From: Lachnospiraceae bacterium | GTDB taxonomy: Bacteria; Bacillota; Clostridia; Lachnospirales; Lachnospiraceae | NCBI GenBank assembly: GCA_021205305.1 | Contig: JAJPXU010000011.1 | Location: 10,553 to 74,552, forward strand | DNA: 64,000 bases | Direction: 5' to 3' | Shown here: positions 1 to 64,000 of the stretch, piece after piece | Position numbering within the stretch: the stretch's first letter is position 1 | How the letters are laid out: every line of letters starts with the position of its first letter | Translations under genes and position numbers: made by a program | Notes under the pieces: generated by a model | Told to the model about the DNA's origin: nothing | Seen by the model: only the letters and a program-made list of their open reading frames with translations | The model's database searches: none

Positions 1-1070
1 TTGCTGCCGCTGATCGTCTGCCAGCCGGTCTGCATCACACCAGTCGACGAGAAATAATACGTAGCGCCATTGATCGTCTGCCAGCCGGTGAAAGCTGCAC
101 CATACGTTTTTCCGGATCCGGTGGTGTTAAAATAATACTTGCTGCCGTCAATGGTCTTCCAGCCCGTCTTCATCTTACCCACAGAACTAAAATAGTAGCG
201 ATAGCTGCCAATCTTAATCAGACCGGTCGCTGCCGCGCCCTGCTTCCCGCTCGAGCTGCTTTTCAGGAAATAATACTTATTGCCATTGATGGTCTTCCAA
301 CCCATCTTCATCTTACCTGTAGATGAAAAATAATAGCGATAGCTGCCGACCTTAACCAAACCGGTCGCCGCTGCTCCCTTCGGCGCAGAACCTTTCGCAC
401 TCTTATAGAAATAATAAGTAGATTTCCCTACTGTCTGCCAGCCCGTCTGCATCACGCCGTCCGCAGAAAAATAATAGAGATAGACGTCAATCTTCAGCAA
501 ACCGGTCGCTGCGGCGCCTTTCGGTACAGAACCTTTTGCAGTCTTATAAAAATAGTAAACAGACTTTCCTACCGTCTGCCAGCCCGTCTGTGCCACGCCA
601 TCCACATAATAATACATATAGCCGTCCGCAGTCACAAGCCCCTGCAGCAGTACTTCCGTCTCAGACTCTGATTCTGTGGAGATTTCCGACTCGGCCGCTG
701 TCTCCGTCTCAGATGCCGTCTCGCTTTCCGTCTCAGTTTCAGTCGTTGTCTCTGTTGCCGTCTCGGTCTCAGATTCAGCCGTTGTCTCTGTTGCCGTCTC
801 TGTCTCGGACTCAGCCGTTGTCTCGGTCACCGTCTCGGTCTCAGACTCGGTTGCCGTTTCTGCGGTCACCGCTGCTTCTTCCGCTTCTGTCCCAGTCACA
901 GTCTCTATAACAGCCGCCGCTGCTTTCTCAGTCTCTGCTGCAATCGTCTCCGCGTCAGCCTCCACAGCTGTTTCCGAAACAGCTTCTGCGGCATATACCG
1001 GACATCCCATGCCAAAAGGCAGACCGGAAATCATCACGGTAGTCAACAATAAGATCAGTTTTTTCTTCAT
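1..1070 (-). CDS. Secreted cell-wall/choline-binding repeat protein (partial, runs off the window start)
   Basis: Not in the ORF track; translated by hand. ATG at 1070 after GGAGGAG; signal peptide MKKKLILLLTTVMISGLPFGMGCPVYA; Glu/Thr-rich linker; then repeated GWQTVGKSVYYF / GWKTINGNKYYF / GLIKIGSYRYYF units. Confidence 0.88.
   Translation of the reverse strand, partial: MKKKLILLLTTVMISGLPFGMGCPVYAAEAVSETAVEADAETIAAETEKAAAAVIETVTGTEAEEAAVTAETATESETETVTETTAESETETATETTAESETETATETTTETETESETASETETAAESEISTESESETEVLLQGLVTADGYMYYYVDGVAQTGWQTVGKSVYYFYKTAKGSVPKGAAATGLLKIDVYLYYFSADGVMQTGWQTVGKSTYYFYKSAKGSAPKGAAATGLVKVGSYRYYFSSTGKMKMGWKTINGNKYYFLKSSSSGKQGAAATGLIKIGSYRYYFSSVGKMKTGWKTIDGSKYYFNTTGSGKTYGAAFTGWQTINGATYYFSSTGVMQTGWQTISGS
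715..870 (-). repeat. Coding tandem repeat (about 36 nt, ATETTAESETET) in the acidic linker
   Basis: Repeated gccgttgtctctgttgccgtctc units on the plus strand. Confidence 0.75.
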
Positions 1071-1173
1071 TATGTCTCCTCCCCTTCTAGGATCTTATAA
1101 ATAGACTCATGAAGAACATATTACCATATTTTCCTTTTTCCTGTCTACCACTTAGGAAAATCTTCATATTTCC

Positions 1174-2043
1174 TTACGGTTTTCCGTCGCCCGGATAAAT
1201 ACATTTCACTCCTGCCCGCTCAAAATCGCGCATCCACGCTGCGGGCGGCTGCTCATCCGTGACAACAATATCCACATCCCGCAGATCACTCACGATCGCA
1301 AACGCGTCCCGGTCAAATTTTGTACTGTCTACTGCCAGGATTCTTGTCTTCCCGGACGAAAGCATTGACTTCTTTATTTCAGCGAGAGAATCTTTTGATT
1401 CCATATAGCCTCGCTCCCGGCTGAAAGCTTTGCAGGAAAAAATAACCTTGTCTGCGTAATGTGCACGAATCGACCGTTCTGCCTCGATCCCGATAAACGT
1501 CAGATACCGCTCGTCCATCACCCCGCCGGTAGAAATAATTTCCCACTCCGGCGCATCCGTCAGGGACAGCAGAATCTCCATCGAGTTCGTAAGAACGGTC
1601 AGGCGGCTTTTCGTTTCCTTCAGAGCCTTTGCCACAAACACAGCCGTACTGCTGGCATCGAGGATGATATGCTCCCCCTCTTCCACCAGGGAAGCCGCAA
1701 GCTCCGCAATCTTCTGTTTTCCCTGTACATTCTGGTTTTTCCTGATATTAAACGGAAGATCAATACCAGTATCCTCATTGATTACAGCGCCGCCGTAACT
1801 TTTGGTAGCATACCCTTCCTTTTCCAGCTTATCCAGATCCCGTCGTATCGTTTCTTCCGAAACACCGTACTGCTGACTGAGTTCTGAGACCACCACACGC
1901 TTCTCGATTTGCAGCTTTTCCAGGATTTCATTTCGTCTTTCCAGTGCCAACATTTTTCTTTTCCTCCCCGACACAGAACCTTTTCCGTCATTTTCCGTTA
2001 CAGAATCTCCACTGTTCTTCTCTGTCACAGGATTTTTCATCAC
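1174..2043 (-). CDS. DeoR/GlpR-family transcriptional regulator of the BMC locus (true start may be 1953, MLALERR)
   Basis: HTH motif VSEETIRRDL..L and DeoR C-terminal sensor domain (IILDASST, VLTNS, DSTKF). Confidence 0.92.
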   Translation of the reverse strand: MMKNPVTEKNSGDSVTENDGKGSVSGRKRKMLALERRNEILEKLQIEKRVVVSELSQQYGVSEETIRRDLDKLEKEGYATKSYGGAVINEDTGIDLPFNIRKNQNVQGKQKIAELAASLVEEGEHIILDASSTAVFVAKALKETKSRLTVLTNSMEILLSLTDAPEWEIISTGGVMDERYLTFIGIEAERSIRAHYADKVIFSCKAFSRERGYMESKDSLAEIKKSMLSSGKTRILAVDSTKFDRDAFAIVSDLRDVDIVVTDEQPPAAWMRDFERAGVKCIYPGDGKP

Positions 2044-2064
2044 ATCATCCGGCTCTGCCCGGTC

Positions 2065-2613
2065 TTAAAGAAGCTTCTCCACCATCTTCCGATCCGGATG
2101 CGCAATCACGGAGGAATCCAGGTACATCCCTTTTTCTGCCACCAGCTGTTTTGCCCTCTCGATGGATGCCTCTACGGCCGACACTTCCCCGGTGATCAGC
2201 ATATAAGATTTCCCGCACATACCTTTTGCAATACGCAGCTCAATCAGTTCTACAATCGCCGTCTTTGCTGCCTGATCCGCCGCCTCAATGATAGACGCCG
2301 CATCGTAAGTCTCCAGAATGCCCAGCGCACTGATATCCTTTACCTGAGAGGTGCCATAGATTGCCGGGAAAATCGATTCGTGCGGATTTCCAAGGACAAA
2401 GCTGTCAATGCACTTGTCTTCAAAGGAAGTCACCGCTGTCTCTACTGCCGCCTTGACCGCGCTCAGATCTCCGGCAATGATGGCGATATATTTTCCGGGA
2501 CATACGGTCTGCGCCTCGATCAGCTCCACCTCAGCTGTTTTTACCATAGCGTCCGCCGCGGTAATACCGGCGGCAGTCGTCTTAAACTCTATCATTCCAA
2601 TCGCTTTACTCAT
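2065..2613 (-). CDS. pduT: PduT-like tandem-domain BMC shell protein (BMC-T)
   Basis: Two BMC domains and the CPGKY Fe-S ligand motif; start MSKAIG after GGAAAGGA. Confidence 0.88.
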   Translation of the reverse strand: MSKAIGMIEFKTTAAGITAADAMVKTAEVELIEAQTVCPGKYIAIIAGDLSAVKAAVETAVTSFEDKCIDSFVLGNPHESIFPAIYGTSQVKDISALGILETYDAASIIEAADQAAKTAIVELIELRIAKGMCGKSYMLITGEVSAVEASIERAKQLVAEKGMYLDSSVIAHPDRKMVEKLL

Positions 2614-2698
2614 CGCTGTGCTGTCCTTTCCGTTGCGCGCTGCCATTTATATGCCTGAACGATCCGCTTTTCCACTCAAAATGGCAGATCAAGAAACA

Positions 2699-4030
2699 TT
2701 AAGAAATCGCTGCAATCACAATATGGCGGTCTGTCACTTCTGTCACCTTCCCGCTAATCGACGCGTGAATCCCGACACTTAACCCCTGCGCGGGTTCAGC
2801 AATCATCTGTCCCCGGCTCACCTCATCTCCTGGCTTTACAATCGCCTTTGCCGGAACACCAATGTGCTGGCTCAGAAGAATTTTCACTTTGGAAACCGAC
2901 GCCAGGGCTTCATCCATCGGAGCATCCACATCGTACCTTGAAAGCCCCAGACGCGCCATCAAGCGCTCCTCCGGTACCTTTCTGTATTCCCTGGAAGAAA
3001 TCACCGGCGCGGCCTGTACATTTTGCGGCGGCCGCACGCCCGCCTGCCGCAGACCAGCCTTCATATCCGCAAGCAGAGACCTTGGGGCAAGGCTCTGTGG
3101 ACAGGCATACATTTCACAGACACCGCAGGAGCTGCAAAAGGAAGCGTCCAGATACGGATTCAGATCCCGGAAATCCTGATTCGACGCTGCCCTCATGAAT
3201 CTTGCCGGGTCAATCGGATGCCCAAGGGCATGACGCGGGCAAAGATCCGTGCAGGTGCTGCACTGGCAGCAGATGGAAGCCGCCCGCTTCAGGTCAATCG
3301 AGGAGGTTCTCTGTTTTTTTCTGACAATCGTGTGATCCTTTGGGAGAACCAGGATCGCATTCGTCGTTTTTGTGACCGGCTCATCGCCGCTGCCAATGCG
3401 TCCCATCATCGGTCCGCCGACAAAATAGACCGGATCGCTGACCGTAACTTTTCCGGCAAGCGCAACCACATCATCCAGCGTACAGCCAATCGGCACCCGC
3501 ACCGTTACCGGCTGGCTGACTTCCGCCACAACCGATACGTATTTGTCTGTCACCGGTTTTTTCTGCTCCAGCGCCCGGTACACATTATAAACGGTCTCTA
3601 CATTAAATACCGCAACACCCTGCTCGATCGGCAGTCCGCCTGGCCGCACGACACGCCCGGTGGCTTCATAGATCAGCACCACCTCGTCACCCATCGGATA
3701 GACCTCATCCAGCAGATGAAGACGCATCCCGGGAAATTCCTCGATGTGCTGCTGCAGTGCTTTTACTGTCTGTATATAGGATTTTTTCACACCAATGATT
3801 GCCTCGGACGCACCCACCGTCTGCGCAATCAGATGAAATGTTTTCATAATCTCATACGCATGACGCTCCAAAAGCTGCCGATGCAGCTTTAAAAGCGGCT
3901 CACACTCCGCACAGTTCATGAGAATAGTATCTGCTTTGTCTGTCAGCTTCGCGTAGGTCGGGAAACCGGCTCCTCCGGCGCCCACCACACCACATGACTG
4001 AATGATGTCCTGAAGTTCTTTTATTTCCAT
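2699..4030 (-). CDS. pduS: PduS/RnfC-like flavin Fe-S oxidoreductase
   Basis: GVVGAGGAGFPT, NCAECEP, SLBB region GGPMMG, two ferredoxin motifs (CCQCSTCTDLCP, CSSCGVCEMYACP); start MEIKELQ. Confidence 0.88.
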   Translation of the reverse strand: MEIKELQDIIQSCGVVGAGGAGFPTYAKLTDKADTILMNCAECEPLLKLHRQLLERHAYEIMKTFHLIAQTVGASEAIIGVKKSYIQTVKALQQHIEEFPGMRLHLLDEVYPMGDEVVLIYEATGRVVRPGGLPIEQGVAVFNVETVYNVYRALEQKKPVTDKYVSVVAEVSQPVTVRVPIGCTLDDVVALAGKVTVSDPVYFVGGPMMGRIGSGDEPVTKTTNAILVLPKDHTIVRKKQRTSSIDLKRAASICCQCSTCTDLCPRHALGHPIDPARFMRAASNQDFRDLNPYLDASFCSSCGVCEMYACPQSLAPRSLLADMKAGLRQAGVRPPQNVQAAPVISSREYRKVPEERLMARLGLSRYDVDAPMDEALASVSKVKILLSQHIGVPAKAIVKPGDEVSRGQMIAEPAQGLSVGIHASISGKVTEVTDRHIVIAAIS

Positions 4031-4067
4031 AATGATACTCCATTTACAGGAAACGATATTCGTCGTT

Positions 4068-4334
4068 TCACAACAGTTCACTGGCATCGTCGATAATGCC
4101 GACGATTGCTGCGTCCACTGGCGCGTTATCCACCCCACAGCCTATCCTGGCGGCACTTCCCTGCGCCACAAGCACATATTCTCCGATCCCGGCGCCGATA
4201 ATATCAATCGCTACCAGCTGCCCCTGACCGGATGCCATGCACTGCACAGGCTCTACAATCATGAATTTGCTCCCGATTAATTTTTCGCTTTTGCGCGTGG
4301 AGACCACGCTGCCCACTACTTTCCCTACAATCAT
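4068..4334 (-). CDS. eutN: EutN/CcmL/PduN pentameric vertex shell protein
   Basis: MIVGKVVGSVVST...VAIDIIGAGIGEYVLVAQGSAAR...DAAIVGIID. Confidence 0.95.
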   Translation of the reverse strand: MIVGKVVGSVVSTRKSEKLIGSKFMIVEPVQCMASGQGQLVAIDIIGAGIGEYVLVAQGSAARIGCGVDNAPVDAAIVGIIDDASELL

Positions 4335-4391
4335 TTCACGCCTCCCCGCACCATTTCATCAGACAGGGCAAAGCCTCTCACCCTTTTCACC

Positions 4392-4446
4392 GCACCCGGC
4401 TCGCGCGGCTTTAGCCGCAGAACTTCCCTGCCCGGCTCTGCGCATA
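4392..4446. repeat. Dispersed palindromic repeat, family E (GCGGC-TTTA-GCCGC core), copy with inverted left arm
   Basis: Shares GCGGCTTTAGCCGCA...CCCGGCTCTG(C/T)GCATA with 62053-62106 and a degenerate copy at 14270-14324. Confidence 0.8.
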
Positions 4447-4470
4447 TCTAATAAAGCATCAGCTTACGCG

Positions 4471-5142
4471 TCAACCCACAATCGTCACCAGATCCCCCGT
4501 AGCAATCTGCGCCGCGTTCGCCTCATCCGTATCAATGTGCATCTCCAGCGTAAAGCTTTCATCTACACGGATTTTTACGTGATCAAAGGTGGTGCCGCGC
4601 TCGTTATCCGCCTTAACGGAAACAAAATCACCGTCTCTGACTCCGGCTGCCTGCGCGTCAGCAGGAGACATATGGATATGACGCATGGCGACAATGCAGC
4701 CCTCATTGAGATAAATGGCTCCTTTTGGTCCGACGATTGCGATTGGCGCACTGCCCTTAATGTCGCCGGACTCCCGTACCGGCACTTTCATTCCAAGCCG
4801 GATCGCGTCCGTCGCGGAAACCTCCACCTGCGATGCTTTGCGCACCGGGCCAAGCACACGGACGTTCTCGATCGCGCGCAGCTTCAGGCCCACAATCGTC
4901 ACTGTCTCATTGGAGGCAAACTGTCCGCCCATCAGTTCTTTGCGTTTTGTAAGCTGATACCCTGAACCAAACAGGGCTTCTACATGCTCCTGCGTCAGAT
5001 GAACATGCCTTGCGGAGACACCGACCGGCACGGCAAACCCACTGCTTTTCTTTTCTATCTCCATCCGGTTGACCGCTTCGATCACCAGTCTCGTGATTTG
5101 TTCCACATTTGCTGTTTCCAAGGGTACACCTGCTTTCTGCAA
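4471..5142 (-). CDS. pduL: PduL phosphate propanoyltransferase with N-terminal encapsulation peptide
   Basis: VPVGVSARHVHL, RHIHMS, EMHIDTDEANAA; start uncertain (TTG near 5121-5142). Confidence 0.93.
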   Translation of the reverse strand: MQKAGVPLETANVEQITRLVIEAVNRMEIEKKSSGFAVPVGVSARHVHLTQEHVEALFGSGYQLTKRKELMGGQFASNETVTIVGLKLRAIENVRVLGPVRKASQVEVSATDAIRLGMKVPVRESGDIKGSAPIAIVGPKGAIYLNEGCIVAMRHIHMSPADAQAAGVRDGDFVSVKADNERGTTFDHVKIRVDESFTLEMHIDTDEANAAQIATGDLVTIVG

Positions 5143-5232
5143 CCGTGAAAAATGTCCACCTCTAAAGAGAATTCATTCCGCTTTCCTGCTCACATCCGGT
5201 TGTCAAAACCGATGTGGCCGGAAAGCAGAACC

Positions 5233-5394
5233 TAGTACCTCGTCTCCAAATTATCTCGACTTTATACTTGCCTGAATTTCCATCTGCTTCGTTGTCATCA
5301 GTCGACGTAGCCACCGCTACGCCTCCTTCTTCCGCCTTGCATATGAAAATTCATTCTGCGTCTAAAGTCGAGCTACTTGGAAGACGATGTACTA
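5233..5394. mobile_element. Fold-back (MITE-like) element with 32-bp imperfect terminal inverted repeats
   Basis: Left arm TAGTACCTCGTCTCCAAATTATCTCGACTTTA; right arm TAAAGTCGAGCTACTTGGAAGACGATGTACTA; central hairpin CGTAGC-CACC-GCTACG at 5306-5321. Confidence 0.6.
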
Positions 5395-5399
5395 AATTC

Positions 5400-5831
5400 T
5401 TATTTCAATGTCGGAAGGATCTTCTCCACATCGGTGTGCGGTCTCGGGATGACATGGGTTGCTACCAGCTCGCCCAGTCTGGACGCAGCCGCGCTGCCGC
5501 TCTCTACCGCGGATTTTACCGCGCCCACATCGCCGCGCACCATTACGGTTACCAGGCCGGAGCCGATCTTCTCGGTGCCTACGAGCGTTACGTTTGCAGC
5601 CTTACACATCTGATCCGCTGCCTCAATTGCCGCTGTCAGTCCTCTGGTTTCAATCATTCCCAATGCTTCCTGTGTCATTTTCTTTTCCTCCTTGTTGGAT
5701 GTTGTATAGTTTGTTTCCTGATTCACAGTTTCCACTTCCGCAGCCTTTTGTGCTGCTTTTGCCGTCCGTCTCGGCGCAGCTGCTTTTTTCGAAGCCGCTG
5801 TATCGGATGCTGCTTTTTTTTCGTCAGCCAT
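5400..5831 (-). CDS. BMC-H shell protein (PduA/PduJ-like) with N-terminal Ala/Lys-rich extension; second start at 5678
   Basis: [27 protein letters not shown]...[20 protein letters not shown]; RBS-like sequence before both MADEKK and MTQEAL. Confidence 0.92.
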
Positions 5832-5889
5832 GCTTCTTTTCCTCATATCCCATATCCCGGTGTAAACGAGAAATCAAAAATACTTCCGG

Positions 5890-6201
5890 TCACTCTCCGT
5901 CCGTCGTACCGCCCTGCGTTCTCCATCTGGCCGCGCTCAGCTCCACAATCCGGACAATCTCCTCATGGGGACGCGCAATCACTGCCTGGCAGACCGGCTT
6001 TTTGATTCCATTCGCGGCGGCAGCCTCCACCGCCTCTGTAACGGCAGCCACATCGCCCTGAACGATCACGGTCACAAGCCGCCCGCCGAGCTTGCGCTCC
6101 CAGGAGACCAGCTCAACGCCTGCCGTTTTGCACATAATGTCCAGCGCGTCAATCGCCGCTACCACACCCGAGACTTCTATAAAGCCATACGATTTATCCA
6201 T
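5890..6201 (-). CDS. BMC-H shell protein (divergent)
   Basis: YGFIEVSGVVAAIDALDIMCK...LGGRLVTVIVQGDVAAV...VIARPH. Confidence 0.9.
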   Translation of the reverse strand: MDKSYGFIEVSGVVAAIDALDIMCKTAGVELVSWERKLGGRLVTVIVQGDVAAVTEAVEAAAANGIKKPVCQAVIARPHEEIVRIVELSAARWRTQGGTTDGE

Positions 6202-6283
6202 GAGTAAATTCCCTCTGTCAAAAGTTTTCGTGCCCTTTGCCGGCCTGATTTACGCCACAGACTCCAGCTTTCAAATTCCATTC

Positions 6284-6559
6284 TCAGATCTTCGGCAGAA
6301 TCTTCTCCACATCACTGTGTGGTCTCGGAATCACATGTGCAGCTACCAGCTCGCCCAGTCTGGATGCCGCCGCGCTGCCGCTCTCTACCGCAGCCTTTAC
6401 CGCGCCAACATCACCGCGCACCATCACAGTCACCAGACCGGAGCCGATCTTCTCTGTGCCGGCCAGCGTCACCTCCGCTGATTTTGTCATCGCATCGGCC
6501 GCCTCAATCGCCGCCGTCAGTCCTCTGGTTTCAATCATTCCCAATGCTTCCTGTGCCAT
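6284..6559 (-). CDS. pduA: BMC-H shell protein PduA-like
   Basis: [13 protein letters not shown]...[20 protein letters not shown]...HVIPRPH. Confidence 0.93.
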
Positions 6560-6582
6560 GGTTTTTTACCTCCGCTCATTTT

Positions 6583-6897
6583 TTAATCTTTATCCAAACC
6601 GCTGATTTTCAGCATCTTCTCTGTCCCATCCTCCGGGTTCGGAATGATATGATGCTGCACAACGCCCGTCATACTCTCAGCTACCCGCAGCCCCGCGTCC
6701 ATCGCTGCCGTTACATCGGCTACGCTGCCGCGGAATTTTATGCAGACAAGAAGCGGTACCGGAAGCGCGTCTGCGTTGGCTGGTTTGTTTTTATCAAAAA
6801 CCTCCAGACGAACATTCGCCGCTTTGCATGCCGCGTCAGCCGCCACAAAGGCTGTCGTCAGCCCGTAAACCTCTAAAATTCCCGCCGCCTCTGCCAT
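6583..6897 (-). CDS. BMC-H shell protein (divergent, with loop insertion)
   Basis: AAGILEVYGLTTAFVAADAACKAANV...FRGSVADVTAAM...HIIPNP. Confidence 0.88.
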   Translation of the reverse strand: MAEAAGILEVYGLTTAFVAADAACKAANVRLEVFDKNKPANADALPVPLLVCIKFRGSVADVTAAMDAGLRVAESMTGVVQHHIIPNPEDGTEKMLKISGLDKD

Positions 6898-6998
6898 ACG
6901 GTTCGTGCCTCCTTACGTTTATGATACTATCTGTTTCTGATTATATATCTTCCCAACGGACAGGGCAAGCCCTCTCCTTACAGTATATGGTAATGCAC

Positions 6999-8213
6999 TC
7001 AATCGTTTATAATTGCGATCTTCAGACCAGTCATTGCCAGGTTCGTCTGAAGCGCCTCGTTGATCTGATCAAGCGGGAACCGGTCGGTAATCAGGTCCGA
7101 AATCGGAAGCCCGATCGCCTTTGCTCTCCGCAGGAAATCAAAGGTCGTCGCATAGTCGCGCAGAGTGTATACCCAGGAGCCCACGATCGTGATTTCCTTT
7201 GAACAAATGTCAAAATGCGGGTTGATTGTCGCGTCGCCGCCGTTTACGAAGAAGCCCAGCTCGCAGAGCCCGCCGCCGTTGCGGATAAATTTATAGATAT
7301 TAGAATGTCCGCCCGGCGCGCCGGTACACTGGAACGCGAAATCCGCCAGATGTCCGCCGAATGCGTCTTTCACGCCGCCTGCCAGGGCTTCGATTCCCTT
7401 GAAGTTTTTGAAGTTAACAGAGGTTTCCGCACCCATCTTTTTCGCAAACGCCAGCCGTCCTTCGTTGCCATCCACCGCGCAGATATTTTCCACGCCCATC
7501 GTGCGCAGCACCGCAATGCACAGAAGGCCAATCGGGCCGCAGCCCTGCACGACCACTCTGCTGTTAAAGCGGAGGATGCCGGTGGTCTTCGCTCGCTCTA
7601 CCGCGTGCACCAGCACTGCCGACGGCTCAATCAGGATTCTCGAATCCAGATCCAGGTCGCTCACGTTGAAAAAGGTGGAGCCAAACCCGCCGCCGCGGAT
7701 AAAGATATAATCGGAAAACCAGCCGTTCAGGTGAATGTCATCGTCCGGCAGAAGCCCATACACATCCGAGCCGCCCACATTTTTCTTATTCAGATCAAAC
7801 ATCGTGATTTCCGGGTCATCCTTGAAAATCATACAGGTAACGATCTTATCGCCGATTTTCACCGGTTTTCCTGCTGTATCGGTCTTTACATTTTTTCCCA
7901 TCGCCACGATCTCGCCGGTGCCCTCGTGTCCCAGCGCGACCGGAATCAGGCCAAAGGGGTCATTTTTGAACTCATGCGCGTCTGTCCCGCAGACACCGCA
8001 GCCCTCTACCTTTACCAGAATATCATCATCACCCACCGGCGGAATCGGATATTCCTTCACATCAAAATGATTCTTCGCCGTCAGCACCGCAACATGCGCC
8101 GTCTTCGGGATGCCGCCGCGCGCTGCGCCTGCAGAAGCCGCTGCCGTGCTGCCATTCATCCCGGCAAGAACCTGTCTGACAATCTCTTCTATGTTTGCAC
8201 TGTTCATTTCCAT
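6999..8213 (-). CDS. Zn-dependent (MDR) alcohol dehydrogenase, propanol-forming, with N-terminal encapsulation peptide
   Basis: CGVCGTDAHE, GHEGTG, GCGPIG; N-terminal NIEEIVRQVLAGM. Confidence 0.92.
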   Translation of the reverse strand: MEMNSANIEEIVRQVLAGMNGSTAAASAGAARGGIPKTAHVAVLTAKNHFDVKEYPIPPVGDDDILVKVEGCGVCGTDAHEFKNDPFGLIPVALGHEGTGEIVAMGKNVKTDTAGKPVKIGDKIVTCMIFKDDPEITMFDLNKKNVGGSDVYGLLPDDDIHLNGWFSDYIFIRGGGFGSTFFNVSDLDLDSRILIEPSAVLVHAVERAKTTGILRFNSRVVVQGCGPIGLLCIAVLRTMGVENICAVDGNEGRLAFAKKMGAETSVNFKNFKGIEALAGGVKDAFGGHLADFAFQCTGAPGGHSNIYKFIRNGGGLCELGFFVNGGDATINPHFDICSKEITIVGSWVYTLRDYATTFDFLRRAKAIGLPISDLITDRFPLDQINEALQTNLAMTGLKIAIIND

Positions 8214-8228
8214 AAATTCTATTACCTC

Positions 8229-9638
8229 CTACCGGATACACAGACTGTCTGTCATCACACAGCGTCTTCTCTTCGTAAAGGTACTGGCGCTGGTAAGTCC
8301 CTCGCCGGTGCGGCTCGCGATGGTGAAAGTACAGAAGCCCTCGCCGCCAAAACCAATGGCGGAGTAGGACGGCCCGTTTTTCACCAGAATGGCCGTGTCA
8401 ATCGCTTTCGCATATTTCGTAATGTTGTCCACATTCTTAGAATGAATGTGCGCGGAATGGCGGTTGCCATGCTCCAGCCAGACGGCCTGCTCCACCGCGT
8501 CGTCAAAATCCTTCGCCCGCACCATTCCGAGAATCGGCATCATCAGCTCCGTCGTAATCAGCGGATGCTCCTTCGGTCCCTCAAAAACGATACAGCGGAT
8601 GTTTGCCGGGGCGTCCACACCGATCATGGCAAGCAGGGTGCGCGCATCGCGTCCCACGCATTTGCGGTTCAGCTTTCCGCCCTCAAGCACGACTGCCGTG
8701 AGCGCGTCCTGCTGCTCTTTCGATGCCAGATAGCAGTCATTTTCCGTGATCAGATAGTGCATCAGCTCATCCGCGATGGAGGACACCGCTACGATCTCCT
8801 TCTCCGCGATACAGGGCAGATTGTTGTCAAAGGTACAGCCATTCACAATATCCCGCGCCGCTTTGCGGACATCCGCAGTCTCGTCTACCAGCGCCGGAGG
8901 ATTGCCCGCGCCTGCGCCGATGCCGCGTTTACCGGAGGAAAGCACCGCCGTCACCACACCCGGACCGCCGGTCGCAGCAATCAGGGGGATGTCCTTGTGC
9001 TTCATCATGACATTGCTGGTCTCCAGCGTCGGCTTCTCTACGGTCACGCAGACGTTATCCGGGCCGCCCGCTTCCAGGGAAGCTTCATTAATCAGATTGA
9101 TCGCGTAAATCGACGTCTGAATTGCCTGCGGGTGCGGGTTAAATACCACCGTGTTGCCGCCCGCCAGCATTCCGATTGTATTGCAAAGGACGGTCTCGCT
9201 CGGATTCGTACACGGTGTAATCGCACCGATCACACCAAACGGCCCCATCTCAATCAGGGTCAGCCCCCGGTCGCCGGACCAGGCGGTCGTCGTGATATCC
9301 TCCGTACCGGGCGTCTTATCCGCCACCAGATGATGCTTCAGAATCTTGTCGCCGACATTGCCCATGCCGGTCTCTTCCACACCCATGCGCGCCAGTATTT
9401 CCGCATTCTCATGGATTTTCTTTCTTATACAGGAGATAATTTTTTCACGCTGGTCCATGGACATGACCCGCACGATCTTCTGCGCGCTCTTCGCGGCCTC
9501 AATCGCCTCATTCATATCCTTGAAAATACCGTGTTTTCCCGCGGAACCGGTATTTCCCCCGCTCGTCTGACCCTGCGCGTCCAGATTTTTCAGCACTGCC
9601 TGTACAATCTCCTGTACCATCGTTTCATTGATTGGCAT
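8229..9638 (-). CDS. pduP: CoA-acylating propionaldehyde dehydrogenase (PduP/EutE)
   Basis: PCTNPSET, ATGGPGVV, GAGAGNPP, catalytic NNLPCIAEKE; N-terminal MVQEIVQAVLKNL. Confidence 0.95.
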   Translation of the reverse strand: MPINETMVQEIVQAVLKNLDAQGQTSGGNTGSAGKHGIFKDMNEAIEAAKSAQKIVRVMSMDQREKIISCIRKKIHENAEILARMGVEETGMGNVGDKILKHHLVADKTPGTEDITTTAWSGDRGLTLIEMGPFGVIGAITPCTNPSETVLCNTIGMLAGGNTVVFNPHPQAIQTSIYAINLINEASLEAGGPDNVCVTVEKPTLETSNVMMKHKDIPLIAATGGPGVVTAVLSSGKRGIGAGAGNPPALVDETADVRKAARDIVNGCTFDNNLPCIAEKEIVAVSSIADELMHYLITENDCYLASKEQQDALTAVVLEGGKLNRKCVGRDARTLLAMIGVDAPANIRCIVFEGPKEHPLITTELMMPILGMVRAKDFDDAVEQAVWLEHGNRHSAHIHSKNVDNITKYAKAIDTAILVKNGPSYSAIGFGGEGFCTFTIASRTGEGLTSASTFTKRRRCVMTDSLCIR

Positions 9639-9650
9639 GCGCTCTTCCTC

Positions 9651-10505
9651 CTAGGCACCCAGCTGCTCCAGTACCTGCTTTGTAATCTTCGCCACCAGCT
9701 CCGGATCTACGCCGTCCGCTTTTTTCTCAGACGAATTCTTCCCTACAAAATCATACTGATAGCCCGGAAACTGCTTGTAATCCTCATCCGCGCAGATGCC
9801 GCAGTTGTGGCAGTTCTTTCCATCCTTATTCTGGCAAAGGTTCGCCGGATGCTTGCCTGCCATGCCGAATTTGCGACGAATCGCGTAGAGCTTCTCAATG
9901 TTCTTCTCATCAAATTCCTTCGGGCCGCCCAGCATCTTCGACTGGTAAAGAAGCTGTGCGTAAAACTCTACCGACTCCATCTTCATATAGGCTGCGTTCA
10001 GATCGGTCGACCAGGTCAGCGCGCCGTGGTTCTCCAACAGCACTGCGTCGAAATACGGAAGGTATTTCTCCAGGCGGTCCGGAATCTCATTCGTCGACGG
10101 TGTGCCGTACTCCGCGATCGGCACACAGCCAAGCGCAATAACCGCCTCCGGCATAATCGGCTGCGTCAGCGGAATCCCCGCGATCGCGAAAGAAGTCGCG
10201 TAGATCGGATGCGCGTGTACCACGCTTCCGACATCCGGTCTTTTCTCATAGACTCTCATGTGCATCTTGATCTCGGAAGACGGCTTGAACCCCGGGTTCG
10301 CCTGAATCACTTCGCCCTTCGCATTCACCTTGCAGATGAAGTCCGGGGTCATAAAGCCCTTTGAAACACCGGTTGGCGTGCAGAGGAACTCATTGTCATT
10401 CAGCTTAACGGAAATATTTCCGTCATTCGCCGCTACCATGTTGCGATCATAGATACGCTTTCCAATGTCGCAAATCTGTTTTTTGATCTCATACTCATTT
10501 ACCAT
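9651..10505 (-). CDS. Class II aldolase (fuculose/rhamnulose-phosphate aldolase-like) with C-terminal encapsulation peptide
   Basis: GNIS, PSSE, HAHP and NHG Zn motifs; C-terminal LVAKITKQVLEQL. Confidence 0.92.
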   Translation of the reverse strand: MVNEYEIKKQICDIGKRIYDRNMVAANDGNISVKLNDNEFLCTPTGVSKGFMTPDFICKVNAKGEVIQANPGFKPSSEIKMHMRVYEKRPDVGSVVHAHPIYATSFAIAGIPLTQPIMPEAVIALGCVPIAEYGTPSTNEIPDRLEKYLPYFDAVLLENHGALTWSTDLNAAYMKMESVEFYAQLLYQSKMLGGPKEFDEKNIEKLYAIRRKFGMAGKHPANLCQNKDGKNCHNCGICADEDYKQFPGYQYDFVGKNSSEKKADGVDPELVAKITKQVLEQLGA

Positions 10506-10547
10506 GATTCTGCCTCCGTGTGATTTGTTTACTTTTTTCTAGCATCT

Positions 10548-10576
10548 ATCCTACAACACTCCACACAATCCGTCAA
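10548..10576 (-). promoter_or_regulatory. Internal sigma-A-type promoter upstream of the aldolase
   Basis: TTGACG-17 nt-TAGGAT on the minus strand. Confidence 0.6.
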
Positions 10577-10694
10577 GTATTTCTTGTTGATTTTTGTTGG
10601 ATTTTCTGTGTTTTTGTGTTGGTTTTCGTTTTGTTTCACAGTTCCGGACAGCAGTTCCGCCGGCGGCCTGCCGTTTGGAGGAACCGCTTCTTCT

Positions 10695-11486
10695 CTATCC
10701 CCCGTTCTGGCAATCCAGAGTGCAGACCGCGTGCACCGCCTTTTTCAGCGTATCCATATGCTCTGCGGTCGGCGGAAGAATTTCTTTCATCTGATATTCC
10801 CGGCCCAATCCATCGTATTTGTCCTGCCCCAGCCGATGGTACGGCAAAAGATGAATCTTCCGCACCCCGGGCAGCGTCGCGGCAAAGCGCGCAATTGCCT
10901 GAATCTCTTCCACTGAATCATTGAAGGTGGGGATGACCGGCACGCGGATGATCAGCTCCGTCTGTCCGGAAAGCGCTACCTTTCTGGCATTTTCCAGCAT
11001 CAGGGCATTGTCCCTGCCTGTAAATTCCTTGTGCTTCGCCCCGTTCATGTGCTTGATATCCATCAGATAACGGTCCAGCCAGGGAAGAATCGCCTCGATC
11101 TTCTCCCAGGACGCGCAGGCCATACTCTCAATCGCGGTATTGATGCCATGCTCCTTCGCCGCCCGCAAAAGAGCTGCGGTAAACTCCGGCTGGCAGAGAC
11201 ATTCCCCGCCGGAGAGCGTCATCCCGCCGCCGGAGCGGTAGTAATACGGACGATCCTGCTCCACCTCGGAGAGCATCTCACGCACCGTCACATCCCTGCC
11301 GATCGTCTTCTCCGTTCCCTGCACCTTCATCGTCTGGATCCGGTACTCCTGCGATTCCGGATTGCAGCACCAGCGGCAGCGGAGCACGCAGCCTTTCAAA
11401 AACACAATTGTACGGATTCCCGGACCATCATGAATGGAATACCGCTGAATATCAAAAACGCGGCCGGTCGTGTCTAAATAATCCAT
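10695..11486 (-). CDS. Glycyl-radical enzyme activating protein (radical SAM)
   Basis: HDGPGIRTIVFLKGCVLRCRWCCNPE (CX3CX2C), GGMTLSGGE; start MDYLDTT after GGAGAGGAGG. Confidence 0.95.
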   Translation of the reverse strand: MDYLDTTGRVFDIQRYSIHDGPGIRTIVFLKGCVLRCRWCCNPESQEYRIQTMKVQGTEKTIGRDVTVREMLSEVEQDRPYYYRSGGGMTLSGGECLCQPEFTAALLRAAKEHGINTAIESMACASWEKIEAILPWLDRYLMDIKHMNGAKHKEFTGRDNALMLENARKVALSGQTELIIRVPVIPTFNDSVEEIQAIARFAATLPGVRKIHLLPYHRLGQDKYDGLGREYQMKEILPPTAEHMDTLKKAVHAVCTLDCQNGG

Positions 11487-11519
11487 GTCGTCCTCCTCTC
11501 CCGCAACTGCCGCCGCCAT

Positions 11520-14045
11520 TTAGAATCCTTGTTCTGTACGATTAATAATATCATCCTGTAAAGAACGGGAAAGCGTCGTGAACAAAGCACTGTAACCCGC
11601 GACACGCACCACCAGCTGCTTATAATTCTCCGGATGCTCCTGCGCGTCCAGCAGCGTCTCACGGCTGACCACATTGAACTGCATATGCATGCCCTTCTGG
11701 TCAAAGAACCCGCGGATCAGCGCCACAAACTTCTCCAGTCCTTCCCGGCCGGAAAGCGCGGACGGATGGAATTTCTGGTTAAACAGGGTGCCGTTCGATA
11801 CAATAAAATGATCCAGCCGCGCCACGGAGCTTGCCGCTGCGGTCGGTCCTTTTACATCTCGGCCCGCGGATGGGGAAACGCCGTCCGCCACTGGTGTGTG
11901 CGCGTACCGTCCGTCCGGAGTGGCGCCCGTCTGTGCGCCGAGCGGCACATTCGCAGAAACCGGATACAGGCCTGCCTGATACCATCCGCCTCTTGGATTA
12001 CGAAAGGTCTGAACCGGCTTTGTATAATAGTAAGCCATCTCCCGCGCCAGCTGGTCGACCTCAGGAATGTTGTTGCCATACTTTGGAACAGCCTCAATCA
12101 GAGAATGAATCTCTTCATAGCGCGCCAGCTTTGCCGGTTCCGGCTTCGTGTTCAGCACCGTCCGCAGCACCGTCTCGGCCGTATTCGCATCAACCGTCTG
12201 CCCGGAGGCCTGCGCTTCTCTTAGAATCGTTGTCGTCAGGTCTGCGGCTGAGCGCTCATCCAGCCCCTTGCCGTAATTCCAGGCAAGCGCTTCTTTGAGT
12301 TCCTGCATGGTGAATTTTTTCTGCTCATAGACCAGGGTGCGGACCGCGTAGAAGGAATCCGCAATGTTCGCAATGCCGAAGCCCTGCGGGCCGGTAAAGT
12401 TGTACCTTGCCCCGCCCTCCTGCAGAGATTTCCCGCTTTTCAGGCAGTCATCCACCAGACAGGATTCAAACGGAAGCGGGCAGCGCTCGGCGTGCGCCAC
12501 ATCGATGGCATTGTCCGCGTTCACCAGCAGGGAAATGCAGTAATCCATCTGTTTTTTGTAGGCATCGCAGAATTCCTCGAAGGTCTCCATCTTCGTGACA
12601 TCGCCCGTCTCAATTCCCACCAGCTCGCCCTTGTCCCAGCCATTGGAAAAGACCAGCTCCAGCGGGCGGCACATATTGAAGAATGCCGCGTCATGCCAGC
12701 CGTCCGTCCTGCCTGCCTTCTGCGGCTCCACACAACCGATGATGCAGTAATCCCGCGCCTCTTCCAGAGAGAGTCCCCGGTTCTGCAAAGACGGAATGAT
12801 CACCTCGTCATTATAATAGGCCGGCTGCCCGAGGCCTGTCCGGGTCAGCTCCGCCGCCTTAATCAGGAATTCATGCGGCGAACCGTTCCAGACGCGGATG
12901 GAAAACGACGGCTGCGGCAGATGCACATGCTTCGATGCCTGAATACACATAAAGGAAAGATCATTGGTCGCATCCTCTCCGTTTTCATCCTGCCCGCCGG
13001 CAATCAGGTTCTGGAACAGACTGTAGCCCGCAAAACCTTCCGCAGACACGCCGTCGCGGCACTTATTCAGGTCATTTAACTTCACCCATACGCAGTCCAT
13101 CAGCTCCTGTGCAAATTCACGGGTGATCTTACCCTGCTCCATGTCCTTCTTATAATAAGGGTACATATACTGGTCGAACCGCCCCGGAGAAATCGAGTGT
13201 CCGCTTGACTCCATCTGCAGCAGCTGCTGGACAAACCAGAACGACTGGCAAGCCTCATAAAAACCACGCGCCCCTTTTGCCGGAACCCGATCGCAATTTG
13301 CCGCAATCGTCAAAAGTTCCTGCCGTCTGACGGGATCCGCGCACTGTCCTGCCATCTCTCTGGCCAGCGCCGCATAGCGGCTGGCGTACTCTATCACCGC
13401 CTGACAGCTTAAAATCACTGCCCGAAGAAAACTCGATTTTTTTGCGTAATCGCCATCCCCCACACGGCAAGAGGCCAGCTCCGCCTCTGTCTTTTTGATG
13501 ATCCCCTCACAGCCAATTTCCAGCACTTCCCAATACTTGACGGTAATATGTCCGATCCCGTTGTAGTAATAATTTCCGGGCGTAAAAATGCCGTGTTCGA
13601 TCGCCCGGGCTGCCTCCGGTGCCATATAAGCGGATGCCAGCTCACTGGTAGTCTTGCCCTTCCAGTATTTATGTACTTCCTTAAACTCTGCCTTCGTCTC
13701 CTCCGCGATATAAAACGGATCCGCCGCGCGTGTCGCCACGGTGTCAAACTCCGCCTCCAGCCACTCGTAAGAATACTCCGGAAACGTCTGGCAGCCGCGG
13801 GGCGCCAGAGTGCTGCTTCCCACAATCAGCTCCTGGTCACGGATCGTAATCGGGATATACCGCAGAATATGCGCAAACGCTTTCGCCCTGCGCATAATGA
13901 TCGGCTCCCCCTCTGTCTCCTTATAAGACTCCGTCACCAGCTTCGCCCTGGCCGACTCAATCACCGGCATATTCGCAAACAGGTCGTCAATCAGCTTCGT
14001 GATCCGCTCCGTCTTCGGAAGATCAACAATGTGAAACCTCTCCAT
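11520..14045 (-). CDS. Glycyl radical enzyme, B12-independent 1,2-propanediol dehydratase
   Basis: GCVEP catalytic Cys loop, RVAGYS glycyl loop, GHSISPGRFDQY; BMC context with aldolase and PduP/PduL. Substrate inferred from locus type. Confidence 0.88.
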   Translation of the reverse strand: MERFHIVDLPKTERITKLIDDLFANMPVIESARAKLVTESYKETEGEPIIMRRAKAFAHILRYIPITIRDQELIVGSSTLAPRGCQTFPEYSYEWLEAEFDTVATRAADPFYIAEETKAEFKEVHKYWKGKTTSELASAYMAPEAARAIEHGIFTPGNYYYNGIGHITVKYWEVLEIGCEGIIKKTEAELASCRVGDGDYAKKSSFLRAVILSCQAVIEYASRYAALAREMAGQCADPVRRQELLTIAANCDRVPAKGARGFYEACQSFWFVQQLLQMESSGHSISPGRFDQYMYPYYKKDMEQGKITREFAQELMDCVWVKLNDLNKCRDGVSAEGFAGYSLFQNLIAGGQDENGEDATNDLSFMCIQASKHVHLPQPSFSIRVWNGSPHEFLIKAAELTRTGLGQPAYYNDEVIIPSLQNRGLSLEEARDYCIIGCVEPQKAGRTDGWHDAAFFNMCRPLELVFSNGWDKGELVGIETGDVTKMETFEEFCDAYKKQMDYCISLLVNADNAIDVAHAERCPLPFESCLVDDCLKSGKSLQEGGARYNFTGPQGFGIANIADSFYAVRTLVYEQKKFTMQELKEALAWNYGKGLDERSAADLTTTILREAQASGQTVDANTAETVLRTVLNTKPEPAKLARYEEIHSLIEAVPKYGNNIPEVDQLAREMAYYYTKPVQTFRNPRGGWYQAGLYPVSANVPLGAQTGATPDGRYAHTPVADGVSPSAGRDVKGPTAAASSVARLDHFIVSNGTLFNQKFHPSALSGREGLEKFVALIRGFFDQKGMHMQFNVVSRETLLDAQEHPENYKQLVVRVAGYSALFTTLSRSLQDDIINRTEQGF

Positions 14046-14124
14046 GCTTCTCCTTTCCCATGAATGCCTTCCGGCATGCCATGCCATTTTTTGTATTACG
14101 GTAGTAGATCAAATTCTGATATCG

Positions 14125-14153
14125 ATTATACTCGTATTTAGTGGGCATGTCAA
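14125..14153 (-). promoter_or_regulatory. Consensus sigma-A promoter of the GRM operon
   Basis: TTGACA-17 nt-TATAAT on the minus strand. Confidence 0.85.
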
Positions 14154-14269
14154 CACAACCCAACGCATATATTTGTTATTTTATGTTGTTTTTTGATATG
14201 TTTTTTGTGGTATTTTGTTGAACTCACGATATAGTTGCAAAATGCATGCCATTCACCCCCTGCTTGCCC

Positions 14270-14324
14270 GCGTGAGCCGGGTGCGGCATCAGCCGCAAAG
14301 CACCTTGCCCGACTTGTGCGCATA
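14270..14324. repeat. Family E palindromic repeat, degenerate copy
   Basis: GAGCCGGGTGCGGC-ATCA-GCCGCAAA...TTGCCCGACTTGTGCGCATA. Confidence 0.7.
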
Positions 14325-14599
14325 GAAAAATCCGGCCATTCCGAAGCATTGCTTCAAAACAGCCGGGTCTTCCTCATTTGTACTTTTTGTATTCCTTTGC
14401 AGTTTAAAATCTTTTGTGTCTTAAAATCTTTTTTCTTCCGTTTCTTAAAATCTTACGTATCTTACCGTCTTATGTACTCCACCATCTTCTGTACTTTCTC
14501 TGCCATCTGTGACACACTCTCTTTTGTACATTTCAAAGCTTTCTCGTCTTTTGTATTCTTCAAGTCTTTTGTACTCTCCGGCATCTTTCGTAAAAGTGG

Positions 14600-14624
14600 A
14601 GTAAAACGACTTACGTCGTTTACT
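14600..14624 (-). terminator. Likely intrinsic terminator after ppdK
   Basis: AGTAAACGAC-GTAA-GTCGTTTTACT hairpin 12 nt after the stop codon. Confidence 0.55.
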
Positions 14625-14636
14625 ATTATCCAAAGA

Positions 14637-17267
14637 TCACGCTTTCTTATCCGCGATCGCTGCCTGCGCTGCCGCAAGTCTCGCAATCGGTACACGGAAA
14701 GGTGAGCAGGATACATAGTCAAGACCGATCTTATGGCAGTATTCTACAGAAGACGGATCGCCGCCGTGCTCGCCGCAGATACCGAAATGCAGATCCGGGT
14801 TTGCCGGACGGCCAAGCTCGATCGCCATCTCCATCAGCTTGCCGACACCATTCTGGTCGAGCTTCGCAAACGGGTCGTTCTCGAAAATCTTCGCGTCATA
14901 GTAAGAGGTCAGGAACTTGCTCGCATCGTCACGGGAGAAGCCATAGCACATCTGTGTCAGGTCATTCGTACCGAAGCAGAAGAAGTCTGCCTCTTTCGCG
15001 ATATCCGATGCCGTCAGCGCCGCACGCGGGATCTCAATCATCGTACCAACTTCGTACTTCAATTCAACGCCGGCAGCCTTAATTTCCTTCTCAGCTACTT
15101 CTACAACGGTCTTCTTTACAAACTTCAGCTCTTTCGCGTCGCCTACGAGCGGGATCATAATCTCCGGAACAACATTCCAGTCCGGATGCTTCTTCTGTAC
15201 ATTGATCGCCGCGCGGATAACTGCCATCGTCTGCATCTTCGCAATCTCAGGGAAGGTAACGTCCAGACGGCAACCGCGGTGACCCATCATCGGGTTGAAT
15301 TCTTTCAGCGCGTCAATCTGCTTGCGGATATGCTCCATGCTCTTGTGCTGCGCGTCCGCAAGCTTCCGGATGTCTTCCTCCTCGGTCGGAACGAACTCAT
15401 GAAGAGGCGGATCCAGGAAACGGATGGTGACCGGATTGCCTTCCATCGCCTCATAGAGTGCCTCGAAGTCTGCCTGCTGATATGGAAGAATCTTCTCCAG
15501 GGCAGCTTCTCTCTCTTCGGTCGTCTCCGCGCAGATCATCTCACGGAAAGCGTCGATTCTCTCTTCGCCGAAGAACATATGCTCGGTACGGCACAGGCCA
15601 ATGCCTTCCGCGCCAAGCTCACGCGCCTTGCGCGCATCTCTCGGCGTATCAGCGTTCGTTCTTACTTTCAGCTTTCTGTACTGGTCAGCCCAGGTCATAA
15701 TACGGCCGAACTCTCCTGCGATCGTCGCGTCAACGGTCGGGATCAGACCCTCATATACGTTACCGGTCGAACCATCGATTGAAATCTCATCGCCCTCATG
15801 GAATTCCTTGCCGTTTACCGTAAACTTCTTATGCAGCTCGTCCATCACGATATCGCCGCAGCCGGATACACAGCAGGTACCCATACCACGCGCTACCACT
15901 GCTGCATGACTCGTCATACCGCCGCGAACCGTCAGGATACCCTGCGCGTTCTTCATGCCCTCAATATCTTCCGGCGAGGTCTCCAGGCGAACCAGGACAA
16001 CCTTCTCACCTCTCGCTGCCCATTCCTTTGCGTCTTCCGCCGAGAAAACAATTCTGCCGCACGCAGCTCCCGGTGAAGCACCCAAGCCTCTGGTGAGCGG
16101 CACTGCCTTGTGCAGAATATAAGAATCGAACTGCGGGTGAAGCAGGGTGTCAAGGTTCCGCGGGTCGATCATCGCAACCGCCTCTTCCTCGGTTCTCTTG
16201 CCCTCATCTACCAGATCGCAGGCAATCTTCAGAGCCGCCTGCGCGGTTCTCTTGCCGTTACGGGTCTGCAGCATATACAGCTTATTATTCTCTACGGTAA
16301 ACTCCATATCCTGCATATCGCGGTAATGATCTTCCAGGATACTGCAAACGGAGGTAAACTGTGCAAACGCCTCTGGGAACTTCTGCTCCATCTCGCTGAT
16401 GTGCATCGGGGTACGGACACCTGCTACTACGTCCTCGCCCTGTGCGTTTGTCAGGAACTCACCAAACAGGCCCTTCTTGCCGGTCGCCGGATCACGTGTA
16501 AATGCCACGCCGGTACCGCAGTCATCACCCATATTGCCAAAGGCCATCATCTGTACGTTTACCGCAGTACCCCAGGAATACGGGATATCATTGTCGCGGC
16601 GGTATACGTTCGCACGCGGGTTGTCCCAGGAACGGAACACAGCCTTGATCGCCTCTACCAGCTGTACCTTCGGATCTGTCGGGAAATCGCTGCCGATCTT
16701 TGCTTTATACTCAGCCTTAAACTGATAAGCCAGCTCCTTCAGGTCGTCCGCATCCAGCTCTACATCGTGGACAACGCCCTTCTTCGCCTTCATCTTATCG
16801 ATCAGCTCTTCGAAATACTTCTTGCCAACTTCCATCACGACGTCAGAGAACATCTGAATGAAACGGCGATAGCAGTCCCACGCCCAGCGCGGATTGCCGG
16901 ACTTCTTGGAAAGCACCTCTACAACGTCTTCATTCAGTCCTAAGTTCAGGATCGTATCCATCATGCCCGGCATAGATGCTCTCGCGCCGGAACGGACAGA
17001 AACAAGCAGCGGGTTCTCAATATCTCCGAACTTCTTTCCTGTAATCTCTTCCATCTTGCCGATCGCTTCTACGATCTGGTCCATAATCTCGTCATTGATC
17101 TGGCGGCCATCCTCGTAATACTGCGTGCAGGCTTCTGTCGTAATTGTAAAGCCCTGCGGTACCGGCAGACCCAGGTTGGTCATTTCCGCGAGGTTCGCGC
17201 CCTTGCCACCGAGCAGGTTCCGCATATTCGCATTGCCCTCGGTGAACATATAAACCCATTTGTTCAT
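14637..17267 (-). CDS. ppdK: Pyruvate, phosphate dikinase
   Basis: LGGKGANLAEM, SVRSGA, GGMTSHAAVVARG (phospho-His), ICGEHGGDP; start MNKWVY after GAGGA. Confidence 0.98.
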   Translation of the reverse strand: MNKWVYMFTEGNANMRNLLGGKGANLAEMTNLGLPVPQGFTITTEACTQYYEDGRQINDEIMDQIVEAIGKMEEITGKKFGDIENPLLVSVRSGARASMPGMMDTILNLGLNEDVVEVLSKKSGNPRWAWDCYRRFIQMFSDVVMEVGKKYFEELIDKMKAKKGVVHDVELDADDLKELAYQFKAEYKAKIGSDFPTDPKVQLVEAIKAVFRSWDNPRANVYRRDNDIPYSWGTAVNVQMMAFGNMGDDCGTGVAFTRDPATGKKGLFGEFLTNAQGEDVVAGVRTPMHISEMEQKFPEAFAQFTSVCSILEDHYRDMQDMEFTVENNKLYMLQTRNGKRTAQAALKIACDLVDEGKRTEEEAVAMIDPRNLDTLLHPQFDSYILHKAVPLTRGLGASPGAACGRIVFSAEDAKEWAARGEKVVLVRLETSPEDIEGMKNAQGILTVRGGMTSHAAVVARGMGTCCVSGCGDIVMDELHKKFTVNGKEFHEGDEISIDGSTGNVYEGLIPTVDATIAGEFGRIMTWADQYRKLKVRTNADTPRDARKARELGAEGIGLCRTEHMFFGEERIDAFREMICAETTEEREAALEKILPYQQADFEALYEAMEGNPVTIRFLDPPLHEFVPTEEEDIRKLADAQHKSMEHIRKQIDALKEFNPMMGHRGCRLDVTFPEIAKMQTMAVIRAAINVQKKHPDWNVVPEIMIPLVGDAKELKFVKKTVVEVAEKEIKAAGVELKYEVGTMIEIPRAALTASDIAKEADFFCFGTNDLTQMCYGFSRDDASKFLTSYYDAKIFENDPFAKLDQNGVGKLMEMAIELGRPANPDLHFGICGEHGGDPSSVEYCHKIGLDYVSCSPFRVPIARLAAAQAAIADKKA

Positions 17268-17405
17268 TTTACAATTCCTCCTGATTGGTTTCCCGTGTGG
17301 ATATATGATTTTGCTGACAGCCACTTTCTGACGAGACTTACGATATCTGAAGTCCCTGACATCTCTGCACTTTTGTGGCAGGCAACATTTCCCACCTCTG
17401 TATCA

Positions 17406-17433
17406 ATTGTAACATATTTCCTACATCAGTCAA
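17406..17433 (-). promoter_or_regulatory. ppdK promoter
   Basis: TTGACT-16 nt-TACAAT with extended TG on the minus strand. Confidence 0.55.
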
Positions 17434-17633
17434 GAAAATCCTTGTCCGATTTTTGAGTTTTTTGTGCATAATCTTTGAAAGTTTCGTGACGGGCGGTCAA
17501 TTTTTGTCATTTTCGTGGATTTCCGTCAAAAATCATTTGTGACATATCGTCGTGATACGCACTACAATCCGGGACGCTAAATTCAAAGATTCCTTCCGTA
17601 TCTTCACAATTCCGTGGAAGCCACGATTCTTTT

Positions 17634-18374
17634 TTAACATAAGACAAAATAGCCTGCTTTCTTATAATAAAATTCCTGCTCTGTCTCAAACAGCTCTTCC
17701 AGCTTCGATACATCCCGATTCTCACGATATAATTTCAGACCTTCTAAATAAAGTTCCCGCTTTTCGTCTTCTATCACAACCGGACAAATCCCGTGTGTCA
17801 GACATTCCCGAAACAGAATCAGCCGCCCGGTTCGTCCGTTTCCATCCTGAAACGGATGAATGCTCTCATATCTGGCATGAAACTCCGCCAGCACCGCCAG
17901 ATTCACGGGCTGATCAGAATACCAGGAAAGGAGCCGTTCCATTTCTTCCGGCACATCCGCAGGCAGAACAGTCGGATAAATCCCAATGATATTCGCTCTC
18001 TTTTTATAATCCCCAATCGCGTAGCCATTCGCCCGGTCCTCAAAAACTCCCGACTTAAGCTCATAGTGAAACGCCTTAATCAATTCCTGCGACAGCGGCT
18101 CCTCCAGCGTGTCCAGCATCCGGTTAAACATAAGGAAATGACCATTCATCTCTTCTACATCTTTTGCCCGATAACAGTCATCCGATTTTGGAAGCGTTCC
18201 CTGGTCAAACAAAGAAGCCGTCTGCTCTTCCGTCAGCGTACTTCCCTCAATCTTGTTCGAGTTATACGCCAAAAGCCGCTGGGTGAACGCATACACACCA
18301 GAGCGGTCAAACCGTTTTCGTTCTATTGCAAACCGTTCCAGAAGAAATGTTAAAAAATCCGAATCATTGACCAC
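17634..18374 (-). CDS. Fic-domain protein (class II, N-terminal inhibitory motif)
   Basis: HPFQDGNGRTGR Fic motif; SNKIEG matches (S/T)xxxE(G/N); GTG start after GGAGG. Confidence 0.92.
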   Translation of the reverse strand: MVNDSDFLTFLLERFAIERKRFDRSGVYAFTQRLLAYNSNKIEGSTLTEEQTASLFDQGTLPKSDDCYRAKDVEEMNGHFLMFNRMLDTLEEPLSQELIKAFHYELKSGVFEDRANGYAIGDYKKRANIIGIYPTVLPADVPEEMERLLSWYSDQPVNLAVLAEFHARYESIHPFQDGNGRTGRLILFRECLTHGICPVVIEDEKRELYLEGLKLYRENRDVSKLEELFETEQEFYYKKAGYFVLC

Positions 18375-18604
18375 GACTTACACCTCCCCTGCTCAAAAAC
18401 GCACTATGATTTCTGTCGGATTCTCCGCCTAAACATCCGATGATTTCACAACCATAACAAACCATAGCAAAAGCCGCTGCTCACCGCGTCCGGCGATTCT
18501 CACAGTTAAGAAATACGCCTGCACGGCAACGACAGCGGCTCCCATTTCAAAAGTTATATCAAAAACTAAATCAAATACACTTTCCGCTATATATCACTCT
18601 GACA

Positions 18605-19852
18605 TTACTGTCTGTAAGCGCTGCGGTTCAGCACCAGATGCTTCGGAACACCGTTTACCATCAGCGGAGTCAGTTCGCCAAGAATCAGCGGACGCGCATA
18701 TTCCACATAGCCCTCTCCGATGTCTGTACCATCGTTGATGATCCACTCTGCCGGAACCGGTCTCTCTACGTTCGCGATCGCGTGAATATCATAGATGCTG
18801 TAGCCAACCTGATACGGGCTGCGCTCCTTGACATCGATGGTAATCATCATACCAGTCTGACCCTCGTCAGCTGCCTTGCATGCCAGATAGCCTACGTTAA
18901 ACGCCTCATTGATATCGTTCAGGGAGGCAATGTGTGTCGCTGCTCTCTGCAGTGTGGAGAACTCGATCGCACGGGTCTTCAGCCCTGTCTCTGCGGCAAT
19001 CTTGTTAGCCAGAACAACACCGCAGCCGGAAAGCTGCTTATGGCCAAATGCATCCACATAATCAGAACCCGCGCCCAGCTCGCACACGAAGCGGCCGTCC
19101 GCAATCTTGATACCTTCTGATACCGCGATCACTACAGAGCTCTTCTTCGCCGCCAGATCCTTCACTCTCGCCAGGAAATCATCCATATCAAAGGTCGATT
19201 CCGGCAGATAGATCAGATCCGGACCTTCACAATCCTCATCTCTTGAAAGTGCGGCAGCCGCGGTCAGCCAGCCAGCGTTACGTCCCATGATCTCCACGAT
19301 GCAGACGGTCGGCTTCTCAATACCGAAGCTCGCGTTGTCGCGGATAATCTCCTTCAGAGAGGTCGCGATGTATTTCGCTGCGGAACCGTAGCCCGGGCAA
19401 TGATCGGTAATCGGCAGGTCATTGTCAATCGTCTTCGGAACGCCCATGAAGCGCTGAGATTTACCCTTCAGAGCTGCATAATCGGAAAGCATCTTGATCG
19501 TATCCATCGAATCATTGCCGCCGATGTAGAACAGACACTCGATGTTATACTTCTCAAGAATCTCAAAAATCTTGTCATAAACCGCCTCATTGCCCTCGAT
19601 CTTCGGCAGCTTATAGCGGCAGGAGCCAAGGAACGCGGACGGCGTTCTCTTCAGAAGCTCGATGTCCTTGTCTTCCTTAATATACTCGCTCATGTCCACC
19701 AGATCCTCATTCAAAAAGCCCTGGATCCCATGATGCATACCATAAATCTTCTCCACGCCAAGCTCTCTCGCCTTGCTCACAACGCCCGCGAGACTGGAAT
19801 TGATCACAGCTGTCGGTCCGCCGGACTGACCTACTACAATATTTCCCTTCAT
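18605..19852 (-). CDS. pfp: 6-phosphofructokinase, PPi-dependent type
   Basis: GQSGGPTAVIN, GGNDSMDT (Asp rather than Gly), PKTIDND (Lys), EIMGRNAGW. Confidence 0.85.
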   Translation of the reverse strand: MKGNIVVGQSGGPTAVINSSLAGVVSKARELGVEKIYGMHHGIQGFLNEDLVDMSEYIKEDKDIELLKRTPSAFLGSCRYKLPKIEGNEAVYDKIFEILEKYNIECLFYIGGNDSMDTIKMLSDYAALKGKSQRFMGVPKTIDNDLPITDHCPGYGSAAKYIATSLKEIIRDNASFGIEKPTVCIVEIMGRNAGWLTAAAALSRDEDCEGPDLIYLPESTFDMDDFLARVKDLAAKKSSVVIAVSEGIKIADGRFVCELGAGSDYVDAFGHKQLSGCGVVLANKIAAETGLKTRAIEFSTLQRAATHIASLNDINEAFNVGYLACKAADEGQTGMMITIDVKERSPYQVGYSIYDIHAIANVERPVPAEWIINDGTDIGEGYVEYARPLILGELTPLMVNGVPKHLVLNRSAYRQ

Positions 19853-19885
19853 TGTAACTTCCTCCTGAAATTCTGTTTGTTTCAA

Positions 19886-19956
19886 TTCAGAACAGTATCA
19901 AATTGAAAAGACAGACTGTGCAGATTTATCTGCTAAAAGCGGCCTGCTGTTCTGAA
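19886..19956. repeat. Family D element with TTCAGAACAG...CTGTTCTGAA inverted ends
   Basis: Both ends and the internal GAAAAGACAG and GGCCTGCTGTTCTGAA are shared with 60159-60259. Confidence 0.75.
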
Positions 19957-20157
19957 TGGTTTCCTTTGAAAATACCGATTTCTTATAAAAAACAAACCGG
20001 ATTTTCCCGCAAAGCAGTATAGCAGAATTTTCCTGATACCGCAAGATGGAATCTGGAGATTTCACACTTTTTACTGACCTGTTTTCACTATTGCATTTCA
20101 CAGGCGATATCACCAGGTTCAATCGTCGGTATTTTTCAAAATACATACCTGCTTCGG

Positions 20158-20193
20158 CTTGCAGGCACAGCCTGCCGCGTGTTATACTGTCCG
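20158..20193 (+). promoter_or_regulatory. Promoter of the DMT gene
   Basis: TTGCAG-18 nt-TATACT with extended TG. Confidence 0.5.
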
Positions 20194-20218
20194 AAGCATA
20201 ATAAAATCGAACTGGGAG

Positions 20219-21130
20219 ATGACATTTTTGAAAAAAGCAATGAGTTATGGTATTTTAGCTTCGTTCTTTTTTGCGTTTACGTTTCTGCTTAACCGAAGCA
20301 TGAACCTGGCCGGAGGATACTGGCTCTGGAGCGCGTGTCTGCGCTATCTCTTTATGCTGCCAATGCTGGCTCTGCTGCTCTCCATCAGAAAAGGCAGCCA
20401 GATCAGACCTGTCTGTGCTGCCATTCAAAAGGCCCCCGCCCCCTGGCTTGCATGGAGTACGGTCGGCTTCGGCCTGTTCTATCTGCCGCTGACGCTGGCA
20501 TCCGTCTATGGAGAGTCCTGGCTTACGGCTGCTTCCTGGCAGATCACAATTGTGGCAGGCGTCCTTTTGACACCCCTGTTTGGGAAAAAAATCCCCCTGA
20601 AAAACCTGGCGATGTCCGCGCTCATTCTCGTTGGCGTCGCCATTCTCCAGCTGCCGCATATGTCAGGCCAGACGTTTCAGAACAACTGTGCCGCATTTGT
20701 GCCGATTCTGATCGCGGCCTTTAGCTATCCGCTCGGAAACCGCAAAATGATGCAGCTTTGCCCTCCGGAATTTGATACCCTCCAGCGAGTTTTTGGCATG
20801 ACGCTTTGCAGTACGCCATTCTGGATTTTATCTGCCATAGCCGCATTTGTGAAATCCGGTCCGCCCGCTGCCGGCCAGATCATCCAGTCACTGGGAGTCG
20901 CCCTTTTTTCCGGAGTGATCGCGACGATTCTTTTCTTCCACGCGACGGATCTCGTAAAGGAAAATCAGAAAAAGCTGGCCGCTGTGGAAGCCACCCAATG
21001 CGGAGAGGTGCTTTTTACACTGCTCGGAGGCATTCTCGTGCTCGGAGATCCCTTTCCCGGCCTGCTCAGTTTTCTCGGCATTATACTGATTATCATTGGA
21101 ATGATCGCTAACAGCCTGCTGGCAGGATAA
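20219..21130 (+). CDS. DMT-superfamily membrane transporter (B. subtilis YjlA-like)
   Basis: About ten hydrophobic segments; GILASFFFAFTFLLNRSM, YPLGNRKMM, EATQCGEV. Confidence 0.8.
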   Translation: MTFLKKAMSYGILASFFFAFTFLLNRSMNLAGGYWLWSACLRYLFMLPMLALLLSIRKGSQIRPVCAAIQKAPAPWLAWSTVGFGLFYLPLTLASVYGESWLTAASWQITIVAGVLLTPLFGKKIPLKNLAMSALILVGVAILQLPHMSGQTFQNNCAAFVPILIAAFSYPLGNRKMMQLCPPEFDTLQRVFGMTLCSTPFWILSAIAAFVKSGPPAAGQIIQSLGVALFSGVIATILFFHATDLVKENQKKLAAVEATQCGEVLFTLLGGILVLGDPFPGLLSFLGIILIIIGMIANSLLAG

Positions 21131-21165
21131 TCTTCTGTTGTAACTGTTCAGCACCTTCTGTTTTC

Positions 21166-22017
21166 TCATCGTTTCCTGCAAAGCTGCCAGAACGCCACCG
21201 CGCTCGCGGCAGCTACATTCAGTGAATCGACTCCATTTGACATCGGAATCCGCACGGTGTAATCGCATTTGGCAATCGTTGCCGATTTCAGCCCGTCCCC
21301 CTCGGTTCCCAGCACAACAGCCAGTCTTGGAATCTCATTTAAAGCCGGATCATCCAAAAAACAGGAATCCTCACACAAGGCCATAGCTGCGGTAGTGAAT
21401 CCGCAGCTATGCAGCTGTTCTGTCCAGTCGTCTTCTTCCAGCCATGCCCATGGGATCTGAAACACGGTTCCCATGCTGACACGCGCAGACCGGCGATAAA
21501 GCGGATCGCTGCATCCTTTCGTCAGCAAAACCGCTTCTACCCCCAATGCCGCGGCGGAGCGGAAAATCGCGCCCACATTCGTCGGGTTCATAACATCCTC
21601 CAGCACAGCAATCCGACGCGTCTTACTGCAAAGCTCCGCCGCTTTCGGAAGGGCTCTGCGCCGCATCAGACACAGAACGCCCCGCGTCATGGAATACCCC
21701 GTTATTTTCTCAAGCACAGCTTTATCCGCTGTATAGACAGGAACATCCAGATATTTTGCCAGCACTTCATCTATCACACCAGATAACTGCGCCTGTTCAA
21801 TCAGAAAAGAGAGCGGCGCATATCCGGCTTCCAGGGCGCGCATGATTACATTCGGACTTTCCGCGACGAACAGCCCCATCTCCGGTTCATTATAATGAAG
21901 CAATTGCCTCTCAGAGAGCTGTGAAAAAGGCAGCAGCTCCGGTATATCTAAATCTGTGATTATTCTGCAATCCATTCTTTCCCTGCTTTCCAGTAAAATA
22001 TTTGCTATTCCTTCCAT
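21166..22017 (-). CDS. TrmH/SpoU-family RNA 2'-O-methyltransferase
   Basis: NPTNVGAIFRSAAALG, LGTEGDGL, VRIPM..VDSLNVAAASAV. Confidence 0.93.
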   Translation of the reverse strand: MEGIANILLESRERMDCRIITDLDIPELLPFSQLSERQLLHYNEPEMGLFVAESPNVIMRALEAGYAPLSFLIEQAQLSGVIDEVLAKYLDVPVYTADKAVLEKITGYSMTRGVLCLMRRRALPKAAELCSKTRRIAVLEDVMNPTNVGAIFRSAAALGVEAVLLTKGCSDPLYRRSARVSMGTVFQIPWAWLEEDDWTEQLHSCGFTTAAMALCEDSCFLDDPALNEIPRLAVVLGTEGDGLKSATIAKCDYTVRIPMSNGVDSLNVAAASAVAFWQLCRKR

Positions 22018-22202
22018 AAAATAAGGAATGCCATGTTTTCTCCCTGCCGCAAATACCGCAGGTCTCTTCGAGGCATATTATAACAATCCGAGCCACCGGA
22101 TTCAATCCTGATCCAGTCCTCCCCCGTGGAAAAAAATCAATTCGTTACTCGTTCTCTCCGCGCCCCGCAGCGGAGTGCGTGACGCGGATATGACATGTAA
22201 TT

Positions 22203-23765
22203 TCAATCCTCCAGTGACCGGAAATCGACATACCCCGTTGCCAGATCATCCGCGTAAATCAGATAGCTTCCGCCCTCCATGTTCAGATAGAGATACGGCA
22301 TCTCATCCACACGAACAATCCAGGCGACTGTAACCGTGACGGTCTCTCCTGCCAAAAGGTCGGTAATGTAATTGCTTCCGTTTGTTTCCTCTCCGCCGGC
22401 GGTATAATAGTCCATCGCATAGCCGCGGGGTATTGTCGCGTAATCCCAGTCACCCTCCTCAAGCGTGCTTCGGTCATAAATGGCTATCATGCCGTCCTCA
22501 TCCTCTGTCAGAGTGATCAGGTCTGCGTTATACAGAACATTGTGCAAGTCGGCCTCTCCGTTATTGGTATATTCAATGGTCGCGCAGATCAGCTTCTGTT
22601 CCGCTTCCTCCGTCTTTACCACGGTATTCAGAGAATTGACGCCGTCGCCTGCTTTCACGTAATCAATCTGCATCGGCAGCAGATTGCCGTCTTCGTCTGA
22701 ATACGTCTGCAGGTCATTGGTATAGATCCCGGAATCCAGTATGCTCTGCCAGTCGTCGCCCAAGGCGCTCATATTGTCTGACACCCAGACCCCGCTGACC
22801 CGGACACTGACCGTATGGAAAGACTCCTCATCTGCTTCACTATCCGAATAGGCAGATATCTCAAAGGAATCCCCGATCTGGTGTAGGTTTTCCTCCACAG
22901 CTGATGCTTCCACCGCCGTACAGGCGCCATCCTCCTCCGGATCATCGTCTATCTCTGGCAAATCATCTTCCTCGGGCAAGGCGTCCGCAAGGAGCGTTGT
23001 TTCTTCACTGCCGGTCACAATGAGTCCTTCCGCGACCGCAAGCAGCTCGTCCTTTGTCACTTTACCGCTCATTGAATAAATCCTGAGAATGCGCCAGACC
23101 TCCGGGTACAGGATATACAGCATCTGCGTCGTATTTTCAGAACCGTCATCCAGATACTCTTTTTCCAGCCAGACAGCGTAGTGACCGTTCAGCTCCAGTT
23201 CCTCGCTGTCCACCACATTGGTTTCCGAAATCTGCATTTCCGCGGGATTCTCACCCATGATCTCCTCTGCGATGCTGAAGCTTCCGCCCCAGAGATCGTC
23301 CTCGTAATCAATCTTCCAGCCGTCGTCGTACTGCACCATCCCCTCCGGGAGATAGGACGCTTCCACCGTCACACTTGCCGGAATCTCCTCCGGTACTTCC
23401 AGTTCGGCAAGCATCGCAGCCATCGAGCCTTCGGAGTCTGTCTCCGTCTCAGCTGAGCCGATGGTAATGTTTATTCCATAGTCTCCTTCTGTCTCTGTAA
23501 AAAACCGCGCTCGGATGGCAGTACCAGCCGCCACGGTCGTACACATGATGGCGGCAGCGGCGGCAACCAACAGAAACGTTTTTCCGGCCTTTTTCCGCCC
23601 TGTGCTTCTGCTTCGATTCTTTTGCGGATGCTCTGCCTTAGCATCGTCCAAATGCGCAGCGGAATGCGTTTCCACACTTATCTGCGATGCCACTTCACGC
23701 TCTATCATCGTTCGCATACTTTCCGGCATTTCCGGAAATTCTTCTCTCATATTTTCTAAGTTCAT
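22203..23765 (-). CDS. Membrane-anchored anti-sigma factor candidate with acidic extracellular region (DUF4367-like segment)
   Basis: Directly after the ECF sigma; short cytoplasmic N-terminus, one TM (FLLVAAAAAIMCTTVAAG), SYLPEGM motif. Confidence 0.65.
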   Translation of the reverse strand: MNLENMREEFPEMPESMRTMIEREVASQISVETHSAAHLDDAKAEHPQKNRSRSTGRKKAGKTFLLVAAAAAIMCTTVAAGTAIRARFFTETEGDYGINITIGSAETETDSEGSMAAMLAELEVPEEIPASVTVEASYLPEGMVQYDDGWKIDYEDDLWGGSFSIAEEIMGENPAEMQISETNVVDSEELELNGHYAVWLEKEYLDDGSENTTQMLYILYPEVWRILRIYSMSGKVTKDELLAVAEGLIVTGSEETTLLADALPEEDDLPEIDDDPEEDGACTAVEASAVEENLHQIGDSFEISAYSDSEADEESFHTVSVRVSGVWVSDNMSALGDDWQSILDSGIYTNDLQTYSDEDGNLLPMQIDYVKAGDGVNSLNTVVKTEEAEQKLICATIEYTNNGEADLHNVLYNADLITLTEDEDGMIAIYDRSTLEEGDWDYATIPRGYAMDYYTAGGEETNGSNYITDLLAGETVTVTVAWIVRVDEMPYLYLNMEGGSYLIYADDLATGYVDFRSLED

Positions 23766-23886
23766 AGATTACCTCTCAGTCTGTTTCTCTTTTTCACATG
23801 ATTTCCCTTGCTTCTAATCGCCAATTGCCCCTTCCCTGGCGTCCAATTCCTGTGATTCTATTTTACAGGCTGCGCTTTCAACCGTT

Positions 23887-24378
23887 CTACATGGATGCCA
23901 TGTCTGGAAAATCTCCCGTTTCCAGCTCCCTGCGCAGTCTTGCCTTTGCTCTCGAAAGGCGGCTTTTTACTGTATTTTCGTTCACTTCCAGAATGGATGC
24001 GATTTCCCGGATGCTGTAGCCCTCCATATAAAAAAGCGTTACGCAAATCCGCATTTCCTCAGGCAGAATTTCCAATGCCTCATACAAATCCGAGTAATCC
24101 CTTCCCGTTTCTTCCTGATCCGGCATGACCTGCTCCTCGATGGAAACCAGATGCTTCTGATTTCGCAAAATGTCATAGCATTCGTTAATCAGGATTCTGG
24201 TCAGCCATGTTTTCGCATACTCGTCCCTGCGGAGTGTGTGCAGCTTTGTAAAGGCGCTGACAATCGCTTCCTGTATCGCGTCTGCGCAGTCCGCATCCTC
24301 CCGCAGCAGAGTCTTTGCCACATGATACAGGGAATCCTCAGAAGCAAGGATCAGACGCCCCAATTGCTCTTTCGTCAT
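23887..24378 (-). CDS. ECF RNA polymerase sigma factor
   Basis: DCADAIQEA, WLTRILINECYD (region 2), YSIREIASILEVNENTVKSRLSRAK (region 4). Confidence 0.95.
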   Translation of the reverse strand: MTKEQLGRLILASEDSLYHVAKTLLREDADCADAIQEAIVSAFTKLHTLRRDEYAKTWLTRILINECYDILRNQKHLVSIEEQVMPDQEETGRDYSDLYEALEILPEEMRICVTLFYMEGYSIREIASILEVNENTVKSRLSRAKARLRRELETGDFPDMASM

Positions 24379-24449
24379 AAGTTTCGTTCCTCTCTGAACT
24401 TTTTTCTGTTTCGGTCATTCATGAATACCTTTATACCAGCTTACATTAT

Positions 24450-24478
24450 TTAGACGCACGAGAGGGCAAAAAAGTTCC
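24450..24478 (-). promoter_or_regulatory. ECF-type autoregulatory promoter
   Basis: GGAACT-16 nt-CGTCTAA on the minus strand, about 70 nt before the sigma start. Confidence 0.75.
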
Positions 24479-24705
24479 CTTTCGGCAAAAATTTTTCTGT
24501 TTCGTTTATAAAGAAAGAAGAACAGAAATGCAGCCCCCGCGGGTTTCAGAACCAACGTAGACTGCATTTTCTTAAATCAATGTTATTGTTGAAAGATCTT
24601 TTAAGCAGGCTCATAAAAGTCCTGCTGAACAACAAAAATATAAGGATAGATTTCTCTGGCTCCATCCGCTTTCTTATAAGACCTGGCCGATGTATCTAAA
24701 AAAAT

Positions 24706-24903
24706 TTATACATGATATATCACATAAACACCCACAATCACCAGCAGTACCGCTAACAACACGAAAAAAGCAATTTTCCCTGCGCGCTGTTTTCCTTTTG
24801 ACTTTTGTTCACCGGCATCCCGTTTTCTTTCATGCTCCAATGCATTTGTTTCCAAAGCCATATTTTGCATGATATTGTCTCTTCTTATTGGATTCATCCC
24901 CAT
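24706..24903 (-). CDS. Small single-TM protein, unknown function
   Basis: AGGAGGTG RBS; basic patch followed by a C-terminal hydrophobic helix. Confidence 0.6.
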   Translation of the reverse strand: MGMNPIRRDNIMQNMALETNALEHERKRDAGEQKSKGKQRAGKIAFFVLLAVLLVIVGVYVIYHV

Positions 24904-24920
24904 TATTCAAACACCTCCTG

Positions 24921-25055
24921 CTACACTGCCTCAGAATTATCTGATGATTCTTTGAAGAATTCCTGCAGCATTCTCGTTTTATCCACAAAATACGGCTTTT
25001 TTGTTTCACTCTCATAAAGCGAAAGCAACAACGGGTTATTCAAATAGTACCCCAT
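24921..25055 (-). pseudogene. 44-codon remnant resembling the N-terminus of AAA-ATPase-like (PD-(D/E)XK-associated) proteins
   Basis: Hand translation MGYYLNNPLLLSLYESETKKPYFVDKTRMLQEFFKESSDNSEAV*, GGAGGTG RBS; YLN...YFVDKT pattern recognised from memory. Confidence 0.6.
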
Positions 25056-25346
25056 ACTCTTACACCTCCATTCGCCTCTTGACGAGCATCACACTTTATA
25101 AAACATCATCACTGCTGTTGTCATTAATTATCATAGCACAGCAAGAGTAGGTATTCTACAAATATTTTTCTTATGATTTTCCTAATCCTCTTTTGCTTGC
25201 TACCAGAAGTTTAGTGATGCCTGTTGGATTACTACACTTCTTCCCGGGCATGTACAATTCCGGGGACGCCGCAATTCGTCTATACAACTACCTTTGTGGT
25301 CAATGGCATGGTTGCAATGCCGGAACAGTGAATATTGGTTCGTTTT

Positions 25347-26093
25347 TTATTCCATTCCAACCAGAAACCCGGCATCCGTCAGACTTTTCTCCGCAGCTTC
25401 AGCATTACCCTTCCCTTTTATCCGAAGCCAGACCAGATGCACAGATACAGAGCTTCCATAACCAGCGAGCCATGTGCGCATCTGAGCCGCATCCATATAG
25501 AGGCCGTCACCGGATACCAGACCGAGAAATTCCGCTGTATCCGCCGACGTATATCCGGAACCGCCTGAATTACCCGCTGAACCTGAGCTACCGGCAATAT
25601 TGGAAGCTTCCAATACGATCTGTGCCGTCAGGTTCTCGATAGATTCTGTCAAAATCTTCGATTGCCGTGCGGTAATCGCCGTTCCGTTTGCATCCGTCAT
25701 AGTGTTAAAAATTTCTTCCCCAACCAGAAGGAGCGGCGCAGAACCAAGCTTCTTTTCTCCGGTAGAGCGAACCAGTGTAAATGGAAATGTCTCCAGATCG
25801 ACTCCCATCAGGGTTATGGATATCTGCCAGTCTCCTACTGTCAGAGTGACTTCCGATTCCATAACGGTCCACAGTTCTTCAAAGCCGGCAAAACGGCTCA
25901 TGGATGTACACAGTTCTGTCGTAATCTCCTGTGAAGGCAGGCGGGCAGAAAAGATATATGTCTGCCGTTCCTGCCATTGTTCCAGTGCAAACTGTGCCAG
26001 GAGAAAAATCAGAGCAGCCGCTATGCCAGTCACGAAAACCACAGCGCTGACAAATGGCAGATATTTTCTTTTATTTGCTTTCCGTTTTGTCAT
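25347..26093 (-). CDS. Single-TM protein resembling the N-terminal/periplasmic part of a MacB-like ABC permease, possibly truncated
   Basis: One N-terminal TM, then ITLMGVD..FPFTLV..G..LLVGEE; no C-terminal TM bundle. Confidence 0.5.
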   Translation of the reverse strand: MTKRKANKRKYLPFVSAVVFVTGIAAALIFLLAQFALEQWQERQTYIFSARLPSQEITTELCTSMSRFAGFEELWTVMESEVTLTVGDWQISITLMGVDLETFPFTLVRSTGEKKLGSAPLLLVGEEIFNTMTDANGTAITARQSKILTESIENLTAQIVLEASNIAGSSGSAGNSGGSGYTSADTAEFLGLVSGDGLYMDAAQMRTWLAGYGSSVSVHLVWLRIKGKGNAEAAEKSLTDAGFLVGME

Positions 26094-26169
26094 GGCTTTC
26101 CATGTGCTTTCTTTTTCATGGTTTTATCTCCTATAAAAACGCCTATCGCAAAGTGATTCAAATTGGCAG

Positions 26170-26212
26170 CTCGCCATCGGGTGAAGTTCAATTCTAATCG
26201 GCAAGGTTCTCC
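26170..26212 (+). repeat. Degenerate family A palindrome overlapping the stop codon of the COG1361-like gene
   Basis: CTCGCCATCGGGTGAAGTTCAATTCTAATCGGCAAGGTTCTCC aligns with 28391-28430. Confidence 0.65.
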
Positions 26213-28233
26213 ATTCCTGCAAGCAGATCTTCCATCTGGCGGCTTTTTTTCGTGAGTTTCCAAATAAGCACTGCAATCAGAAGCAGAAAAAACAGAATCA
26301 TGATTACTATCGTCACTGCCCACCACTGGTTTGAAGTACTCTCTTCCTCTGCTTCAATGGAAAGTTCCACCACCTGCGGTGCTGCGATTGTTGTGGTAAA
26401 TTCCCGCGTATCGGTGTAAACTGTCCCGTAAGCATCCTCCCAGGTAAGAGTAAGCGTCCCTGTTGTGGAACCATATGCAGTCTCAGCATTAACATCATTG
26501 GCAGTGTCGGAGGCTTCTGTTCCCTGCGACGATTCATCTTTATCGTTTAAATTACTGACATAAATCTTAATCGTCCCATCGTTGGAAGTCCCTGCTTCCA
26601 TGTTTCCGGCATAAACCGTGTTCGTTGCGATCAGTCCGTCCGCTTCCAAAGATACCTGTACATTGTAAACCGGTCCGCGCCCGGTATTGCGAACCTCCAG
26701 TGTCGCCGTTACTGTCTCCAACGAATACACAGAATCGGACAGGTTAAAATTTTCGATGGAAACCTGCGTTTCCTGGCTGATGTCAAAAAACAGTTCTTCC
26801 GAATCGCTTAAGGACGTTCCGTCCGAAGTTTCATACACGAAAGAATAGTTTAAAGCAGCAATTTTTTGTGTCGCTGCGGCTGAAGCGGCAATCGTGTTTT
26901 CCAGCGTGATCACTTCCTGCGGGGCAATCTGATCATAATAGTAAGAGGTGGATGAAAGCGCAACATTCTCATCTGCTGTATTTACCGTGATTTTCAGACT
27001 ATACACGGTCTGGTCATCGCTCGTATTCTGGAAGCTTGTGATAAAATCCATCTGCTCCCCTGCCGGAAGCAAAGCTCCGCTAAGTGAGCATTCTTTCAGC
27101 AAAATATGCGGCTGGTGCTTCACCGCACTGCTGCTTGCACTGCCACTGTAACTGCTCCCGGAAGAATAATACGTCGTTACAGCTTCCATTTCTGTTTCAG
27201 ATTCTGTCTCCGTTTCGGATTCTGTCTCCGTTTCGGGTTCCGATTCTGACCCGGATTCTGTCTGAAACTCCGGCTCTGGTTCCGTAACAATCAGCGCGTC
27301 CGTCTCTGATTCTGGTTCCCAATTCGTTTCGCTCTCTGTCTGTTGCCGGGAATCGGATTCCAGGGTCACTGTCATCCGGCAGGTCATCTCAGATTTCACA
27401 CCGGAAGCAGAATAAGCGACCGCTTTCACTGTAACCGGATACTGCCCTGACTGGTAATCATCCGCAAGTGTAAATTCAGCTTGAAAGAGGTATGCGTCCA
27501 CGCTTTCCAAAGTACCGTCCAGATGCGAAGCATTTTCCTCAATGGATGGCACCTGATAAGTCAGTAAAAACACTTCCTCCTCATACTCCGCCTTTTCAAA
27601 AGGGGAATCCAGAGCAGATTCCACCGTTACCGTCAGCTTATTCTCCAATACCGGAGCATCTGCCACAAATGGAATTACAAGAGAAACCGTATTTTCTTTT
27701 ATCGATGGAACATATCCCTCTATATAAGATAATTCCATTCCTTCATACACATGATATACATCAATAGAAAGAGAAATCTGTGAAAATTCTGCCCCTGCAT
27801 CCGAATTTCCAGTGTCTGCATTTCCCATATCGTCAGCTACAGAAGCAATCGTGCCTGTTTCGTTATTATACATCGTGTTTTCCTGATTGGTTATCGATTC
27901 CAAAGCAGAATCCGGAATAGCGGAGGACGGCACCTCTTCCATGCTGTCGATTTGGAGAGCCTCGCCATTCTGAATCGAGCTCTGCTCGATGGCGAGGCCT
28001 TCGTCCTCGATTCTCTGCGAGAATCGGGACATGTTTTGGAGAGCCTCGCCATTCTGAATCGAGCTTTGCTCGATGGCGAGGCTCTCTGTTTCCTGCCCTT
28101 CCAGCACAACCGCTTCCTCAGCCAGTGCAATCCAGCGGAAAGATACTACGGCCGAAGCAAAAACAAGGACAGCCAAAAAAGCTGCAAGTATCCTGTATCG
28201 TATGGCATTCTTCTCGCTGCTCATATACCGCAT
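26194..28233 (-). CDS. COG1361-like surface protein (signal/TM, Ig-like domains, C-terminal TM)
   Basis: N-terminal hydrophobic leader, QPHILLK...NTG..PVYNVQV..GNMEAG motifs, C-terminal WWAVTIVIMILFFLLLIAVLIWK. Confidence 0.7.
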   Translation of the reverse strand: MRYMSSEKNAIRYRILAAFLAVLVFASAVVSFRWIALAEEAVVLEGQETESLAIEQSSIQNGEALQNMSRFSQRIEDEGLAIEQSSIQNGEALQIDSMEEVPSSAIPDSALESITNQENTMYNNETGTIASVADDMGNADTGNSDAGAEFSQISLSIDVYHVYEGMELSYIEGYVPSIKENTVSLVIPFVADAPVLENKLTVTVESALDSPFEKAEYEEEVFLLTYQVPSIEENASHLDGTLESVDAYLFQAEFTLADDYQSGQYPVTVKAVAYSASGVKSEMTCRMTVTLESDSRQQTESETNWEPESETDALIVTEPEPEFQTESGSESEPETETESETETESETEMEAVTTYYSSGSSYSGSASSSAVKHQPHILLKECSLSGALLPAGEQMDFITSFQNTSDDQTVYSLKITVNTADENVALSSTSYYYDQIAPQEVITLENTIAASAAATQKIAALNYSFVYETSDGTSLSDSEELFFDISQETQVSIENFNLSDSVYSLETVTATLEVRNTGRGPVYNVQVSLEADGLIATNTVYAGNMEAGTSNDGTIKIYVSNLNDKDESSQGTEASDTANDVNAETAYGSTTGTLTLTWEDAYGTVYTDTREFTTTIAAPQVVELSIEAEEESTSNQWWAVTIVIMILFFLLLIAVLIWKLTKKSRQMEDLLAGMENLAD
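27952..28082 (-). repeat. In-frame A-B-A palindromic repeat mosaic inside the coding sequence
   Basis: Two 47-nt copies (27952-27998, 28036-28082; one mismatch, 84-nt offset) encode LAIEQSSIQNGEALQ twice around a CGATTCTC-GCA-GAGAATCG hairpin. Confidence 0.9.
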
Positions 28234-28313
28234 CCTCCTTCTTTCCTTTCAGCACTTTCCACGGGTACGTTCCTCTGTCTGATTTTCTATTCTTTCTGTA
28301 ATCTTTCTCATTA

Positions 28314-28430
28314 CATGTCCATGATTTGCGAAGCAAATCATGAACGAAGGCAATGTTCCGATTTTCGCAGAAAATCGAGAACGGTACCGAGCCATCGAGC
28401 GAAGCTCGATTTATAATGGCGAGGCTCTCC
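28314..28430 (+). repeat. Intergenic B-B-A palindromic mosaic
   Basis: ATGATTTGC-GAA-GCAAATCAT, CGATTTTC-GCA-GAAAATCG, ATCGAGC-GAA-GCTCGAT...ATGGCGAGGCTCTCC. Confidence 0.85.
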
Positions 28431-29061
28431 GCATCACGCCGCCATCCATCTCAAACACCCGGTCGCAAAGGATACGAATATCCTCACTGTTATGACTCGC
28501 AAGCAGGATTGTTTTTCCCTTTTGCTTCTGGGCAAGCAGCAGTCTGCGAATCTCCGCAACGCCATGGCGGTCAAGACCGTTAAACGGTTCATCGAGGATC
28601 AGAAGCTCCGGCTCTTCCATAATCGCCTGCGCAATGCCCAGCCGCTGCCGCATCCCCAGTGAATATTTTGCGACCGGCTTTTTCAATTCTGGATCAAGGC
28701 CGACACGCATAAGAACGGACGTGATTTCCTTTCTTCCGATCTGTCCACGCAAATCCGCCAGAATTTCCAGGTTTCTCCGCCCGCTTAAATTAGAAAGGAA
28801 TCCCGGTGTCTCGATGATCACCCCAAGGCTCTCCGGAAAGTCTACATCATAGCCAATCCGTTTCCCGCCAACTGTGATCTGCCCTTCCGTCACCGGCAGA
28901 AAACCGCAGATGCATTTCATGAGAACCGTTTTTCCGGAGCCATTGTTCCCACAGATACCGTAAGTCCTGCCCCGTTCCACTGCAAAATCCAGAGGTTTTA
29001 ACACTTCCTCCGCGCCAAAACATTTTCGCACATGGCGCAGCTGAATATAATAATCTGTCAT
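28411..29061 (-). CDS. ABC transporter ATP-binding protein (BcrA/LanF-like export type)
   Basis: Walker A GNNGSGKT, signature YSLGMRQRLG, Walker B LLILDEP, ASH; start MTDYYI. Confidence 0.93.
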   Translation of the reverse strand: MTDYYIQLRHVRKCFGAEEVLKPLDFAVERGRTYGICGNNGSGKTVLMKCICGFLPVTEGQITVGGKRIGYDVDFPESLGVIIETPGFLSNLSGRRNLEILADLRGQIGRKEITSVLMRVGLDPELKKPVAKYSLGMRQRLGIAQAIMEEPELLILDEPFNGLDRHGVAEIRRLLLAQKQKGKTILLASHNSEDIRILCDRVFEMDGGVMRRASPL

Positions 29062-29185
29062 AATTTTTTCACTCCCTCCCGTTGCTTCCCTGTGTCTTTT
29101 ACGAAAATTTTTCTCATATCCATTTCTGTCTTTTTTACTCGTTTTCCTGCGATTAATCATTTCTTTCACAGTTACATTTTTTCTT

Positions 29186-29914
29186 TTATATCTCTCTCAA
29201 CTCCCATTTCAGCACGATCCAGTGCAGCACGGCACAGAATAACGCGAGTAAAAGCAGAAACATCCAGAGCCCCATCTGGTTGCTTCCCCAGTCATTTTCT
29301 GCCATAATCCATTCCGTTGGGTCAATGCAGTAAAGCGCTTCAAAATAACGCTCCCGCAGGATGATGCAGGCATACCATAAAAGAAAAGGAACGCCGAACG
29401 CCAGATACACGCTGCCGCCAAGGGCACCGGCAACTGCGGAAAGACTGGCAAGCGATGAAGCCGAAAGCAGGATGCGTCCCAGCGTGGCAAGCAAAGTAAA
29501 AATCGTACTCATCGGCCAGTTCCACAGTGCTTCGCGGCTGAAAAAAAGCAAAAAAAAGAAAAGCCCCGCGAAAAATGCCCCCAAAAACCAGACAATCGCT
29601 CCGGAAAGCGCGGTCGTCACCACCTTGTCCAGACAGTAAACCGCTTTGCTCCGACGAATAATCAGGAAGCGCAAAAAACGGGAATCCTTTTCCCGCAGAT
29701 ACTCCTCTCCGCAGGGCAGGACGGCAGCGAGCGGCAAAATAAAAAGCACGGTCTGAGACTGCAGGGAACTGTTCAGCAGCTCCAGAAAGGTACCGCAAGC
29801 CAGAGGCGAATCTTTTTTCGTCTCCGGCCAGACGGTTCCGGCTATGATAGCCGCCACGGAAAGCAGCACCGCCAGATAGAATTTTTTCTCATGCAGCATT
29901 CTGGTAAAATCCAT
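29186..29914 (-). CDS. ABC-2-type membrane subunit (putative)
   Basis: About six hydrophobic segments; adjacent to the ATPase. Confidence 0.7.
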   Translation of the reverse strand: MDFTRMLHEKKFYLAVLLSVAAIIAGTVWPETKKDSPLACGTFLELLNSSLQSQTVLFILPLAAVLPCGEEYLREKDSRFLRFLIIRRSKAVYCLDKVVTTALSGAIVWFLGAFFAGLFFFLLFFSREALWNWPMSTIFTLLATLGRILLSASSLASLSAVAGALGGSVYLAFGVPFLLWYACIILRERYFEALYCIDPTEWIMAENDWGSNQMGLWMFLLLLALFCAVLHWIVLKWELREI

Positions 29915-31564
29915 CTAATACCCCAGACTGCGGTCGATGATCGTGCCGTCCGCCGCATTAATCGTCAGGAAGCTATTGCCCGGATAATCAATATAGCTCG
30001 TATATTCTACTCCATCGTATGTACTGTGTGTTTCCTCGCTTCCGAAGAAATCCCACACCGGCACAAGCGTTCCGCTGCGGCTGTCCGCGCCCGGATCATA
30101 GATGCGCATATATCCAAGAGTGACTTCTGTAATTTCCAGACTTGCGGAATCCTCGTAGCTGTCTGTGTGCTGGATCACGATCATCTGCTCAAATATTTCT
30201 GCTATTTCGGAGAAAGAAAGCATATCCACGTTCTCATACTTCTTTTCTCCGACCTCGTACAGATTCTGAATCTCTGCTTCCTGCAGGCCATCTGCATTCA
30301 CAATAAAGGTCACTAATTCATAGCACCACGGTTCCGTCGTGCTTTCCATGGATTCCAGTCCGCCGCCCTCTTTCATCTCGTAGGTAACGGGGATCCCGTC
30401 GAGTGTCCGTGTGTAAACAATGTACCAGCCTCCGTCGATGCAGCTTGCCGTGTACGTATATGATGTAAAGAGATCACTCTCCAGGCTCCGCCACGCATGC
30501 GTCGTGAAGCCCACAGAGAATTCGTCAGACAGCCCCAGCTGCTCCATATACGTGTCTGTAACTGCGATTGCCTCCTCCACCGTGATTCCCGCCAGTTCCT
30601 CACACTTCTCCTGCGTTGGTCGATAAGCATTGGAAGCATAAGCTTCTGAATCGTAGCAGGTTTCCTTCCAGCTGACATTCTCTGCCAGCTCTTCCTTATC
30701 AGCATAGCGGGAAATTTTAATCGACATCGGTGTAGGGGATGAACTCTTCAAAATATAGGAAAAAAGACCGTCCTCCGTTTCCACGAATCCGTTAAAATAA
30801 CCTTCATAGTACACCGTGTTTCCATTCTCATCCTCGTAAGAGGTTACGCCAAAACCGGGCGTGACTTCCGTCTTTTCCACCGTTTCCGGAGCTTCCGCAT
30901 AAACCTGCTCCCACTCATCAATCTCTTCCTGAAGGTTGAAGATATCATCCTCCGTGACAGACCCATCCTCAAATGCGCCGCTTTCTCTTGCAGCTTCGAT
31001 ATAACCGTATGGATCTGTATTGCCCTCCGCTTGATACTCCTTCAGCTCATTTAGTTTCTCCAATGCCTCTGTCTTTGTCGTCTGATAGTAATAAGCATAA
31101 TCGTAAACCGGGTTTTCTCCGAAAAAAGCTTCAGTTACCAGGTCAATAAATTCCTGAGTGAATTCCATCTGAGAAACCGAGTAAACCGGCACCTGTGAGA
31201 CATCCGGCACCTCAACCATAGCGTTGTTACTGGTCATAGTGAAGCTTCCGTCGGATGTGGAGGCTGCCGCGGTGTAGGTGTCCGGCACGCCAAGGCGGGT
31301 GGCGAGGACATTTTCAGCATTACCGCTAACGGTATCTTCCTGGTCAATGCTTCCTGTGTCCGGTTCATCCTCTAACGATACTTCAACTCCAGAAACATTC
31401 TGCGTCTCACCCGTCTCTTCAGATGAACCGTCATCCGCCTCACGGTAATTATCCTGACTCTGGCTTCCCTTCTGCCGCACAATGCTGCTATCCGGTGTGG
31501 CAGCGCAGCCCGATAACAACATTGCGCTAAGCAACAGGGCAAGGTAACGTCTTCTATTTTTCAT
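29915..31564 (-). CDS. Acidic lipoprotein (DUF6034-like)
   Basis: Lipobox LLSGC; C-terminal LVPVWDFFG...LTINAADGTIIDRSLGY. Confidence 0.75.
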   Translation of the reverse strand: MKNRRRYLALLLSAMLLSGCAATPDSSIVRQKGSQSQDNYREADDGSSEETGETQNVSGVEVSLEDEPDTGSIDQEDTVSGNAENVLATRLGVPDTYTAAASTSDGSFTMTSNNAMVEVPDVSQVPVYSVSQMEFTQEFIDLVTEAFFGENPVYDYAYYYQTTKTEALEKLNELKEYQAEGNTDPYGYIEAARESGAFEDGSVTEDDIFNLQEEIDEWEQVYAEAPETVEKTEVTPGFGVTSYEDENGNTVYYEGYFNGFVETEDGLFSYILKSSSPTPMSIKISRYADKEELAENVSWKETCYDSEAYASNAYRPTQEKCEELAGITVEEAIAVTDTYMEQLGLSDEFSVGFTTHAWRSLESDLFTSYTYTASCIDGGWYIVYTRTLDGIPVTYEMKEGGGLESMESTTEPWCYELVTFIVNADGLQEAEIQNLYEVGEKKYENVDMLSFSEIAEIFEQMIVIQHTDSYEDSASLEITEVTLGYMRIYDPGADSRSGTLVPVWDFFGSEETHSTYDGVEYTSYIDYPGNSFLTINAADGTIIDRSLGY

Positions 31565-31657
31565 AATGCTCCCCTTTCAATGCAGCAGTAACTGCCTTAC
31601 GTTTTCTTCTTACGATCACAGTATATCAGGAAAGATGTTGCCAAGTCCTTGCCAAGT

Positions 31658-31678
31658 TGTAACCAAATTGTAAACGTT
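31658..31678 (-). promoter_or_regulatory. Candidate OmpR-family operator upstream of the lipoprotein/ABC operon
   Basis: TGTAACCAAATTGTAAACGTT, identical to 35014-35034; 33 nt from a TATACT -10 (31620-31625). Confidence 0.75.
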
Positions 31679-31700
31679 ATAGGCGAATCAGATTTCACTT

Positions 31701-32630
31701 TCACGTCCCCAAAAACGTAAAGTTATACTTCTTCACCGCCCTCCAGGAAATGATAATTCCAGCTGCCAGTATTCCTCCAAAAATCAGCAGAGACTGCGCG
31801 ATGGACGGCAGGTTGTCATATCCGAAATCATGCATCCCATAGACCGCGTTGTTCAGCGGACTGATCCAGCCGACAATGCTGCGGACACGATAGAGCTCCC
31901 AGGTCTCAAACCCCAGTATTTTCCCTAATACATCCGGGTCGAGCAGAAATCCATACAGGCTGTAAAGCAGAGCAAAAAACATCCCTGCCTTTTTTCCGAA
32001 CAGCAGATTGCCCGGCAGAATCAGAAATCCAAGCGTCAGGCTGTAAGCAAACATCAGCAGTGCAACCTGCGCCATACAGCCGATGGGGGTAATGCTCTCC
32101 ATTACCTTGACGGTAGATGGAACATTCAGCTGATCGCCTAAAGAGGAATATCCAAGGATGGCCGCCGTCTCACTCCACAGATCTCCTGTGTAGGAATATT
32201 TCATGCAGAGCACGACTGTGACAATCAGGATAAAGAGAATGTACAGCGCTGTGCAGAGCATGATATAGAGCAGCTGCGAAATCAGCCAGCGGCTTTTCGT
32301 TGTCCGCATCAGGTGAAACGGCGTAAATGGCGTCAGCTTCGGCAGATCAGAAAACAAAAAGATCAGAAGCATAGAAATCAGCAGAATTGCAGTAGAATCA
32401 CCGAATGTCCAGATAAATGGCTCCGCTGCCTGCATGGTTGTCCCGTAATATTCAGCCACCTCTGTGACACGGCTGCTCAGCAAAAAACAGAGCACTACGC
32501 CGAAAAGGAAGAGGATGATTGTCCTCGGGTTTCGGAAAAAACCGAGGAAGCAGCAGCGTGTGGCAGAAAGTATCTGGTGAGCCTTCCCTCTAAAGTTTAA
32601 CCCTTTCCTCTCATTTTGTTTGAAAAACAT
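31701..32630 (-). CDS. Second ABC-2-type membrane subunit (putative)
   Basis: About six TM segments; LIFLFSDLP...MRTTKSRW pattern; 5' end overlaps the kinase stop. Confidence 0.7.
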   Translation of the reverse strand: MFFKQNERKGLNFRGKAHQILSATRCCFLGFFRNPRTIILFLFGVVLCFLLSSRVTEVAEYYGTTMQAAEPFIWTFGDSTAILLISMLLIFLFSDLPKLTPFTPFHLMRTTKSRWLISQLLYIMLCTALYILFILIVTVVLCMKYSYTGDLWSETAAILGYSSLGDQLNVPSTVKVMESITPIGCMAQVALLMFAYSLTLGFLILPGNLLFGKKAGMFFALLYSLYGFLLDPDVLGKILGFETWELYRVRSIVGWISPLNNAVYGMHDFGYDNLPSIAQSLLIFGGILAAGIIISWRAVKKYNFTFLGT

Positions 32631-34200
32631 TCCACCTCACCCCAATCCGGCTGCCTTCTCCCGGCACGCTTTGCACTTCCATCCTGCCGCCATGCAGTCT
32701 GGCAATCTGCGCACACAAAGCCAGTCCCAGTCCAGCACCGCCTTCCCGGCGTGTTCTGGCTTTATCCGCCATGTAAAATGGTTCCAGAATCTTTTCCTGT
32801 TCCTCCGATGCGACGCCGCAGCCCTCATCCTGAACAAACAACCCTTCCGGAGAAGCAATCAATGTAATGGTGCTGCCCTGCGGGCTGGCTTTCCTTGCAT
32901 TGTCAATCAGATTGGTCAGCAAAGAGAGCAGCAAATCCTCATCTCCGGTGACAATCAGGGAAGAATCCTTTTGCAGCGGCCCGCTTCCCGATCGCTCCAA
33001 CTGCTCCGCATCGTTTTGATTTGGCGCGTCCTGAATCATAAATCGCAGCAAAATCTCTTTTTCCTCCAGTCGTTTCTGAACGATGTCTTTTGCTTTCGAG
33101 AAAAGTGTTTCAACGGAAATATCCTGCGATTCGATATCGGATTCATCCGACAGGTCAATCAATTGAAGCATTTTTACGGACAGGCGTGAAAGCCGCCGGC
33201 TTTCCTGCTCGATATAATTCAGCGCAGACACCTGACGTTCCGGGGAAAGCGAAACGCGCTGCAGCAGCTCCGCATATCCCTGAATGCTGGTCATCGGTGT
33301 CTTCAGTTCATGGGAAAGCGCGCCGAGCAGCATTCGCTGTTTCTCATTCATTTGGGCTAATGTCCGGATATGTTCGTCCACATTCTCTGCCATGCGATTG
33401 AAGGCCAGTGCGATTTCCGTGACTTCATCTTCCTTTTTTCCTGTGTTCCTCTTCAACAGAACACGTCCTTCATACTGTCCATCCGCAATGACATTGGCCG
33501 CGTCCTTCAACTGATAAAGCGGCGCAAAAAGTCTGCGTATAATCAGAGTCAGTGCGCATCCCAAAATCACCGCAAGAACCAGCGAAACAAGGATTCCGCG
33601 CACAAAAAGAAGCCTGCTTTCCCGGAAAACAGCTGTGACATCGCGATAATGCAAAAGGGCAAATCCATTTTCTGAACGATACGAAGCTTCCTCTATGTAA
33701 GTAACCACAAGAATACTCCCGTTTACCCTGGCAAGATAGGCGGCAGTGTCATTGAAATGGTACGCACTGGAGAGCGCATATTTCTCGTACTTTTCATCAA
33801 GAGGCGTCCCCGCTTCCAGGTCAAACTCATAGGGTGTGCTGTTCACAAGTATCTCGCCATCATAATAAAGTACAGCATCCGTACTGTAGGAGCTCAGGAA
33901 AACAGACCGCGCCGCGGCCGGTATCCAGCGGTCGTCCGTGATGCCAAGCTTTGAAAGCTGCTTCGAAAAAGCGCTCATATCAGAAGAAAGTGCCGTCTGT
34001 TCATCTCCAAGCACAACACCAATCATCCGCATCTGCGTCTCATACAGGTTCCAGATGGAAAAAATCTGAGATAATACAAGAAGCAGCAGCGCTGACACGA
34101 CTGATAGTTTTGTTCTTAAAAGCCACCCTGGGCGAACAGGCCTGGAATGAACAGCATTTCCTGCCTCTGGATGAAGCGGATCTGTATTTTCGCGTCTCAT
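32611..34200 (-). CDS. HAMP-domain sensor histidine kinase
   Basis: Two TMs, HAMP, HELKTP H-box, NLIDNARK, DEGCG, GLGL. Confidence 0.95.
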   Translation of the reverse strand: MRRENTDPLHPEAGNAVHSRPVRPGWLLRTKLSVVSALLLLVLSQIFSIWNLYETQMRMIGVVLGDEQTALSSDMSAFSKQLSKLGITDDRWIPAAARSVFLSSYSTDAVLYYDGEILVNSTPYEFDLEAGTPLDEKYEKYALSSAYHFNDTAAYLARVNGSILVVTYIEEASYRSENGFALLHYRDVTAVFRESRLLFVRGILVSLVLAVILGCALTLIIRRLFAPLYQLKDAANVIADGQYEGRVLLKRNTGKKEDEVTEIALAFNRMAENVDEHIRTLAQMNEKQRMLLGALSHELKTPMTSIQGYAELLQRVSLSPERQVSALNYIEQESRRLSRLSVKMLQLIDLSDESDIESQDISVETLFSKAKDIVQKRLEEKEILLRFMIQDAPNQNDAEQLERSGSGPLQKDSSLIVTGDEDLLLSLLTNLIDNARKASPQGSTITLIASPEGLFVQDEGCGVASEEQEKILEPFYMADKARTRREGGAGLGLALCAQIARLHGGRMEVQSVPGEGSRIGVRWNVFQTK

Positions 34201-34216
34201 GTATCAGCCTCCTCAC

Positions 34217-34885
34217 TCATTGGGAATTTAGTCGGTAACCGATGCGGGGCACAGTCTGAATCACATCCTGGAAATCCAGTTTTTTCCGCAGTCTCGCAAT
34301 ATGCACATCAATCGTGCGCGTCTCGCCGTCAAAATCCACACCCCACAGCGCATTGATCAGCTGTTCACGACTGAGAGCGATGTTTTTATATTTCACAAGC
34401 TGTAGCAGACAGTCAAATTCCATTGGTTTCAGAGAAATCTCCCTTCCTGCTTTCGTTACCCGCCGCTCCTCCGGAAAAATCTCGACATCCCGCACCACGA
34501 AGATTTCCGCCTCCTTTCGGTACCGCGCCAGCACTTTTTCCACACGCACAAGCAGCTCCAGCATTTCAAACGGCTTAACGATATAGTCCTCCGCCCCGTC
34601 CTTTAAGCCATGAATCTTGCTGTTCAGGTCGCCCTTAGCCGTCAGAAAAATCACCGGAATTTTCAATGCGCGCAACTGGGGTAGCAGCGCGAAACCGTCT
34701 TTACCCGGAAGCATGACATCCAGGAGTGCCAGATCGATCCACGGATTCTTCTCGTCATGAAGCCATACACTGACCGCATCGCCGTCCCAGAATGGCATCG
34801 GCTCATACCCCGCCGTCTCCAGATTGATACAAATCAGTTCATTGATTGCCGCCGAATCCTCAATGACCAGTATTCTTTCTTTCAT
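34217..34885 (-). CDS. OmpR-family response regulator
   Basis: ILVIED, LLDVMLP, FLTAK, KPF, winged helix RTIDVHIARLRKK, GYRL; start MKERIL. Confidence 0.96.
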   Translation of the reverse strand: MKERILVIEDSAAINELICINLETAGYEPMPFWDGDAVSVWLHDEKNPWIDLALLDVMLPGKDGFALLPQLRALKIPVIFLTAKGDLNSKIHGLKDGAEDYIVKPFEMLELLVRVEKVLARYRKEAEIFVVRDVEIFPEERRVTKAGREISLKPMEFDCLLQLVKYKNIALSREQLINALWGVDFDGETRTIDVHIARLRKKLDFQDVIQTVPRIGYRLNSQ

Positions 34886-35013
34886 ATACACACACGCTTC
34901 CCCAATAAATAAATTTTGGCAGGAACGCAGCTGTTCGTTTTTCACAATTTCAAACAAACTGCTTTCCTGCCATTTACTATAATACGGGCTGGCTTGTTTT
35001 TCAATGGATGGGA

Positions 35014-35034
35014 TGTAACCAAATTGTAAACGTT
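35014..35034 (-). promoter_or_regulatory. Candidate autoregulatory operator upstream of the response regulator
   Basis: Same 21-mer as 31658-31678; 33 nt from a TATAGT -10 (34976-34981), with TTGAAA -35 at 34998-35003. Confidence 0.75.
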
Positions 35035-35138
35035 TTTTATCACACCAGTCTGATCTTTATACTCTTTTTTCCCTGGCTGCTTATATAATAAGGCCGAACA
35101 TCAATCTATAAAGTAAGCACAAAGAAGTTCCATAGTTG

Positions 35139-36527
35139 TCAGTTGGAAACTCCCCGCATTGGCTCCCGGAAGATCCTTCCCAGCAAAATCACAGCCGCAA
35201 TCGCCAGCACAAGCTCTGCACAGGGCTGGGCGTAGGCAAGCCCGTACAGCGGCCAGAGCCAGTTCAGCAAAAACAATGCCGGTATCTCCAGCACGACCTT
35301 CCTCAAAATAGCAAATACCAGCGACTTTCTCCCCATGCCGCAGGCCTGAAAGACTCCGACTGCCAGGAAATCGACATTCAAAAAAACCAGTTCCAGACAC
35401 ATTCCCTGAAGGAAACGGCTGCCATAGGTGACCACCTCTTCATTTTTCATAAACAGGCGAATCAGACCCTCGGAGCCCGCAAAATATACTACAGTCATCA
35501 GCAGCATAAATGTCACGCTGATTTTCGCGGTAAAGGTAATCGCCTTTTTCATACGCTCCCGGTTCCCGCTGGCATAATTGTAGCCGACCAGCGGCATAAT
35601 GCCCTGTGAAACGCCCATCGCGATATACATGGGAATCATATTGATTTTCTGGGTGATCCCCATCGCGGCAACCGCATTGGAGCCGTAGGAAGCAGTAAAG
35701 TTATTCAGCACCGTCATGCTGGTCACGTTCAGCAGATTCTGAATCGCGGCAGGCACGCCGACCGCGCAGATTCCTTTGAGAATCGCGGAGTCAAAAGAAA
35801 ACATGCGCGGGTTCACACACACCAGCGTCTTCCTGCGGCGCACCCACAGCAGGACAAAAAAGTAAATACAGGCCACACAGTTGGAAAGAAAGGTAGCCAG
35901 TCCCGCACCGGCTGCCCCCATACCAAACCCCGTGGGCAGGATAAAGATCGGATCCAGCACAATATTCAGCAGACAGCCGCTCATGGTTCCGATGCTGGCA
36001 TGAAGGGAGGCTCCCTCCGAGCGCACCAGATTGGCCAGCACGACATTCAGGATCGCCGGAACCGCGCCGCACAGAGTCGTCCAGCGAAGGTACTGCCAGG
36101 CAGCCGCCTCGGTATCACTGGTGGTTCCCAGAATTCCCAGCAGCTGTGCGTGGAAAATGCCGGCCATCAGTGAAAATAAAACAGAAAAAGCGAGAGCACA
36201 ATAAAAGCTGATCGCAGAGCTTTTTCGCACCGATTCGTACTCTTTTTTCCCAAGATAGCGGCTCATCAGGCTGGAGCCGCCAACCCCGAACAGGTTAATG
36301 ATGGCGTTAAACGCCAGCAGCACCGGCGCAGCCAGTGTGACCGCGGCATTTTCGACGGGATCGTTTAACATGCCCACAAAATACGTGTCCGCCAGGTTAT
36401 AGATCACCATGACAAGAGAACTAAGTACCGTGGGAACCGCCATTTTCATGACCGCCCGCGGAATCGGCGTCCGCTCAAACAACTCGACTTTCTGTTCTTC
36501 TATTGACTGTTCTTTTTCGTCAGGCAT
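35139..36527 (-). CDS. MATE-family efflux transporter
   Basis: MAVPTVLSSLVMVIYNLADTYFVG, LNIVLDPIFI, GAAGAGLAT; about 12 TMs. Confidence 0.95.
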   Translation of the reverse strand: MPDEKEQSIEEQKVELFERTPIPRAVMKMAVPTVLSSLVMVIYNLADTYFVGMLNDPVENAAVTLAAPVLLAFNAIINLFGVGGSSLMSRYLGKKEYESVRKSSAISFYCALAFSVLFSLMAGIFHAQLLGILGTTSDTEAAAWQYLRWTTLCGAVPAILNVVLANLVRSEGASLHASIGTMSGCLLNIVLDPIFILPTGFGMGAAGAGLATFLSNCVACIYFFVLLWVRRRKTLVCVNPRMFSFDSAILKGICAVGVPAAIQNLLNVTSMTVLNNFTASYGSNAVAAMGITQKINMIPMYIAMGVSQGIMPLVGYNYASGNRERMKKAITFTAKISVTFMLLMTVVYFAGSEGLIRLFMKNEEVVTYGSRFLQGMCLELVFLNVDFLAVGVFQACGMGRKSLVFAILRKVVLEIPALFLLNWLWPLYGLAYAQPCAELVLAIAAVILLGRIFREPMRGVSN

Positions 36528-36597
36528 AGTACTCCTCTCAAAAACACACTCTGCTTCTCCCACGATCCGTTAAAAAATTCAGGACACACCCTTACAC

Positions 36598-37119
36598 TTA
36601 CCACCGTTCAAAATGCACCTGGCTCTCTTCATAATCCGGGTGCTCACCTTCCCTTTCCTCCGCCGGGTAACCGAACGCAATAACAGAATGCGGCACTACC
36701 GTCTCCGGCAGGGAAAACAGCTCTCTCTGCTTCTCCACCCGATCCATCTGCGGCCAGGTGCCAAGCCACACGGAGCCAATGCCGAGCCCTTCAGCCGCAA
36801 GAATCATGTTCTGTCCCGCAATCGCGCCGTCAATCACCCAATACTCCTTCGCCGGTGGGAACGCACGCTCCAGATCTCCCAAAATCAGAATTCCCACATC
36901 GCAATGGCAAAGAGGCTGAGCATATCTTCCATTGGCTTCCGCCATCTTACGCAGTGTCTCTTTATCCCGTACCACAAGAAAGCTCCAGTCGCGGGTGTTT
37001 GCGCAGCTTGGCCCAGTCATACCCGCCCGAAGTATCGTGTGAAGCTCCTCGTCTGTTATCCTCTGCTCCGTAAAAGAACGGATGCTTCGTCTCTTTAAAA
37101 CGCCTTCTGTCAATTCCAT
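36598..37119 (-). CDS. Nitroreductase-family protein
   Basis: KRRSIRSF, GPSCANTRDW, AAEGLGIGSVW, IAFGYP. Confidence 0.93.
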   Translation of the reverse strand: MELTEGVLKRRSIRSFTEQRITDEELHTILRAGMTGPSCANTRDWSFLVVRDKETLRKMAEANGRYAQPLCHCDVGILILGDLERAFPPAKEYWVIDGAIAGQNMILAAEGLGIGSVWLGTWPQMDRVEKQRELFSLPETVVPHSVIAFGYPAEEREGEHPDYEESQVHFERW

Positions 37120-37134
37120 AATTGTAATTTCCTC

Positions 37135-38043
37135 CTATTTTGACCTCATATCTGCATTTAACACTCTGTAAAACGCTTCGTTTTGCGGAACCAAAATACC
37201 ATATTTACGCCCCATGGCGCATACCGTTCCGGCAAACAGCTCCACTTCCGTCTGCCGCCCTGCCAGGACGTCCTGCCGCATCGAAGGCTGACCGTTTGGC
37301 GAAAGGCCATCAATGACATCCACCCAGCCCCACAATTCTTCCTCTGTCAGAAGGATCCCTTCCGCGGCGGCCACACTTCTGGCCTCTTCCATCGCAGTCA
37401 CCATGATATTCCGAAGCTCTCCAGGTCTCTGCACGCCCTCATAATCCACATCAAAGACCGCACAGGTCTGGTTTACTCCCACATTCAGCATCCATTTGCT
37501 GTAAATCTGATGGCGAATATCCTCCGGCACCTGATAAGCTAGGCCGGTTCGTCCAAAAAACGCCTCCGCCTCACAGACAGCTTCGCTTCGGGAGGAATCT
37601 CTTTCGCCAAATGCGATATAGCCTGTTTTGCTGTATGTGACCTGCCGACCTTTTCTGGTCGCGTCCATCCCCTGTACGCAGGAATACAGCAGCCGCTTTG
37701 GCTTCAGAACCTCTTCCAGCATCTGCTCCGAGGACACCCCATTTAAAAACGACATCACAATCGTCTGCTCCCCGCAAAAAGGACGCGCCATCCTGGCCGC
37801 TTCCGCCAGAGCCATATACTTCGTGGTGAAAATGAGTAAATCCACCGGTCGGCCTTCTTCCGGCGCCGCATAGTGGAACTCGCATTTTTTCCCATTCGCA
37901 TATACCCCTTCCGCCTGATACCGGCAGATGCGGTCTTCCTCCGCAATGATCAGCAGATCTTCCCTGTCCATTTTTTCCAACAGCAGGCTCCCATAAAGTA
38001 CGCCCAGGGCGCCCAGTCCTACAATTCCAACTGTTTTGATCAT
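37135..38043 (-). CDS. panE: Ketopantoate reductase-family protein
   Basis: GLGALG, FTTKY, FLNG, KWMLNVGVN, PSMRQD, E.ELFAG. Confidence 0.85.
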   Translation of the reverse strand: MIKTVGIVGLGALGVLYGSLLLEKMDREDLLIIAEEDRICRYQAEGVYANGKKCEFHYAAPEEGRPVDLLIFTTKYMALAEAARMARPFCGEQTIVMSFLNGVSSEQMLEEVLKPKRLLYSCVQGMDATRKGRQVTYSKTGYIAFGERDSSRSEAVCEAEAFFGRTGLAYQVPEDIRHQIYSKWMLNVGVNQTCAVFDVDYEGVQRPGELRNIMVTAMEEARSVAAAEGILLTEEELWGWVDVIDGLSPNGQPSMRQDVLAGRQTEVELFAGTVCAMGRKYGILVPQNEAFYRVLNADMRSK

Positions 38044-38155
38044 AATATCTTCTCTCCCGCTCTTCTGCCTTACTGTTCCTGTTTTTTCTTCTCTGGCTTT
38101 GGGGAGCAAATTCACGTTTTTTGCAAAATAATTTGTTCCCCAAAATGATAGTAAT

Positions 38156-38299
38156 TTAGGATTGCATCGTTCTCCAACAATTCTTTTTCATAAAAGCGGC
38201 AATAATCGAAATGTCTTCGCCCTCATAGTATTTTACAAGCAACTGTTTGAACTCCGACACATGGTTTTCGGGAATCACCAGAAATCCTCCGCCATGAGC
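38156..38299 (-). pseudogene. C-terminal fragment resembling a Fic-family protein
   Basis: Hand translation AHGGGFLVIPENHVSEFKQLLVKYYEGEDISIIAAFMKKNCWRTMQS*; no start; similarity recalled, not searched. Confidence 0.5.
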
Positions 38300-38371
38300 G
38301 GTAAAACAGAACCATTCCGATGAAGACAGCCACTACTTCCAGGAGCCCCCAGGATACCAATCGATTTCCGG

Positions 38372-39103
38372 TTACTGTAGTTCCACACAAATGGCCTCCC
38401 CTTTTTTCAAAGACAGCGGCAGCATCAGCGTTCCGAATGACAAACGTTTCAAATAGAGCACTTCATTTCCAACGGCATGAAACATCCGCCTCACCTGATG
38501 ATAGCGTCCCTCCTGAATCGTCAGAAGAGCTACGCGCCCTGTATCCTCACATACCCGGTATTCCTCCGGCAAATAGTCAAGCTCCGGGCGCTCACTGTCA
38601 CAAATCACAAGCCTGGCAGGAAGTGTCGGCGTATCATCACCGATGTCCACACCCGCAGAAAAAAGAGTCATATACGCCTTTTCGGCCGGATGGTCAAGCA
38701 CGGCCAGATATGTTTTATCCACGTGCCTGCGCGGGGAAAGCATGCGGTGCGCCATCCCGCCGTCATTGGTAATCAGAAGCAGCCCTTCCGTGTCCTTGTC
38801 CAGTCTGCCCACCGGAAACAGATCCCTGTTTTGCGGCACAAGCTCCATCACCGTTGGAAAGCGGTCATCCGTTACCGCGCAGACGTAGCCGGCCGGCTTA
38901 TGCAGCATATAGGTTACAGAGCCGCGCATTGTCACAAGATTCCCATTTACGGCAACCTCATCTTCATCCGGAATAATCTTGATCTCCGGTTTTGCGGCAC
39001 AGGCTCCGTTGACAGTAACCGCTTTCCTTTTTATGAGATTTTTTACTTCGCTTCTCGTCCCGATTCCGGCATCCGCCAGAAACTTGTCCAATCGTATCTG
39101 CAT
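38372..39103 (-). CDS. rsuA: RsuA-family rRNA pseudouridine synthase
   Basis: S4 domain RLDKFLA..G.GTRSE; GRLDKDTEGLLL; EGRYHQVRRMF. Confidence 0.9.
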   Translation of the reverse strand: MQIRLDKFLADAGIGTRSEVKNLIKRKAVTVNGACAAKPEIKIIPDEDEVAVNGNLVTMRGSVTYMLHKPAGYVCAVTDDRFPTVMELVPQNRDLFPVGRLDKDTEGLLLITNDGGMAHRMLSPRRHVDKTYLAVLDHPAEKAYMTLFSAGVDIGDDTPTLPARLVICDSERPELDYLPEEYRVCEDTGRVALLTIQEGRYHQVRRMFHAVGNEVLYLKRLSFGTLMLPLSLKKGEAICVELQ

Positions 39104-39147
39104 AGGTCTCCCTCGTTTTCCAAAAAAGCCATCCGTTTCGCATGGCT

Positions 39148-39918
39148 TTATATGTCCAGGTGTTCTTCTACCTTCAGCCCGTACTTTTCCACCATCCTCA
39201 TTGCCCTGTCATACACCCCCTGCTCGCAAATCTGCGCTGGATGGTGCGCGTCAACGCCCAGAACGACCCGGTTCCCTGTCCGGCCCGCGAGCTTCCAGAA
39301 GCGCTCCGCGGGATAATGGCGGTGCTGCATAAGCCCTTGGAGATTGATTTCCAGGGGAATCCGAAGATCGTACAGGGCTTCGCAGAGACGGGTCATTTCC
39401 TTCTCGTACACAGTTTCCTCTCCTTCATAGTTGATCAGATCCGGATGGGCAAGGTAAAGGAATGCCCCGGTCTCCATGCCGGCAATGACGGTGTCGACAT
39501 ACTCTTTCAGAAAGGTATCATTTTTCGTAGGTGCGCCGGTATAAGTTCCGCCTGGCTCACATCCCAGGAAATGCTGTCCCATGATCAGATAGTCGCCTTT
39601 CACGCGGCGCATCATCTCCATCTGCGCATCGAAATATTCTGGCGTATATTCTGCTTCAAAACCTGCGAATAAACGGATTTTTCCCTCATATTCATGCGCC
39701 AGGGAACGGATTATGCGCACATATTCGTCGGCCTGTTCCATATCCATACGGATGTTCGAGACATAACCGTCTGTGAACGGACAGGGAATGTGGTCGGAAA
39801 AGCCAAGAATGTCCATCCCCATGGAAATCGCAGCTTCGATATAATCGCGTTCCGTACCCTCCGCGTGCTTACAGCGGGTGGTATGTGTGTGATAGTTTGC
39901 TTTCATATAGCCGTTCAT
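39148..39918 (-). CDS. PHP-domain phosphatase (histidinol-phosphatase family)
   Basis: NYHTHT..CKHA, GFSDH, GFEAEY, AHPD, GVDAH. Confidence 0.88.
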   Translation of the reverse strand: MNGYMKANYHTHTTRCKHAEGTERDYIEAAISMGMDILGFSDHIPCPFTDGYVSNIRMDMEQADEYVRIIRSLAHEYEGKIRLFAGFEAEYTPEYFDAQMEMMRRVKGDYLIMGQHFLGCEPGGTYTGAPTKNDTFLKEYVDTVIAGMETGAFLYLAHPDLINYEGEETVYEKEMTRLCEALYDLRIPLEINLQGLMQHRHYPAERFWKLAGRTGNRVVLGVDAHHPAQICEQGVYDRAMRMVEKYGLKVEEHLDI

Positions 39919-39945
39919 TTTTATCCTCTTTCTGTATCCCAATGA

Positions 39946-39977
39946 AAGCCCCGGATGTGCTGATCCGGGGCCTTCTG
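39946..39977 (-). terminator. Terminator-like hairpin downstream of glyQS
   Basis: GCCCCGGAT-CAGCAC-ATCCGGGGC followed by TTT on the minus strand. Confidence 0.55.
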
Positions 39978-40047
39978 TTCTTTTTTCGCGTGGTGTCCTC
40001 TCCACGCGGTTGATTACCGATTCCCTATCACCGGCCAACCATTTGGT

Positions 40048-41436
40048 TTACCACGCAAATTTCTCCTCAAAATACGCTTTCAGATCTTCGATCTTCACGC
40101 GCTCCTGCTCCATACTGTCGCGGTCGCGCACGGTCACGGCACCGTCCGTTTCAGAGTCAAAGTCATAGGTCACGCAGAACGGAGTACCGATCTCGTCCTG
40201 TCTGCGGTAGCGCTTGCCGATGTTGCCGCGGTCGTCAAACTCACAATTGTAATATTTGGAAAGCTCCGTGTATACCTTTTCCGCCCCCTCGTTGAGCTTC
40301 TTGGAGAGCGGCAGTACGCCAATCTTGACCGGAGCGATGGCCGGATGGAAATGAAGCACGGTACGCATATCCCCGCCCTCAAGTTCTTCCTCGTCATAGG
40401 CGCTGCAAAGGAACGCCAGCACAACACGATCCGCGCCAAGGGACGGCTCGATAACGTATGGAATGTATTTTTCCTTCTTTTCTTCGTCAAAGTAGGTCAT
40501 ATCCTGACCGGATGTATTCTGATGCTGCGTCAGGTCATAATCGGTGCGATCCGCAATGCCCCAAAGCTCGCCCCAGCCAAACGGGAACAGGAACTCAATG
40601 TCGGTCGTGCCCTTGCTGTAGAAGCAAAGCTCCTCCGGGTCATGGTCACGCAGACGCAGCTCGCTTTCCTTCATGCCCAGCTTCTTCAGCCACTCGAAGC
40701 AGAAGCTTCTCCAGTACTGGAACCAGTCGAGATCCGTACCCGGCACGCAGAAGAACTCCAGCTCCATCTGCTCGAACTCGCGGGTGCGGAAGGTAAAGTT
40801 GCCCGGCGTGATCTCGTTGCGGAAGGATTTTCCGATCTGTGCGATGCCGAACGGAAGCTTCTTGCGGGAGGTACGCTGTACGTTTTTAAAGTTTACAAAA
40901 ATGCCCTGTGCGGTCTCCGGACGCAGATAAACGGTATTTTTCGCGTCTTCCGTCACGCCCTGGAAGGTCTTGAACATCAGGTTGAACTGGCGGATGTCCG
41001 TAAAATTGTGCTTGCCGCAGGATGGGCAGGGAATCTTGTGATCCTCAATGTAATCCCGCATCTCTTCCTGTGAAAAAGCATCGATCGGCTTGTCCAGCGT
41101 CAGCCCCTGCTCTGCGCAGTAGTCTTCAATGACCTTATCCGCGCGGAAACGCTCGTGGCATTCCTTGCAGTCCATCAGCGGATCCGCAAAGCCGCCCAAA
41201 TGGCCGCTCGCCACCCAGGTCTGCGGATTCATCAGAATCGCGCAGTCTACGCCGACGTTATACGGATTTTCCCGCACAAACTTCTGCCACCAGGCCTGCT
41301 TCACATTGTTCTTGAGCTCCACGCCAAGGTTCCCGTAGTCCCAGGTATTCGCCAGGCCGCCGTAAATCTCAGAGCCCGGGTACACAAACCCTCTCCCTTT
41401 CGCGAGCGCTACGATTTTGTCCATTGTCTTTTCCAT
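40048..41436 (-). CDS. glyQS: Glycine--tRNA ligase (alpha2 type)
   Basis: [40 protein letters not shown], anticodon domain [12 protein letters not shown]. Confidence 0.98.
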
Positions 41437-41557
41437 AATGTTCTCCTCTCCATTTTCCTTTCTTATTTCTGCACAAAGTAATTCCTGTCTTACGAATTAC
41501 CCCCTGACAAAACTGCGTCTGATCTCCGCTGGTATATAATGGCAGCCAGACTGTTTC

Positions 41558-42259
41558 TCATTCACAAATGATATACACGCGGTTCGCCTCTTTCTGTTCC
41601 GCGTATGTCGTCTCCTCGCCTTCATATACCTTGCTGGACGGAAGTACCAGGGCCTCTGTCTCTTCCTGCTCTCCGCTCGCATTTACCGTATTAGCTGAAA
41701 GCATATCGGCATTTGTGCTGACAAACGTCACTTCACTGTCTTCGAAATGTACTTCCATCGGCGCCTGAACGATCACAACCGTCGCAGACATATCCTCAAA
41801 AACCTTGGTGTAGCTTACCGTACTGCCGGACGCTTCTCCATCGGTCACCCGATAAAAGGACACATCAAACAAATAGCCTTCCAGCTGTGCATTGATAATG
41901 GAACCGCAGTAAAACTCTACATTATTAAACTCTGCGTAATCATCGGCTGACGAAAACCGTAGCTTTAACGTCACTGTGCTGCCGTCATTGCCAAATTCCT
42001 CAACTGTGATAGAATCCGCGCCATGCTCAGAATTATACTCCGCCACTTCCGTATTGATCATCGACTCCAGTTCTGTCACATCATAGTAAGACTGATCCAA
42101 CGTCTCCTGTACGATCTCGGTGATACTCCCATCCGCCGCAATCGAAATCGCGTCGGAGGACTCCGGCGTCCATTCTGTCTGATTCACAATATCGCAGCCG
42201 CCGAGCAGCATCACCGCCGCCGCAAGCACTGCCGCTACAGCTCTTTTCTTCGCCCTCAC
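41558..42259 (-). CDS. Lipoprotein, unknown function
   Basis: Lipobox LLGGC after a hydrophobic leader. Confidence 0.8.
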   Translation of the reverse strand: MRAKKRAVAAVLAAAVMLLGGCDIVNQTEWTPESSDAISIAADGSITEIVQETLDQSYYDVTELESMINTEVAEYNSEHGADSITVEEFGNDGSTVTLKLRFSSADDYAEFNNVEFYCGSIINAQLEGYLFDVSFYRVTDGEASGSTVSYTKVFEDMSATVVIVQAPMEVHFEDSEVTFVSTNADMLSANTVNASGEQEETEALVLPSSKVYEGEETTYAEQKEANRVYIICE

Positions 42260-42341
42260 TGAACAATTTCCTCCTGGTTCCTGTCAATATCAATAATGCA
42301 TTATATCGTTAAATGGCCGCTGTTTCAACCATTTTTTCCAC

Positions 42342-42377
42342 CAGTTTAGAACATCTGTGGCCTGCTGTTCTGAACTG
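42342..42377. repeat. Internally deleted family D hairpin
   Basis: CAGTTTAGAACA-TCTGTGGCCTGC-TGTTCTGAACTG; 19 nt identical to 60241-60259. Confidence 0.7.
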
Positions 42378-42380
42378 ATG

Positions 42381-43049
42381 CTATCCTGCAATCTGCCGCA
42401 GTATTTCCAGCGATTTAAATTTACGGTCGATCGAAATACTGTTATAGTGATCCTGCACCCGGCGGAATTCCGCAAAGACCTCCGGCTGCAGTGTGAACCG
42501 ATACAATTTCTGCACCGGCGCGTGTATGACATAGGAAAGCGCATAACGCGTTGACTCCTGCAAAGACGGGTCCGATGCCGTCTCATAAGGATATTCCCCA
42601 TTTTGCACCATCGCTCTCATCTCAAAGATACAGCGGATGAGCTCATTGTCCGGCTCCGGCTTCGGCAGCGCACGCAGGGTCGCGTACAACAGATTCAGCA
42701 TCTGCGAAGCATCCAGATTTTCCCTCGTGTAATATTCCGCCAGTTCCATGAAATAGCAGGCATAGCAGGAGGCGACCATGTCCTCCCGCACTTCGCGGAA
42801 ATAATCGGAAATCTCTGCCTGCACCAGTGTATAGGCATTTCTTCCCTCATAAACGGTAAAAGTACCCAGCGCAAATGGAGTCGCCGCCGCCAGAAGGGGA
42901 CTGTTGGGTTTGCGCGCGCCCCGCGCAAATGCGGTGATCTTGCCACGCTCTTTGGTTAAAAGGACGGTGCGCTTGTCGTATTCCCCCGCAGGTACAGCCG
43001 AAAGCACCATGCCTGTTACTCTCAAAGGGTCGCTCATTACAGCCGCCAT
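42381..43049 (-). CDS. recO: DNA repair protein RecO
   Basis: GEYDKRTVLLTKERGKITAFARGARKP; follows era. Confidence 0.95.
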   Translation of the reverse strand: MAAVMSDPLRVTGMVLSAVPAGEYDKRTVLLTKERGKITAFARGARKPNSPLLAAATPFALGTFTVYEGRNAYTLVQAEISDYFREVREDMVASCYACYFMELAEYYTRENLDASQMLNLLYATLRALPKPEPDNELIRCIFEMRAMVQNGEYPYETASDPSLQESTRYALSYVIHAPVQKLYRFTLQPEVFAEFRRVQDHYNSISIDRKFKSLEILRQIAG

Positions 43050-43054
43050 CCTTT

Positions 43055-43085
43055 CCTGTCTTTTCGATGCTGTTCTGAACTGTTA
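43055..43085 (-). repeat. Family D left end between era and recO
   Basis: Reverse complement TAACAGTTCAGAACAGCATCGAAAAGACAGG matches 60153-60188 with a 5-nt gap. Confidence 0.75.
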
Positions 43086-43092
43086 CAACAAA

Positions 43093-44322
43093 TCATACAA
43101 GATCCGTCTTATCGTAGCCAAAATTTTTAATCATATAATCACTGTCGCGCCAGTCCTTCTTTACCTTCACCCAGAGCTGCAGATTGACCGGTTCTTCCAG
43201 CATCTGCTCAATTTCATAGCGCGCCTGTGAGCCGATTTTGCGCAGCATCGCGCCCTGCTTGCCGATCACCATGCCTTTGTGAGACTCTTTTTCGCAGATA
43301 ATCGTCGCCTCAATATCCATGATCCAGTCTGAAGTCTCACGCACATCCACTTCCGCCTGTTCACGGCGGCTGAGCGTATCATCCACATTCGTCCGGGTTT
43401 CCGTCAGCGTCCTTCCATTCTTTTTACCCTGGAAGTCCTTCCTCTCCTCATTCGGCAGCAAGCCAGGCTGCCCATTCTGCTCCACTTCTCGTGAGACAGT
43501 CTTTTTCGCATGTTCATGGCGGTGTTTCTTCCGCACGGCCTCGGCCCGTTTCTCCCTGTGCTTCTGGCTGCCCGCAGGCCGCTCCTTCATCACTTCGATT
43601 GAAACCGCGATCCCATGTGGAATCTCCTCCTCCATGCAGCGCAGCGTCTTCTCCCGGATCAGCTCCGCCACAATCTGTTTCTGCGGCTGGTCGGTCACGG
43701 TATCATCGTCGTAATATTTCGGTCCGTATGGCAGACAGCGGAATATTGCGCTGATCACCTCGTCCATATGCAGACCCCGCAGTGCGCAGACCGGTATCAC
43801 AGCATCAAAATCCAAAAGCTCCCGGTAGACATCCAGATAACGCGGAATCTCACTTTTCGCCACGGTATCCATTTTATTCAGAATCAGGATCACCGGAATC
43901 TTCGTGGAGCGGTATTGCCCCCTCCCTTCGGTCGGCGGCAGGTCGGGCTGCCCATTCCAATGCGCTGTGCGCGGGGCAGCCGCTCGGAGCATCTGCGCAA
44001 TATGCTGATCCCCTCCGCCAACCGAATCCGTCGGCTCAACCAGCCATAATACCACATCCACTTCCCGCAGCGTGGACTCCGCTGCCGTCACCATATATTC
44101 GCCCAGCTTATTTTTGGCCTTATGGATACCGGGCGTGTCCAGAAAAATAATCTGCCCCTGTTCGGAGGTATAAACCGTCTGAATCCTGTTTCGCGTCGTC
44201 TGCGGTTTGTTCGACGTAATCGCGATTTTCTGGCCGATCAAGTGATTCATCAATGTCGACTTTCCAACGTTCGGCCGCCCGATCAGAGTCACAAAACCGG
44301 ATTTAAAATTTGCGTTTTCCAT
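43093..44322 (-). CDS. era: GTPase Era with two unusual insertions
   Basis: GRPNVGKST, PQTTRN, DTPG, NKMD, KH-domain VIGKQGAMLRKIG; 409 aa. Confidence 0.97.
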   Translation of the reverse strand: MENANFKSGFVTLIGRPNVGKSTLMNHLIGQKIAITSNKPQTTRNRIQTVYTSEQGQIIFLDTPGIHKAKNKLGEYMVTAAESTLREVDVVLWLVEPTDSVGGGDQHIAQMLRAAAPRTAHWNGQPDLPPTEGRGQYRSTKIPVILILNKMDTVAKSEIPRYLDVYRELLDFDAVIPVCALRGLHMDEVISAIFRCLPYGPKYYDDDTVTDQPQKQIVAELIREKTLRCMEEEIPHGIAVSIEVMKERPAGSQKHREKRAEAVRKKHRHEHAKKTVSREVEQNGQPGLLPNEERKDFQGKKNGRTLTETRTNVDDTLSRREQAEVDVRETSDWIMDIEATIICEKESHKGMVIGKQGAMLRKIGSQARYEIEQMLEEPVNLQLWVKVKKDWRDSDYMIKNFGYDKTDLV

Positions 44323-44344
44323 GATCGTTCCTCTACCTGTTTCC

Positions 44345-47300
44345 TTACGCAATATCTGTCCCGGCAAGCGGCCGGATAGAGCCAAAGAGCTCTGCCGCTC
44401 CCTTTATCTTCTCTTCGTTTCCGACCACGCAGATCGCCTCCGCGTCGAGAACGCTCTGCACCAACGGCGCAAGCGCGCGAATCTGCTCTGGAGTCGCAGA
44501 GAGAACCTCATCCCGCTCCCGCTGTACATCCGCTTCCGTAATCTGTGAAAAATACGCATTCAGAGAACGAGAACCCTTCATCGCCGGTGTCAGCGGCGTA
44601 TCCAGATCACTGATCGCCCCAATCACGTATTTTGTCATCTCACGCTCGTCCGCGTCAAAGTCGCGCAGATAAGCCGGAACAGCCTCAAAAATTTCATTTG
44701 TTCCGCCCAGATGCGGATCCCGGTACGAGACAAAATATGCGTCGCCTCTTCGGGAGAAGGAGCACATACATCCATACGCGCCGCCTTTTACGCGGATATT
44801 TACCCAGAGATATTCATAGCTCATCAGCACCTTCAGAATATGAAGAGCGCCTGTGTACGTGAATCCCGCGTCTTTAAAGTTCCCCACACGGGCCACATAC
44901 TGTACCTGACCTGGTGTAGTAAATCCCTCGTTCTTCTTTTCCAGATGAAATTTCCTGCAGGAGGAAGCGCCATTCTTTAAACGGGCAGTCTCTGCTTTCC
45001 CTTCACACACACTGCTCTTATCTTCTGCCCCAGTGGAGATTACAGGTAAGCTCCGTGCAAATGCAAGCAACGGATTCTGCAGCAATTTCAGCCCCTCCTG
45101 GTCGGATGTCACGCTGACGAACAGATTGTCTCTCGTAAACAACAGGTCACAGAGTGTGCGAAGCTTTTCTTTCAGTGCTTCTTTTTTCTCCTCAAAATGC
45201 TTCTCCAGATCCGCAACCAGATCATAGTAAGCAATCCCGGTCACGGCGTCATTAAACGCGCTGAACTCTGACAGATAGGAAAGTGCCCGTCCGACCGCGG
45301 CCTGATGGCCTGCGGAAGCCAGCTGCATGGAAAGACGCGATTCCAGCTTCGCAATGATCTCATAAAGCCGCTTATCATCGTCAAACCTCGAAGTAAGAAT
45401 TTCCTTCGACATTTCCAGCGCATATGGCAGTTTCTCGTAGAGTACCCTTGACCGAATCCCCATATAGGCTTTGACCGTTGTATTCCTCTTTCCAGCCATA
45501 ATCTCTGACTGACTGGCAAAAGCCCCCTCCTCCGGAACGGCAGTCGGAACAGGAAATACACTGATTCCCACAGAAATGCCGCCGGTATTCATATTGATAT
45601 CATTATTCAGGTCACTGTATGTGAAATGCTCTGTGTCAACCATACCGAGCACCGCTTTGAGTATACCCAGATAGCCCAGATCATCCGTGGAAACCGCATC
45701 CGCGTCAAAAAGCAGATCCAGGTAGGAAATTCCATTTGTAAACACATCGTGGTGCAGAACCTTCAACCCGTCCCAGTCAAGCTCCGTATTTTCAAAAGGC
45801 GCAGCCTTTTTCCCAATATCCGCACGGGTCAGCATCGGCAGCTTCTTCAATTCCTCTGGTGTGGACGGAGTCTCCTGGAACTCGCGCAGCCGACCGGTCG
45901 CTGCGATCATCTCTTCCAGCTGTGCCTCACTCAAGGTTGCTTTGTATGTCTGCAATTTCTCACGCAGGGCAGCATCGGTCTTCGCCGTCAGGCCGCGCTC
46001 CGGGGCAAGCGTTACCAGAGAAGCATGCGTATTATCCAACAAATACTTCTGAATCAGATCCTCAAAATAAGAAGTTTCCACGCGCTCACGCAAATCGGCA
46101 TACACATCCAGCTGCTTCAGATAAGAAAATGCCGCGTCATCGTCATACAGCCAGCTGTCAAAGGTATCCAGCCCATAAATCAGACCTTTCGGCGCGGAGC
46201 CATAATCCGCCTCGCGGAATTTAAATTCCATTGAATTGATGCCCGCATACAGCGCCTTTTTATCGATGCCTTCTTTTACAATTTCCTCAAGTGTCTCACG
46301 AATAACCGTAAGAAAGCGCTCCGCATCCGCTTCGTTCGCGTTTTTGGCAATAATTCCCATATAAGGCTGATAAAGTCCGCTCTCATAATCGCCCATGATG
46401 TCATTGCCAATCCCGGCATCCAGCAGAGCCTGCTTTAACTTCGCGCCCGGCGCGGATAAAAGGGCATATTCCAACACCGCAAACGCATTAGAAAGCTCCA
46501 CCTCCGGTCCTGTCCCAATGACGGCATTCCAGGAAAGATACGTATTGTTTTCCAGTTCGTCATCCTCCGAAATCGGGTAACTCCGACGCACACGGCGCAG
46601 CTCCCCAAACGGCTTCTGAAGCGCAATCGTCGGTACTTCACCTTCCGCACCAGACGGCAGATCAAACGCGCTCAGATATTCCCGATCCAGCCAGAGCAAC
46701 CGCTCCTCAATATCCATGTTCCCATAAAAATAGATATAACTGTTCGACGGATGATAATACTTTTTATGAAAAGCCAGATAGTCCTCATACGTCAGTTCCG
46801 GGATATTCTGCGGATTTCCGCCCGAATCCACACCATACACGGTATCCGGAAACAGGCTGTTCATAATCTCTCGCTCCAGCACATCCTCCGGAGAAGAATA
46901 CGCGCCCTTCATTTCATTGTAAACAACGCCGTTAATCTCAATCTCGTCCGCTGCGTCCTCCAGCTGATAGCTCCAACCCTCCTGGTGGAAAATCTGCTCA
47001 TTCTGATAAATGTTCGGGTAAAATACCGCGTCCAGATAGACATCCATCAGGTTACAAAAATCCTTATCATTGCAGCTTGCAATCGGATAAACGGTCTTAT
47101 CCGGATAAGTCATCGCGTTCAAAAAGGTATTCAGGGAACCCTTCACCAACTCCACAAACGGATCCTTCATCGGGAATTTCCGGCTGCCGCAAAGCACACT
47201 GTGCTCCATAATGTGCGGCACACCCGTGCTGTTCGTCGGCAATGTCTTAAACGCAATGTCAAACACCTTATTCTCGTCATCGTTCTGGAGCACCAGAATG

Positions 47301-47404
47301 CGCGCCCCACTTTTTTTATGGCGAAGCAGATAACCGTCTGAGTGAACATCCCCAATCCACTCATGCTGCAGCAGCTCATACTGCGGAAGTAACTCCATAT
47401 TCAT
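44345..47404 (-). CDS. M16C metallopeptidase (PreP/insulinase family)
   Basis: HIMEHSVLCGS inverted zincin, FLNAMTYPDKT, RVKGGAYG, SYRDP. Confidence 0.93.
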   Translation of the reverse strand: MNMELLPQYELLQHEWIGDVHSDGYLLRHKKSGARILVLQNDDENKVFDIAFKTLPTNSTGVPHIMEHSVLCGSRKFPMKDPFVELVKGSLNTFLNAMTYPDKTVYPIASCNDKDFCNLMDVYLDAVFYPNIYQNEQIFHQEGWSYQLEDAADEIEINGVVYNEMKGAYSSPEDVLEREIMNSLFPDTVYGVDSGGNPQNIPELTYEDYLAFHKKYYHPSNSYIYFYGNMDIEERLLWLDREYLSAFDLPSGAEGEVPTIALQKPFGELRRVRRSYPISEDDELENNTYLSWNAVIGTGPEVELSNAFAVLEYALLSAPGAKLKQALLDAGIGNDIMGDYESGLYQPYMGIIAKNANEADAERFLTVIRETLEEIVKEGIDKKALYAGINSMEFKFREADYGSAPKGLIYGLDTFDSWLYDDDAAFSYLKQLDVYADLRERVETSYFEDLIQKYLLDNTHASLVTLAPERGLTAKTDAALREKLQTYKATLSEAQLEEMIAATGRLREFQETPSTPEELKKLPMLTRADIGKKAAPFENTELDWDGLKVLHHDVFTNGISYLDLLFDADAVSTDDLGYLGILKAVLGMVDTEHFTYSDLNNDINMNTGGISVGISVFPVPTAVPEEGAFASQSEIMAGKRNTTVKAYMGIRSRVLYEKLPYALEMSKEILTSRFDDDKRLYEIIAKLESRLSMQLASAGHQAAVGRALSYLSEFSAFNDAVTGIAYYDLVADLEKHFEEKKEALKEKLRTLCDLLFTRDNLFVSVTSDQEGLKLLQNPLLAFARSLPVISTGAEDKSSVCEGKAETARLKNGASSCRKFHLEKKNEGFTTPGQVQYVARVGNFKDAGFTYTGALHILKVLMSYEYLWVNIRVKGGAYGCMCSFSRRGDAYFVSYRDPHLGGTNEIFEAVPAYLRDFDADEREMTKYVIGAISDLDTPLTPAMKGSRSLNAYFSQITEADVQRERDEVLSATPEQIRALAPLVQSVLDAEAICVVGNEEKIKGAAELFGSIRPLAGTDIA

Positions 47405-47517
47405 ATAGTTTTTCCTTCTTTCTTTTTCTATAATCATTTTCATTATAGTTACTAATTTTCTTTTTCACCGCACAGACCTGTACGGCTTTCCCTTGCCTTT
47501 CTGCAGAAAACAATGTA

Positions 47518-48249
47518 TTATATTTTCTTAACTGCCGCCCGGGTCAATCGCCCATACAGCACCCCTGTCAGTATTCCACCCAGGAACAAAATTAACAGGA
47601 TCGCCGCGGCACAGTGTGCGAAAAATTCATCCGGCAGAATCAGGATTACCGGATCGGTCGCCGGGTCGAACAGCCAGTAGTCATTGTTAAAAAAGAGTTC
47701 ATGAAAGCGCACAAAAAAAGAATCCCAATTTGCAGCCGCCAAAATGCCCAAAACAATCGGAATCGCGAATGTAAAAACAGACAGCAGCTTCAGAGCTCCC
47801 ACATTCGCCGCAAGCCGGGATTGCTGCGATCGCTGAGGCTGGCTTATCTTTTCCGGCTGTATTTCTTTCCGAAATCTCCTTCGTCGGATAAGAATCGCCG
47901 CACAGACCCCTGCCAAAACCGCACCGGTCACAGGAAGCAAAATCTGCAGCGCCACAAAAATCTGCTTTACCTCTCTGAAATGCGTCGCCGCGTTCTCCGA
48001 CATCGGAAAATCCGGAAATTCCAGTTCATCCACACCCTTGTACAGCAGATTATAATCAATCAGAGCATCGTAATTCGCACGAATCACTTCTTCTGAATAG
48101 CCTGTCTCACTCTCCAGATTCAGATAGCCAATGTCAAAATAATAGATACAGCGAAGATTTAGCACCAAAGTCACGGAAAGACTCGTCATAAACAGAAAGC
48201 CGATCAGCGCCAGCACAATATTACCTAACGTCAGAGTCCTTTTTTTCAT
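47518..48249 (-). CDS. TIGR01906-like integral membrane protein
   Basis: HFREVKQIF; FVRFHELFFNNDYWLFDP..DPVI.ILP..FF; four TMs. Confidence 0.82.
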   Translation of the reverse strand: MKKRTLTLGNIVLALIGFLFMTSLSVTLVLNLRCIYYFDIGYLNLESETGYSEEVIRANYDALIDYNLLYKGVDELEFPDFPMSENAATHFREVKQIFVALQILLPVTGAVLAGVCAAILIRRRRFRKEIQPEKISQPQRSQQSRLAANVGALKLLSVFTFAIPIVLGILAAANWDSFFVRFHELFFNNDYWLFDPATDPVILILPDEFFAHCAAAILLILFLGGILTGVLYGRLTRAAVKKI

Positions 48250-48408
48250 GCAGCACTTCCTTTCCCGCTCTGTCCCCAAATTTTTCTATTTCCAAATTTT
48301 TCTGTTCCCAAATCTTTCTGACCCAGGTCTTTACGTGTTTCTTTTTATTTCATCTCCTGCATTGTCTCCAGGCTATAGTATCACAAAAAGGGGCTCTTGT
48401 AAAACAGA

Positions 48409-48521
48409 AATCGGACAGAATGTATGTTCACATTCTGTCCGATTATTGTCCATGATTTGCGCAGCAAATCGTGGACACAACCCTCGCCATCGCAGAGCAA
48501 TTTTAAATGGCGAGGCTTTCC
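48409..48521 (+). repeat. Intergenic C-B-A palindromic mosaic
   Basis: AATCGGACAGAATGT/ACATTCTGTCCGATT, TGTCCATGATTTGC-GCA-GCAAATCGTGGACA, CCTCGCCAT...ATGGCGAGGCTTTCC. Confidence 0.85.
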
Positions 48522-48550
48522 GAATGGTTATCCGCTTCTATTCTAATTCA

Positions 48551-51307
48551 TTATCTCTCACTTCTTCTTCTGCGGATAAATACAACCAGCAGAATAATGA
48601 AGATCAGGCAGGCCACGACCGCCACTGCCGCTACTGCAAGGAGCGGGGTCGAATCGCCGGTCTCTACGGATTCAAGCGAAGTCACAATATTGAATGTGAC
48701 TGAGGTCGTAGATGTCGTTCCATCCGCCACCCAGGAGCTGCCGTCATAAACCTGTCTCGCAAACGTCACATTCAGCGTATACTCACCGGTCGACTTGATC
48801 GACATCGAGGTCTCATACGGAGATGATGACCAGGTATTGGAAACATTGCCAATCGAATATCCCGTCGGTACATAGCGGATGTCGCCCGGATTCGGGTTGG
48901 TATTTGACATACCTGCGCCCACCGGCGTAAAGGTAAGCTTCTCATTTGCCACATAAGAGCCGCCCGAGGTGATACCACTGATGTAGTTATCCGATGCAGT
49001 CGGGCCATCCTCATAGGTTGCTGAAACAGTTACATCGCTTGCCGGCATCGTGAAAGACGTCGTTGCTCTGGACGCATCCGCAAATGTCACATTGCCGCTC
49101 GTCGCTGTCCATGTACTGAATTCCTTCCCGCTCGCCGGATAATTCGAGGAAATGGTAACCGTATCCCCATAGTAATAATAGGTCTGGCTTGTGCTGCCAT
49201 TTTCCACTGTAACTTTATACTGTACCTGCTTATAAACGGCCGTCAGAGTCACATTTGCGGACGGCATCGTGAAGGTCGTCGCAGAAGCAGACGCATCTGT
49301 GAGAGTCACATTCTGCGTATCTACCGTCCAGTAATCAAAGGCATAGCCCGCAGCCGGTTCCGCAGCTGTAATTGTAATTACTGTCCCTGCAACACTCTCG
49401 GTATAATCGGCCGTGCCGTTTGTCAGGGTGACACTGTAAGTCACACCCGTATAATTCGCCACAAAAGTCATATCCTCTGTAACTGTCACCGTAATGGTAG
49501 AGGAAGCCGCGTCATCGCCAAGATCATACGCACCGTCATTGACCGTCCAGCCGGAGAATTCCTCCCCGCTCGCACTCGCGTTTGCCGTTACAGTTACCTG
49601 TGTACCTTCCTCATAAGAATGCTCAGTATAAGAACCGTCCAGGAGACCGTTGGAAACCTTTACCGTATACGTATTCGGCAGGCTTACATAAACCGCCGTA
49701 ACTTCCACATCACCGTCCGGCATTGTAAAAGTGGTCGTCGCTGAGGTTTCATTTGCGAATGTCACTTCCGTCGAACCGGAATTCGACCAGTGATCAAACT
49801 CCATCCCTTCCGGAGCTGTCTCAGCGGCAATGCTCACGGTACTGCCGTACTCAAATGTACCTGTGGTCGCACCTGAACCGGTCGTCCCACTGACTACTGT
49901 CACTGTGTGGGTAGCCACATCAAAGATCGAAGAAAGGGATACCTCCCCCGCCGGCATCGTGAATGTCCATGTTCCGTCGCCAACAGCGGTCAGGGTAATC
50001 GCCGCGTCATTCGTAATCATCCAGCTGGAAAATACCGTTCCGGCAGAAGCTGCCGGCTGCGCTACTGTCACCGTATCGCCAACCGCGTAATTACCTACGA
50101 GTGTGCCATCCACAGTCACCGCGTACGTTGCCGCTGTCTCAGACTCTGTAGCCGTCTCAGATTCTGCCGCCGTCGTCTCAGCAGCTGCCGCTTCATCTGT
50201 CACATCAATCACTACGATATCTTCTGCATTCTCCGCCGTATAGCTGGCCAGGATCGTTACATTCTCCGACGGCATCGTAAAGGTGATCGTCTGCTGCGTC
50301 AAATCCTCCAGCGCCACATTCAAAGAGGCTACGTACCAGGAAGAAAATGTATAACCATCCAGATCTTCTGCGGTTAAAGTAACCGCAGCACCCTCCGCGT
50401 AGGTAACGGTCTCTGTCTTCGCATATTCGTCCGCGCCTGTATCATAATTTACCGTCAGAGCCGCATAGACAATATCTGCTGCCGCAGGGGTGTCATCGCC
50501 AATCACTACCACCTCCGTGGAAGCAGGCGCAGATGTCTCTGCTGTTACATTAGAACTGCCGGAATCCGTCACCGCTGCCGTTGTCTCCGACTGGCTTTCA
50601 ACAACCGCATTTGAATTATCGACGGCTGCTCCCGTCTCCGTTTCTTTCACTGCAATCTCCTGATAGGTTGCGGTAACCGTCATTTTCGTACCAGGCATAG
50701 TAATGGTCGTCTCAGCACTGGACGGATCGGTAATCACTACATCATCCTCTGAGTCAATCACCCATTCCACAAACTCATAGCCCTCATCCGGATCCGCCGC
50801 CGTGATCGTCACAGTCTCGCCGCTCTGGTAATACGCGATATCTTTACTCGGATCCTCTTCCGTCATGGCAGCTTTTTCTTCATCCGTGAATTTGTAATGA
50901 TTCTCCGTCGTCGCACCCTGTTCTGATGTCCATGCAGACACGGATGTACCATCCACCACAGTCAGAACATAGCCTGCCGGAGCCAGCTGGATCGATGCGG
51001 GAGTGACCGTACCATCCTCCGCATTCACAGCCTCCGTATAAGTCACCTGATAAACCGTGTCCTTATCCTCAGGATTCGTCCAGGTGCCATTCTCCGCACT
51101 AAGCGTTCCTTCCTCATTTGTAATCGAAATCACCGTGCCGTCCGCAATCCCTGTCAGGCTGTCGCCCGGGAAAAGCACCGTCTTCTGCTCATTTGCGTTC
51201 ACAGCAGAAGCTTCATAAGAAGTCGCCGCCATCACCTGCGCCGCCGGAACGCACCCCATCACGCAGCAAAGCAGCAGGCTCAGAATCTTTCTCTGCATTT
51301 TTTTCAT
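48551..51307 (-). CDS. Cell-surface protein with about seven divergent InlB-B-like repeats and a sortase-like anchor
   Basis: Signal peptide; repeats VTITA....GY.F..W......T.FTMP..DVTVTA.Y; C-terminal VETGD, TM and RRRR. Confidence 0.85.
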   Translation of the reverse strand: MKKMQRKILSLLLCCVMGCVPAAQVMAATSYEASAVNANEQKTVLFPGDSLTGIADGTVISITNEEGTLSAENGTWTNPEDKDTVYQVTYTEAVNAEDGTVTPASIQLAPAGYVLTVVDGTSVSAWTSEQGATTENHYKFTDEEKAAMTEEDPSKDIAYYQSGETVTITAADPDEGYEFVEWVIDSEDDVVITDPSSAETTITMPGTKMTVTATYQEIAVKETETGAAVDNSNAVVESQSETTAAVTDSGSSNVTAETSAPASTEVVVIGDDTPAAADIVYAALTVNYDTGADEYAKTETVTYAEGAAVTLTAEDLDGYTFSSWYVASLNVALEDLTQQTITFTMPSENVTILASYTAENAEDIVVIDVTDEAAAAETTAAESETATESETAATYAVTVDGTLVGNYAVGDTVTVAQPAASAGTVFSSWMITNDAAITLTAVGDGTWTFTMPAGEVSLSSIFDVATHTVTVVSGTTGSGATTGTFEYGSTVSIAAETAPEGMEFDHWSNSGSTEVTFANETSATTTFTMPDGDVEVTAVYVSLPNTYTVKVSNGLLDGSYTEHSYEEGTQVTVTANASASGEEFSGWTVNDGAYDLGDDAASSTITVTVTEDMTFVANYTGVTYSVTLTNGTADYTESVAGTVITITAAEPAAGYAFDYWTVDTQNVTLTDASASATTFTMPSANVTLTAVYKQVQYKVTVENGSTSQTYYYYGDTVTISSNYPASGKEFSTWTATSGNVTFADASRATTSFTMPASDVTVSATYEDGPTASDNYISGITSGGSYVANEKLTFTPVGAGMSNTNPNPGDIRYVPTGYSIGNVSNTWSSSPYETSMSIKSTGEYTLNVTFARQVYDGSSWVADGTTSTTSVTFNIVTSLESVETGDSTPLLAVAAVAVVACLIFIILLVVFIRRRRSER

Positions 51308-51435
51308 AGTATACCCCTACCTTTCGTCTCATTTCATGCAAATTGGTCTCGCATTTGAGATACTGCGATTATAGCATAGCATCAGGGAAAACAAATGATG
51401 GTTTTTCTGTGATTTTCTTAAGAAATGGTTAAAAT

Positions 51436-51815
51436 GTAAGCGGGACGATAAGCCGGGTTCTGTCGTGGGTGATCATCTATCCAGGCCTGTCGTTGCCGAC
51501 AGGCTCGAGCGACCTACCTGAGGCTGACGGGCCGTCTGCTTCCTGCCCCGGTCTGGCCGGGGCAGGGGGTTCGCCTCGATGCGGTCTTGCTTCGGATGGG
51601 GTTTACATATGCCGTCTCTGTTGCCAGAAACACGGTAGTCTCTTACACTGCCCTTCCACCCTTACCGACTCGAAAGTCGGCGGTTCATTTCTGTTGCACT
51701 ATCCCTGGAGTCGCCTCCGCCGGACGTTATCCGGCATCCCTGCCCTGTGAAGCCCGGACTTTCCTCGTCTGGCGTCTTTCGACTTCTGCCAGCCGCGATC
51801 ACCTGTCCCACTTAC
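51436..51815 (-). ncRNA. rnpB: RNase P RNA (type A)
   Basis: Minus strand has GAGGAAAGTCCGGGC, AGTGCAACAGAAA, AAACCCC..CCGAAGCAAG and ACAGAACCCGGCTTA conserved regions with paired ends. Confidence 0.97.
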
Positions 51816-51822
51816 GTGGCGT

Positions 51823-51851
51823 ATTCTATCATATCCGATTTTTTTTGTAAA
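51823..51851 (-). promoter_or_regulatory. rnpB promoter
   Basis: TTTACA-17 nt-TAGAAT with extended TG. Confidence 0.7.
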
Positions 51852-51869
51852 TGAAAACTTCTTCTGTCT

Positions 51870-53606
51870 TTATTTCTCGAAGCACCCACCTCCGATAAAT
51901 TCACGAATCAGAGAATGATTCGGAATCGCGTCGCTCGGAATCGGCAGGAAATAATCCAGAAATTTCAGCAGACGTTTGGCTTCCTCGTACTCCGGCTCAT
52001 CCGGCCGAATCGAAAAAAGAAGTGGTTCCGCATACTGTTTTAACACAGCAAGTTCGTATATCAGCGTCGAATTAAAAATATAATCCGCGGATTCCTGGAA
52101 TGGGAAAATATAATTGGATTCGCCCCGGCGCACGGACGGCCACATGGCAATCGTCCCCCGTGCATCTGTGCCGCGCATACGGGCATCCCGCACCATCCGG
52201 CGAAGAAGGCGGCCATCCGTCGTAGGGATTCGATTGTGTTCATCAATGTTCAGCTGTGTGAGGGCACTGATATAAATCTTTACCTTATGGTCCGCATCCA
52301 GGCGCCAGGTCAGCTGGTCGTTCAGGCAGTGGATACCCTCTATAATCAGGATATCCTGTTCTCCCAGCTTTGTCTTATTCCCTTTGTACTCACGCCTGCC
52401 GGTCTTGAAATTAAACGTCGGAAGTTCCACACACGCTCCCTGAAGAAGCGCGAGCATATCTTCATTCAGTTTTTCCACATCGATTGCTTCCAGACATTCA
52501 TAGTCCGGTTTTCCATCTGCATCAATGGGGGTACGCTCCCGGTCTACAAAATAATTATCTGCCTCGATCGGATGCGGCTTCAGGCCGTGTACAGAAAGCT
52601 GCGTAGAAAGCCGGTGGGAAAAAGTCGTTTTCCCGGAAGAAGACGGCCCCGCAATCAGAATCACCCGCTTTTCTGGCGACGCTGCGATTTGTGCTGCCAT
52701 TTCGGCAATCTTCTTTTCGTGATATGCTTCCTGAATCATAATCAGGTCTTTCACACGATGGTTTACAATATATGTATTCAGTGCGCCGACCGTCGGAATG
52801 CCCAGACGCTCGCCCCATTCCATCGAGTCTTTCTGCGTCTTCCAGATCTTATGATGTGGGATATGAACGGCCTGTGCTTTCTTTTGAGCGCCTGTATCAG
52901 GCGGTTCTGTCGGCGGCAGGTTCTTTGAAAGCTTGCCCGGCTCCATCTGCGACGGGAAACACAAAAGGAAGCCATCTTCGAACAGGCGAAGGTCAAAGCA
53001 GGTCAGATAAGAGGCATCCGGAAGCATATATCCGTAATAATAATCCTCGAAATTCTCAAGATTGTAAATATTTACCTTCGAAGAGCGACGGTAGCGGAAC
53101 AATTCTTCCTTATCATACATCCGGTATTCATGAAATCTTTCACACGCCTCCCAGGTCTCAATGGTTTCCTTGCGGATGGGAGCCGCTTTGCGTACCAGCG
53201 TTTCCATATACTGCCTGACTTCATTTAAAAATGTTTCCGTCAGCGCGACACGCCCCTGCATCGTGCAGTAATAGCTGTCTCCCACTGAAAAGTGAACACT
53301 GACGCAATCAAGATTCCGGTTATCCCCGACTACGTAATACATACTTTTTAACATCAAAAGTACCAGAGAACGCCGATAGGTCTCACAGCCAGCCTTATCC
53401 TGCAGCGTCACAAAGCGCACCTGTGCGCCGTCCCCTGGGGTTTTTACGAGTTCACGCAGTCTCCCGTTTTCGTTTACCAGCACAATCGGGTACGGAAAAT
53501 TCTTCTGATGTGCGGCCGCAATCTCCCGAAATGTCACATCTGCCGGATAGCTTTCCGGTATTCCTTCTATATATACTGTGATTGATTTTTCTTTGTTCTC
53601 ATCCAT
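51870..53606 (-). CDS. Nucleoside/uridine kinase-family protein with ThrRS-like N-terminal domains
   Basis: C-terminal IAGPSSSGKTTFS, IEGIH, DGRLLRRMVRD; N-terminal TGS/editing-like region. Confidence 0.85.
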   Translation of the reverse strand: MDENKEKSITVYIEGIPESYPADVTFREIAAAHQKNFPYPIVLVNENGRLRELVKTPGDGAQVRFVTLQDKAGCETYRRSLVLLMLKSMYYVVGDNRNLDCVSVHFSVGDSYYCTMQGRVALTETFLNEVRQYMETLVRKAAPIRKETIETWEACERFHEYRMYDKEELFRYRRSSKVNIYNLENFEDYYYGYMLPDASYLTCFDLRLFEDGFLLCFPSQMEPGKLSKNLPPTEPPDTGAQKKAQAVHIPHHKIWKTQKDSMEWGERLGIPTVGALNTYIVNHRVKDLIMIQEAYHEKKIAEMAAQIAASPEKRVILIAGPSSSGKTTFSHRLSTQLSVHGLKPHPIEADNYFVDRERTPIDADGKPDYECLEAIDVEKLNEDMLALLQGACVELPTFNFKTGRREYKGNKTKLGEQDILIIEGIHCLNDQLTWRLDADHKVKIYISALTQLNIDEHNRIPTTDGRLLRRMVRDARMRGTDARGTIAMWPSVRRGESNYIFPFQESADYIFNSTLIYELAVLKQYAEPLLFSIRPDEPEYEEAKRLLKFLDYFLPIPSDAIPNHSLIREFIGGGCFEK

Positions 53607-54501
53607 CTGTCATACCCCCGTTCTCTCCATATAACCGCAGTGCCTCATCCATCTGCCTGATGCAGCGCTGTACCTCCAGCTCCCGCATCCTGGCTGTTTC
53701 GCTTTTCCCCTGCTTCAGAGATTTCAAAACGTTCTCCTGCGTCGCACGTTCATGCAGCATAAACTGACGCAAAACAGGATGGCGCATTTCCAGCAGCCTG
53801 GGGCCAAAAAGCAGCTCTGTCTCACGCATCGCTGAACCCAAAGGGTACCATTTCGCTTTCATCATTGGATAATACTTTCCGTCCTCGAAAATCATATCCT
53901 CCCGCACGATTTTCCATCCGTTTTGCTCTAACCAGGAACGCACCAGCGAAATTTCCGACTGAGGCTGCAAAATCAGCTCTGTAGTGCTTGCCAAACACGC
54001 AGTGCTTGCCAAACGCGCAGCGTTTCTTAAATTGCAAGCGCGATCTGCCCTCGCCGGGTGGCATCCTCGCCCTTCGGGCGGGATATCCGCCGAAGCGCAG
54101 CGAGGGGGCGTTTCCAAAGCATTTCCTAAATCGCCGACGCGATGCTCCCCTGTCTGAATTACACCGTCCTTCCTCCCGTTCTCCAGAATTCGAATCGTCA
54201 GTGCGCCGCCCATCCCGGCAATCACTATACTCTGTGCCTCATTCGGCGCAAATGCCTTCAGGCCATCGGAAAGCCTGGTCTCGATTTTTTTTTCCAGAGC
54301 GTGTTCCCGGATGTGCGCGTCAGCACGCGCAAGCGGACCGCGGTTGATATCCGCCGCGATTGCGCGCGGGATAATCTGCTGTTCCATCAGATAAATCGGT
54401 ATGTATGCATGGTCCGTCCCGATGTCCGCAAGGACAAGCCCGGGCGTCACCATGTCTGCGACTGCCGCCAGTCGTTTTGATAACTGCATAAAATCCTCCA
54501 T
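53599..54501 (-). CDS. trmK: tRNA (adenine22-N1)-methyltransferase with a large insertion
   Basis: DIGTDHAYIP, RLSDGL, IAGMGG, ILQPQS; follows rpoD. Confidence 0.93.
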   Translation of the reverse strand: MEDFMQLSKRLAAVADMVTPGLVLADIGTDHAYIPIYLMEQQIIPRAIAADINRGPLARADAHIREHALEKKIETRLSDGLKAFAPNEAQSIVIAGMGGALTIRILENGRKDGVIQTGEHRVGDLGNALETPPRCASADIPPEGRGCHPARADRACNLRNAARLASTACLASTTELILQPQSEISLVRSWLEQNGWKIVREDMIFEDGKYYPMMKAKWYPLGSAMRETELLFGPRLLEMRHPVLRQFMLHERATQENVLKSLKQGKSETARMRELEVQRCIRQMDEALRLYGENGGMTDG

Positions 54502-54571
54502 CTATTGGCGCACTAACTGTTCAGCATCCTGCACCGCTTCCTGCGCAAATCACAGGCTCTAAAATCTTACC

Positions 54572-55558
54572 TCATCCATCCAGATAATCTCTCAGTTTCC
54601 GGCTGCGGCTCGGATGGCGCAGCTTGCGCAGCGCTTTCGCCTCGATCTGACGGATACGTTCCCGCGTCACGCAAAATTCTTTGCCGACCTCTTCCAGCGT
54701 CCGCGCCCGGCCATCATCCAGACCAAACCGCAGGCGCAGTACCCGCTGTTCCCGCTCTGTCAGCGTCGAAAGGACTTCCACCAACTGCTCCTGCATCACA
54801 GTAAAAGTCGCCGCCTCCGCCGGCACCAGCGCGCTGTCGTCACTGATAAAATCACCCAGATGCGTATCCTCCTCATCCCCAATCGGCGTTTCCAGTGAAA
54901 CCGGTTCCTGCGCAATCCTTAAAATCTCGGCAACCCGCTCCGGCTCCATGGCAATCTCCGCAGCAATCTCTTCCGCCGTCGGTTCCCGCCCCAGATCCAG
55001 AAGCAGCTGCCGCGAAGTCCGGGTCACACGATTCATAGTCTCTACCATATGCACCGGAATCCGGATGGTTCGCGCCTGATCCGCGATCGCACGGGTGATT
55101 GCCTGACGAATCCACCAGGTCGCGTAAGTGCTGAATTTATAGCCCTTGCGGTAGTCAAACTTGTCCACCGCTTTCATCAAGCCTAAATTTCCCTCCTGCA
55201 CCAGATCAAGCAGCTGCATTCCATGTCCGCTGTAACGCTTCGCAATGCTGACCACCAGCCGCAGATTTGCCTCAGCCAGACAGGCTTTCGCGGTCTCATC
55301 GCCCTCACTCATCCGCTTTGCGAGGAGCATTTCCTCTCCAGCGCTCAGAAGACGGATTCGTCCAATTTCTTTTAGATACATCCTCACAGGGTCATCCAGT
55401 GCAATCCCATCCAAACCTTCTGATGCAGAAATCATATCCAGGTTGTCCACATCATCAAGTGCTTCCAGGCTGTCTGTATCGGCAAGCACCTCCAGGTCAT
55501 CCGTCCGCTTTCGTAATCCGCCCGTTTCGCTTTCGGGAATTGTTTTCTGCGTATCCAT
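54572..55558 (-). CDS. rpoD: RNA polymerase sigma factor RpoD/SigA, short N-terminus
   Basis: [64 protein letters not shown]; start MDTQ after GCAGGAG. Confidence 0.95.
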
Positions 55559-55589
55559 CCAACTCCTGCCTTTAAATGAATTCCTTCTA

Positions 55590-57371
55590 TCATTCTTTCC
55601 GTTCCGGAAGAGAAATATGCAGGTGCGACAGCCCTTCCAGGCGCTTTTTTGCCGCAATCAGCGCCTGCAGTCCCTGCAAATCGCCCGGAGCAAGCGCAGC
55701 ATTCTTCTGCTCTACCGCTCCCGTCATCACCTTGCGAATCGTATCCGCAACTGCTTTCTCCTCCTCTTCTCTGGAAGTAACCGGCACCTCTGTATTAAAA
55801 ATCTGGGCAACCGTCCGCTGCTGCTCGGGGTCCATAAAATGATTCACAATCCGCGCCGGGTTCCGCTCCTTCTTTGCAAGCTGTTCAAACAGCATTGACG
55901 CCACGTCCCGGTACAGGGAATCTGTAAAATCCTCCGGGCTGATATAGGATGACACCGCCGGATATAGCTCCGGATATTCCACCAGCCAGGTCAGAAGCAG
56001 ACGCTGGGATTTCAAAAGTCCATCGTCCTTCTCCGTGCGGCGTTCCCGTTCCAGAGAGCGCGGCGCGGTGCGCACCGGAGCACCCTGCATGAGAACATTC
56101 AGCACCATTTTGCGCATTCCCTCATAGGATGTCTGATAGCGCTCCACCACCGCCTCAATATAATTTTCCCGCTCGATCTCAAGCTCCAGCCCGGCGATTT
56201 TCGCCGCCACCGCCTGGAAAAAACGGGTCTTACCGTCCGGGTCTTTCATATCGTATGACTTCTCCATCACAGACAATTCAAACAGAAAACTGTTTTCCGC
56301 CTGCGCGATCCGCTCCCGAAAGGCATCTGTTCCCAACGCCTTGATAAACTCATCCGGGTCCTTATAGGGAGCCATGTGAAGCACACGCGTAGACACACCC
56401 GCTTCCTTTAAAAGCGGAATCGCCCGCAGCGCCGCCTTGACGCCCGCCTCATCGCTGTCATATGTCAGAATCACTTCGTCCGTATAGCGTTTCAAAATGG
56501 AGGCATGACGGCTGGTCAGCGCCGTGCCAAGCGAAGCCACCGCATTCGTAAACCCGGCCTGATGCATGGAAATGACGTCCATATACCCCTCGCACACCAG
56601 CAGGTTCTTCTCCTTCGACGTCCGCGCAAAATTCAGTCCGTAAAGATTCCGGCTTTTGTCAAAAACAACCGTTTCCGGAGAGTTCAGATATTTGGGCTTA
56701 CCGTCTCCCATCACGCGCCCGCCAAAGCCGATGACTTTATTATTCACATCCATGATGGGAAAAATCACCCGGTTCCAGAACTTGTCATACATCCCCTGCC
56801 GTTCATTCACCTGCATCAGCCCGGAATCCTTTAAAAGTGCGTCCGAATAGCCCTTTTTTTTCAGATAACGGTACAGCATACTGCCGTCCGGCCCGGCGTA
56901 CCCCAGGCCAAAGTGTTTCATTGTCTCATCAGAGAGCGCCCGGTTCTTCAGATATTCCATGCCGCGCTGCCCCTGCGGAGAACGCAGCTGAAAATAATAA
57001 AACTTTGCCGCGATCTTATTCAGTTCCAGCACACTGCTCCTTTTGTCCCGCTCTCTTCTGGCTTCCTCCGAATACTCCTCCTCCGGAAGCGAAATGCCCG
57101 CGCGGTCCGCCAGAAAACGCACCGCCTCCGGAAAGGTGTAATTTTCATACTCCATAATAAAATTGAAGACACCGCCGCCTGCACCGCAGCCAAAGCAGTA
57201 ATACATCTGCTTGCCCGGGCTGACGGAAAAGGAGGGAGATTTCTCATTATGAAACGGGCAGAGACCAAAATAGTTACTCCCCCGCCGCTGCAGCTTCACA
57301 TAACCAGAGACAACGCTCACAATGTCGCTGCGCAGGCGCACTTCTTCAATCACATCATCTGAATAATACAT
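55590..57371 (-). CDS. dnaG: DNA primase
   Basis: [11 protein letters not shown] Zn finger, [32 protein letters not shown]. Confidence 0.98.
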
Positions 57372-57461
57372 CGTCTCATTCTCCTCACCAGAGTCCGCTT
57401 TGTCTGACTTGTCCCTTTCCAGTCACATCTTTTTCCACGCATTTTGGAAAAATAGCAACGA

Positions 57462-57479
57462 TTCAGGACAGCAGGCCGC
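57462..57479 (-). repeat. Family D right-end fragment
   Basis: Reverse complement GCGGCCTGCTGTCCTGAA is one mismatch from 19939-19956. Confidence 0.55.
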
Positions 57480-57480
57480 A

Positions 57481-58494
57481 TCACGTCTGCCAGGACTGCG
57501 GCACAAAAAGCTCCGTGTACTTTCGGATCGAGTAAAGATCCGTCATCCCCGCAATGTAATCGCAGACCACCTTTTCCTTCGGCTCTCCGCGTTTTTCCAT
57601 CAAATCCTGGTACTCCTGCGGCATCTGCTCCGGCTTTTCATTATAATAACGGTAAAGCTCCTGAAGCATCCGGATCGCTTTTCCTTCTTCACTTTTCGCC
57701 TCCGGATTCAGATAAACGCTCTGGAACATAAAGGCACGCAGGTCACGCATCGCCGTCTCCATCGTCTCCGACATCGCAATGTGATCCTGTCCTTCACTGT
57801 TATTCACCACATCATGAATCAACGCATTCAGGCGTTTTCTTGTCGTGTCGCCGATGAGTCGGCGGCTCTCTTCCGGAATATCTGACTCTTTCAGTATCCC
57901 TGCCCGCTCCGCATCGTCAATGTCATGATTTATGTACGCGATCTTATCACAATACCGCACCACCTGACCCTCCAGCGTATGCGGATGTCCCGCCGTGCGG
58001 TGATTCAAAATACCGTCCCGCACCTCCCAGGTCAGATTCAGACCCTCGCCTGCTTTTTCCAGCAGCTCCACAACGCGCACACTCTGCTGATAGTGCGCAA
58101 ATCCATACGGACATACCTCATTCAGCGCTTTCTCACCGGCATGTCCAAACGGCGTATGTCCCAGGTCATGGCCGAGTGCAATCGCGTCCGTCAGATCCTC
58201 ATTCAGCCGAAGCGCTTTCGCAATCGTGCGGGCCAGCTGGGAGACTTCCAGCGTATGCGTCATGCGCGTCCGGTAATGGTCGCCCTCCGGAATCAGAAAA
58301 ACCTGGGTTTTCTGCTTCAGCCGCCGGAACGATTTGCTGTGAATGATCCGGTCCCGGTCCCTCTGATATACTGTGCGGATATCGCACTGCGGCTCATCCC
58401 GCTCCCGTCCCCTGCTCTCCCGGCTGTAGGAAGCATAAGGACTAAATATCTGATATTCCAATTCTTCTGTTTGCTCGCGAATCGTCATGCGCAC
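57481..58494 (-). CDS. dgt: dGTP triphosphohydrolase (HD family)
   Basis: RDRDRIIHSKSFRRLK.KTQV, RTRMTHTLEV, HDLGHTPFGHAGE, DYIAGMTD. Confidence 0.95.
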   Translation of the reverse strand: MRMTIREQTEELEYQIFSPYASYSRESRGRERDEPQCDIRTVYQRDRDRIIHSKSFRRLKQKTQVFLIPEGDHYRTRMTHTLEVSQLARTIAKALRLNEDLTDAIALGHDLGHTPFGHAGEKALNEVCPYGFAHYQQSVRVVELLEKAGEGLNLTWEVRDGILNHRTAGHPHTLEGQVVRYCDKIAYINHDIDDAERAGILKESDIPEESRRLIGDTTRKRLNALIHDVVNNSEGQDHIAMSETMETAMRDLRAFMFQSVYLNPEAKSEEGKAIRMLQELYRYYNEKPEQMPQEYQDLMEKRGEPKEKVVCDYIAGMTDLYSIRKYTELFVPQSWQT

Positions 58495-58601
58495 ACCTTC
58501 TTTCTCTTATGCAGTGATTGTTCGCAATATGTCCCTTGTATCATTATATGCAAAAATCGGCGCAAAATACCACACTGTGGCAGTCTGCACCGTCTGCTCT
58601 T

Positions 58602-58835
58602 CTACTCTCTGGCCTCTTTCAGTTTCCGAATCATTTCCATGTCTTCCGCGCTCACACGGATATTGCTGCGAAGAACCTTTCCCTCGGAAGTCGTCATCTC
58701 AACCGCAATGACCGAGCCCTCATCCACCGCAGCAGCAGCAGCCTCTAAAAATGGAAAAAGCTTCGGATGGCTGTTTGTGAGCTGATCCTCCATACCCTTT
58801 AGCTGCATCAGCTTCATTGGGTTCATTTTCATCAT
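58602..58835 (-). CDS. Small hypothetical protein
   Basis: AGAGGAG RBS; MMKMNPMKLMQLK...HPKLFPFL. Confidence 0.75.
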   Translation of the reverse strand: MMKMNPMKLMQLKGMEDQLTNSHPKLFPFLEAAAAAVDEGSVIAVEMTTSEGKVLRSNIRVSAEDMEMIRKLKEARE

Positions 58836-59006
58836 TTCTGTCACTCCTCTTTCAGTACAAGCCGCATATTCGCATCCAACACCAAATTTCTCTCCAGACA
58901 GCACAACAAATGTTGCAGGTCACACCATAGCCAAATTTACCTTATGTCAGCCACTACAGGTGTGACCAGTATCCAGCTAGTACCCTGTCTGGTTTGAGAG
59001 ATGAGT

Positions 59007-59333
59007 TCACATCATGCTTACAATCCCGACACACACGATGAAAAACCAACCCACGATAGCCACTGTGCTTAAGATCATACCGGCTTTACCTGGCAGATTC
59101 GATTTGCAGTCATCACGAAAGCTGACAAATCCGTAGCGCAGTCCCAGCAATGCCATCACAATCCCTGTCACACCGCAGGCACCAATCCATGTACCGGCAC
59201 TGCCCTTCAGCCAATAGGAAATCAACAGTAACATCAGAAATAAAACAATGCTTACCGCACTCAATACCAACGATGCAATACCGTTCGAAGAATACTTTTT
59301 TTCTACAAAGGAATAAACTCTTTTATCCGCCAT
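59007..59333 (-). CDS. Small three-TM membrane protein (DUF6142-like)
   Basis: Three hydrophobic helices; GAGG RBS. Confidence 0.7.
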   Translation of the reverse strand: MADKRVYSFVEKKYSSNGIASLVLSAVSIVLFLMLLLISYWLKGSAGTWIGACGVTGIVMALLGLRYGFVSFRDDCKSNLPGKAGMILSTVAIVGWFFIVCVGIVSMM

Positions 59334-59394
59334 CTTTGTCCTCTTATTGTAACCGTTCCATACTGACAGAGTATCCTCTTATTTTCGCTTCTAA

Positions 59395-59922
59395 TCAGCC
59401 CTTGTCCCGGCATTTTTTAGCCCTTTGGCTCCCAATCGGAAGCGCCGCGCCGGATTTGCGCGTCTCAAACGACAGATACCAGCGGCTCATCACCCGAAAC
59501 GCCAGATACCCCAGCAGACCGCCAAGCGTATTCAGAATCATATCATCCACGTCAAAACAGCCCACATGAAAAATCAGCTGTGACACCTCCACAAGCACGC
59601 TGACCTCCAGACTCAGAAGCGTGATACGCCAGGCGCGCCTGGCTCCCCGGGCCATCAGCGGAACCAGGGCTCCAAACGGCAGAAAGCCGATCACATTTCC
59701 GAACAGATTGATCAGCACCGCCCGCGTTCCGAGCAGCTCCCGATAACGAATGTAGCGGATGATCTCCCGAAACGGGTAAATATTGTAATCATATTCTCCC
59801 ACACCGCCATGTCCGTAATCTTCAGACAGAAACAGAAAATAAACCAGCCCGGCCATATACAGCAGAAACAGGCACGCCCCCAACGCTTTAATCACTTTTC
59901 TCGGCAAAGCATTTCCTTTCAT
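59395..59922 (-). CDS. VanZ-family membrane protein
   Basis: YNIYPFREI, NLFGNVIGFLPFG, VEVSQL, FDVDDMILNTLGG. Confidence 0.92.
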   Translation of the reverse strand: MKGNALPRKVIKALGACLFLLYMAGLVYFLFLSEDYGHGGVGEYDYNIYPFREIIRYIRYRELLGTRAVLINLFGNVIGFLPFGALVPLMARGARRAWRITLLSLEVSVLVEVSQLIFHVGCFDVDDMILNTLGGLLGYLAFRVMSRWYLSFETRKSGAALPIGSQRAKKCRDKG

Positions 59923-60132
59923 TTACAGTCCCAGCCCGGTACCGGCCTTCCAAAGTCTCACCGCATTCAAAATCATCAGTACACCGGTCGCTACGCCTGT
60001 CACCAGTACAACGATGCCAAGTACCAGATTCCATACGCCTGCTTTCTCTGTCGCTCGTACCATCCGTTCATTCATGTCCAGATCCTCCTTGTCACCCCAT
60101 TCATCATATTCGGTTTCCATCATCCCATCCAT
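59923..60132 (-). CDS. Small membrane protein
   Basis: Hydrophobic hairpin; abuts the vanZ start. Confidence 0.65.
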   Translation of the reverse strand: MDGMMETEYDEWGDKEDLDMNERMVRATEKAGVWNLVLGIVVLVTGVATGVLMILNAVRLWKAGTGLGL

Positions 60133-60158
60133 CTCTTTTCATACATTTTCGTTAACAG

Positions 60159-60259
60159 TTCAGAACAGCATCGAAATGAAAAGACAGGTGCTGAGCGCCA
60201 GTGGCGCTCGCTTAGCGCCGACCGAAGCGAAGCGTAGACCTGTGGCCTGCTGTTCTGAA
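60159..60259. repeat. Family D element, longest copy
   Basis: TTCAGAACAG...CTGTTCTGAA ends; internal GAGCGCCA-G-TGGCGCTC hairpin and CGCCGACCGAAG. Confidence 0.78.
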
Positions 60260-60292
60260 TAGTTACCATTTTCGATATAACATATGCTGCGC

Positions 60293-60973
60293 TTACCTGG
60301 CACCGTATGTTTCATAATACGCGTCAATCGCAGCTTTTATCTCATCATCGATGACAACCCTGCCCTTGTATTTCTTTCCATACAGGTGTTCCACGACCTC
60401 AGCCATCGTAACAATAGCGGTGGTCTGTATTCCATAAGTCTCTTCAATCTGCCGCAGCGCACTCTTTTCTCCCGTACCGCGCTCCATACGGTCCACAGAA
60501 ACAACCAGGCCAAGCACCTCTACCTCTCCCTGTGCCCGGATAATCGGGAGCGTCTCCTGAATCGAAGTCCCCGCGGTCGTCACATCCTCGATAATCACCA
60601 CGCGGTCGCCATTACAGATCGGGCTGCCGAGCAAAATCCCCTTATCTCCATGATCCTTAACTTCCTTGCGGTTCGAGCAATAGCGGATATCTGCCTTATA
60701 TTTGTCGCTGATCGCCATAGTCGTTGCAACCGAAAGCGGAATCCCCTTATAGGCCGGTCCAAACAGCACATCAAAATCCAGGCCAAACTTTTCTTTGATC
60801 GCCTGCGCGTAATATTCGCCCAGCCTGCAAAGCTGCGCTCCCGTCCGGTAAAACCCGGTATTAATAAAAAACGGCGTCTTTCTCCCGCTCTTCGTCACAA
60901 AATCGCCGAAGCGAAGTACGTCACAATCTACCATAAACTCGATAAAGTCCTTTTTATAGGCTTCCATAGTCAT
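60293..60973 (-). CDS. pyrE: Orotate phosphoribosyltransferase
   Basis: LRFGDFVTKSGRKTPFF, FGPAYKGIP, NRKEVKDHG, IIEDVTTAGTS. Confidence 0.97.
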   Translation of the reverse strand: MTMEAYKKDFIEFMVDCDVLRFGDFVTKSGRKTPFFINTGFYRTGAQLCRLGEYYAQAIKEKFGLDFDVLFGPAYKGIPLSVATTMAISDKYKADIRYCSNRKEVKDHGDKGILLGSPICNGDRVVIIEDVTTAGTSIQETLPIIRAQGEVEVLGLVVSVDRMERGTGEKSALRQIEETYGIQTTAIVTMAEVVEHLYGKKYKGRVVIDDEIKAAIDAYYETYGAR

Positions 60974-61048
60974 AAATCTCCTTTGCAGTCATCACTCTCG
61001 TTATTTTTGTTCAGTATACCACAGAAAAACCTCCTGTTCCACACTTTT

Positions 61049-61939
61049 TTATTCTCTTCGGAACCTCGCTTCTACCTCGCGTGCTGCATCTTCCATTTTT
61101 CGGTCAAATTCTTTCTTTTCATCCGTCGTATGCGGCAAACCCGCGCACAGCTCATAAAGCTCCCGATACTCGTCCCGGATGCCCTGCGCGTGCGGCACAC
61201 GATAAGCACCGGCATCGCTGCCCGGCGCAATCTTCACCCCATATTGAAAGCCCTTTCGAATGATCGCACCCTGCCGCTCTTTAAGACGGCACAGCGACGC
61301 ATCGTCATAGCGCCCGCTTCCAATCAGATTGGAAATGGTCACAAAGGTCGGCACCCAGATCGTCCGGCTATCACGCAAGGCCAGCAGGCAGTCTTCATCC
61401 ATAAAATTGCCATGCTCGATGGAATCCACTCCCGCGTCGATCACCGCCCGCACCGCGTCGGCTCCGTTTGTGTGCGCCATCACGGCAAAGCCCTCCTCAT
61501 GGGCAATGTGAATCATTTCGCGGATTTCTTCCCGGTCAAGAGAGCTTTCTGTGAGCGCGCCCTCACGCTCAAAATCCAGGATGCCGGATACCATTATTTT
61601 AATAAAATCCGCCCCGGCCGCACCCGCTTCCTTTACCAGTTGATGGTATTCCTTCATCGTGTCAAATCCGCGCCCGACAATCTTACCGTAGTGACCGTTT
61701 TTGTGAATCCCAAAAATCGGAGTACGGTAGGTAATCCCGTACTCCGGTGCCAGCTTCGCCGCTAACGCCGACGCCCCATAATGATCGCCGCCATCGCGCA
61801 GGTAAATCACTCCGGCTTTGGCATAGGCAGCCAGCTTTTCGCGGATATCCGCCTCGTCCACGCCCAATTTGTAATGAGCCGCCGCCGCCCGGTAGTTCTC
61901 GCCGTTCATAAAAATATGCATATGACATTCGTAAAACAT
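61049..61939 (-). CDS. Amidohydrolase-family metalloenzyme
   Basis: ECHMH, IKIMVSG, MAHTNG, SIEHG, GSDAG. Confidence 0.88.
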   Translation of the reverse strand: MFYECHMHIFMNGENYRAAAAHYKLGVDEADIREKLAAYAKAGVIYLRDGGDHYGASALAAKLAPEYGITYRTPIFGIHKNGHYGKIVGRGFDTMKEYHQLVKEAGAAGADFIKIMVSGILDFEREGALTESSLDREEIREMIHIAHEEGFAVMAHTNGADAVRAVIDAGVDSIEHGNFMDEDCLLALRDSRTIWVPTFVTISNLIGSGRYDDASLCRLKERQGAIIRKGFQYGVKIAPGSDAGAYRVPHAQGIRDEYRELYELCAGLPHTTDEKKEFDRKMEDAAREVEARFRRE

Positions 61940-62018
61940 AGGAATCGCTCTCCTTTTCCTCTGAGTCATTATTTCCGTTCGCGATCGTGTGATCGAGCAG
62001 AAGGCAGTCCTGCACAAT

Positions 62019-62136
62019 CGGATAGGGAGAGTTCTCTCTCCCCTATCCGTCTGCGCGAGCCGGGTGCGGCTTTAGCCGCAAAACTCCTTACCCGGCTCTG
62101 TGCATAAATACGTAAGGGATGGGCAAGCCCATCCCC
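62019..62136. repeat. Cluster of three hairpins including a family E element (62053-62106)
   Basis: CGGATAGGGAGAG stem; GAGCCGGGT...ACCCGGCTC enclosing GCGGC-TTTA-GCCGC; GGGATGGGC-AA-GCCCATCCC. Confidence 0.8.
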
Positions 62137-62168
62137 TGCAAACGTGTTTACATCGCGTCACATATGTC

Positions 62169-63602
62169 TCAGGACAGCAATTCCCGCAGCATCGCGTTTA
62201 CGGCCGCCGGATTTGCCTTTCCCTTCATCGCTTTCATCGTCTGTCCAACGAGGAAGCCAAGCGCCTTTTCTTTACCGCCCTTATAATCCGCCACAGACTG
62301 CGGGTTTGCCGCAATCACGCCCTCCACGACTGTACGCAGCTCGCCTTCATCGTTGACCGTCTTCAGGCCATGCTCTTCCACATATGCTTCCGGATCTACA
62401 TCCTCGCGGAAAATCTGTTCGAAGACTTCCTTCGCGACGGTCTGATTGATGGTTCCGGCTTCTGCCAGATCGATCAGCTTCGCCAGATGCTTCGGTGAGA
62501 AATCCAGTGTCTCCGGCTCGCGGTTTTCTTCTTTGAGCAGTCGCAGCGTCTCGCCCATCAGCCAGTTGGACACCTTTTTCGGCTTGCCGCAGAGTGCGGT
62601 TGCCTCCTCAAAAATATCTGCCATGCGCTTGGATTCGGTGATGATGCCCGCATCGTATTCCGGTATGTCAAACTCTTTTTTGTACCGCGCCAATTTCTCC
62701 GTGCGCAGCTCCGGCTGGCGGTCTCTGACGGCCTGCAGCCACTCGTCGCTGATCACGATCGGCACCAGATCCGGATCCGGGAAATAGCGGTAATCGTGCG
62801 CATCCTCCTTGGAACGCATCGGATAAGAATATTCTTTGTTGTCATCCCAGCGGCGAGTCTCCTGAATCACCGGTTTGCCCTCTTCGAGCAGCTCGATCTG
62901 CCGTTCCCGCTCGCCGTCAATCGCGCGCGCGATTGCCTTGAAGGAGTTCAGGTTCTTCATTTCCGTCCGCGTCCCAAGCTTTTCTGTTCCCAGCTCCCGC
63001 ACAGAAAGATTGACGTCCGCACGCATGGAGCCCTCCTGCAGCTTGCAGTCGGAAGCGCCCAGATACTGGATGATCAGGCGCAGCTTTTCCAGATAAGCAA
63101 TGACCTCCTCCGCACTGCGCATATCCGGTTCGGAGACGATCTCAATCAGAGGCACGCCGCTGCGGTTATAGTCCACCAGAGAACAATCCTCCCACTCGTC
63201 GTGGATCAGTTTCCCGGCGTCCTCCTCCATATGGATTTCATGAATGCCGATTTTGCGCGTTCCGGCCGAGGTATCGACTTCCACATAGCCATCGTGGCAG
63301 ATCGGCAGGTAAAGCTGAGAAATCTGATAGTTCTGCGGATTATCCGGGTAAAAATAATTCTTGCGGTCAAACTTACAAAACTGGTGAATCTCGCAATTGG
63401 TCGCCAGGCCGACGGCCATCGCGTACTCCACCACCTGCTTATTCAGAACAGGAAGGGAACCCGGCATTCCGGTGCAGACCGGGCAGGTGTGCGCATTGGG
63501 CGCCGCACCGAAAGCGGTCGAACAGCCGCAGAAAATCTTGGTCTTTGTCGCCAGTTCTACATGAACCTCCAGTCCAATGACGGTCTCATATTGCTTCGCC
63601 AT
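62169..63602 (-). CDS. gatB: Asp-tRNA(Asn)/Glu-tRNA(Gln) amidotransferase subunit B
   Basis: IGLEVHVEL, FDRKNYFYPD, HMEEDAGK, DYNRSGVPLIEIVSEP, YRYFPDPDL. Confidence 0.98.
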   Translation of the reverse strand: MAKQYETVIGLEVHVELATKTKIFCGCSTAFGAAPNAHTCPVCTGMPGSLPVLNKQVVEYAMAVGLATNCEIHQFCKFDRKNYFYPDNPQNYQISQLYLPICHDGYVEVDTSAGTRKIGIHEIHMEEDAGKLIHDEWEDCSLVDYNRSGVPLIEIVSEPDMRSAEEVIAYLEKLRLIIQYLGASDCKLQEGSMRADVNLSVRELGTEKLGTRTEMKNLNSFKAIARAIDGERERQIELLEEGKPVIQETRRWDDNKEYSYPMRSKEDAHDYRYFPDPDLVPIVISDEWLQAVRDRQPELRTEKLARYKKEFDIPEYDAGIITESKRMADIFEEATALCGKPKKVSNWLMGETLRLLKEENREPETLDFSPKHLAKLIDLAEAGTINQTVAKEVFEQIFREDVDPEAYVEEHGLKTVNDEGELRTVVEGVIAANPQSVADYKGGKEKALGFLVGQTMKAMKGKANPAAVNAMLRELLS

Positions 63603-63603
63603 A

Positions 63604-64000
63604 TTATTCGCCCTCCTTGTCTGCCGCTGTTTTACAGTCTCCGGCTTTCTCGTTCTTCGCAATCTCCGGCACCAGGAACCGCCCGCGCGCCTGCTCAAAC
63701 GCATAAGCCGCGCGCAGAATCGCTTTTTCATTAAAGCAGTCGCCAATCATCTGCACACCGATCGGCAGACCCTTACTGTCCAACCGGCAGGGCACAGAAA
63801 TTCCGGGCAGCCCGGCCAGATTGACAGAAATCGTATAGATATCGCCGAGATACATCTTCAGCGGATCGCTTAAGCTCTTGCCGAGCTCCGGCGCAGTCGT
63901 CGGCGACGCCGGCGCCAGAATAATGTCATATTTTTCAAACGCGCGGTCAAAGGACTGCTTGATCAGCGCCTTGGTGCGCAGTGCTTTCAGATAATAGGCA
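63604..64000 (-). CDS. gatA: Amidotransferase subunit A (3' part only)
   Basis: [23 protein letters not shown]...LPIGVQMIG; the frame continues off the window end. Confidence 0.93.

Follow-up and report, generated by a model that had tools for sequence, protein, structure and literature searches.

Rickettsia palindromic elements (RPEs) are short repeats that reside in frame in many unrelated, often essential genes (PMC10969869). They are about 100-150 bp long, belong to an alphaproteobacterial intracellular parasite and display one conserved peptide per family. Three further kinds of known sequence are relevant here. REP/REPIN-RAYT and IS200/IS605 elements are hairpin-centred, have compensatory stems and lack terminal inverted repeats and target duplications; their active form is presumed to be single-stranded DNA, and REPs are extragenic. 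MITEs such as Correia, ERIC and BOX are small, non-autonomous, dispersed and sometimes translated in frame, and they are bounded by terminal inverted repeats and by target duplications of fixed length. The d(GCGNAGC) sequence, which is a structural motif and not an element family, forms an extraordinarily stable DNA mini-hairpin that is far less stable as RNA (PMC13037366). GA-cis RNA (RF02987), in turn, is classed in Rfam as a candidate small or cis RNA and is listed in the Rfam 15 paper (PMC11701678). It stems from the survey of Weinberg et al. 2017 (PMC5737381), the main text of which does not mention GA-cis. No description of in-gene selfish behaviour of GA-cis was found in the literature searched.

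We find that in one Lachnospiraceae clade GA-cis behaves as an RPE-type selfish repeat within protein-coding genes, so that the motif is known and its behaviour is new. The window, that is, the whole stretch of 64,000 nt analysed here, includes the only era gene found in the source genome, G000 (one match). Era is usually about 300 aa long. Aligned with 28 orthologues of its genus and order, the protein encoded here displays a 25-residue insertion at residues about 114-138 (the RAAAPRTAHWNGQPDLPPTEGRGQYRST region), located between HIAQML and KIPVILILNKMD and directly preceding the latter. The preliminary description had noticed about 25 extra residues before the NKMD motif, which is correct, and had left room for orthologues to share the peptide, which they do not: among the 28 orthologues the insertion is confined to G000. 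A second extra segment of 80-odd residues is found in the KH domain and is common to six close species. Alignments to solved Era structures break at 113/138 and 246/328. In an AlphaFold2 model (42 aligned sequences), residues 119-139 have pLDDT below 50 and no secondary structure, and this segment is flanked by a helix (103-114) and a strand (144-148), the latter leading to NKMD (G4). The insert is predicted to occupy a disordered surface loop, at a site that we take, from the Era fold, to be the strand end opposite the nucleotide pocket. Most simply, it may be a tolerated passenger, and the tolerance would be explained by its location in a surface loop between the helix and the strand toward G4. 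The intact reading frame suggests that the insert is translated, and the presence of a single intact era gene, together with the predicted disorder of the loop, points to an Era that is probably still functional.

At the DNA level, comparison with G021, G015, other orthologues and the empty alleles L131-L135 defines the event as a replacement that lengthened the gene by 75 nt (25 codons; Table 1). The hairpin stem previously described within the insert is indeed present: GGGCTGCCC (43945-53) pairs with GGGCAGCC (43974-81) or, written along the coding strand, the 5' arm of stem 1, GCGGCTGCCC, is paired with the 3' arm, GGGCAGCC(C). Stem 1 encloses an inner hairpin, CGCGC-ACA-GCGC(A), at about 43961-43972, the loop of which, GCACAGC, is a degenerate form of the family loop GCGNAGC. 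The conserved 3' module forms hairpin 2 with tandem G-A pairs, codes for DLPPTEGRGQY and includes a 12-mer, CGCCGACCGAAG. Overall, the tract folds into an 8-bp stem around a small inner hairpin, followed by a second hairpin. Its folding energy is unremarkable (z = -1.05 as RNA and -0.6 as DNA) and, since the era copy is not exceptional in this respect, evidence for the structure comes from the family and not from this copy alone.

Table 1. Features of the window with their coordinates, and filled/empty site pairs from related genomes
Feature	Position	Strand	Size or sequence	Basis or remark
era (GTPase Era)	43093..44322	minus	409 aa	ORF and translation; Pfam MMR_HSR1, KH_2
Tract missing in empty-site alleles	43904..43984	minus	81 nt in place of 6 nt (CAGCCT)	
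GA-cis element proper	43911-43984	minus	74 nt, AG...CAATACC	
Junction filler	43904-43910	minus	7 nt, GCTCCAC	
Stem 1	43945..43983	minus		Folds, family alignment, pair counts
Conserved 3' module	43911..43944	minus	GACCTGCCGCCGA-C-CGAAG-G-GAGGGGGCAATACC	Rfam and family alignments
Probable worn GA-cis copy in Era KH-loop insert	43432..43497	minus		Same orientation and frame (NGQPGLLPNEER)
GA-cis copy in TrmK-like gene, read antisense	54001..54117	plus		Family HMM, direct reading
Family remnant, 5' half alone	27513..27551	plus		Family HMM, E 0.0076
Remnant with internal deletion	23640..23676	plus	AGCATCGTCCAAATGCGCAGCG / GAATGCGTTTCCAC	Filled/empty comparison, L148 versus C35:34192-34228
L136/C112 filled/empty pair			78 nt, AG...TTTCCAT	Flanks 98% identical, no duplication; cleanest pair
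L044 filled/empty pair			75 nt	AG ambiguity
L048 filled/empty pair			78 nt	10-nt repeat
L153 filled/empty pair			78 nt in place of 3 nt	
L031 filled/empty pair			77 nt	

The Rfam model of GA-cis matches positions 43907-43987 with 49.4 bits against a gathering cut-off of 34.7 (E 2.5e-9). The match spans model positions 1-88 of 88 and is also reported at the gathering threshold for the whole window. Furthermore, a family HMM from which the era copy was left out recovers this copy with an E-value of 2.6e-12, and a sensitive blastn search of the genome with the 84-nt tract yields about 20 further partial matches that share one layout. The era tract has the two-hairpin architecture, the tandem G-A pairs and the GCCGCCGA...GAGGGGGC boxes of GA-cis. 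The insert is almost certainly a copy of this family, and the earlier proposal that a copy of a dispersed hairpin-repeat family has entered the coding sequence thus proved to be right. Canonical GA-cis copies in the other genera examined are intergenic, begin AGGAGG...ATG and lie just upstream of genes, whereas those of the present clade begin with AG and a GC-rich stem, are 75 or 78 nt long and lie mostly in ORFs, in both orientations. We read the 'cis' of the name as a location ahead of a same-strand gene, and checked this on copies from other genera; the canonical copies of G108 are so placed, and the era copy, which lies within the coding sequence, is not.

The family as a whole has a well-defined layout: AG, a 9-10-bp stem 1 around a small hairpin with the loop GCGNAGC, a further loop (about 8 nt), GACCTGCCGCCGA, a mini-hairpin, N-CGNAG-N', with tandem G-A on either side, GAGGGGGCGTTTCC and, finally, 1-3 nt. 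When 75 distinct copies, drawn from three species, are compared, 96.7% of the stem 1 cells are paired, as against 65.6% when partners are shuffled (maximum 69.6%). Stem 1 is hypervariable, with 56 different sequences in the 75 copies and three or four Watson-Crick pair types at each position. The closing pair of hairpin 2 covaries too (GC 27, AT 21, CG 18), the inner loop GCGNAGC is found in 67 of the 75 copies, and 32 copies are 78 nt and 23 are 75 nt long. Sub-lineages of stem 1 are related by stepwise compensatory changes, and one orthologous copy displays a compensatory change from T-A to C-G in stem 1 between species. Both the inner loop and the N-CGNAG-N' of hairpin 2 correspond to mini-hairpins of the GCGNAGC type, and the era copy has CCGAAGG, a mini-hairpin reported in the priming signal ssiA (PMC13037366). 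This suggests that the folded species is a DNA strand rather than RNA.

G000 has 46-48 GA-cis copies above the cut-off. The copy numbers per genome are 48 in G000, 40 in G021, 38 in G019, 36 in G010, 26 in G015, 25 in G018 and 18 in G001, and in the 41-genome sample abundant GA-cis is limited to this seven-species sub-clade, which also carries the KH insert of Era. The other relatives sampled (33-34) have 0-3 copies each, three of them with 2-3 and 30-31 with none. Across Lachnospiraceae the distribution is patchy, with GA-cis in 16 of 300 genera sampled. The host of the window is itself an uncultured Lachnospiraceae MAG lineage. Among the 39 copies of G000 defined by a regular expression, 29 lie within ORFs that are no shorter than 200 aa and extend at least 20 aa beyond the copy in both directions; 18 of these are antisense and 11 sense, and all six frames are used. 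Likewise, 26 of 38 copies at the G021 and G015 loci lie within ORFs of at least 200 aa. The antisense frame (M/V)E(T/A)PP(R/H)... accounts for 28 of 55 coding copies. Pfam domains flank the element on both sides in ValRS, PheRS-beta, GH2 beta-galactosidase (3 copies) and an aminotransferase, and the same holds for an FeFe hydrogenase, a GH94 enzyme, two ABC ATPases, an IMP-cyclohydrolase-like protein and a ComF-like protein. Most copies are free of stop codons and their lengths are mostly a multiple of three. The depletion of stops is modest (4.33 open frames per element versus 3.84 for GC-matched genomic and 3.1 for shuffled sequence), and strong purging of stop codons was rejected on this ground. 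The canonical form is exemplified by the G108 genus, in which 14 nearly identical intergenic copies begin AGGAGGAAAC...ATG, a Shine-Dalgarno sequence followed by a 7-codon mini-ORF. In twelve of the 14, 1-5 nt separate the end of the copy from a Shine-Dalgarno-like sequence that belongs to a same-strand gene; one of the remaining two is followed by a degenerate tandem copy and the other is without a Shine-Dalgarno-like sequence.

The preliminary description had proposed a search for an empty-site era allele, and such alleles do exist. They are present in two sister lineages, P0002 (GCA_021205755.1) and P0003 (two JGI metagenomes). Outside the insert, the Era of these lineages is 99% identical, and their era DNA is 4.3% diverged; the site is likewise empty in G021, G015 and all others compared. 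The empty allele reads ATGCTC CGCAGCCTG AAGATT and the filled one ATGCTCCG(AGCGG...CAATACC GCTCCAC)GAAGATT. The 4.3% divergence between filled and empty alleles is even along the gene; the exception is the 3' junction, where four differences fall within five bases and include a switch of a serine codon from AGC to TCC. A recombination tract around the insert was accordingly rejected. The replacement of 6 nt by 81 nt, taken together with the junction differences, therefore does not correspond to clean cut-and-paste. The era copy arrived after its lineage split from the closest sampled relatives.

Filled and empty sites were compared at a sample of 60 loci, which yielded five further pairs, copies of G021 and G015 against G000 (Table 1). 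Seven orthologous copies are common to different species and are 95-100% identical. By comparison with its paralogues, the era copy is at most distantly matched: the nearest one shows 77% global identity and 87% identity within a stretch of 61 nt, and the median identity to the nearest paralogue in G000 is 0.83. No donor above 80% identity was found for the G021-specific L048 copy, and no recent donor of the era copy was found in the 91%-complete G000 assembly, where identity does not exceed 87%; these values do not point to recent copying within the genome. Because the identities between paralogues are low, the family looks old and slowly turning over.

The era insert is not the only member of the family in the window (Table 1). 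The probable worn copy in the KH-loop insert of Era covers positions 8-74 of the family HMM, that is, near full length, with an E-value of 0.055 for the whole window, and is common to G021 and the P0002/P0003 lineages. The copy in the TrmK-like gene is split at CTGCC/GCCGA by a 37-nt nested module (54050-86) encoding PPEGRG; the HMM recognizes the two halves at 54004-49 (E 2.7e-8) and 54087-116 (E 1.7e-4), and the Rfam match is weak (24.7 bits). The same 37-nt module with its PPEGRG peptide is also found in a beta-galactosidase copy. The peptide PPTEGRG of Era had been thought to echo PPEGRG of TrmK. Both peptides are indeed encoded, and both inserts are GA-cis, but they do not stem from the same stretch: PPEGRG comes from the nested extra module and not from the part that encodes PPTEGRG in Era. 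The window further contains two remnants of the family, and G015 has a full 78-nt copy at the site orthologous to 23640..23676.

An origin of the insert from an intergenic repeat, family D, had been suggested by the 12-mer CGCCGACCGAAG, which is present, as described, both in the insert (43926-43937, minus strand) and at 60216-60227 (plus strand). The genome-wide search proposed at the time finds 33 occurrences in 3.12 Mb, where about 0.36 would be expected, a 90-fold over-representation and not a background frequency. Moreover, family D resembles the family of the era insert in that GAC...CGAAG comes after a stem that encloses an inner hairpin. However, when the 33 sites are aligned with 70-nt flanks, about 29 of them turn out to belong to family D, with its long flanks and the consensus GGCGCTGAACGTCCAGTGGACGTTCGCTTAG-CGCCGACCGAAG-CGAAGCGTAGAC, whereas the era site and two other coding sites have nothing in common with it beyond the 12 bases. 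The era copy lacks these flanks on both sides and matches none of those around 60216. It aligns end to end with GA-cis, in which the 12-mer corresponds to nothing more than the conserved GCCGCCGA box and the C-CGAAG-G mini-hairpin after it, whereas family D has no match in Rfam. Family D was therefore rejected as the source, and a derivation by way of the 12-mer is exceedingly unlikely. It could also be supposed that the insert arose within the gene, as a duplication of part of the older KH-loop insert, since a 37-nt stretch of each, 480 nt apart and in the same frame, is 78% identical (NGQPDLPPTEGRG versus NGQPGLLPNEERK). Yet the stem, the inner hairpin and the 3' module are all intact in the insert (E 2.6e-12 versus 0.055 for the KH-loop copy). 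A decayed copy cannot template a better one, and the membership of both in one family explains their similarity, which makes an intragenic duplication very unlikely.

Two other readings concern the nature of the tract rather than its source. As a functional cis-acting RNA it would regulate via the era mRNA, and the peptide would be a by-product. The conservation of the GA-cis structure with covariation is consistent with this, as are the single compensatory change at an orthologous locus and the finding that in other genera 1-5 nt separate the copies from the downstream Shine-Dalgarno sequence of a gene on their own strand. By contrast, the copies of the present clade lie in either orientation to their host genes (18 antisense and 11 sense), the canonical GNA loop is lost in the era copy and the closest relatives are without the tract. 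The DNA form of GCGNAGC hairpins, moreover, is far more stable than the RNA form (PMC13037366). On balance, such a regulatory role is improbable. An assembly artefact, in which a repeat copy was spliced into a metagenome-assembled contig, comes to mind since the filled allele is known from one MAG contig (or cluster member), but it is scarcely credible: the era reading frame is kept exactly, the copy is at most 87% identical to any other in the assembly and hence was not borrowed from another locus, and insertions of the same type are found in independent assemblies of related species. The reading preferred here, namely, that the era insert is an RPE-like in-frame mobile repeat, is very likely. 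Indeed, the family occurs in frame in many unrelated genes and displays presence/absence polymorphism at orthologous sites.

The likeness to RPEs is one of functional class and not of homology, and a sequence relationship is not expected. In both cases palindromic repeats are inserted in frame and add a peptide at tolerated sites, with no mobilising enzyme known, whereas GA-cis is half the size, resides in free-living gut Firmicutes and is read in six frames. With REP/REPIN-RAYT and IS200/IS605 elements GA-cis has in common the organization around hairpins, the compensatory stems and the lack of terminal inverted repeats and target duplication, and single-stranded DNA, the presumed active form of those elements, is also the form proposed for GA-cis. 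It differs from REP/RAYT systems in its intragenic location, in the absence of PF01797 from three genomes that carry it and in the weak strand bias (30:16). MITEs are similar in being small, non-autonomous, dispersed and sometimes translated in frame, but neither their terminal inverted repeats nor their fixed target duplications are seen for GA-cis.

The orphan Rfam motif GA-cis thereby gains an identity, at least in one Lachnospiraceae clade. For annotation, this means that an RF02987 match inside an ORF should not be taken for a small RNA, and that genes split or lengthened by the element should not be credited with novel domains. The 'selfish DNA in protein-coding genes' of Rickettsia is extended to free-living gut Firmicutes, with the essential hosts era, valS and pheT. 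Filled and empty alleles are natural experiments on the tolerance of loop insertions. Furthermore, the strict conservation of the 3' part, the freely covarying stem, the DNA-type mini-hairpins and the lack of a known transposase make the family a tractable case for a new mobilisation route.

As for that route, a classical transposase is probably not the mover. The family alignment displays no terminal inverted repeats, the ends being AG... and ...GGGGGCGTTTCCAT, and no target-site duplication is seen in the cleanest pair, L136/C112. The Y1 transposase domain (PF01797) has no match in G000, G021 or the 100%-complete G018, which harbour 25-48 copies each, and a RAYT or IS200 partner was rejected on account of its absence from these three copy-rich genomes. 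Phage and plasmid collections gave no blastn matches to the element. GC skew is very strong in the genome (absolute value 0.15), and elements are oriented 30:16 (p = 0.054), a bias weak enough that a strict replication-strand rule was rejected. In several cases the first 8-26 nt of a copy recur 2-5 nt beyond its end, or complete copies follow in tandem, and such head-to-tail arrays look like circle or rolling-circle junctions. The 10-nt head repeat of L048, TCAGCAGCTG, belongs to the native sequence of the gene in three genomes that lack the insert, G015, G018 and G000; therefore, this target resembled the head of the element before insertion. Head repeats of 9-10 nt are also found in L039 and L151. 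Exact runs of identity between head and flank average 2.14, compared with 1.34 +/- 0.09 after permutation, a value that derives partly from tandem or partial copies, and no microhomology is seen in the cleanest pair, L136. The idea that stem 1 is copied from the target at insertion was rejected, as its sub-lineages are related stepwise and the stem of the clean L136 insertion recurs elsewhere.

Movement would involve single-stranded DNA and annealing- or microhomology-assisted copying, possibly via head-to-tail or circular forms. Two GNA-type mini-hairpins, the lack of an orientation rule, the head-to-tail arrays and the occasional 8-12-nt identity between head and target argue for such a mechanism, which we put forward tentatively, as possible rather than probable. 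Rather more doubtful is its extension in which GA-cis would be a mobile unit that folds as single-stranded DNA and picks its sites by the similarity of its first 8-12 nt, the 5' arm of stem 1, to the target. This extension draws on the head repeats of L048, L039 and L151, on the 12 of 14 G108 copies near a Shine-Dalgarno-like sequence and on the head-to-tail arrays; against it stand the cleanest pair, L136, which has no such identity, and the lack of a known enzyme. Canonical elements with the head AGGAGGAAAC would land 1-5 nt before Shine-Dalgarno sequences, and for this reason the motif would have looked cis-regulatory. The clade sub-family, with its GC-rich heads, would land in GC-rich coding DNA, and the variable stem would act as a heritable, mutable address. 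At the protein level, one tryptic peptide predicted from the filled Era is TAHWNGQPDLPPTEGR.

The GA-cis repeat (RF02987) does not always end up in coding sequence as a single unit of standard length. At least seven copies among the Rfam matches in the source genome belong to a 'long' variant, in which an additional hairpin module of about 37–45 nt interrupts CTGCC|GCCGA, and the copies in the TrmK and beta-galactosidase genes both encode ...ETPPRCASADIPPEGRGCHPARA... through it. Two to three units also lie head to tail within some ORFs, separated by spacers of 2–5 nt, and a run of N marking an assembly gap falls at one such tandem array. Coding copies are biased in reading frame: a single antisense frame accounts for 28 of the 55, giving the peptide (M/V)E(T/A)PP(R/H)...ENA..., and the repeat in this orientation starts with ATGGAAAC.

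The canonical form is found in a genome of another genus (G108), where all 14 copies (L182–L195) are intergenic and nearly identical to one another. Each of them carries AGGAGG followed, after 7–8 nt, by ATG and a seven-codon mini-ORF (MNEVHFL*). Furthermore, in 12 of the 14 the Shine-Dalgarno-like sequence of the downstream gene starts 1–5 nt past the end of the repeat. This mini-ORF layout and the Shine-Dalgarno-adjacent ends suggest either insertion targeted to Shine-Dalgarno sites or a regulator of the leader-peptide type.

Family D, present in about 30 copies in the source genome, looks like a separate MITE-like repeat. It is delimited by the inverted ends TAACAGTTCAGAACAGC...GCTGTTCTGAATAGTTA, and an end of this kind is found shortly past the era stop codon at the further site in the window; the family had no match in Rfam. 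Family D and GA-cis are loosely similar in layout, a stem with an inner hairpin followed by GAC...CGAAG.

Repeats in the window and GA-cis variants in the source genome and extracted loci
Feature	Location	Strand	Remarks
Family D element	window 60153-60270	+	further site at 43050-43085
Long GA-cis module	window 54050-54086		in TrmK gene
Long GA-cis copy	C125:42879-43000		
Other long GA-cis copies	C93, C72, C172, C14, C112		122-134-nt matches
GA-cis tandem arrays	C170:506-730; C23:11556-11870; L046, L142, L147		
Degenerate periodic GTCTC/GATTC repeats	window 650-900, 27180-27290, 50130-50170		12/18-nt; direct-repeat families D1, D4, D8
Palindromic family GGAGAGCCTCGCCATTCTGAATCGAGC...	window 27949-28445, 48404-48540		direct and inverted copies; D13, I1, I2, I4, I5

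GC skew is unusually strong in the source genome (mean absolute value about 0.15 in 20-kb windows across the whole genome), and thus leading and lagging strands can be assigned even on short MAG contigs. Among the other repeats of the window, the GTCTC/GATTC tracts probably encode, on the minus strand, low-complexity linkers rich in Ser, Asp, Thr and Glu. The palindromic family is different from GA-cis.

Follow-up and report, generated by a model that had tools for sequence, protein, structure and literature searches.

The extra segment in the TrmK protein of a Lachnospiraceae MAG is, with a probability of about 0.85, mainly one copy of a small, non-autonomous, hairpin-forming interspersed repeat, built from the Rfam GA-cis motif as its core and an additional module, B. 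This copy probably arrived after the host lineage had split from its nearest sampled relative, was lengthened by an 18-nt slippage, and is tolerated in a loop of the enzyme. The family as a whole would have spread by precise insertion without target-site duplication (TSD), through trans-acting machinery other than RAYT, while its hairpins appear to be under constraint at the nucleotide level. A first-pass annotation of the DNA had proposed that normally non-coding hairpin repeat DNA is read in frame inside TrmK. This proposal is supported by the relatives of the insert elsewhere in the genome, by its absence from other trmK genes and by the intact state of the gene. The features discussed below are located in a 64-kb window, i.e., the whole stretch of DNA that was analysed, and their coordinates are given in Table 1.

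Table 1. Features at the trmK locus, with positions counted from the first nucleotide of the window
Feature	Position	Strand	Basis
trmK, tRNA (adenine22-N1)-methyltransferase	53599..54501	minus	300-aa ORF (ORF list), Pfam, PDB homologues, AlphaFold, Foldseek
65-residue stretch between ILENG and ELILQPQS, residues 110-174	53980..54174	minus	Comparison with orthologues and structures; pLDDT 52-70
Residues 110-128 (RKDGVIQTGEHRVGDLGNA), normal loop plus older lineage-specific expansion	54118..54174	minus	Comparable, unrelated expansions in relatives
Whole element A-B-C, 117 nt, encoding residues 129-167	54001..54117	minus	Alignment of long copies
Module A (TTGGAAACGCCCCCTCGCTGCGCTTCGGCGG), encoding LETPPRCASA; second hairpin of GA-cis	54087..54117	minus	Copy alignment, nhmmer census, Rfam alignments
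Module B (DIPPEGRGCHPAR), 39 nt, 13 codons	54048..54086	minus	60 genome matches; covariation; orthologous hydrogenase and LacZ sites
Module C, nested hairpin, encoding DRACNLRNAARLAST; first hairpin of GA-cis	54001..54047	minus	Covariation
18-nt tandem duplicate, 3' arm of hairpin C, encoding ACLAST, residues 168-173	53983..54000	minus	17/18 identical
Match to RF02987 (GA-cis RNA), antisense to trmK	53997..54119	plus	24.7 bits, E 0.01, model positions 1-88 of 88; sub-threshold

TrmK and its expanded loop

The trmK ORF matches the Pfam family PF04816 (165.7 bits, E 1.3e-48) in an alignment that is split into two stretches, and PF12847 is the second Pfam family that it matches. In the database, the gene is called from codon 5 onwards, which yields a protein of 296 aa. 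The ILENG motif occupies residues 105-109 and the ELILQPQ motif begins at residue 175. The first-pass annotation had counted 65 residues between the two motifs, compared with about 8 in the usual case, and both the ORF and its orthologues confirm this count: in a set from 19 genomes of the genus, most trmK orthologues show a gap of 8 residues. The match to the structure 3gnl_A stops at query residue 110 and restarts at residue 167, and both positions correspond to chain residue 112. Because the match breaks and resumes at one and the same chain residue, the extra loop is a pure insertion.

The assignment of all of the approximately 57 extra residues to hairpin DNA in the first-pass annotation needs to be narrowed. 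Of these residues, 45 (129-173) correspond to the 117-nt element and the 18-nt duplication, while the rest belongs to an older expansion of the loop. The usual loop of about 8 residues and this lineage-specific expansion of about 12 residues together make up residues 110-128 and T174. In this loop, the closest TrmK relatives in the database (70-76% identical) and 16 other genomes of the clade carry low-complexity expansions of their own, which are unrelated, and the spacing from AGMGG to LILQPQ varies from 21 to 76 residues among TrmK relatives. None of the 38 other genomes of the genus that were inspected has the element in trmK; 16 of them, including the nearest relative, G200, are element-bearing members of the clade. 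The insert is therefore not conserved as protein across genera. Since the expansions found in relatives are unrelated and all lack the element, the loop is a permissive hot spot that the element has entered in one lineage only. The protein database contains no trmK allele of the same species that lacks the insert, and the TrmK protein forms a singleton cluster.

Judged by its predicted fold, its invariant residues and the purifying selection acting on it, the trmK gene looks functional. Across 75 homologues, 39 columns are invariant, and TrmK has kept every one of them. The AlphaFold model of TrmK has a mean pLDDT of 88 and a pTM of 0.82, with values above 95 for the core and of 52-70 for the insert, and a Foldseek search with this model places 3gnl, 3kr9, 6q56 and 7o4o on top, with target-normalised TM-scores of 0.86-0.94. 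The N-terminal domain is 91% identical to that of G200, with a dN/dS of 0.07 at a dS of 0.62. The retained residues, the high-confidence predicted fold and the low dN/dS argue against an inactive gene, a possibility that the first-pass annotation had considered. In the model, the insert is predicted to come after a helix and before the following strand in the Rossmann fold, flanked by core elements with pLDDT values above 95, and it would be neutral for TrmK activity. It is presumably translated as part of TrmK; CASADIPPEGR and LASTACLASTTELILQPQSEISLVR would be examples of its junction peptides, and the insert encodes three cysteines and one histidine.

Modules and hairpins of the element

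In gene orientation, the element consists of module A (TGGAAACGCCCCCTCGCTGCGCTTCGGCGG), the 39-nt module B (ATATCCCGCCCGAAGGGCGAGGATGCCACCCGGCGAGGG) and module C (CAGATCGCGCCTGCAATATAAGAAACGCTGCGCGTTTGGCAGGCGCT). In module B, the hairpin ATCCCGCCC-GAA-GGGCG(A)GGAT precedes the conserved GCCACCCGGCGAGGG, and the copy number of the module in other elements ranges from 0 to 4. Module C contains an outer stem of 9 bp, GCGCTTGC/GCAAGCAC, and an inner stem of 6 bp, AAACGC-TGC-GCGTTT. Of the nested hairpins described in the first-pass annotation, the outer stem CCCTCGC (54048-54054)/GCGAGGG (54100-54106) pairs at 7/7 positions and the CGCCC-GAA-GGGCG hairpin of the minus strand is found at 54068-54080; a third nested hairpin, module C, had been missed. 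The 18-nt tandem duplication that it reported is also present (53983-54000 and 54001-54018) and represents a copy of the 3' arm of hairpin C. No other element copy in the alignment contains this duplication, which is specific to the trmK copy. A 26-nt direct repeat with 77% identity connects positions 54019-54044 with positions 54118-54143, and on this sequence similarity the latter may perhaps be a degenerate, partial C module.

The folding energy of the whole insert does not differ significantly from that of dinucleotide shuffles (z = -0.64), and support for the structure therefore comes solely from covariation across copies. In hairpin C, 89% of the cells in 15 pairs are paired and compensatory changes are seen in 10 of the 15 pairs. 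Both sides have changed in 49 cells, compared with 14.3 +/- 3.1 in shuffles (0/500), and slid controls reach only 26-46% pairing. Hairpin B, a 9-bp stem with a GAA loop, has 95% of its cells paired and shows 26 double changes, compared with 10 +/- 2.2 in shuffles. A wobble-pair test, which compares G-T with A-C mismatches, gave opposite strand preferences for hairpin B and hairpin C.

A dispersed repeat family in the host genome

The host genome (G000) is a MAG of 3.1 Mb in 173 contigs with a completeness of 91%, and trmK is located on a contig of 82 kb. The insert DNA has 41 matches at unrelated places elsewhere in this genome, the best of them in the range of 85-95% identity, with 93% over 116 nt in the AlaX gene. 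These dozens of relatives contradict the possibility, raised in the first-pass annotation, that the insert might have none. Plasmid matches to the insert were not found.

An iterated nhmmer census of the genome detected 19 A, 60 B and 43 C modules, which combine into 91 composite elements with the architectures AC, ABC, ABB, BB, BBB and BBBB, plus single modules. For the purpose of counting, an element was considered to be inside a gene when its ORF has a length of 150 aa or more and extends for 30 aa or more beyond the element at both ends, which is a proxy and not a gene call; by this measure, 48 of the 91 composite elements are inside open frames. A profile of the A-C core detects 77 copies in the genome, of which 51 are in long open frames by the same ORF proxy. 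The trmK orientation (sense) is found in 31 of these in-ORF copies and the opposite orientation in 20, a modest excess that is not claimed as a strong orientation bias. The family size is about 80-90 copies, with half to two thirds in frame within genes as defined by the ORF proxy. Some of the proxy ORFs, e.g., those at the repeat arrays on contigs C75 and C23, may not be real genes.

The six element hosts that were checked against Pfam are a DapL-like aminotransferase, AlaX, agmatine deiminase, LarB, PheT and an [FeFe] hydrogenase. Further hosts are cellobiose phosphorylase, SbcC, AddB and two ABC exporters, and LacZ contains three or four copies. A copy is also present in era, which is located in the same window as trmK, and the window gene at 22212-23810 retains an element remnant, VET..HSAAHLDDA, after an internal deletion of 27 codons. 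The gene adjoining trmK (51870-53606) contains the element in another species and lacks it here.

About two thirds of the sense copies within ORFs use one reading frame, which encodes (M/V)ETPPRCASA-[DIPPEGRGCHPAR]n-(A/D)ERAAHGENAARLAGA. The encoded peptide has a length of 26 residues for AC (eight hosts checked) and of 39 residues for ABC (four hosts), and four of the six frames of the consensus element are free of stop codons. Copies within ORFs and those outside them show no difference in their anchor-to-anchor length modulo 3. As the profile stops short of the true 3' end of the element, the claim that the units are multiples of a codon rests on these peptide lengths and on the filled and empty sites described below.

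Relation to the GA-cis RNA motif

The GA-cis RNA motif reportedly goes back to Weinberg et al. 2017, as a candidate structured RNA. Rfam classes this family, RF02987, as an sRNA gene. By sequence comparison, the A-C core of 78 nt is the GA-cis motif, with an alignment that spans all 88 positions of the model, and the copy in trmK adds the 39-nt module B to it. In the RF02987 alignment, module C corresponds to the first hairpin and module A to the second, in the tip of which module B is inserted. The gathering score of RF02987 is 34.7 bits, and the trmK copy stays below it because the 39-nt hairpin B sits in the tip of the second stem. Its A-C siblings exceed the threshold, with scores between 47 and 63 bits, including 47.2 bits for an intergenic copy on contig C98 and 49.4 bits for the copy in era. 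The trmK copy is therefore a derived GA-cis member, composed of the core and B. The first-pass annotation had instead compared the outer stem to the ends of a 'family A', which is not borne out: the family is GA-cis with an extra hairpin, and only a GGCGAGG-type motif is common to both.

The two-hairpin structure of RF02987 is supported by covariation in the first hairpin (C) and by the alignment to the model in the second (A). The listing of RF02987 implies a non-coding location, which does not apply to the copy in trmK, and the Rfam strand is the coding strand in era and the antisense strand in trmK. The host genome contains at least 49 RF02987 matches (E<=0.001; 57 of 256 candidates scored), and all of the listed ones are above the threshold. 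By DNA search, 18 of the 63 species in the genus carry the element, as does one of 150 other genera of the family. The RF02987 model finds 8-52 matches per genome in the 18 genomes that are positive by DNA search, 0-8 in the other 45 genomes of the genus and none in 14 control genomes. In the searched literature, GA-cis appears as one table entry (Rfam 15 paper) and is not mentioned in the main text of Weinberg 2017; an account of GA-cis as a high-copy repeat that enters ORFs was not found there.

Filled and empty sites

Relatives of the element were also retrieved from other genomes with a peptide query, which yielded 47 loci, 24 of them in long ORFs. All but one belong to MAGs of uncultured Lachnospiraceae or Clostridiales (46/47), and the remaining locus belongs to an Opitutaceae MAG. 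In three orthologous pairs, the filled site is longer than the empty one by exactly 117 nt, i.e., 39 residues, and the DNA inserted at the filled sites, NTGGAAACGCC...GGCGGCGCT (117 nt), lies between intact codons. A target-site duplication was not found at any of these three pairs, and the flanks of the elements yielded no convincing consensus for a target motif. The hydrogenase and LacZ sites contain AC in the host genome and ABC in a relative, with a difference of exactly 13 codons.

Four insertions are shared between species, and their third-position identities are 0.85, 0.81, 1.00 and 0.97 within the element, compared with 0.53, 0.56, 0.87 and 0.87 in the flanks. In the two deeper shared pairs, the amino-acid identities of the element (0.69 and 0.65) are lower than those of the flanks (0.85 and 0.72). 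The AlaX copy is identical at 117 of 117 positions between the host genome and G200, with 30 differences in 621 flanking nucleotides, and the shared copies have no excess of substitutions at third codon positions. As third-position identity exceeds that of the flanks and amino-acid identity is not higher, the element is constrained or homogenised as nucleic acid and not as protein. The higher conservation of the element relative to neighbouring synonymous sites also indicates that it is not purely neutral junk; a function, or ongoing homogenisation between copies, may lie behind this conservation.

The search for mobilising machinery

PF01797 (Y1/RAYT) has no match in the host genome (91% complete) or in G018 (100% complete), and it is absent from 8 of the 18 element-bearing genomes. 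Mobilisation by a REP/RAYT system was rejected after a search of 63 genomes showed no association between PF01797 and the element. In low-copy genomes, no transposase was detected beside the element; the copies are flanked by ordinary genes, and no parent element was found near them. Between the ends of the trmK copy, the sole inverted match covers 14 nt with 79% identity (54003-54016 with 54108-54121). Because this match involves the inner-hairpin arm of module C, which is not terminal, the copy lacks terminal inverted repeats.

Alternative explanations

An improbable alternative, suggested by the Rfam entry as GA-cis RNA, is that the element is a functional structured RNA or a cis-regulatory signal, and that the copy in trmK is kept for a role at the RNA level, e.g., as an antisense sRNA, in mRNA stability or in translation pausing. 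The covariation in favour of a two-hairpin structure, the conservation above that of flanking synonymous sites and the Rfam scores of sibling copies above the gathering threshold speak for such a role, but the approximately 50-90 copies per genome occur in both orientations, in several frames, in unrelated genes and in intergenic DNA. The strand that Rfam defines is antisense in trmK but coding in era, the occupancy of sites differs between sister species, and the wobble test prefers opposite strands for hairpins B and C. With placements as varied as these, one common regulatory role is hard to reconcile.

A selected protein module, such as a Cys/His metal-binding loop or an interaction loop for TrmK and the other hosts, is less credible still. 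Its Cys and His residues vary, with RCASA, RFARR, RGSSA and HERSA at one position among copies, even though the trmK copy contains three Cys and one His and about two thirds of the sense in-ORF copies use the same frame (ETPPRCASA...). Read-through also occurs in other frames and on the opposite strand, shared copies show no concentration of substitutions at third codon positions, the segment has low confidence in the structure prediction, and sister species have the same proteins without it. The faintest chance is that repeat copies were misjoined during assembly. The MAG consists of 173 contigs, and B-module arrays occupy contig ends (C136:30-187 and C41:63-98), so that repeats may break the assembly; against a misjoin, the flanks of the insert are the two halves of one trmK, in frame, on an 82-kb contig. 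The restoration of a reading frame is not expected of a chimera, and similar exact in-frame insertions are present in independently assembled genomes.

Proposed origin and spread

If the TrmK segment is a tolerated repeat insertion, as preferred here, an element copy would have landed in trmK after the split from the nearest sampled relative. The landing site would have been the loop between the post-AGMGG helix and the LILQPQ strand of the Rossmann domain, the length of which is in any case variable in the clade. Replication slippage at hairpin C would later have duplicated 18 nt of its 3' arm. The survival of trmK is attributed to inserted lengths that are multiples of three (117 + 18), to a reading frame that contains no stop codon, to the Pro/Gly/Arg/Ala-rich nature of the peptide (ETPPRCASADIPPEGRGCHPAR...), which is predicted to be unstructured, and to the site itself, which is a surface excursion at a distance from the conserved motifs.

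The family would have spread by precise insertion, without target-site duplication and by a trans-acting machinery that is not a genome-encoded Y1/RAYT, and its hairpins would be maintained by constraint at the nucleotide level and not at the protein level. The copies within ORFs may represent the survivors, i.e., those that kept the frame, avoided stop codons and hit tolerant loops. The element is best read as non-autonomous and moved in trans, and it is probably mobile in the strict sense. A wider proposal is offered tentatively, at slightly less than even odds: GA-cis could be an unrecognised kind of mobile hairpin element, free of TSDs and independent of RAYT, which moves in frame-neutral units of 78 or 117 nt made of whole-codon modules, enters the ORFs of gut Lachnospiraceae at least as often as RPEs enter those of Rickettsia, and is under selection at the nucleotide level. 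If so, either a sequence-specific machinery for mobilisation or homogenisation is yet to be discovered, or the hairpins have a cellular role, and the orphan Rfam 'RNA motif' GA-cis would really be selfish DNA.

Comparison with known repeat families

REP, BIME and REPIN sequences, which are linked to RAYT (Y1, PF01797), resemble the element as GC-rich, high-copy hairpins that form mosaics and tandem arrays and generate no TSD. They differ from it in that PF01797 is missing here as well as in 8 of the 18 carriers, that neither a GTAG nor a CGTC tag is present beside the stems, and that the copies are not confined to extragenic DNA. A REP/REPIN-RAYT membership was therefore rejected, on both the RAYT gene and the extragenic location. 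The QMITEs of Coxiella burnetii (PMC5896051) and other IS-derived MITEs are likewise small, non-autonomous repeats that sometimes add residues to annotated proteins. However, QMITEs are mostly found at gene ends or in hypothetical ORFs (PMC5896051), and classical MITEs have terminal inverted repeats and TSDs, whereas the element has neither. An origin as an IS-derived MITE was rejected on these two features.

The BOX elements of Streptococcus pneumoniae (boxA-boxB(n)-boxC; PMC10969869 and general knowledge) are closer in their organisation, with two end modules and a variable middle module. The architectures found here correspondingly range from AC to BBBB, and AC and ABC occur at one orthologous site. 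Both families belong to Firmicutes and form hairpins, and a transposase is known for neither. In contrast to BOX, which is essentially intergenic, half or more of the copies described here are read through in frame, and the likeness is one of architecture.

The closest parallel in behaviour is provided by the in-frame palindromic repeats RPE-1 to RPE-10 of Rickettsia (Ogata et al. 2000 Science 290:347), as they are presented in PMC10969869. To the extent of that account, both are short palindromic repeats that occur in frame in many unrelated functional genes, as the many-copy palindrome does here, and in both, the added peptide is typical of the family and usually stems from one favoured frame. 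Again within the scope of that account, about half of the copies are located in ORFs, the insertion sites are compatible with the protein fold (here this was found for TrmK only), and a transposase is known for neither. They differ in their hosts, which are reduced, obligate intracellular Alphaproteobacteria in the case of Rickettsia and free-living gut Lachnospiraceae of another phylum, with genomes of 3-5 Mb, in the present case. They differ also in length (about 150 nt in RPE versus 78/117 nt) and in the explicitly modular A-B(n)-C composition of the element, with its 39-nt module in variable number. As the element is restricted to one clade of Lachnospiraceae, homology to the Rickettsia RPE families is unlikely; the likeness is one of behaviour.

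For 25 years, 'selfish DNA' that is read in frame within housekeeping genes has been a peculiarity of Rickettsia, and a 2024 review of MITEs only speculated about in-frame cases outside Rickettsia (PMC10969869). A description of RPE-like elements in Firmicutes was not found in the searchable literature. TrmK is a single well-resolved example of something that occurs throughout the clade and, as far as this literature shows, is undescribed for Firmicutes; the same phenomenon as in Rickettsia now appears in an uncultured clade of gut Lachnospiraceae with normal-sized genomes. The exact units of 39 and 13 codons and the clean sites in sister species make it possible to test how the element inserts and how well proteins tolerate insertions in their loops. 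The orphan Rfam family GA-cis can be re-read in this light, and annotators of this clade should be wary of long 'disordered loops' in conserved enzymes, as these are repeat-derived. TrmK, Era, PheT and the [FeFe] hydrogenase together offer a natural catalogue of insertion-permissive enzyme sites. The element is Rickettsia-RPE-like in its behaviour, BOX-like in its architecture and GA-cis in its sequence and structure.

Copies in other genes of the window

The element is not confined to trmK in this region (Table). In the gene for the GTPase Era, an in-frame copy of the A-C type encodes the peptide AAPRTAHWNGQPDLPPTEGRGQY directly N-terminal of the NKMD motif. It scores 49.4 bits against the Rfam GA-cis model, above the gathering threshold, and the coding strand of era is the Rfam GA-cis strand, while the orientation is opposite in trmK. 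In the 684-aa putative surface protein, an in-frame fragment of module C reads VPSIEENASHLDGT.

Comparison with orthologues adds two further sites. One gene retains a 12-residue remnant only (VET..HSAAHLDDA), while its orthologue in another species (locus L069) carries the full element of 39 residues; the remnant looks like an in-frame internal deletion that arose as the element decayed. The gene adjoining trmK is empty at the site where its orthologue in another MAG (L084, isolate AH.1_3) has an in-frame element, ..STDILPEGRGCHPARADCARDLRNAACLA...

Features of the window
Feature	Window position	Strand	Remark
Gene with element remnant	22212-23810	-	C35:32764-34362
C-module fragment	27513-27551	-	in frame within 684-aa putative surface protein
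A-C type element in era	43907-43987	-	era ORF, 43093..44385 (-)
Bacterial RNase P RNA class A	51433-51814	-	293 bits
Gene adjoining trmK	51870-53606	-

Copies elsewhere

Elsewhere in the source MAG, a single gene for a LacZ-like GH2 protein (beta-galactosidase; 1207-aa frame, C125:40842-43560) has separate insertions of the element in frame, three or four in number. Two of them are of the AC type and a third is ABC; a fourth, degenerate copy may also be present. Module B also forms tandem arrays (C136:30-187, C41:63-98, C54:55998-56111 and C25:2824-2930), with a period of 39 nt in most and 40 nt in C136. Several of these arrays are located at contig ends, and therefore such repeats probably break the assembly.

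Outside the Firmicutes, module B has a single weak peptide-level match, DIPPDGRGCHPARA, in an uncultured Opitutaceae MAG (L103, CAYSBR010000010.1), which could reflect chance, contamination or transfer.

The AlaX copy (C14:9721-9837) is identical at all 117 nt to that of the nearest relative, G200 (L059), while the gene itself shows 30 differences across 621 flanking nt. The AlaX element is conserved more strongly than synonymous sites.
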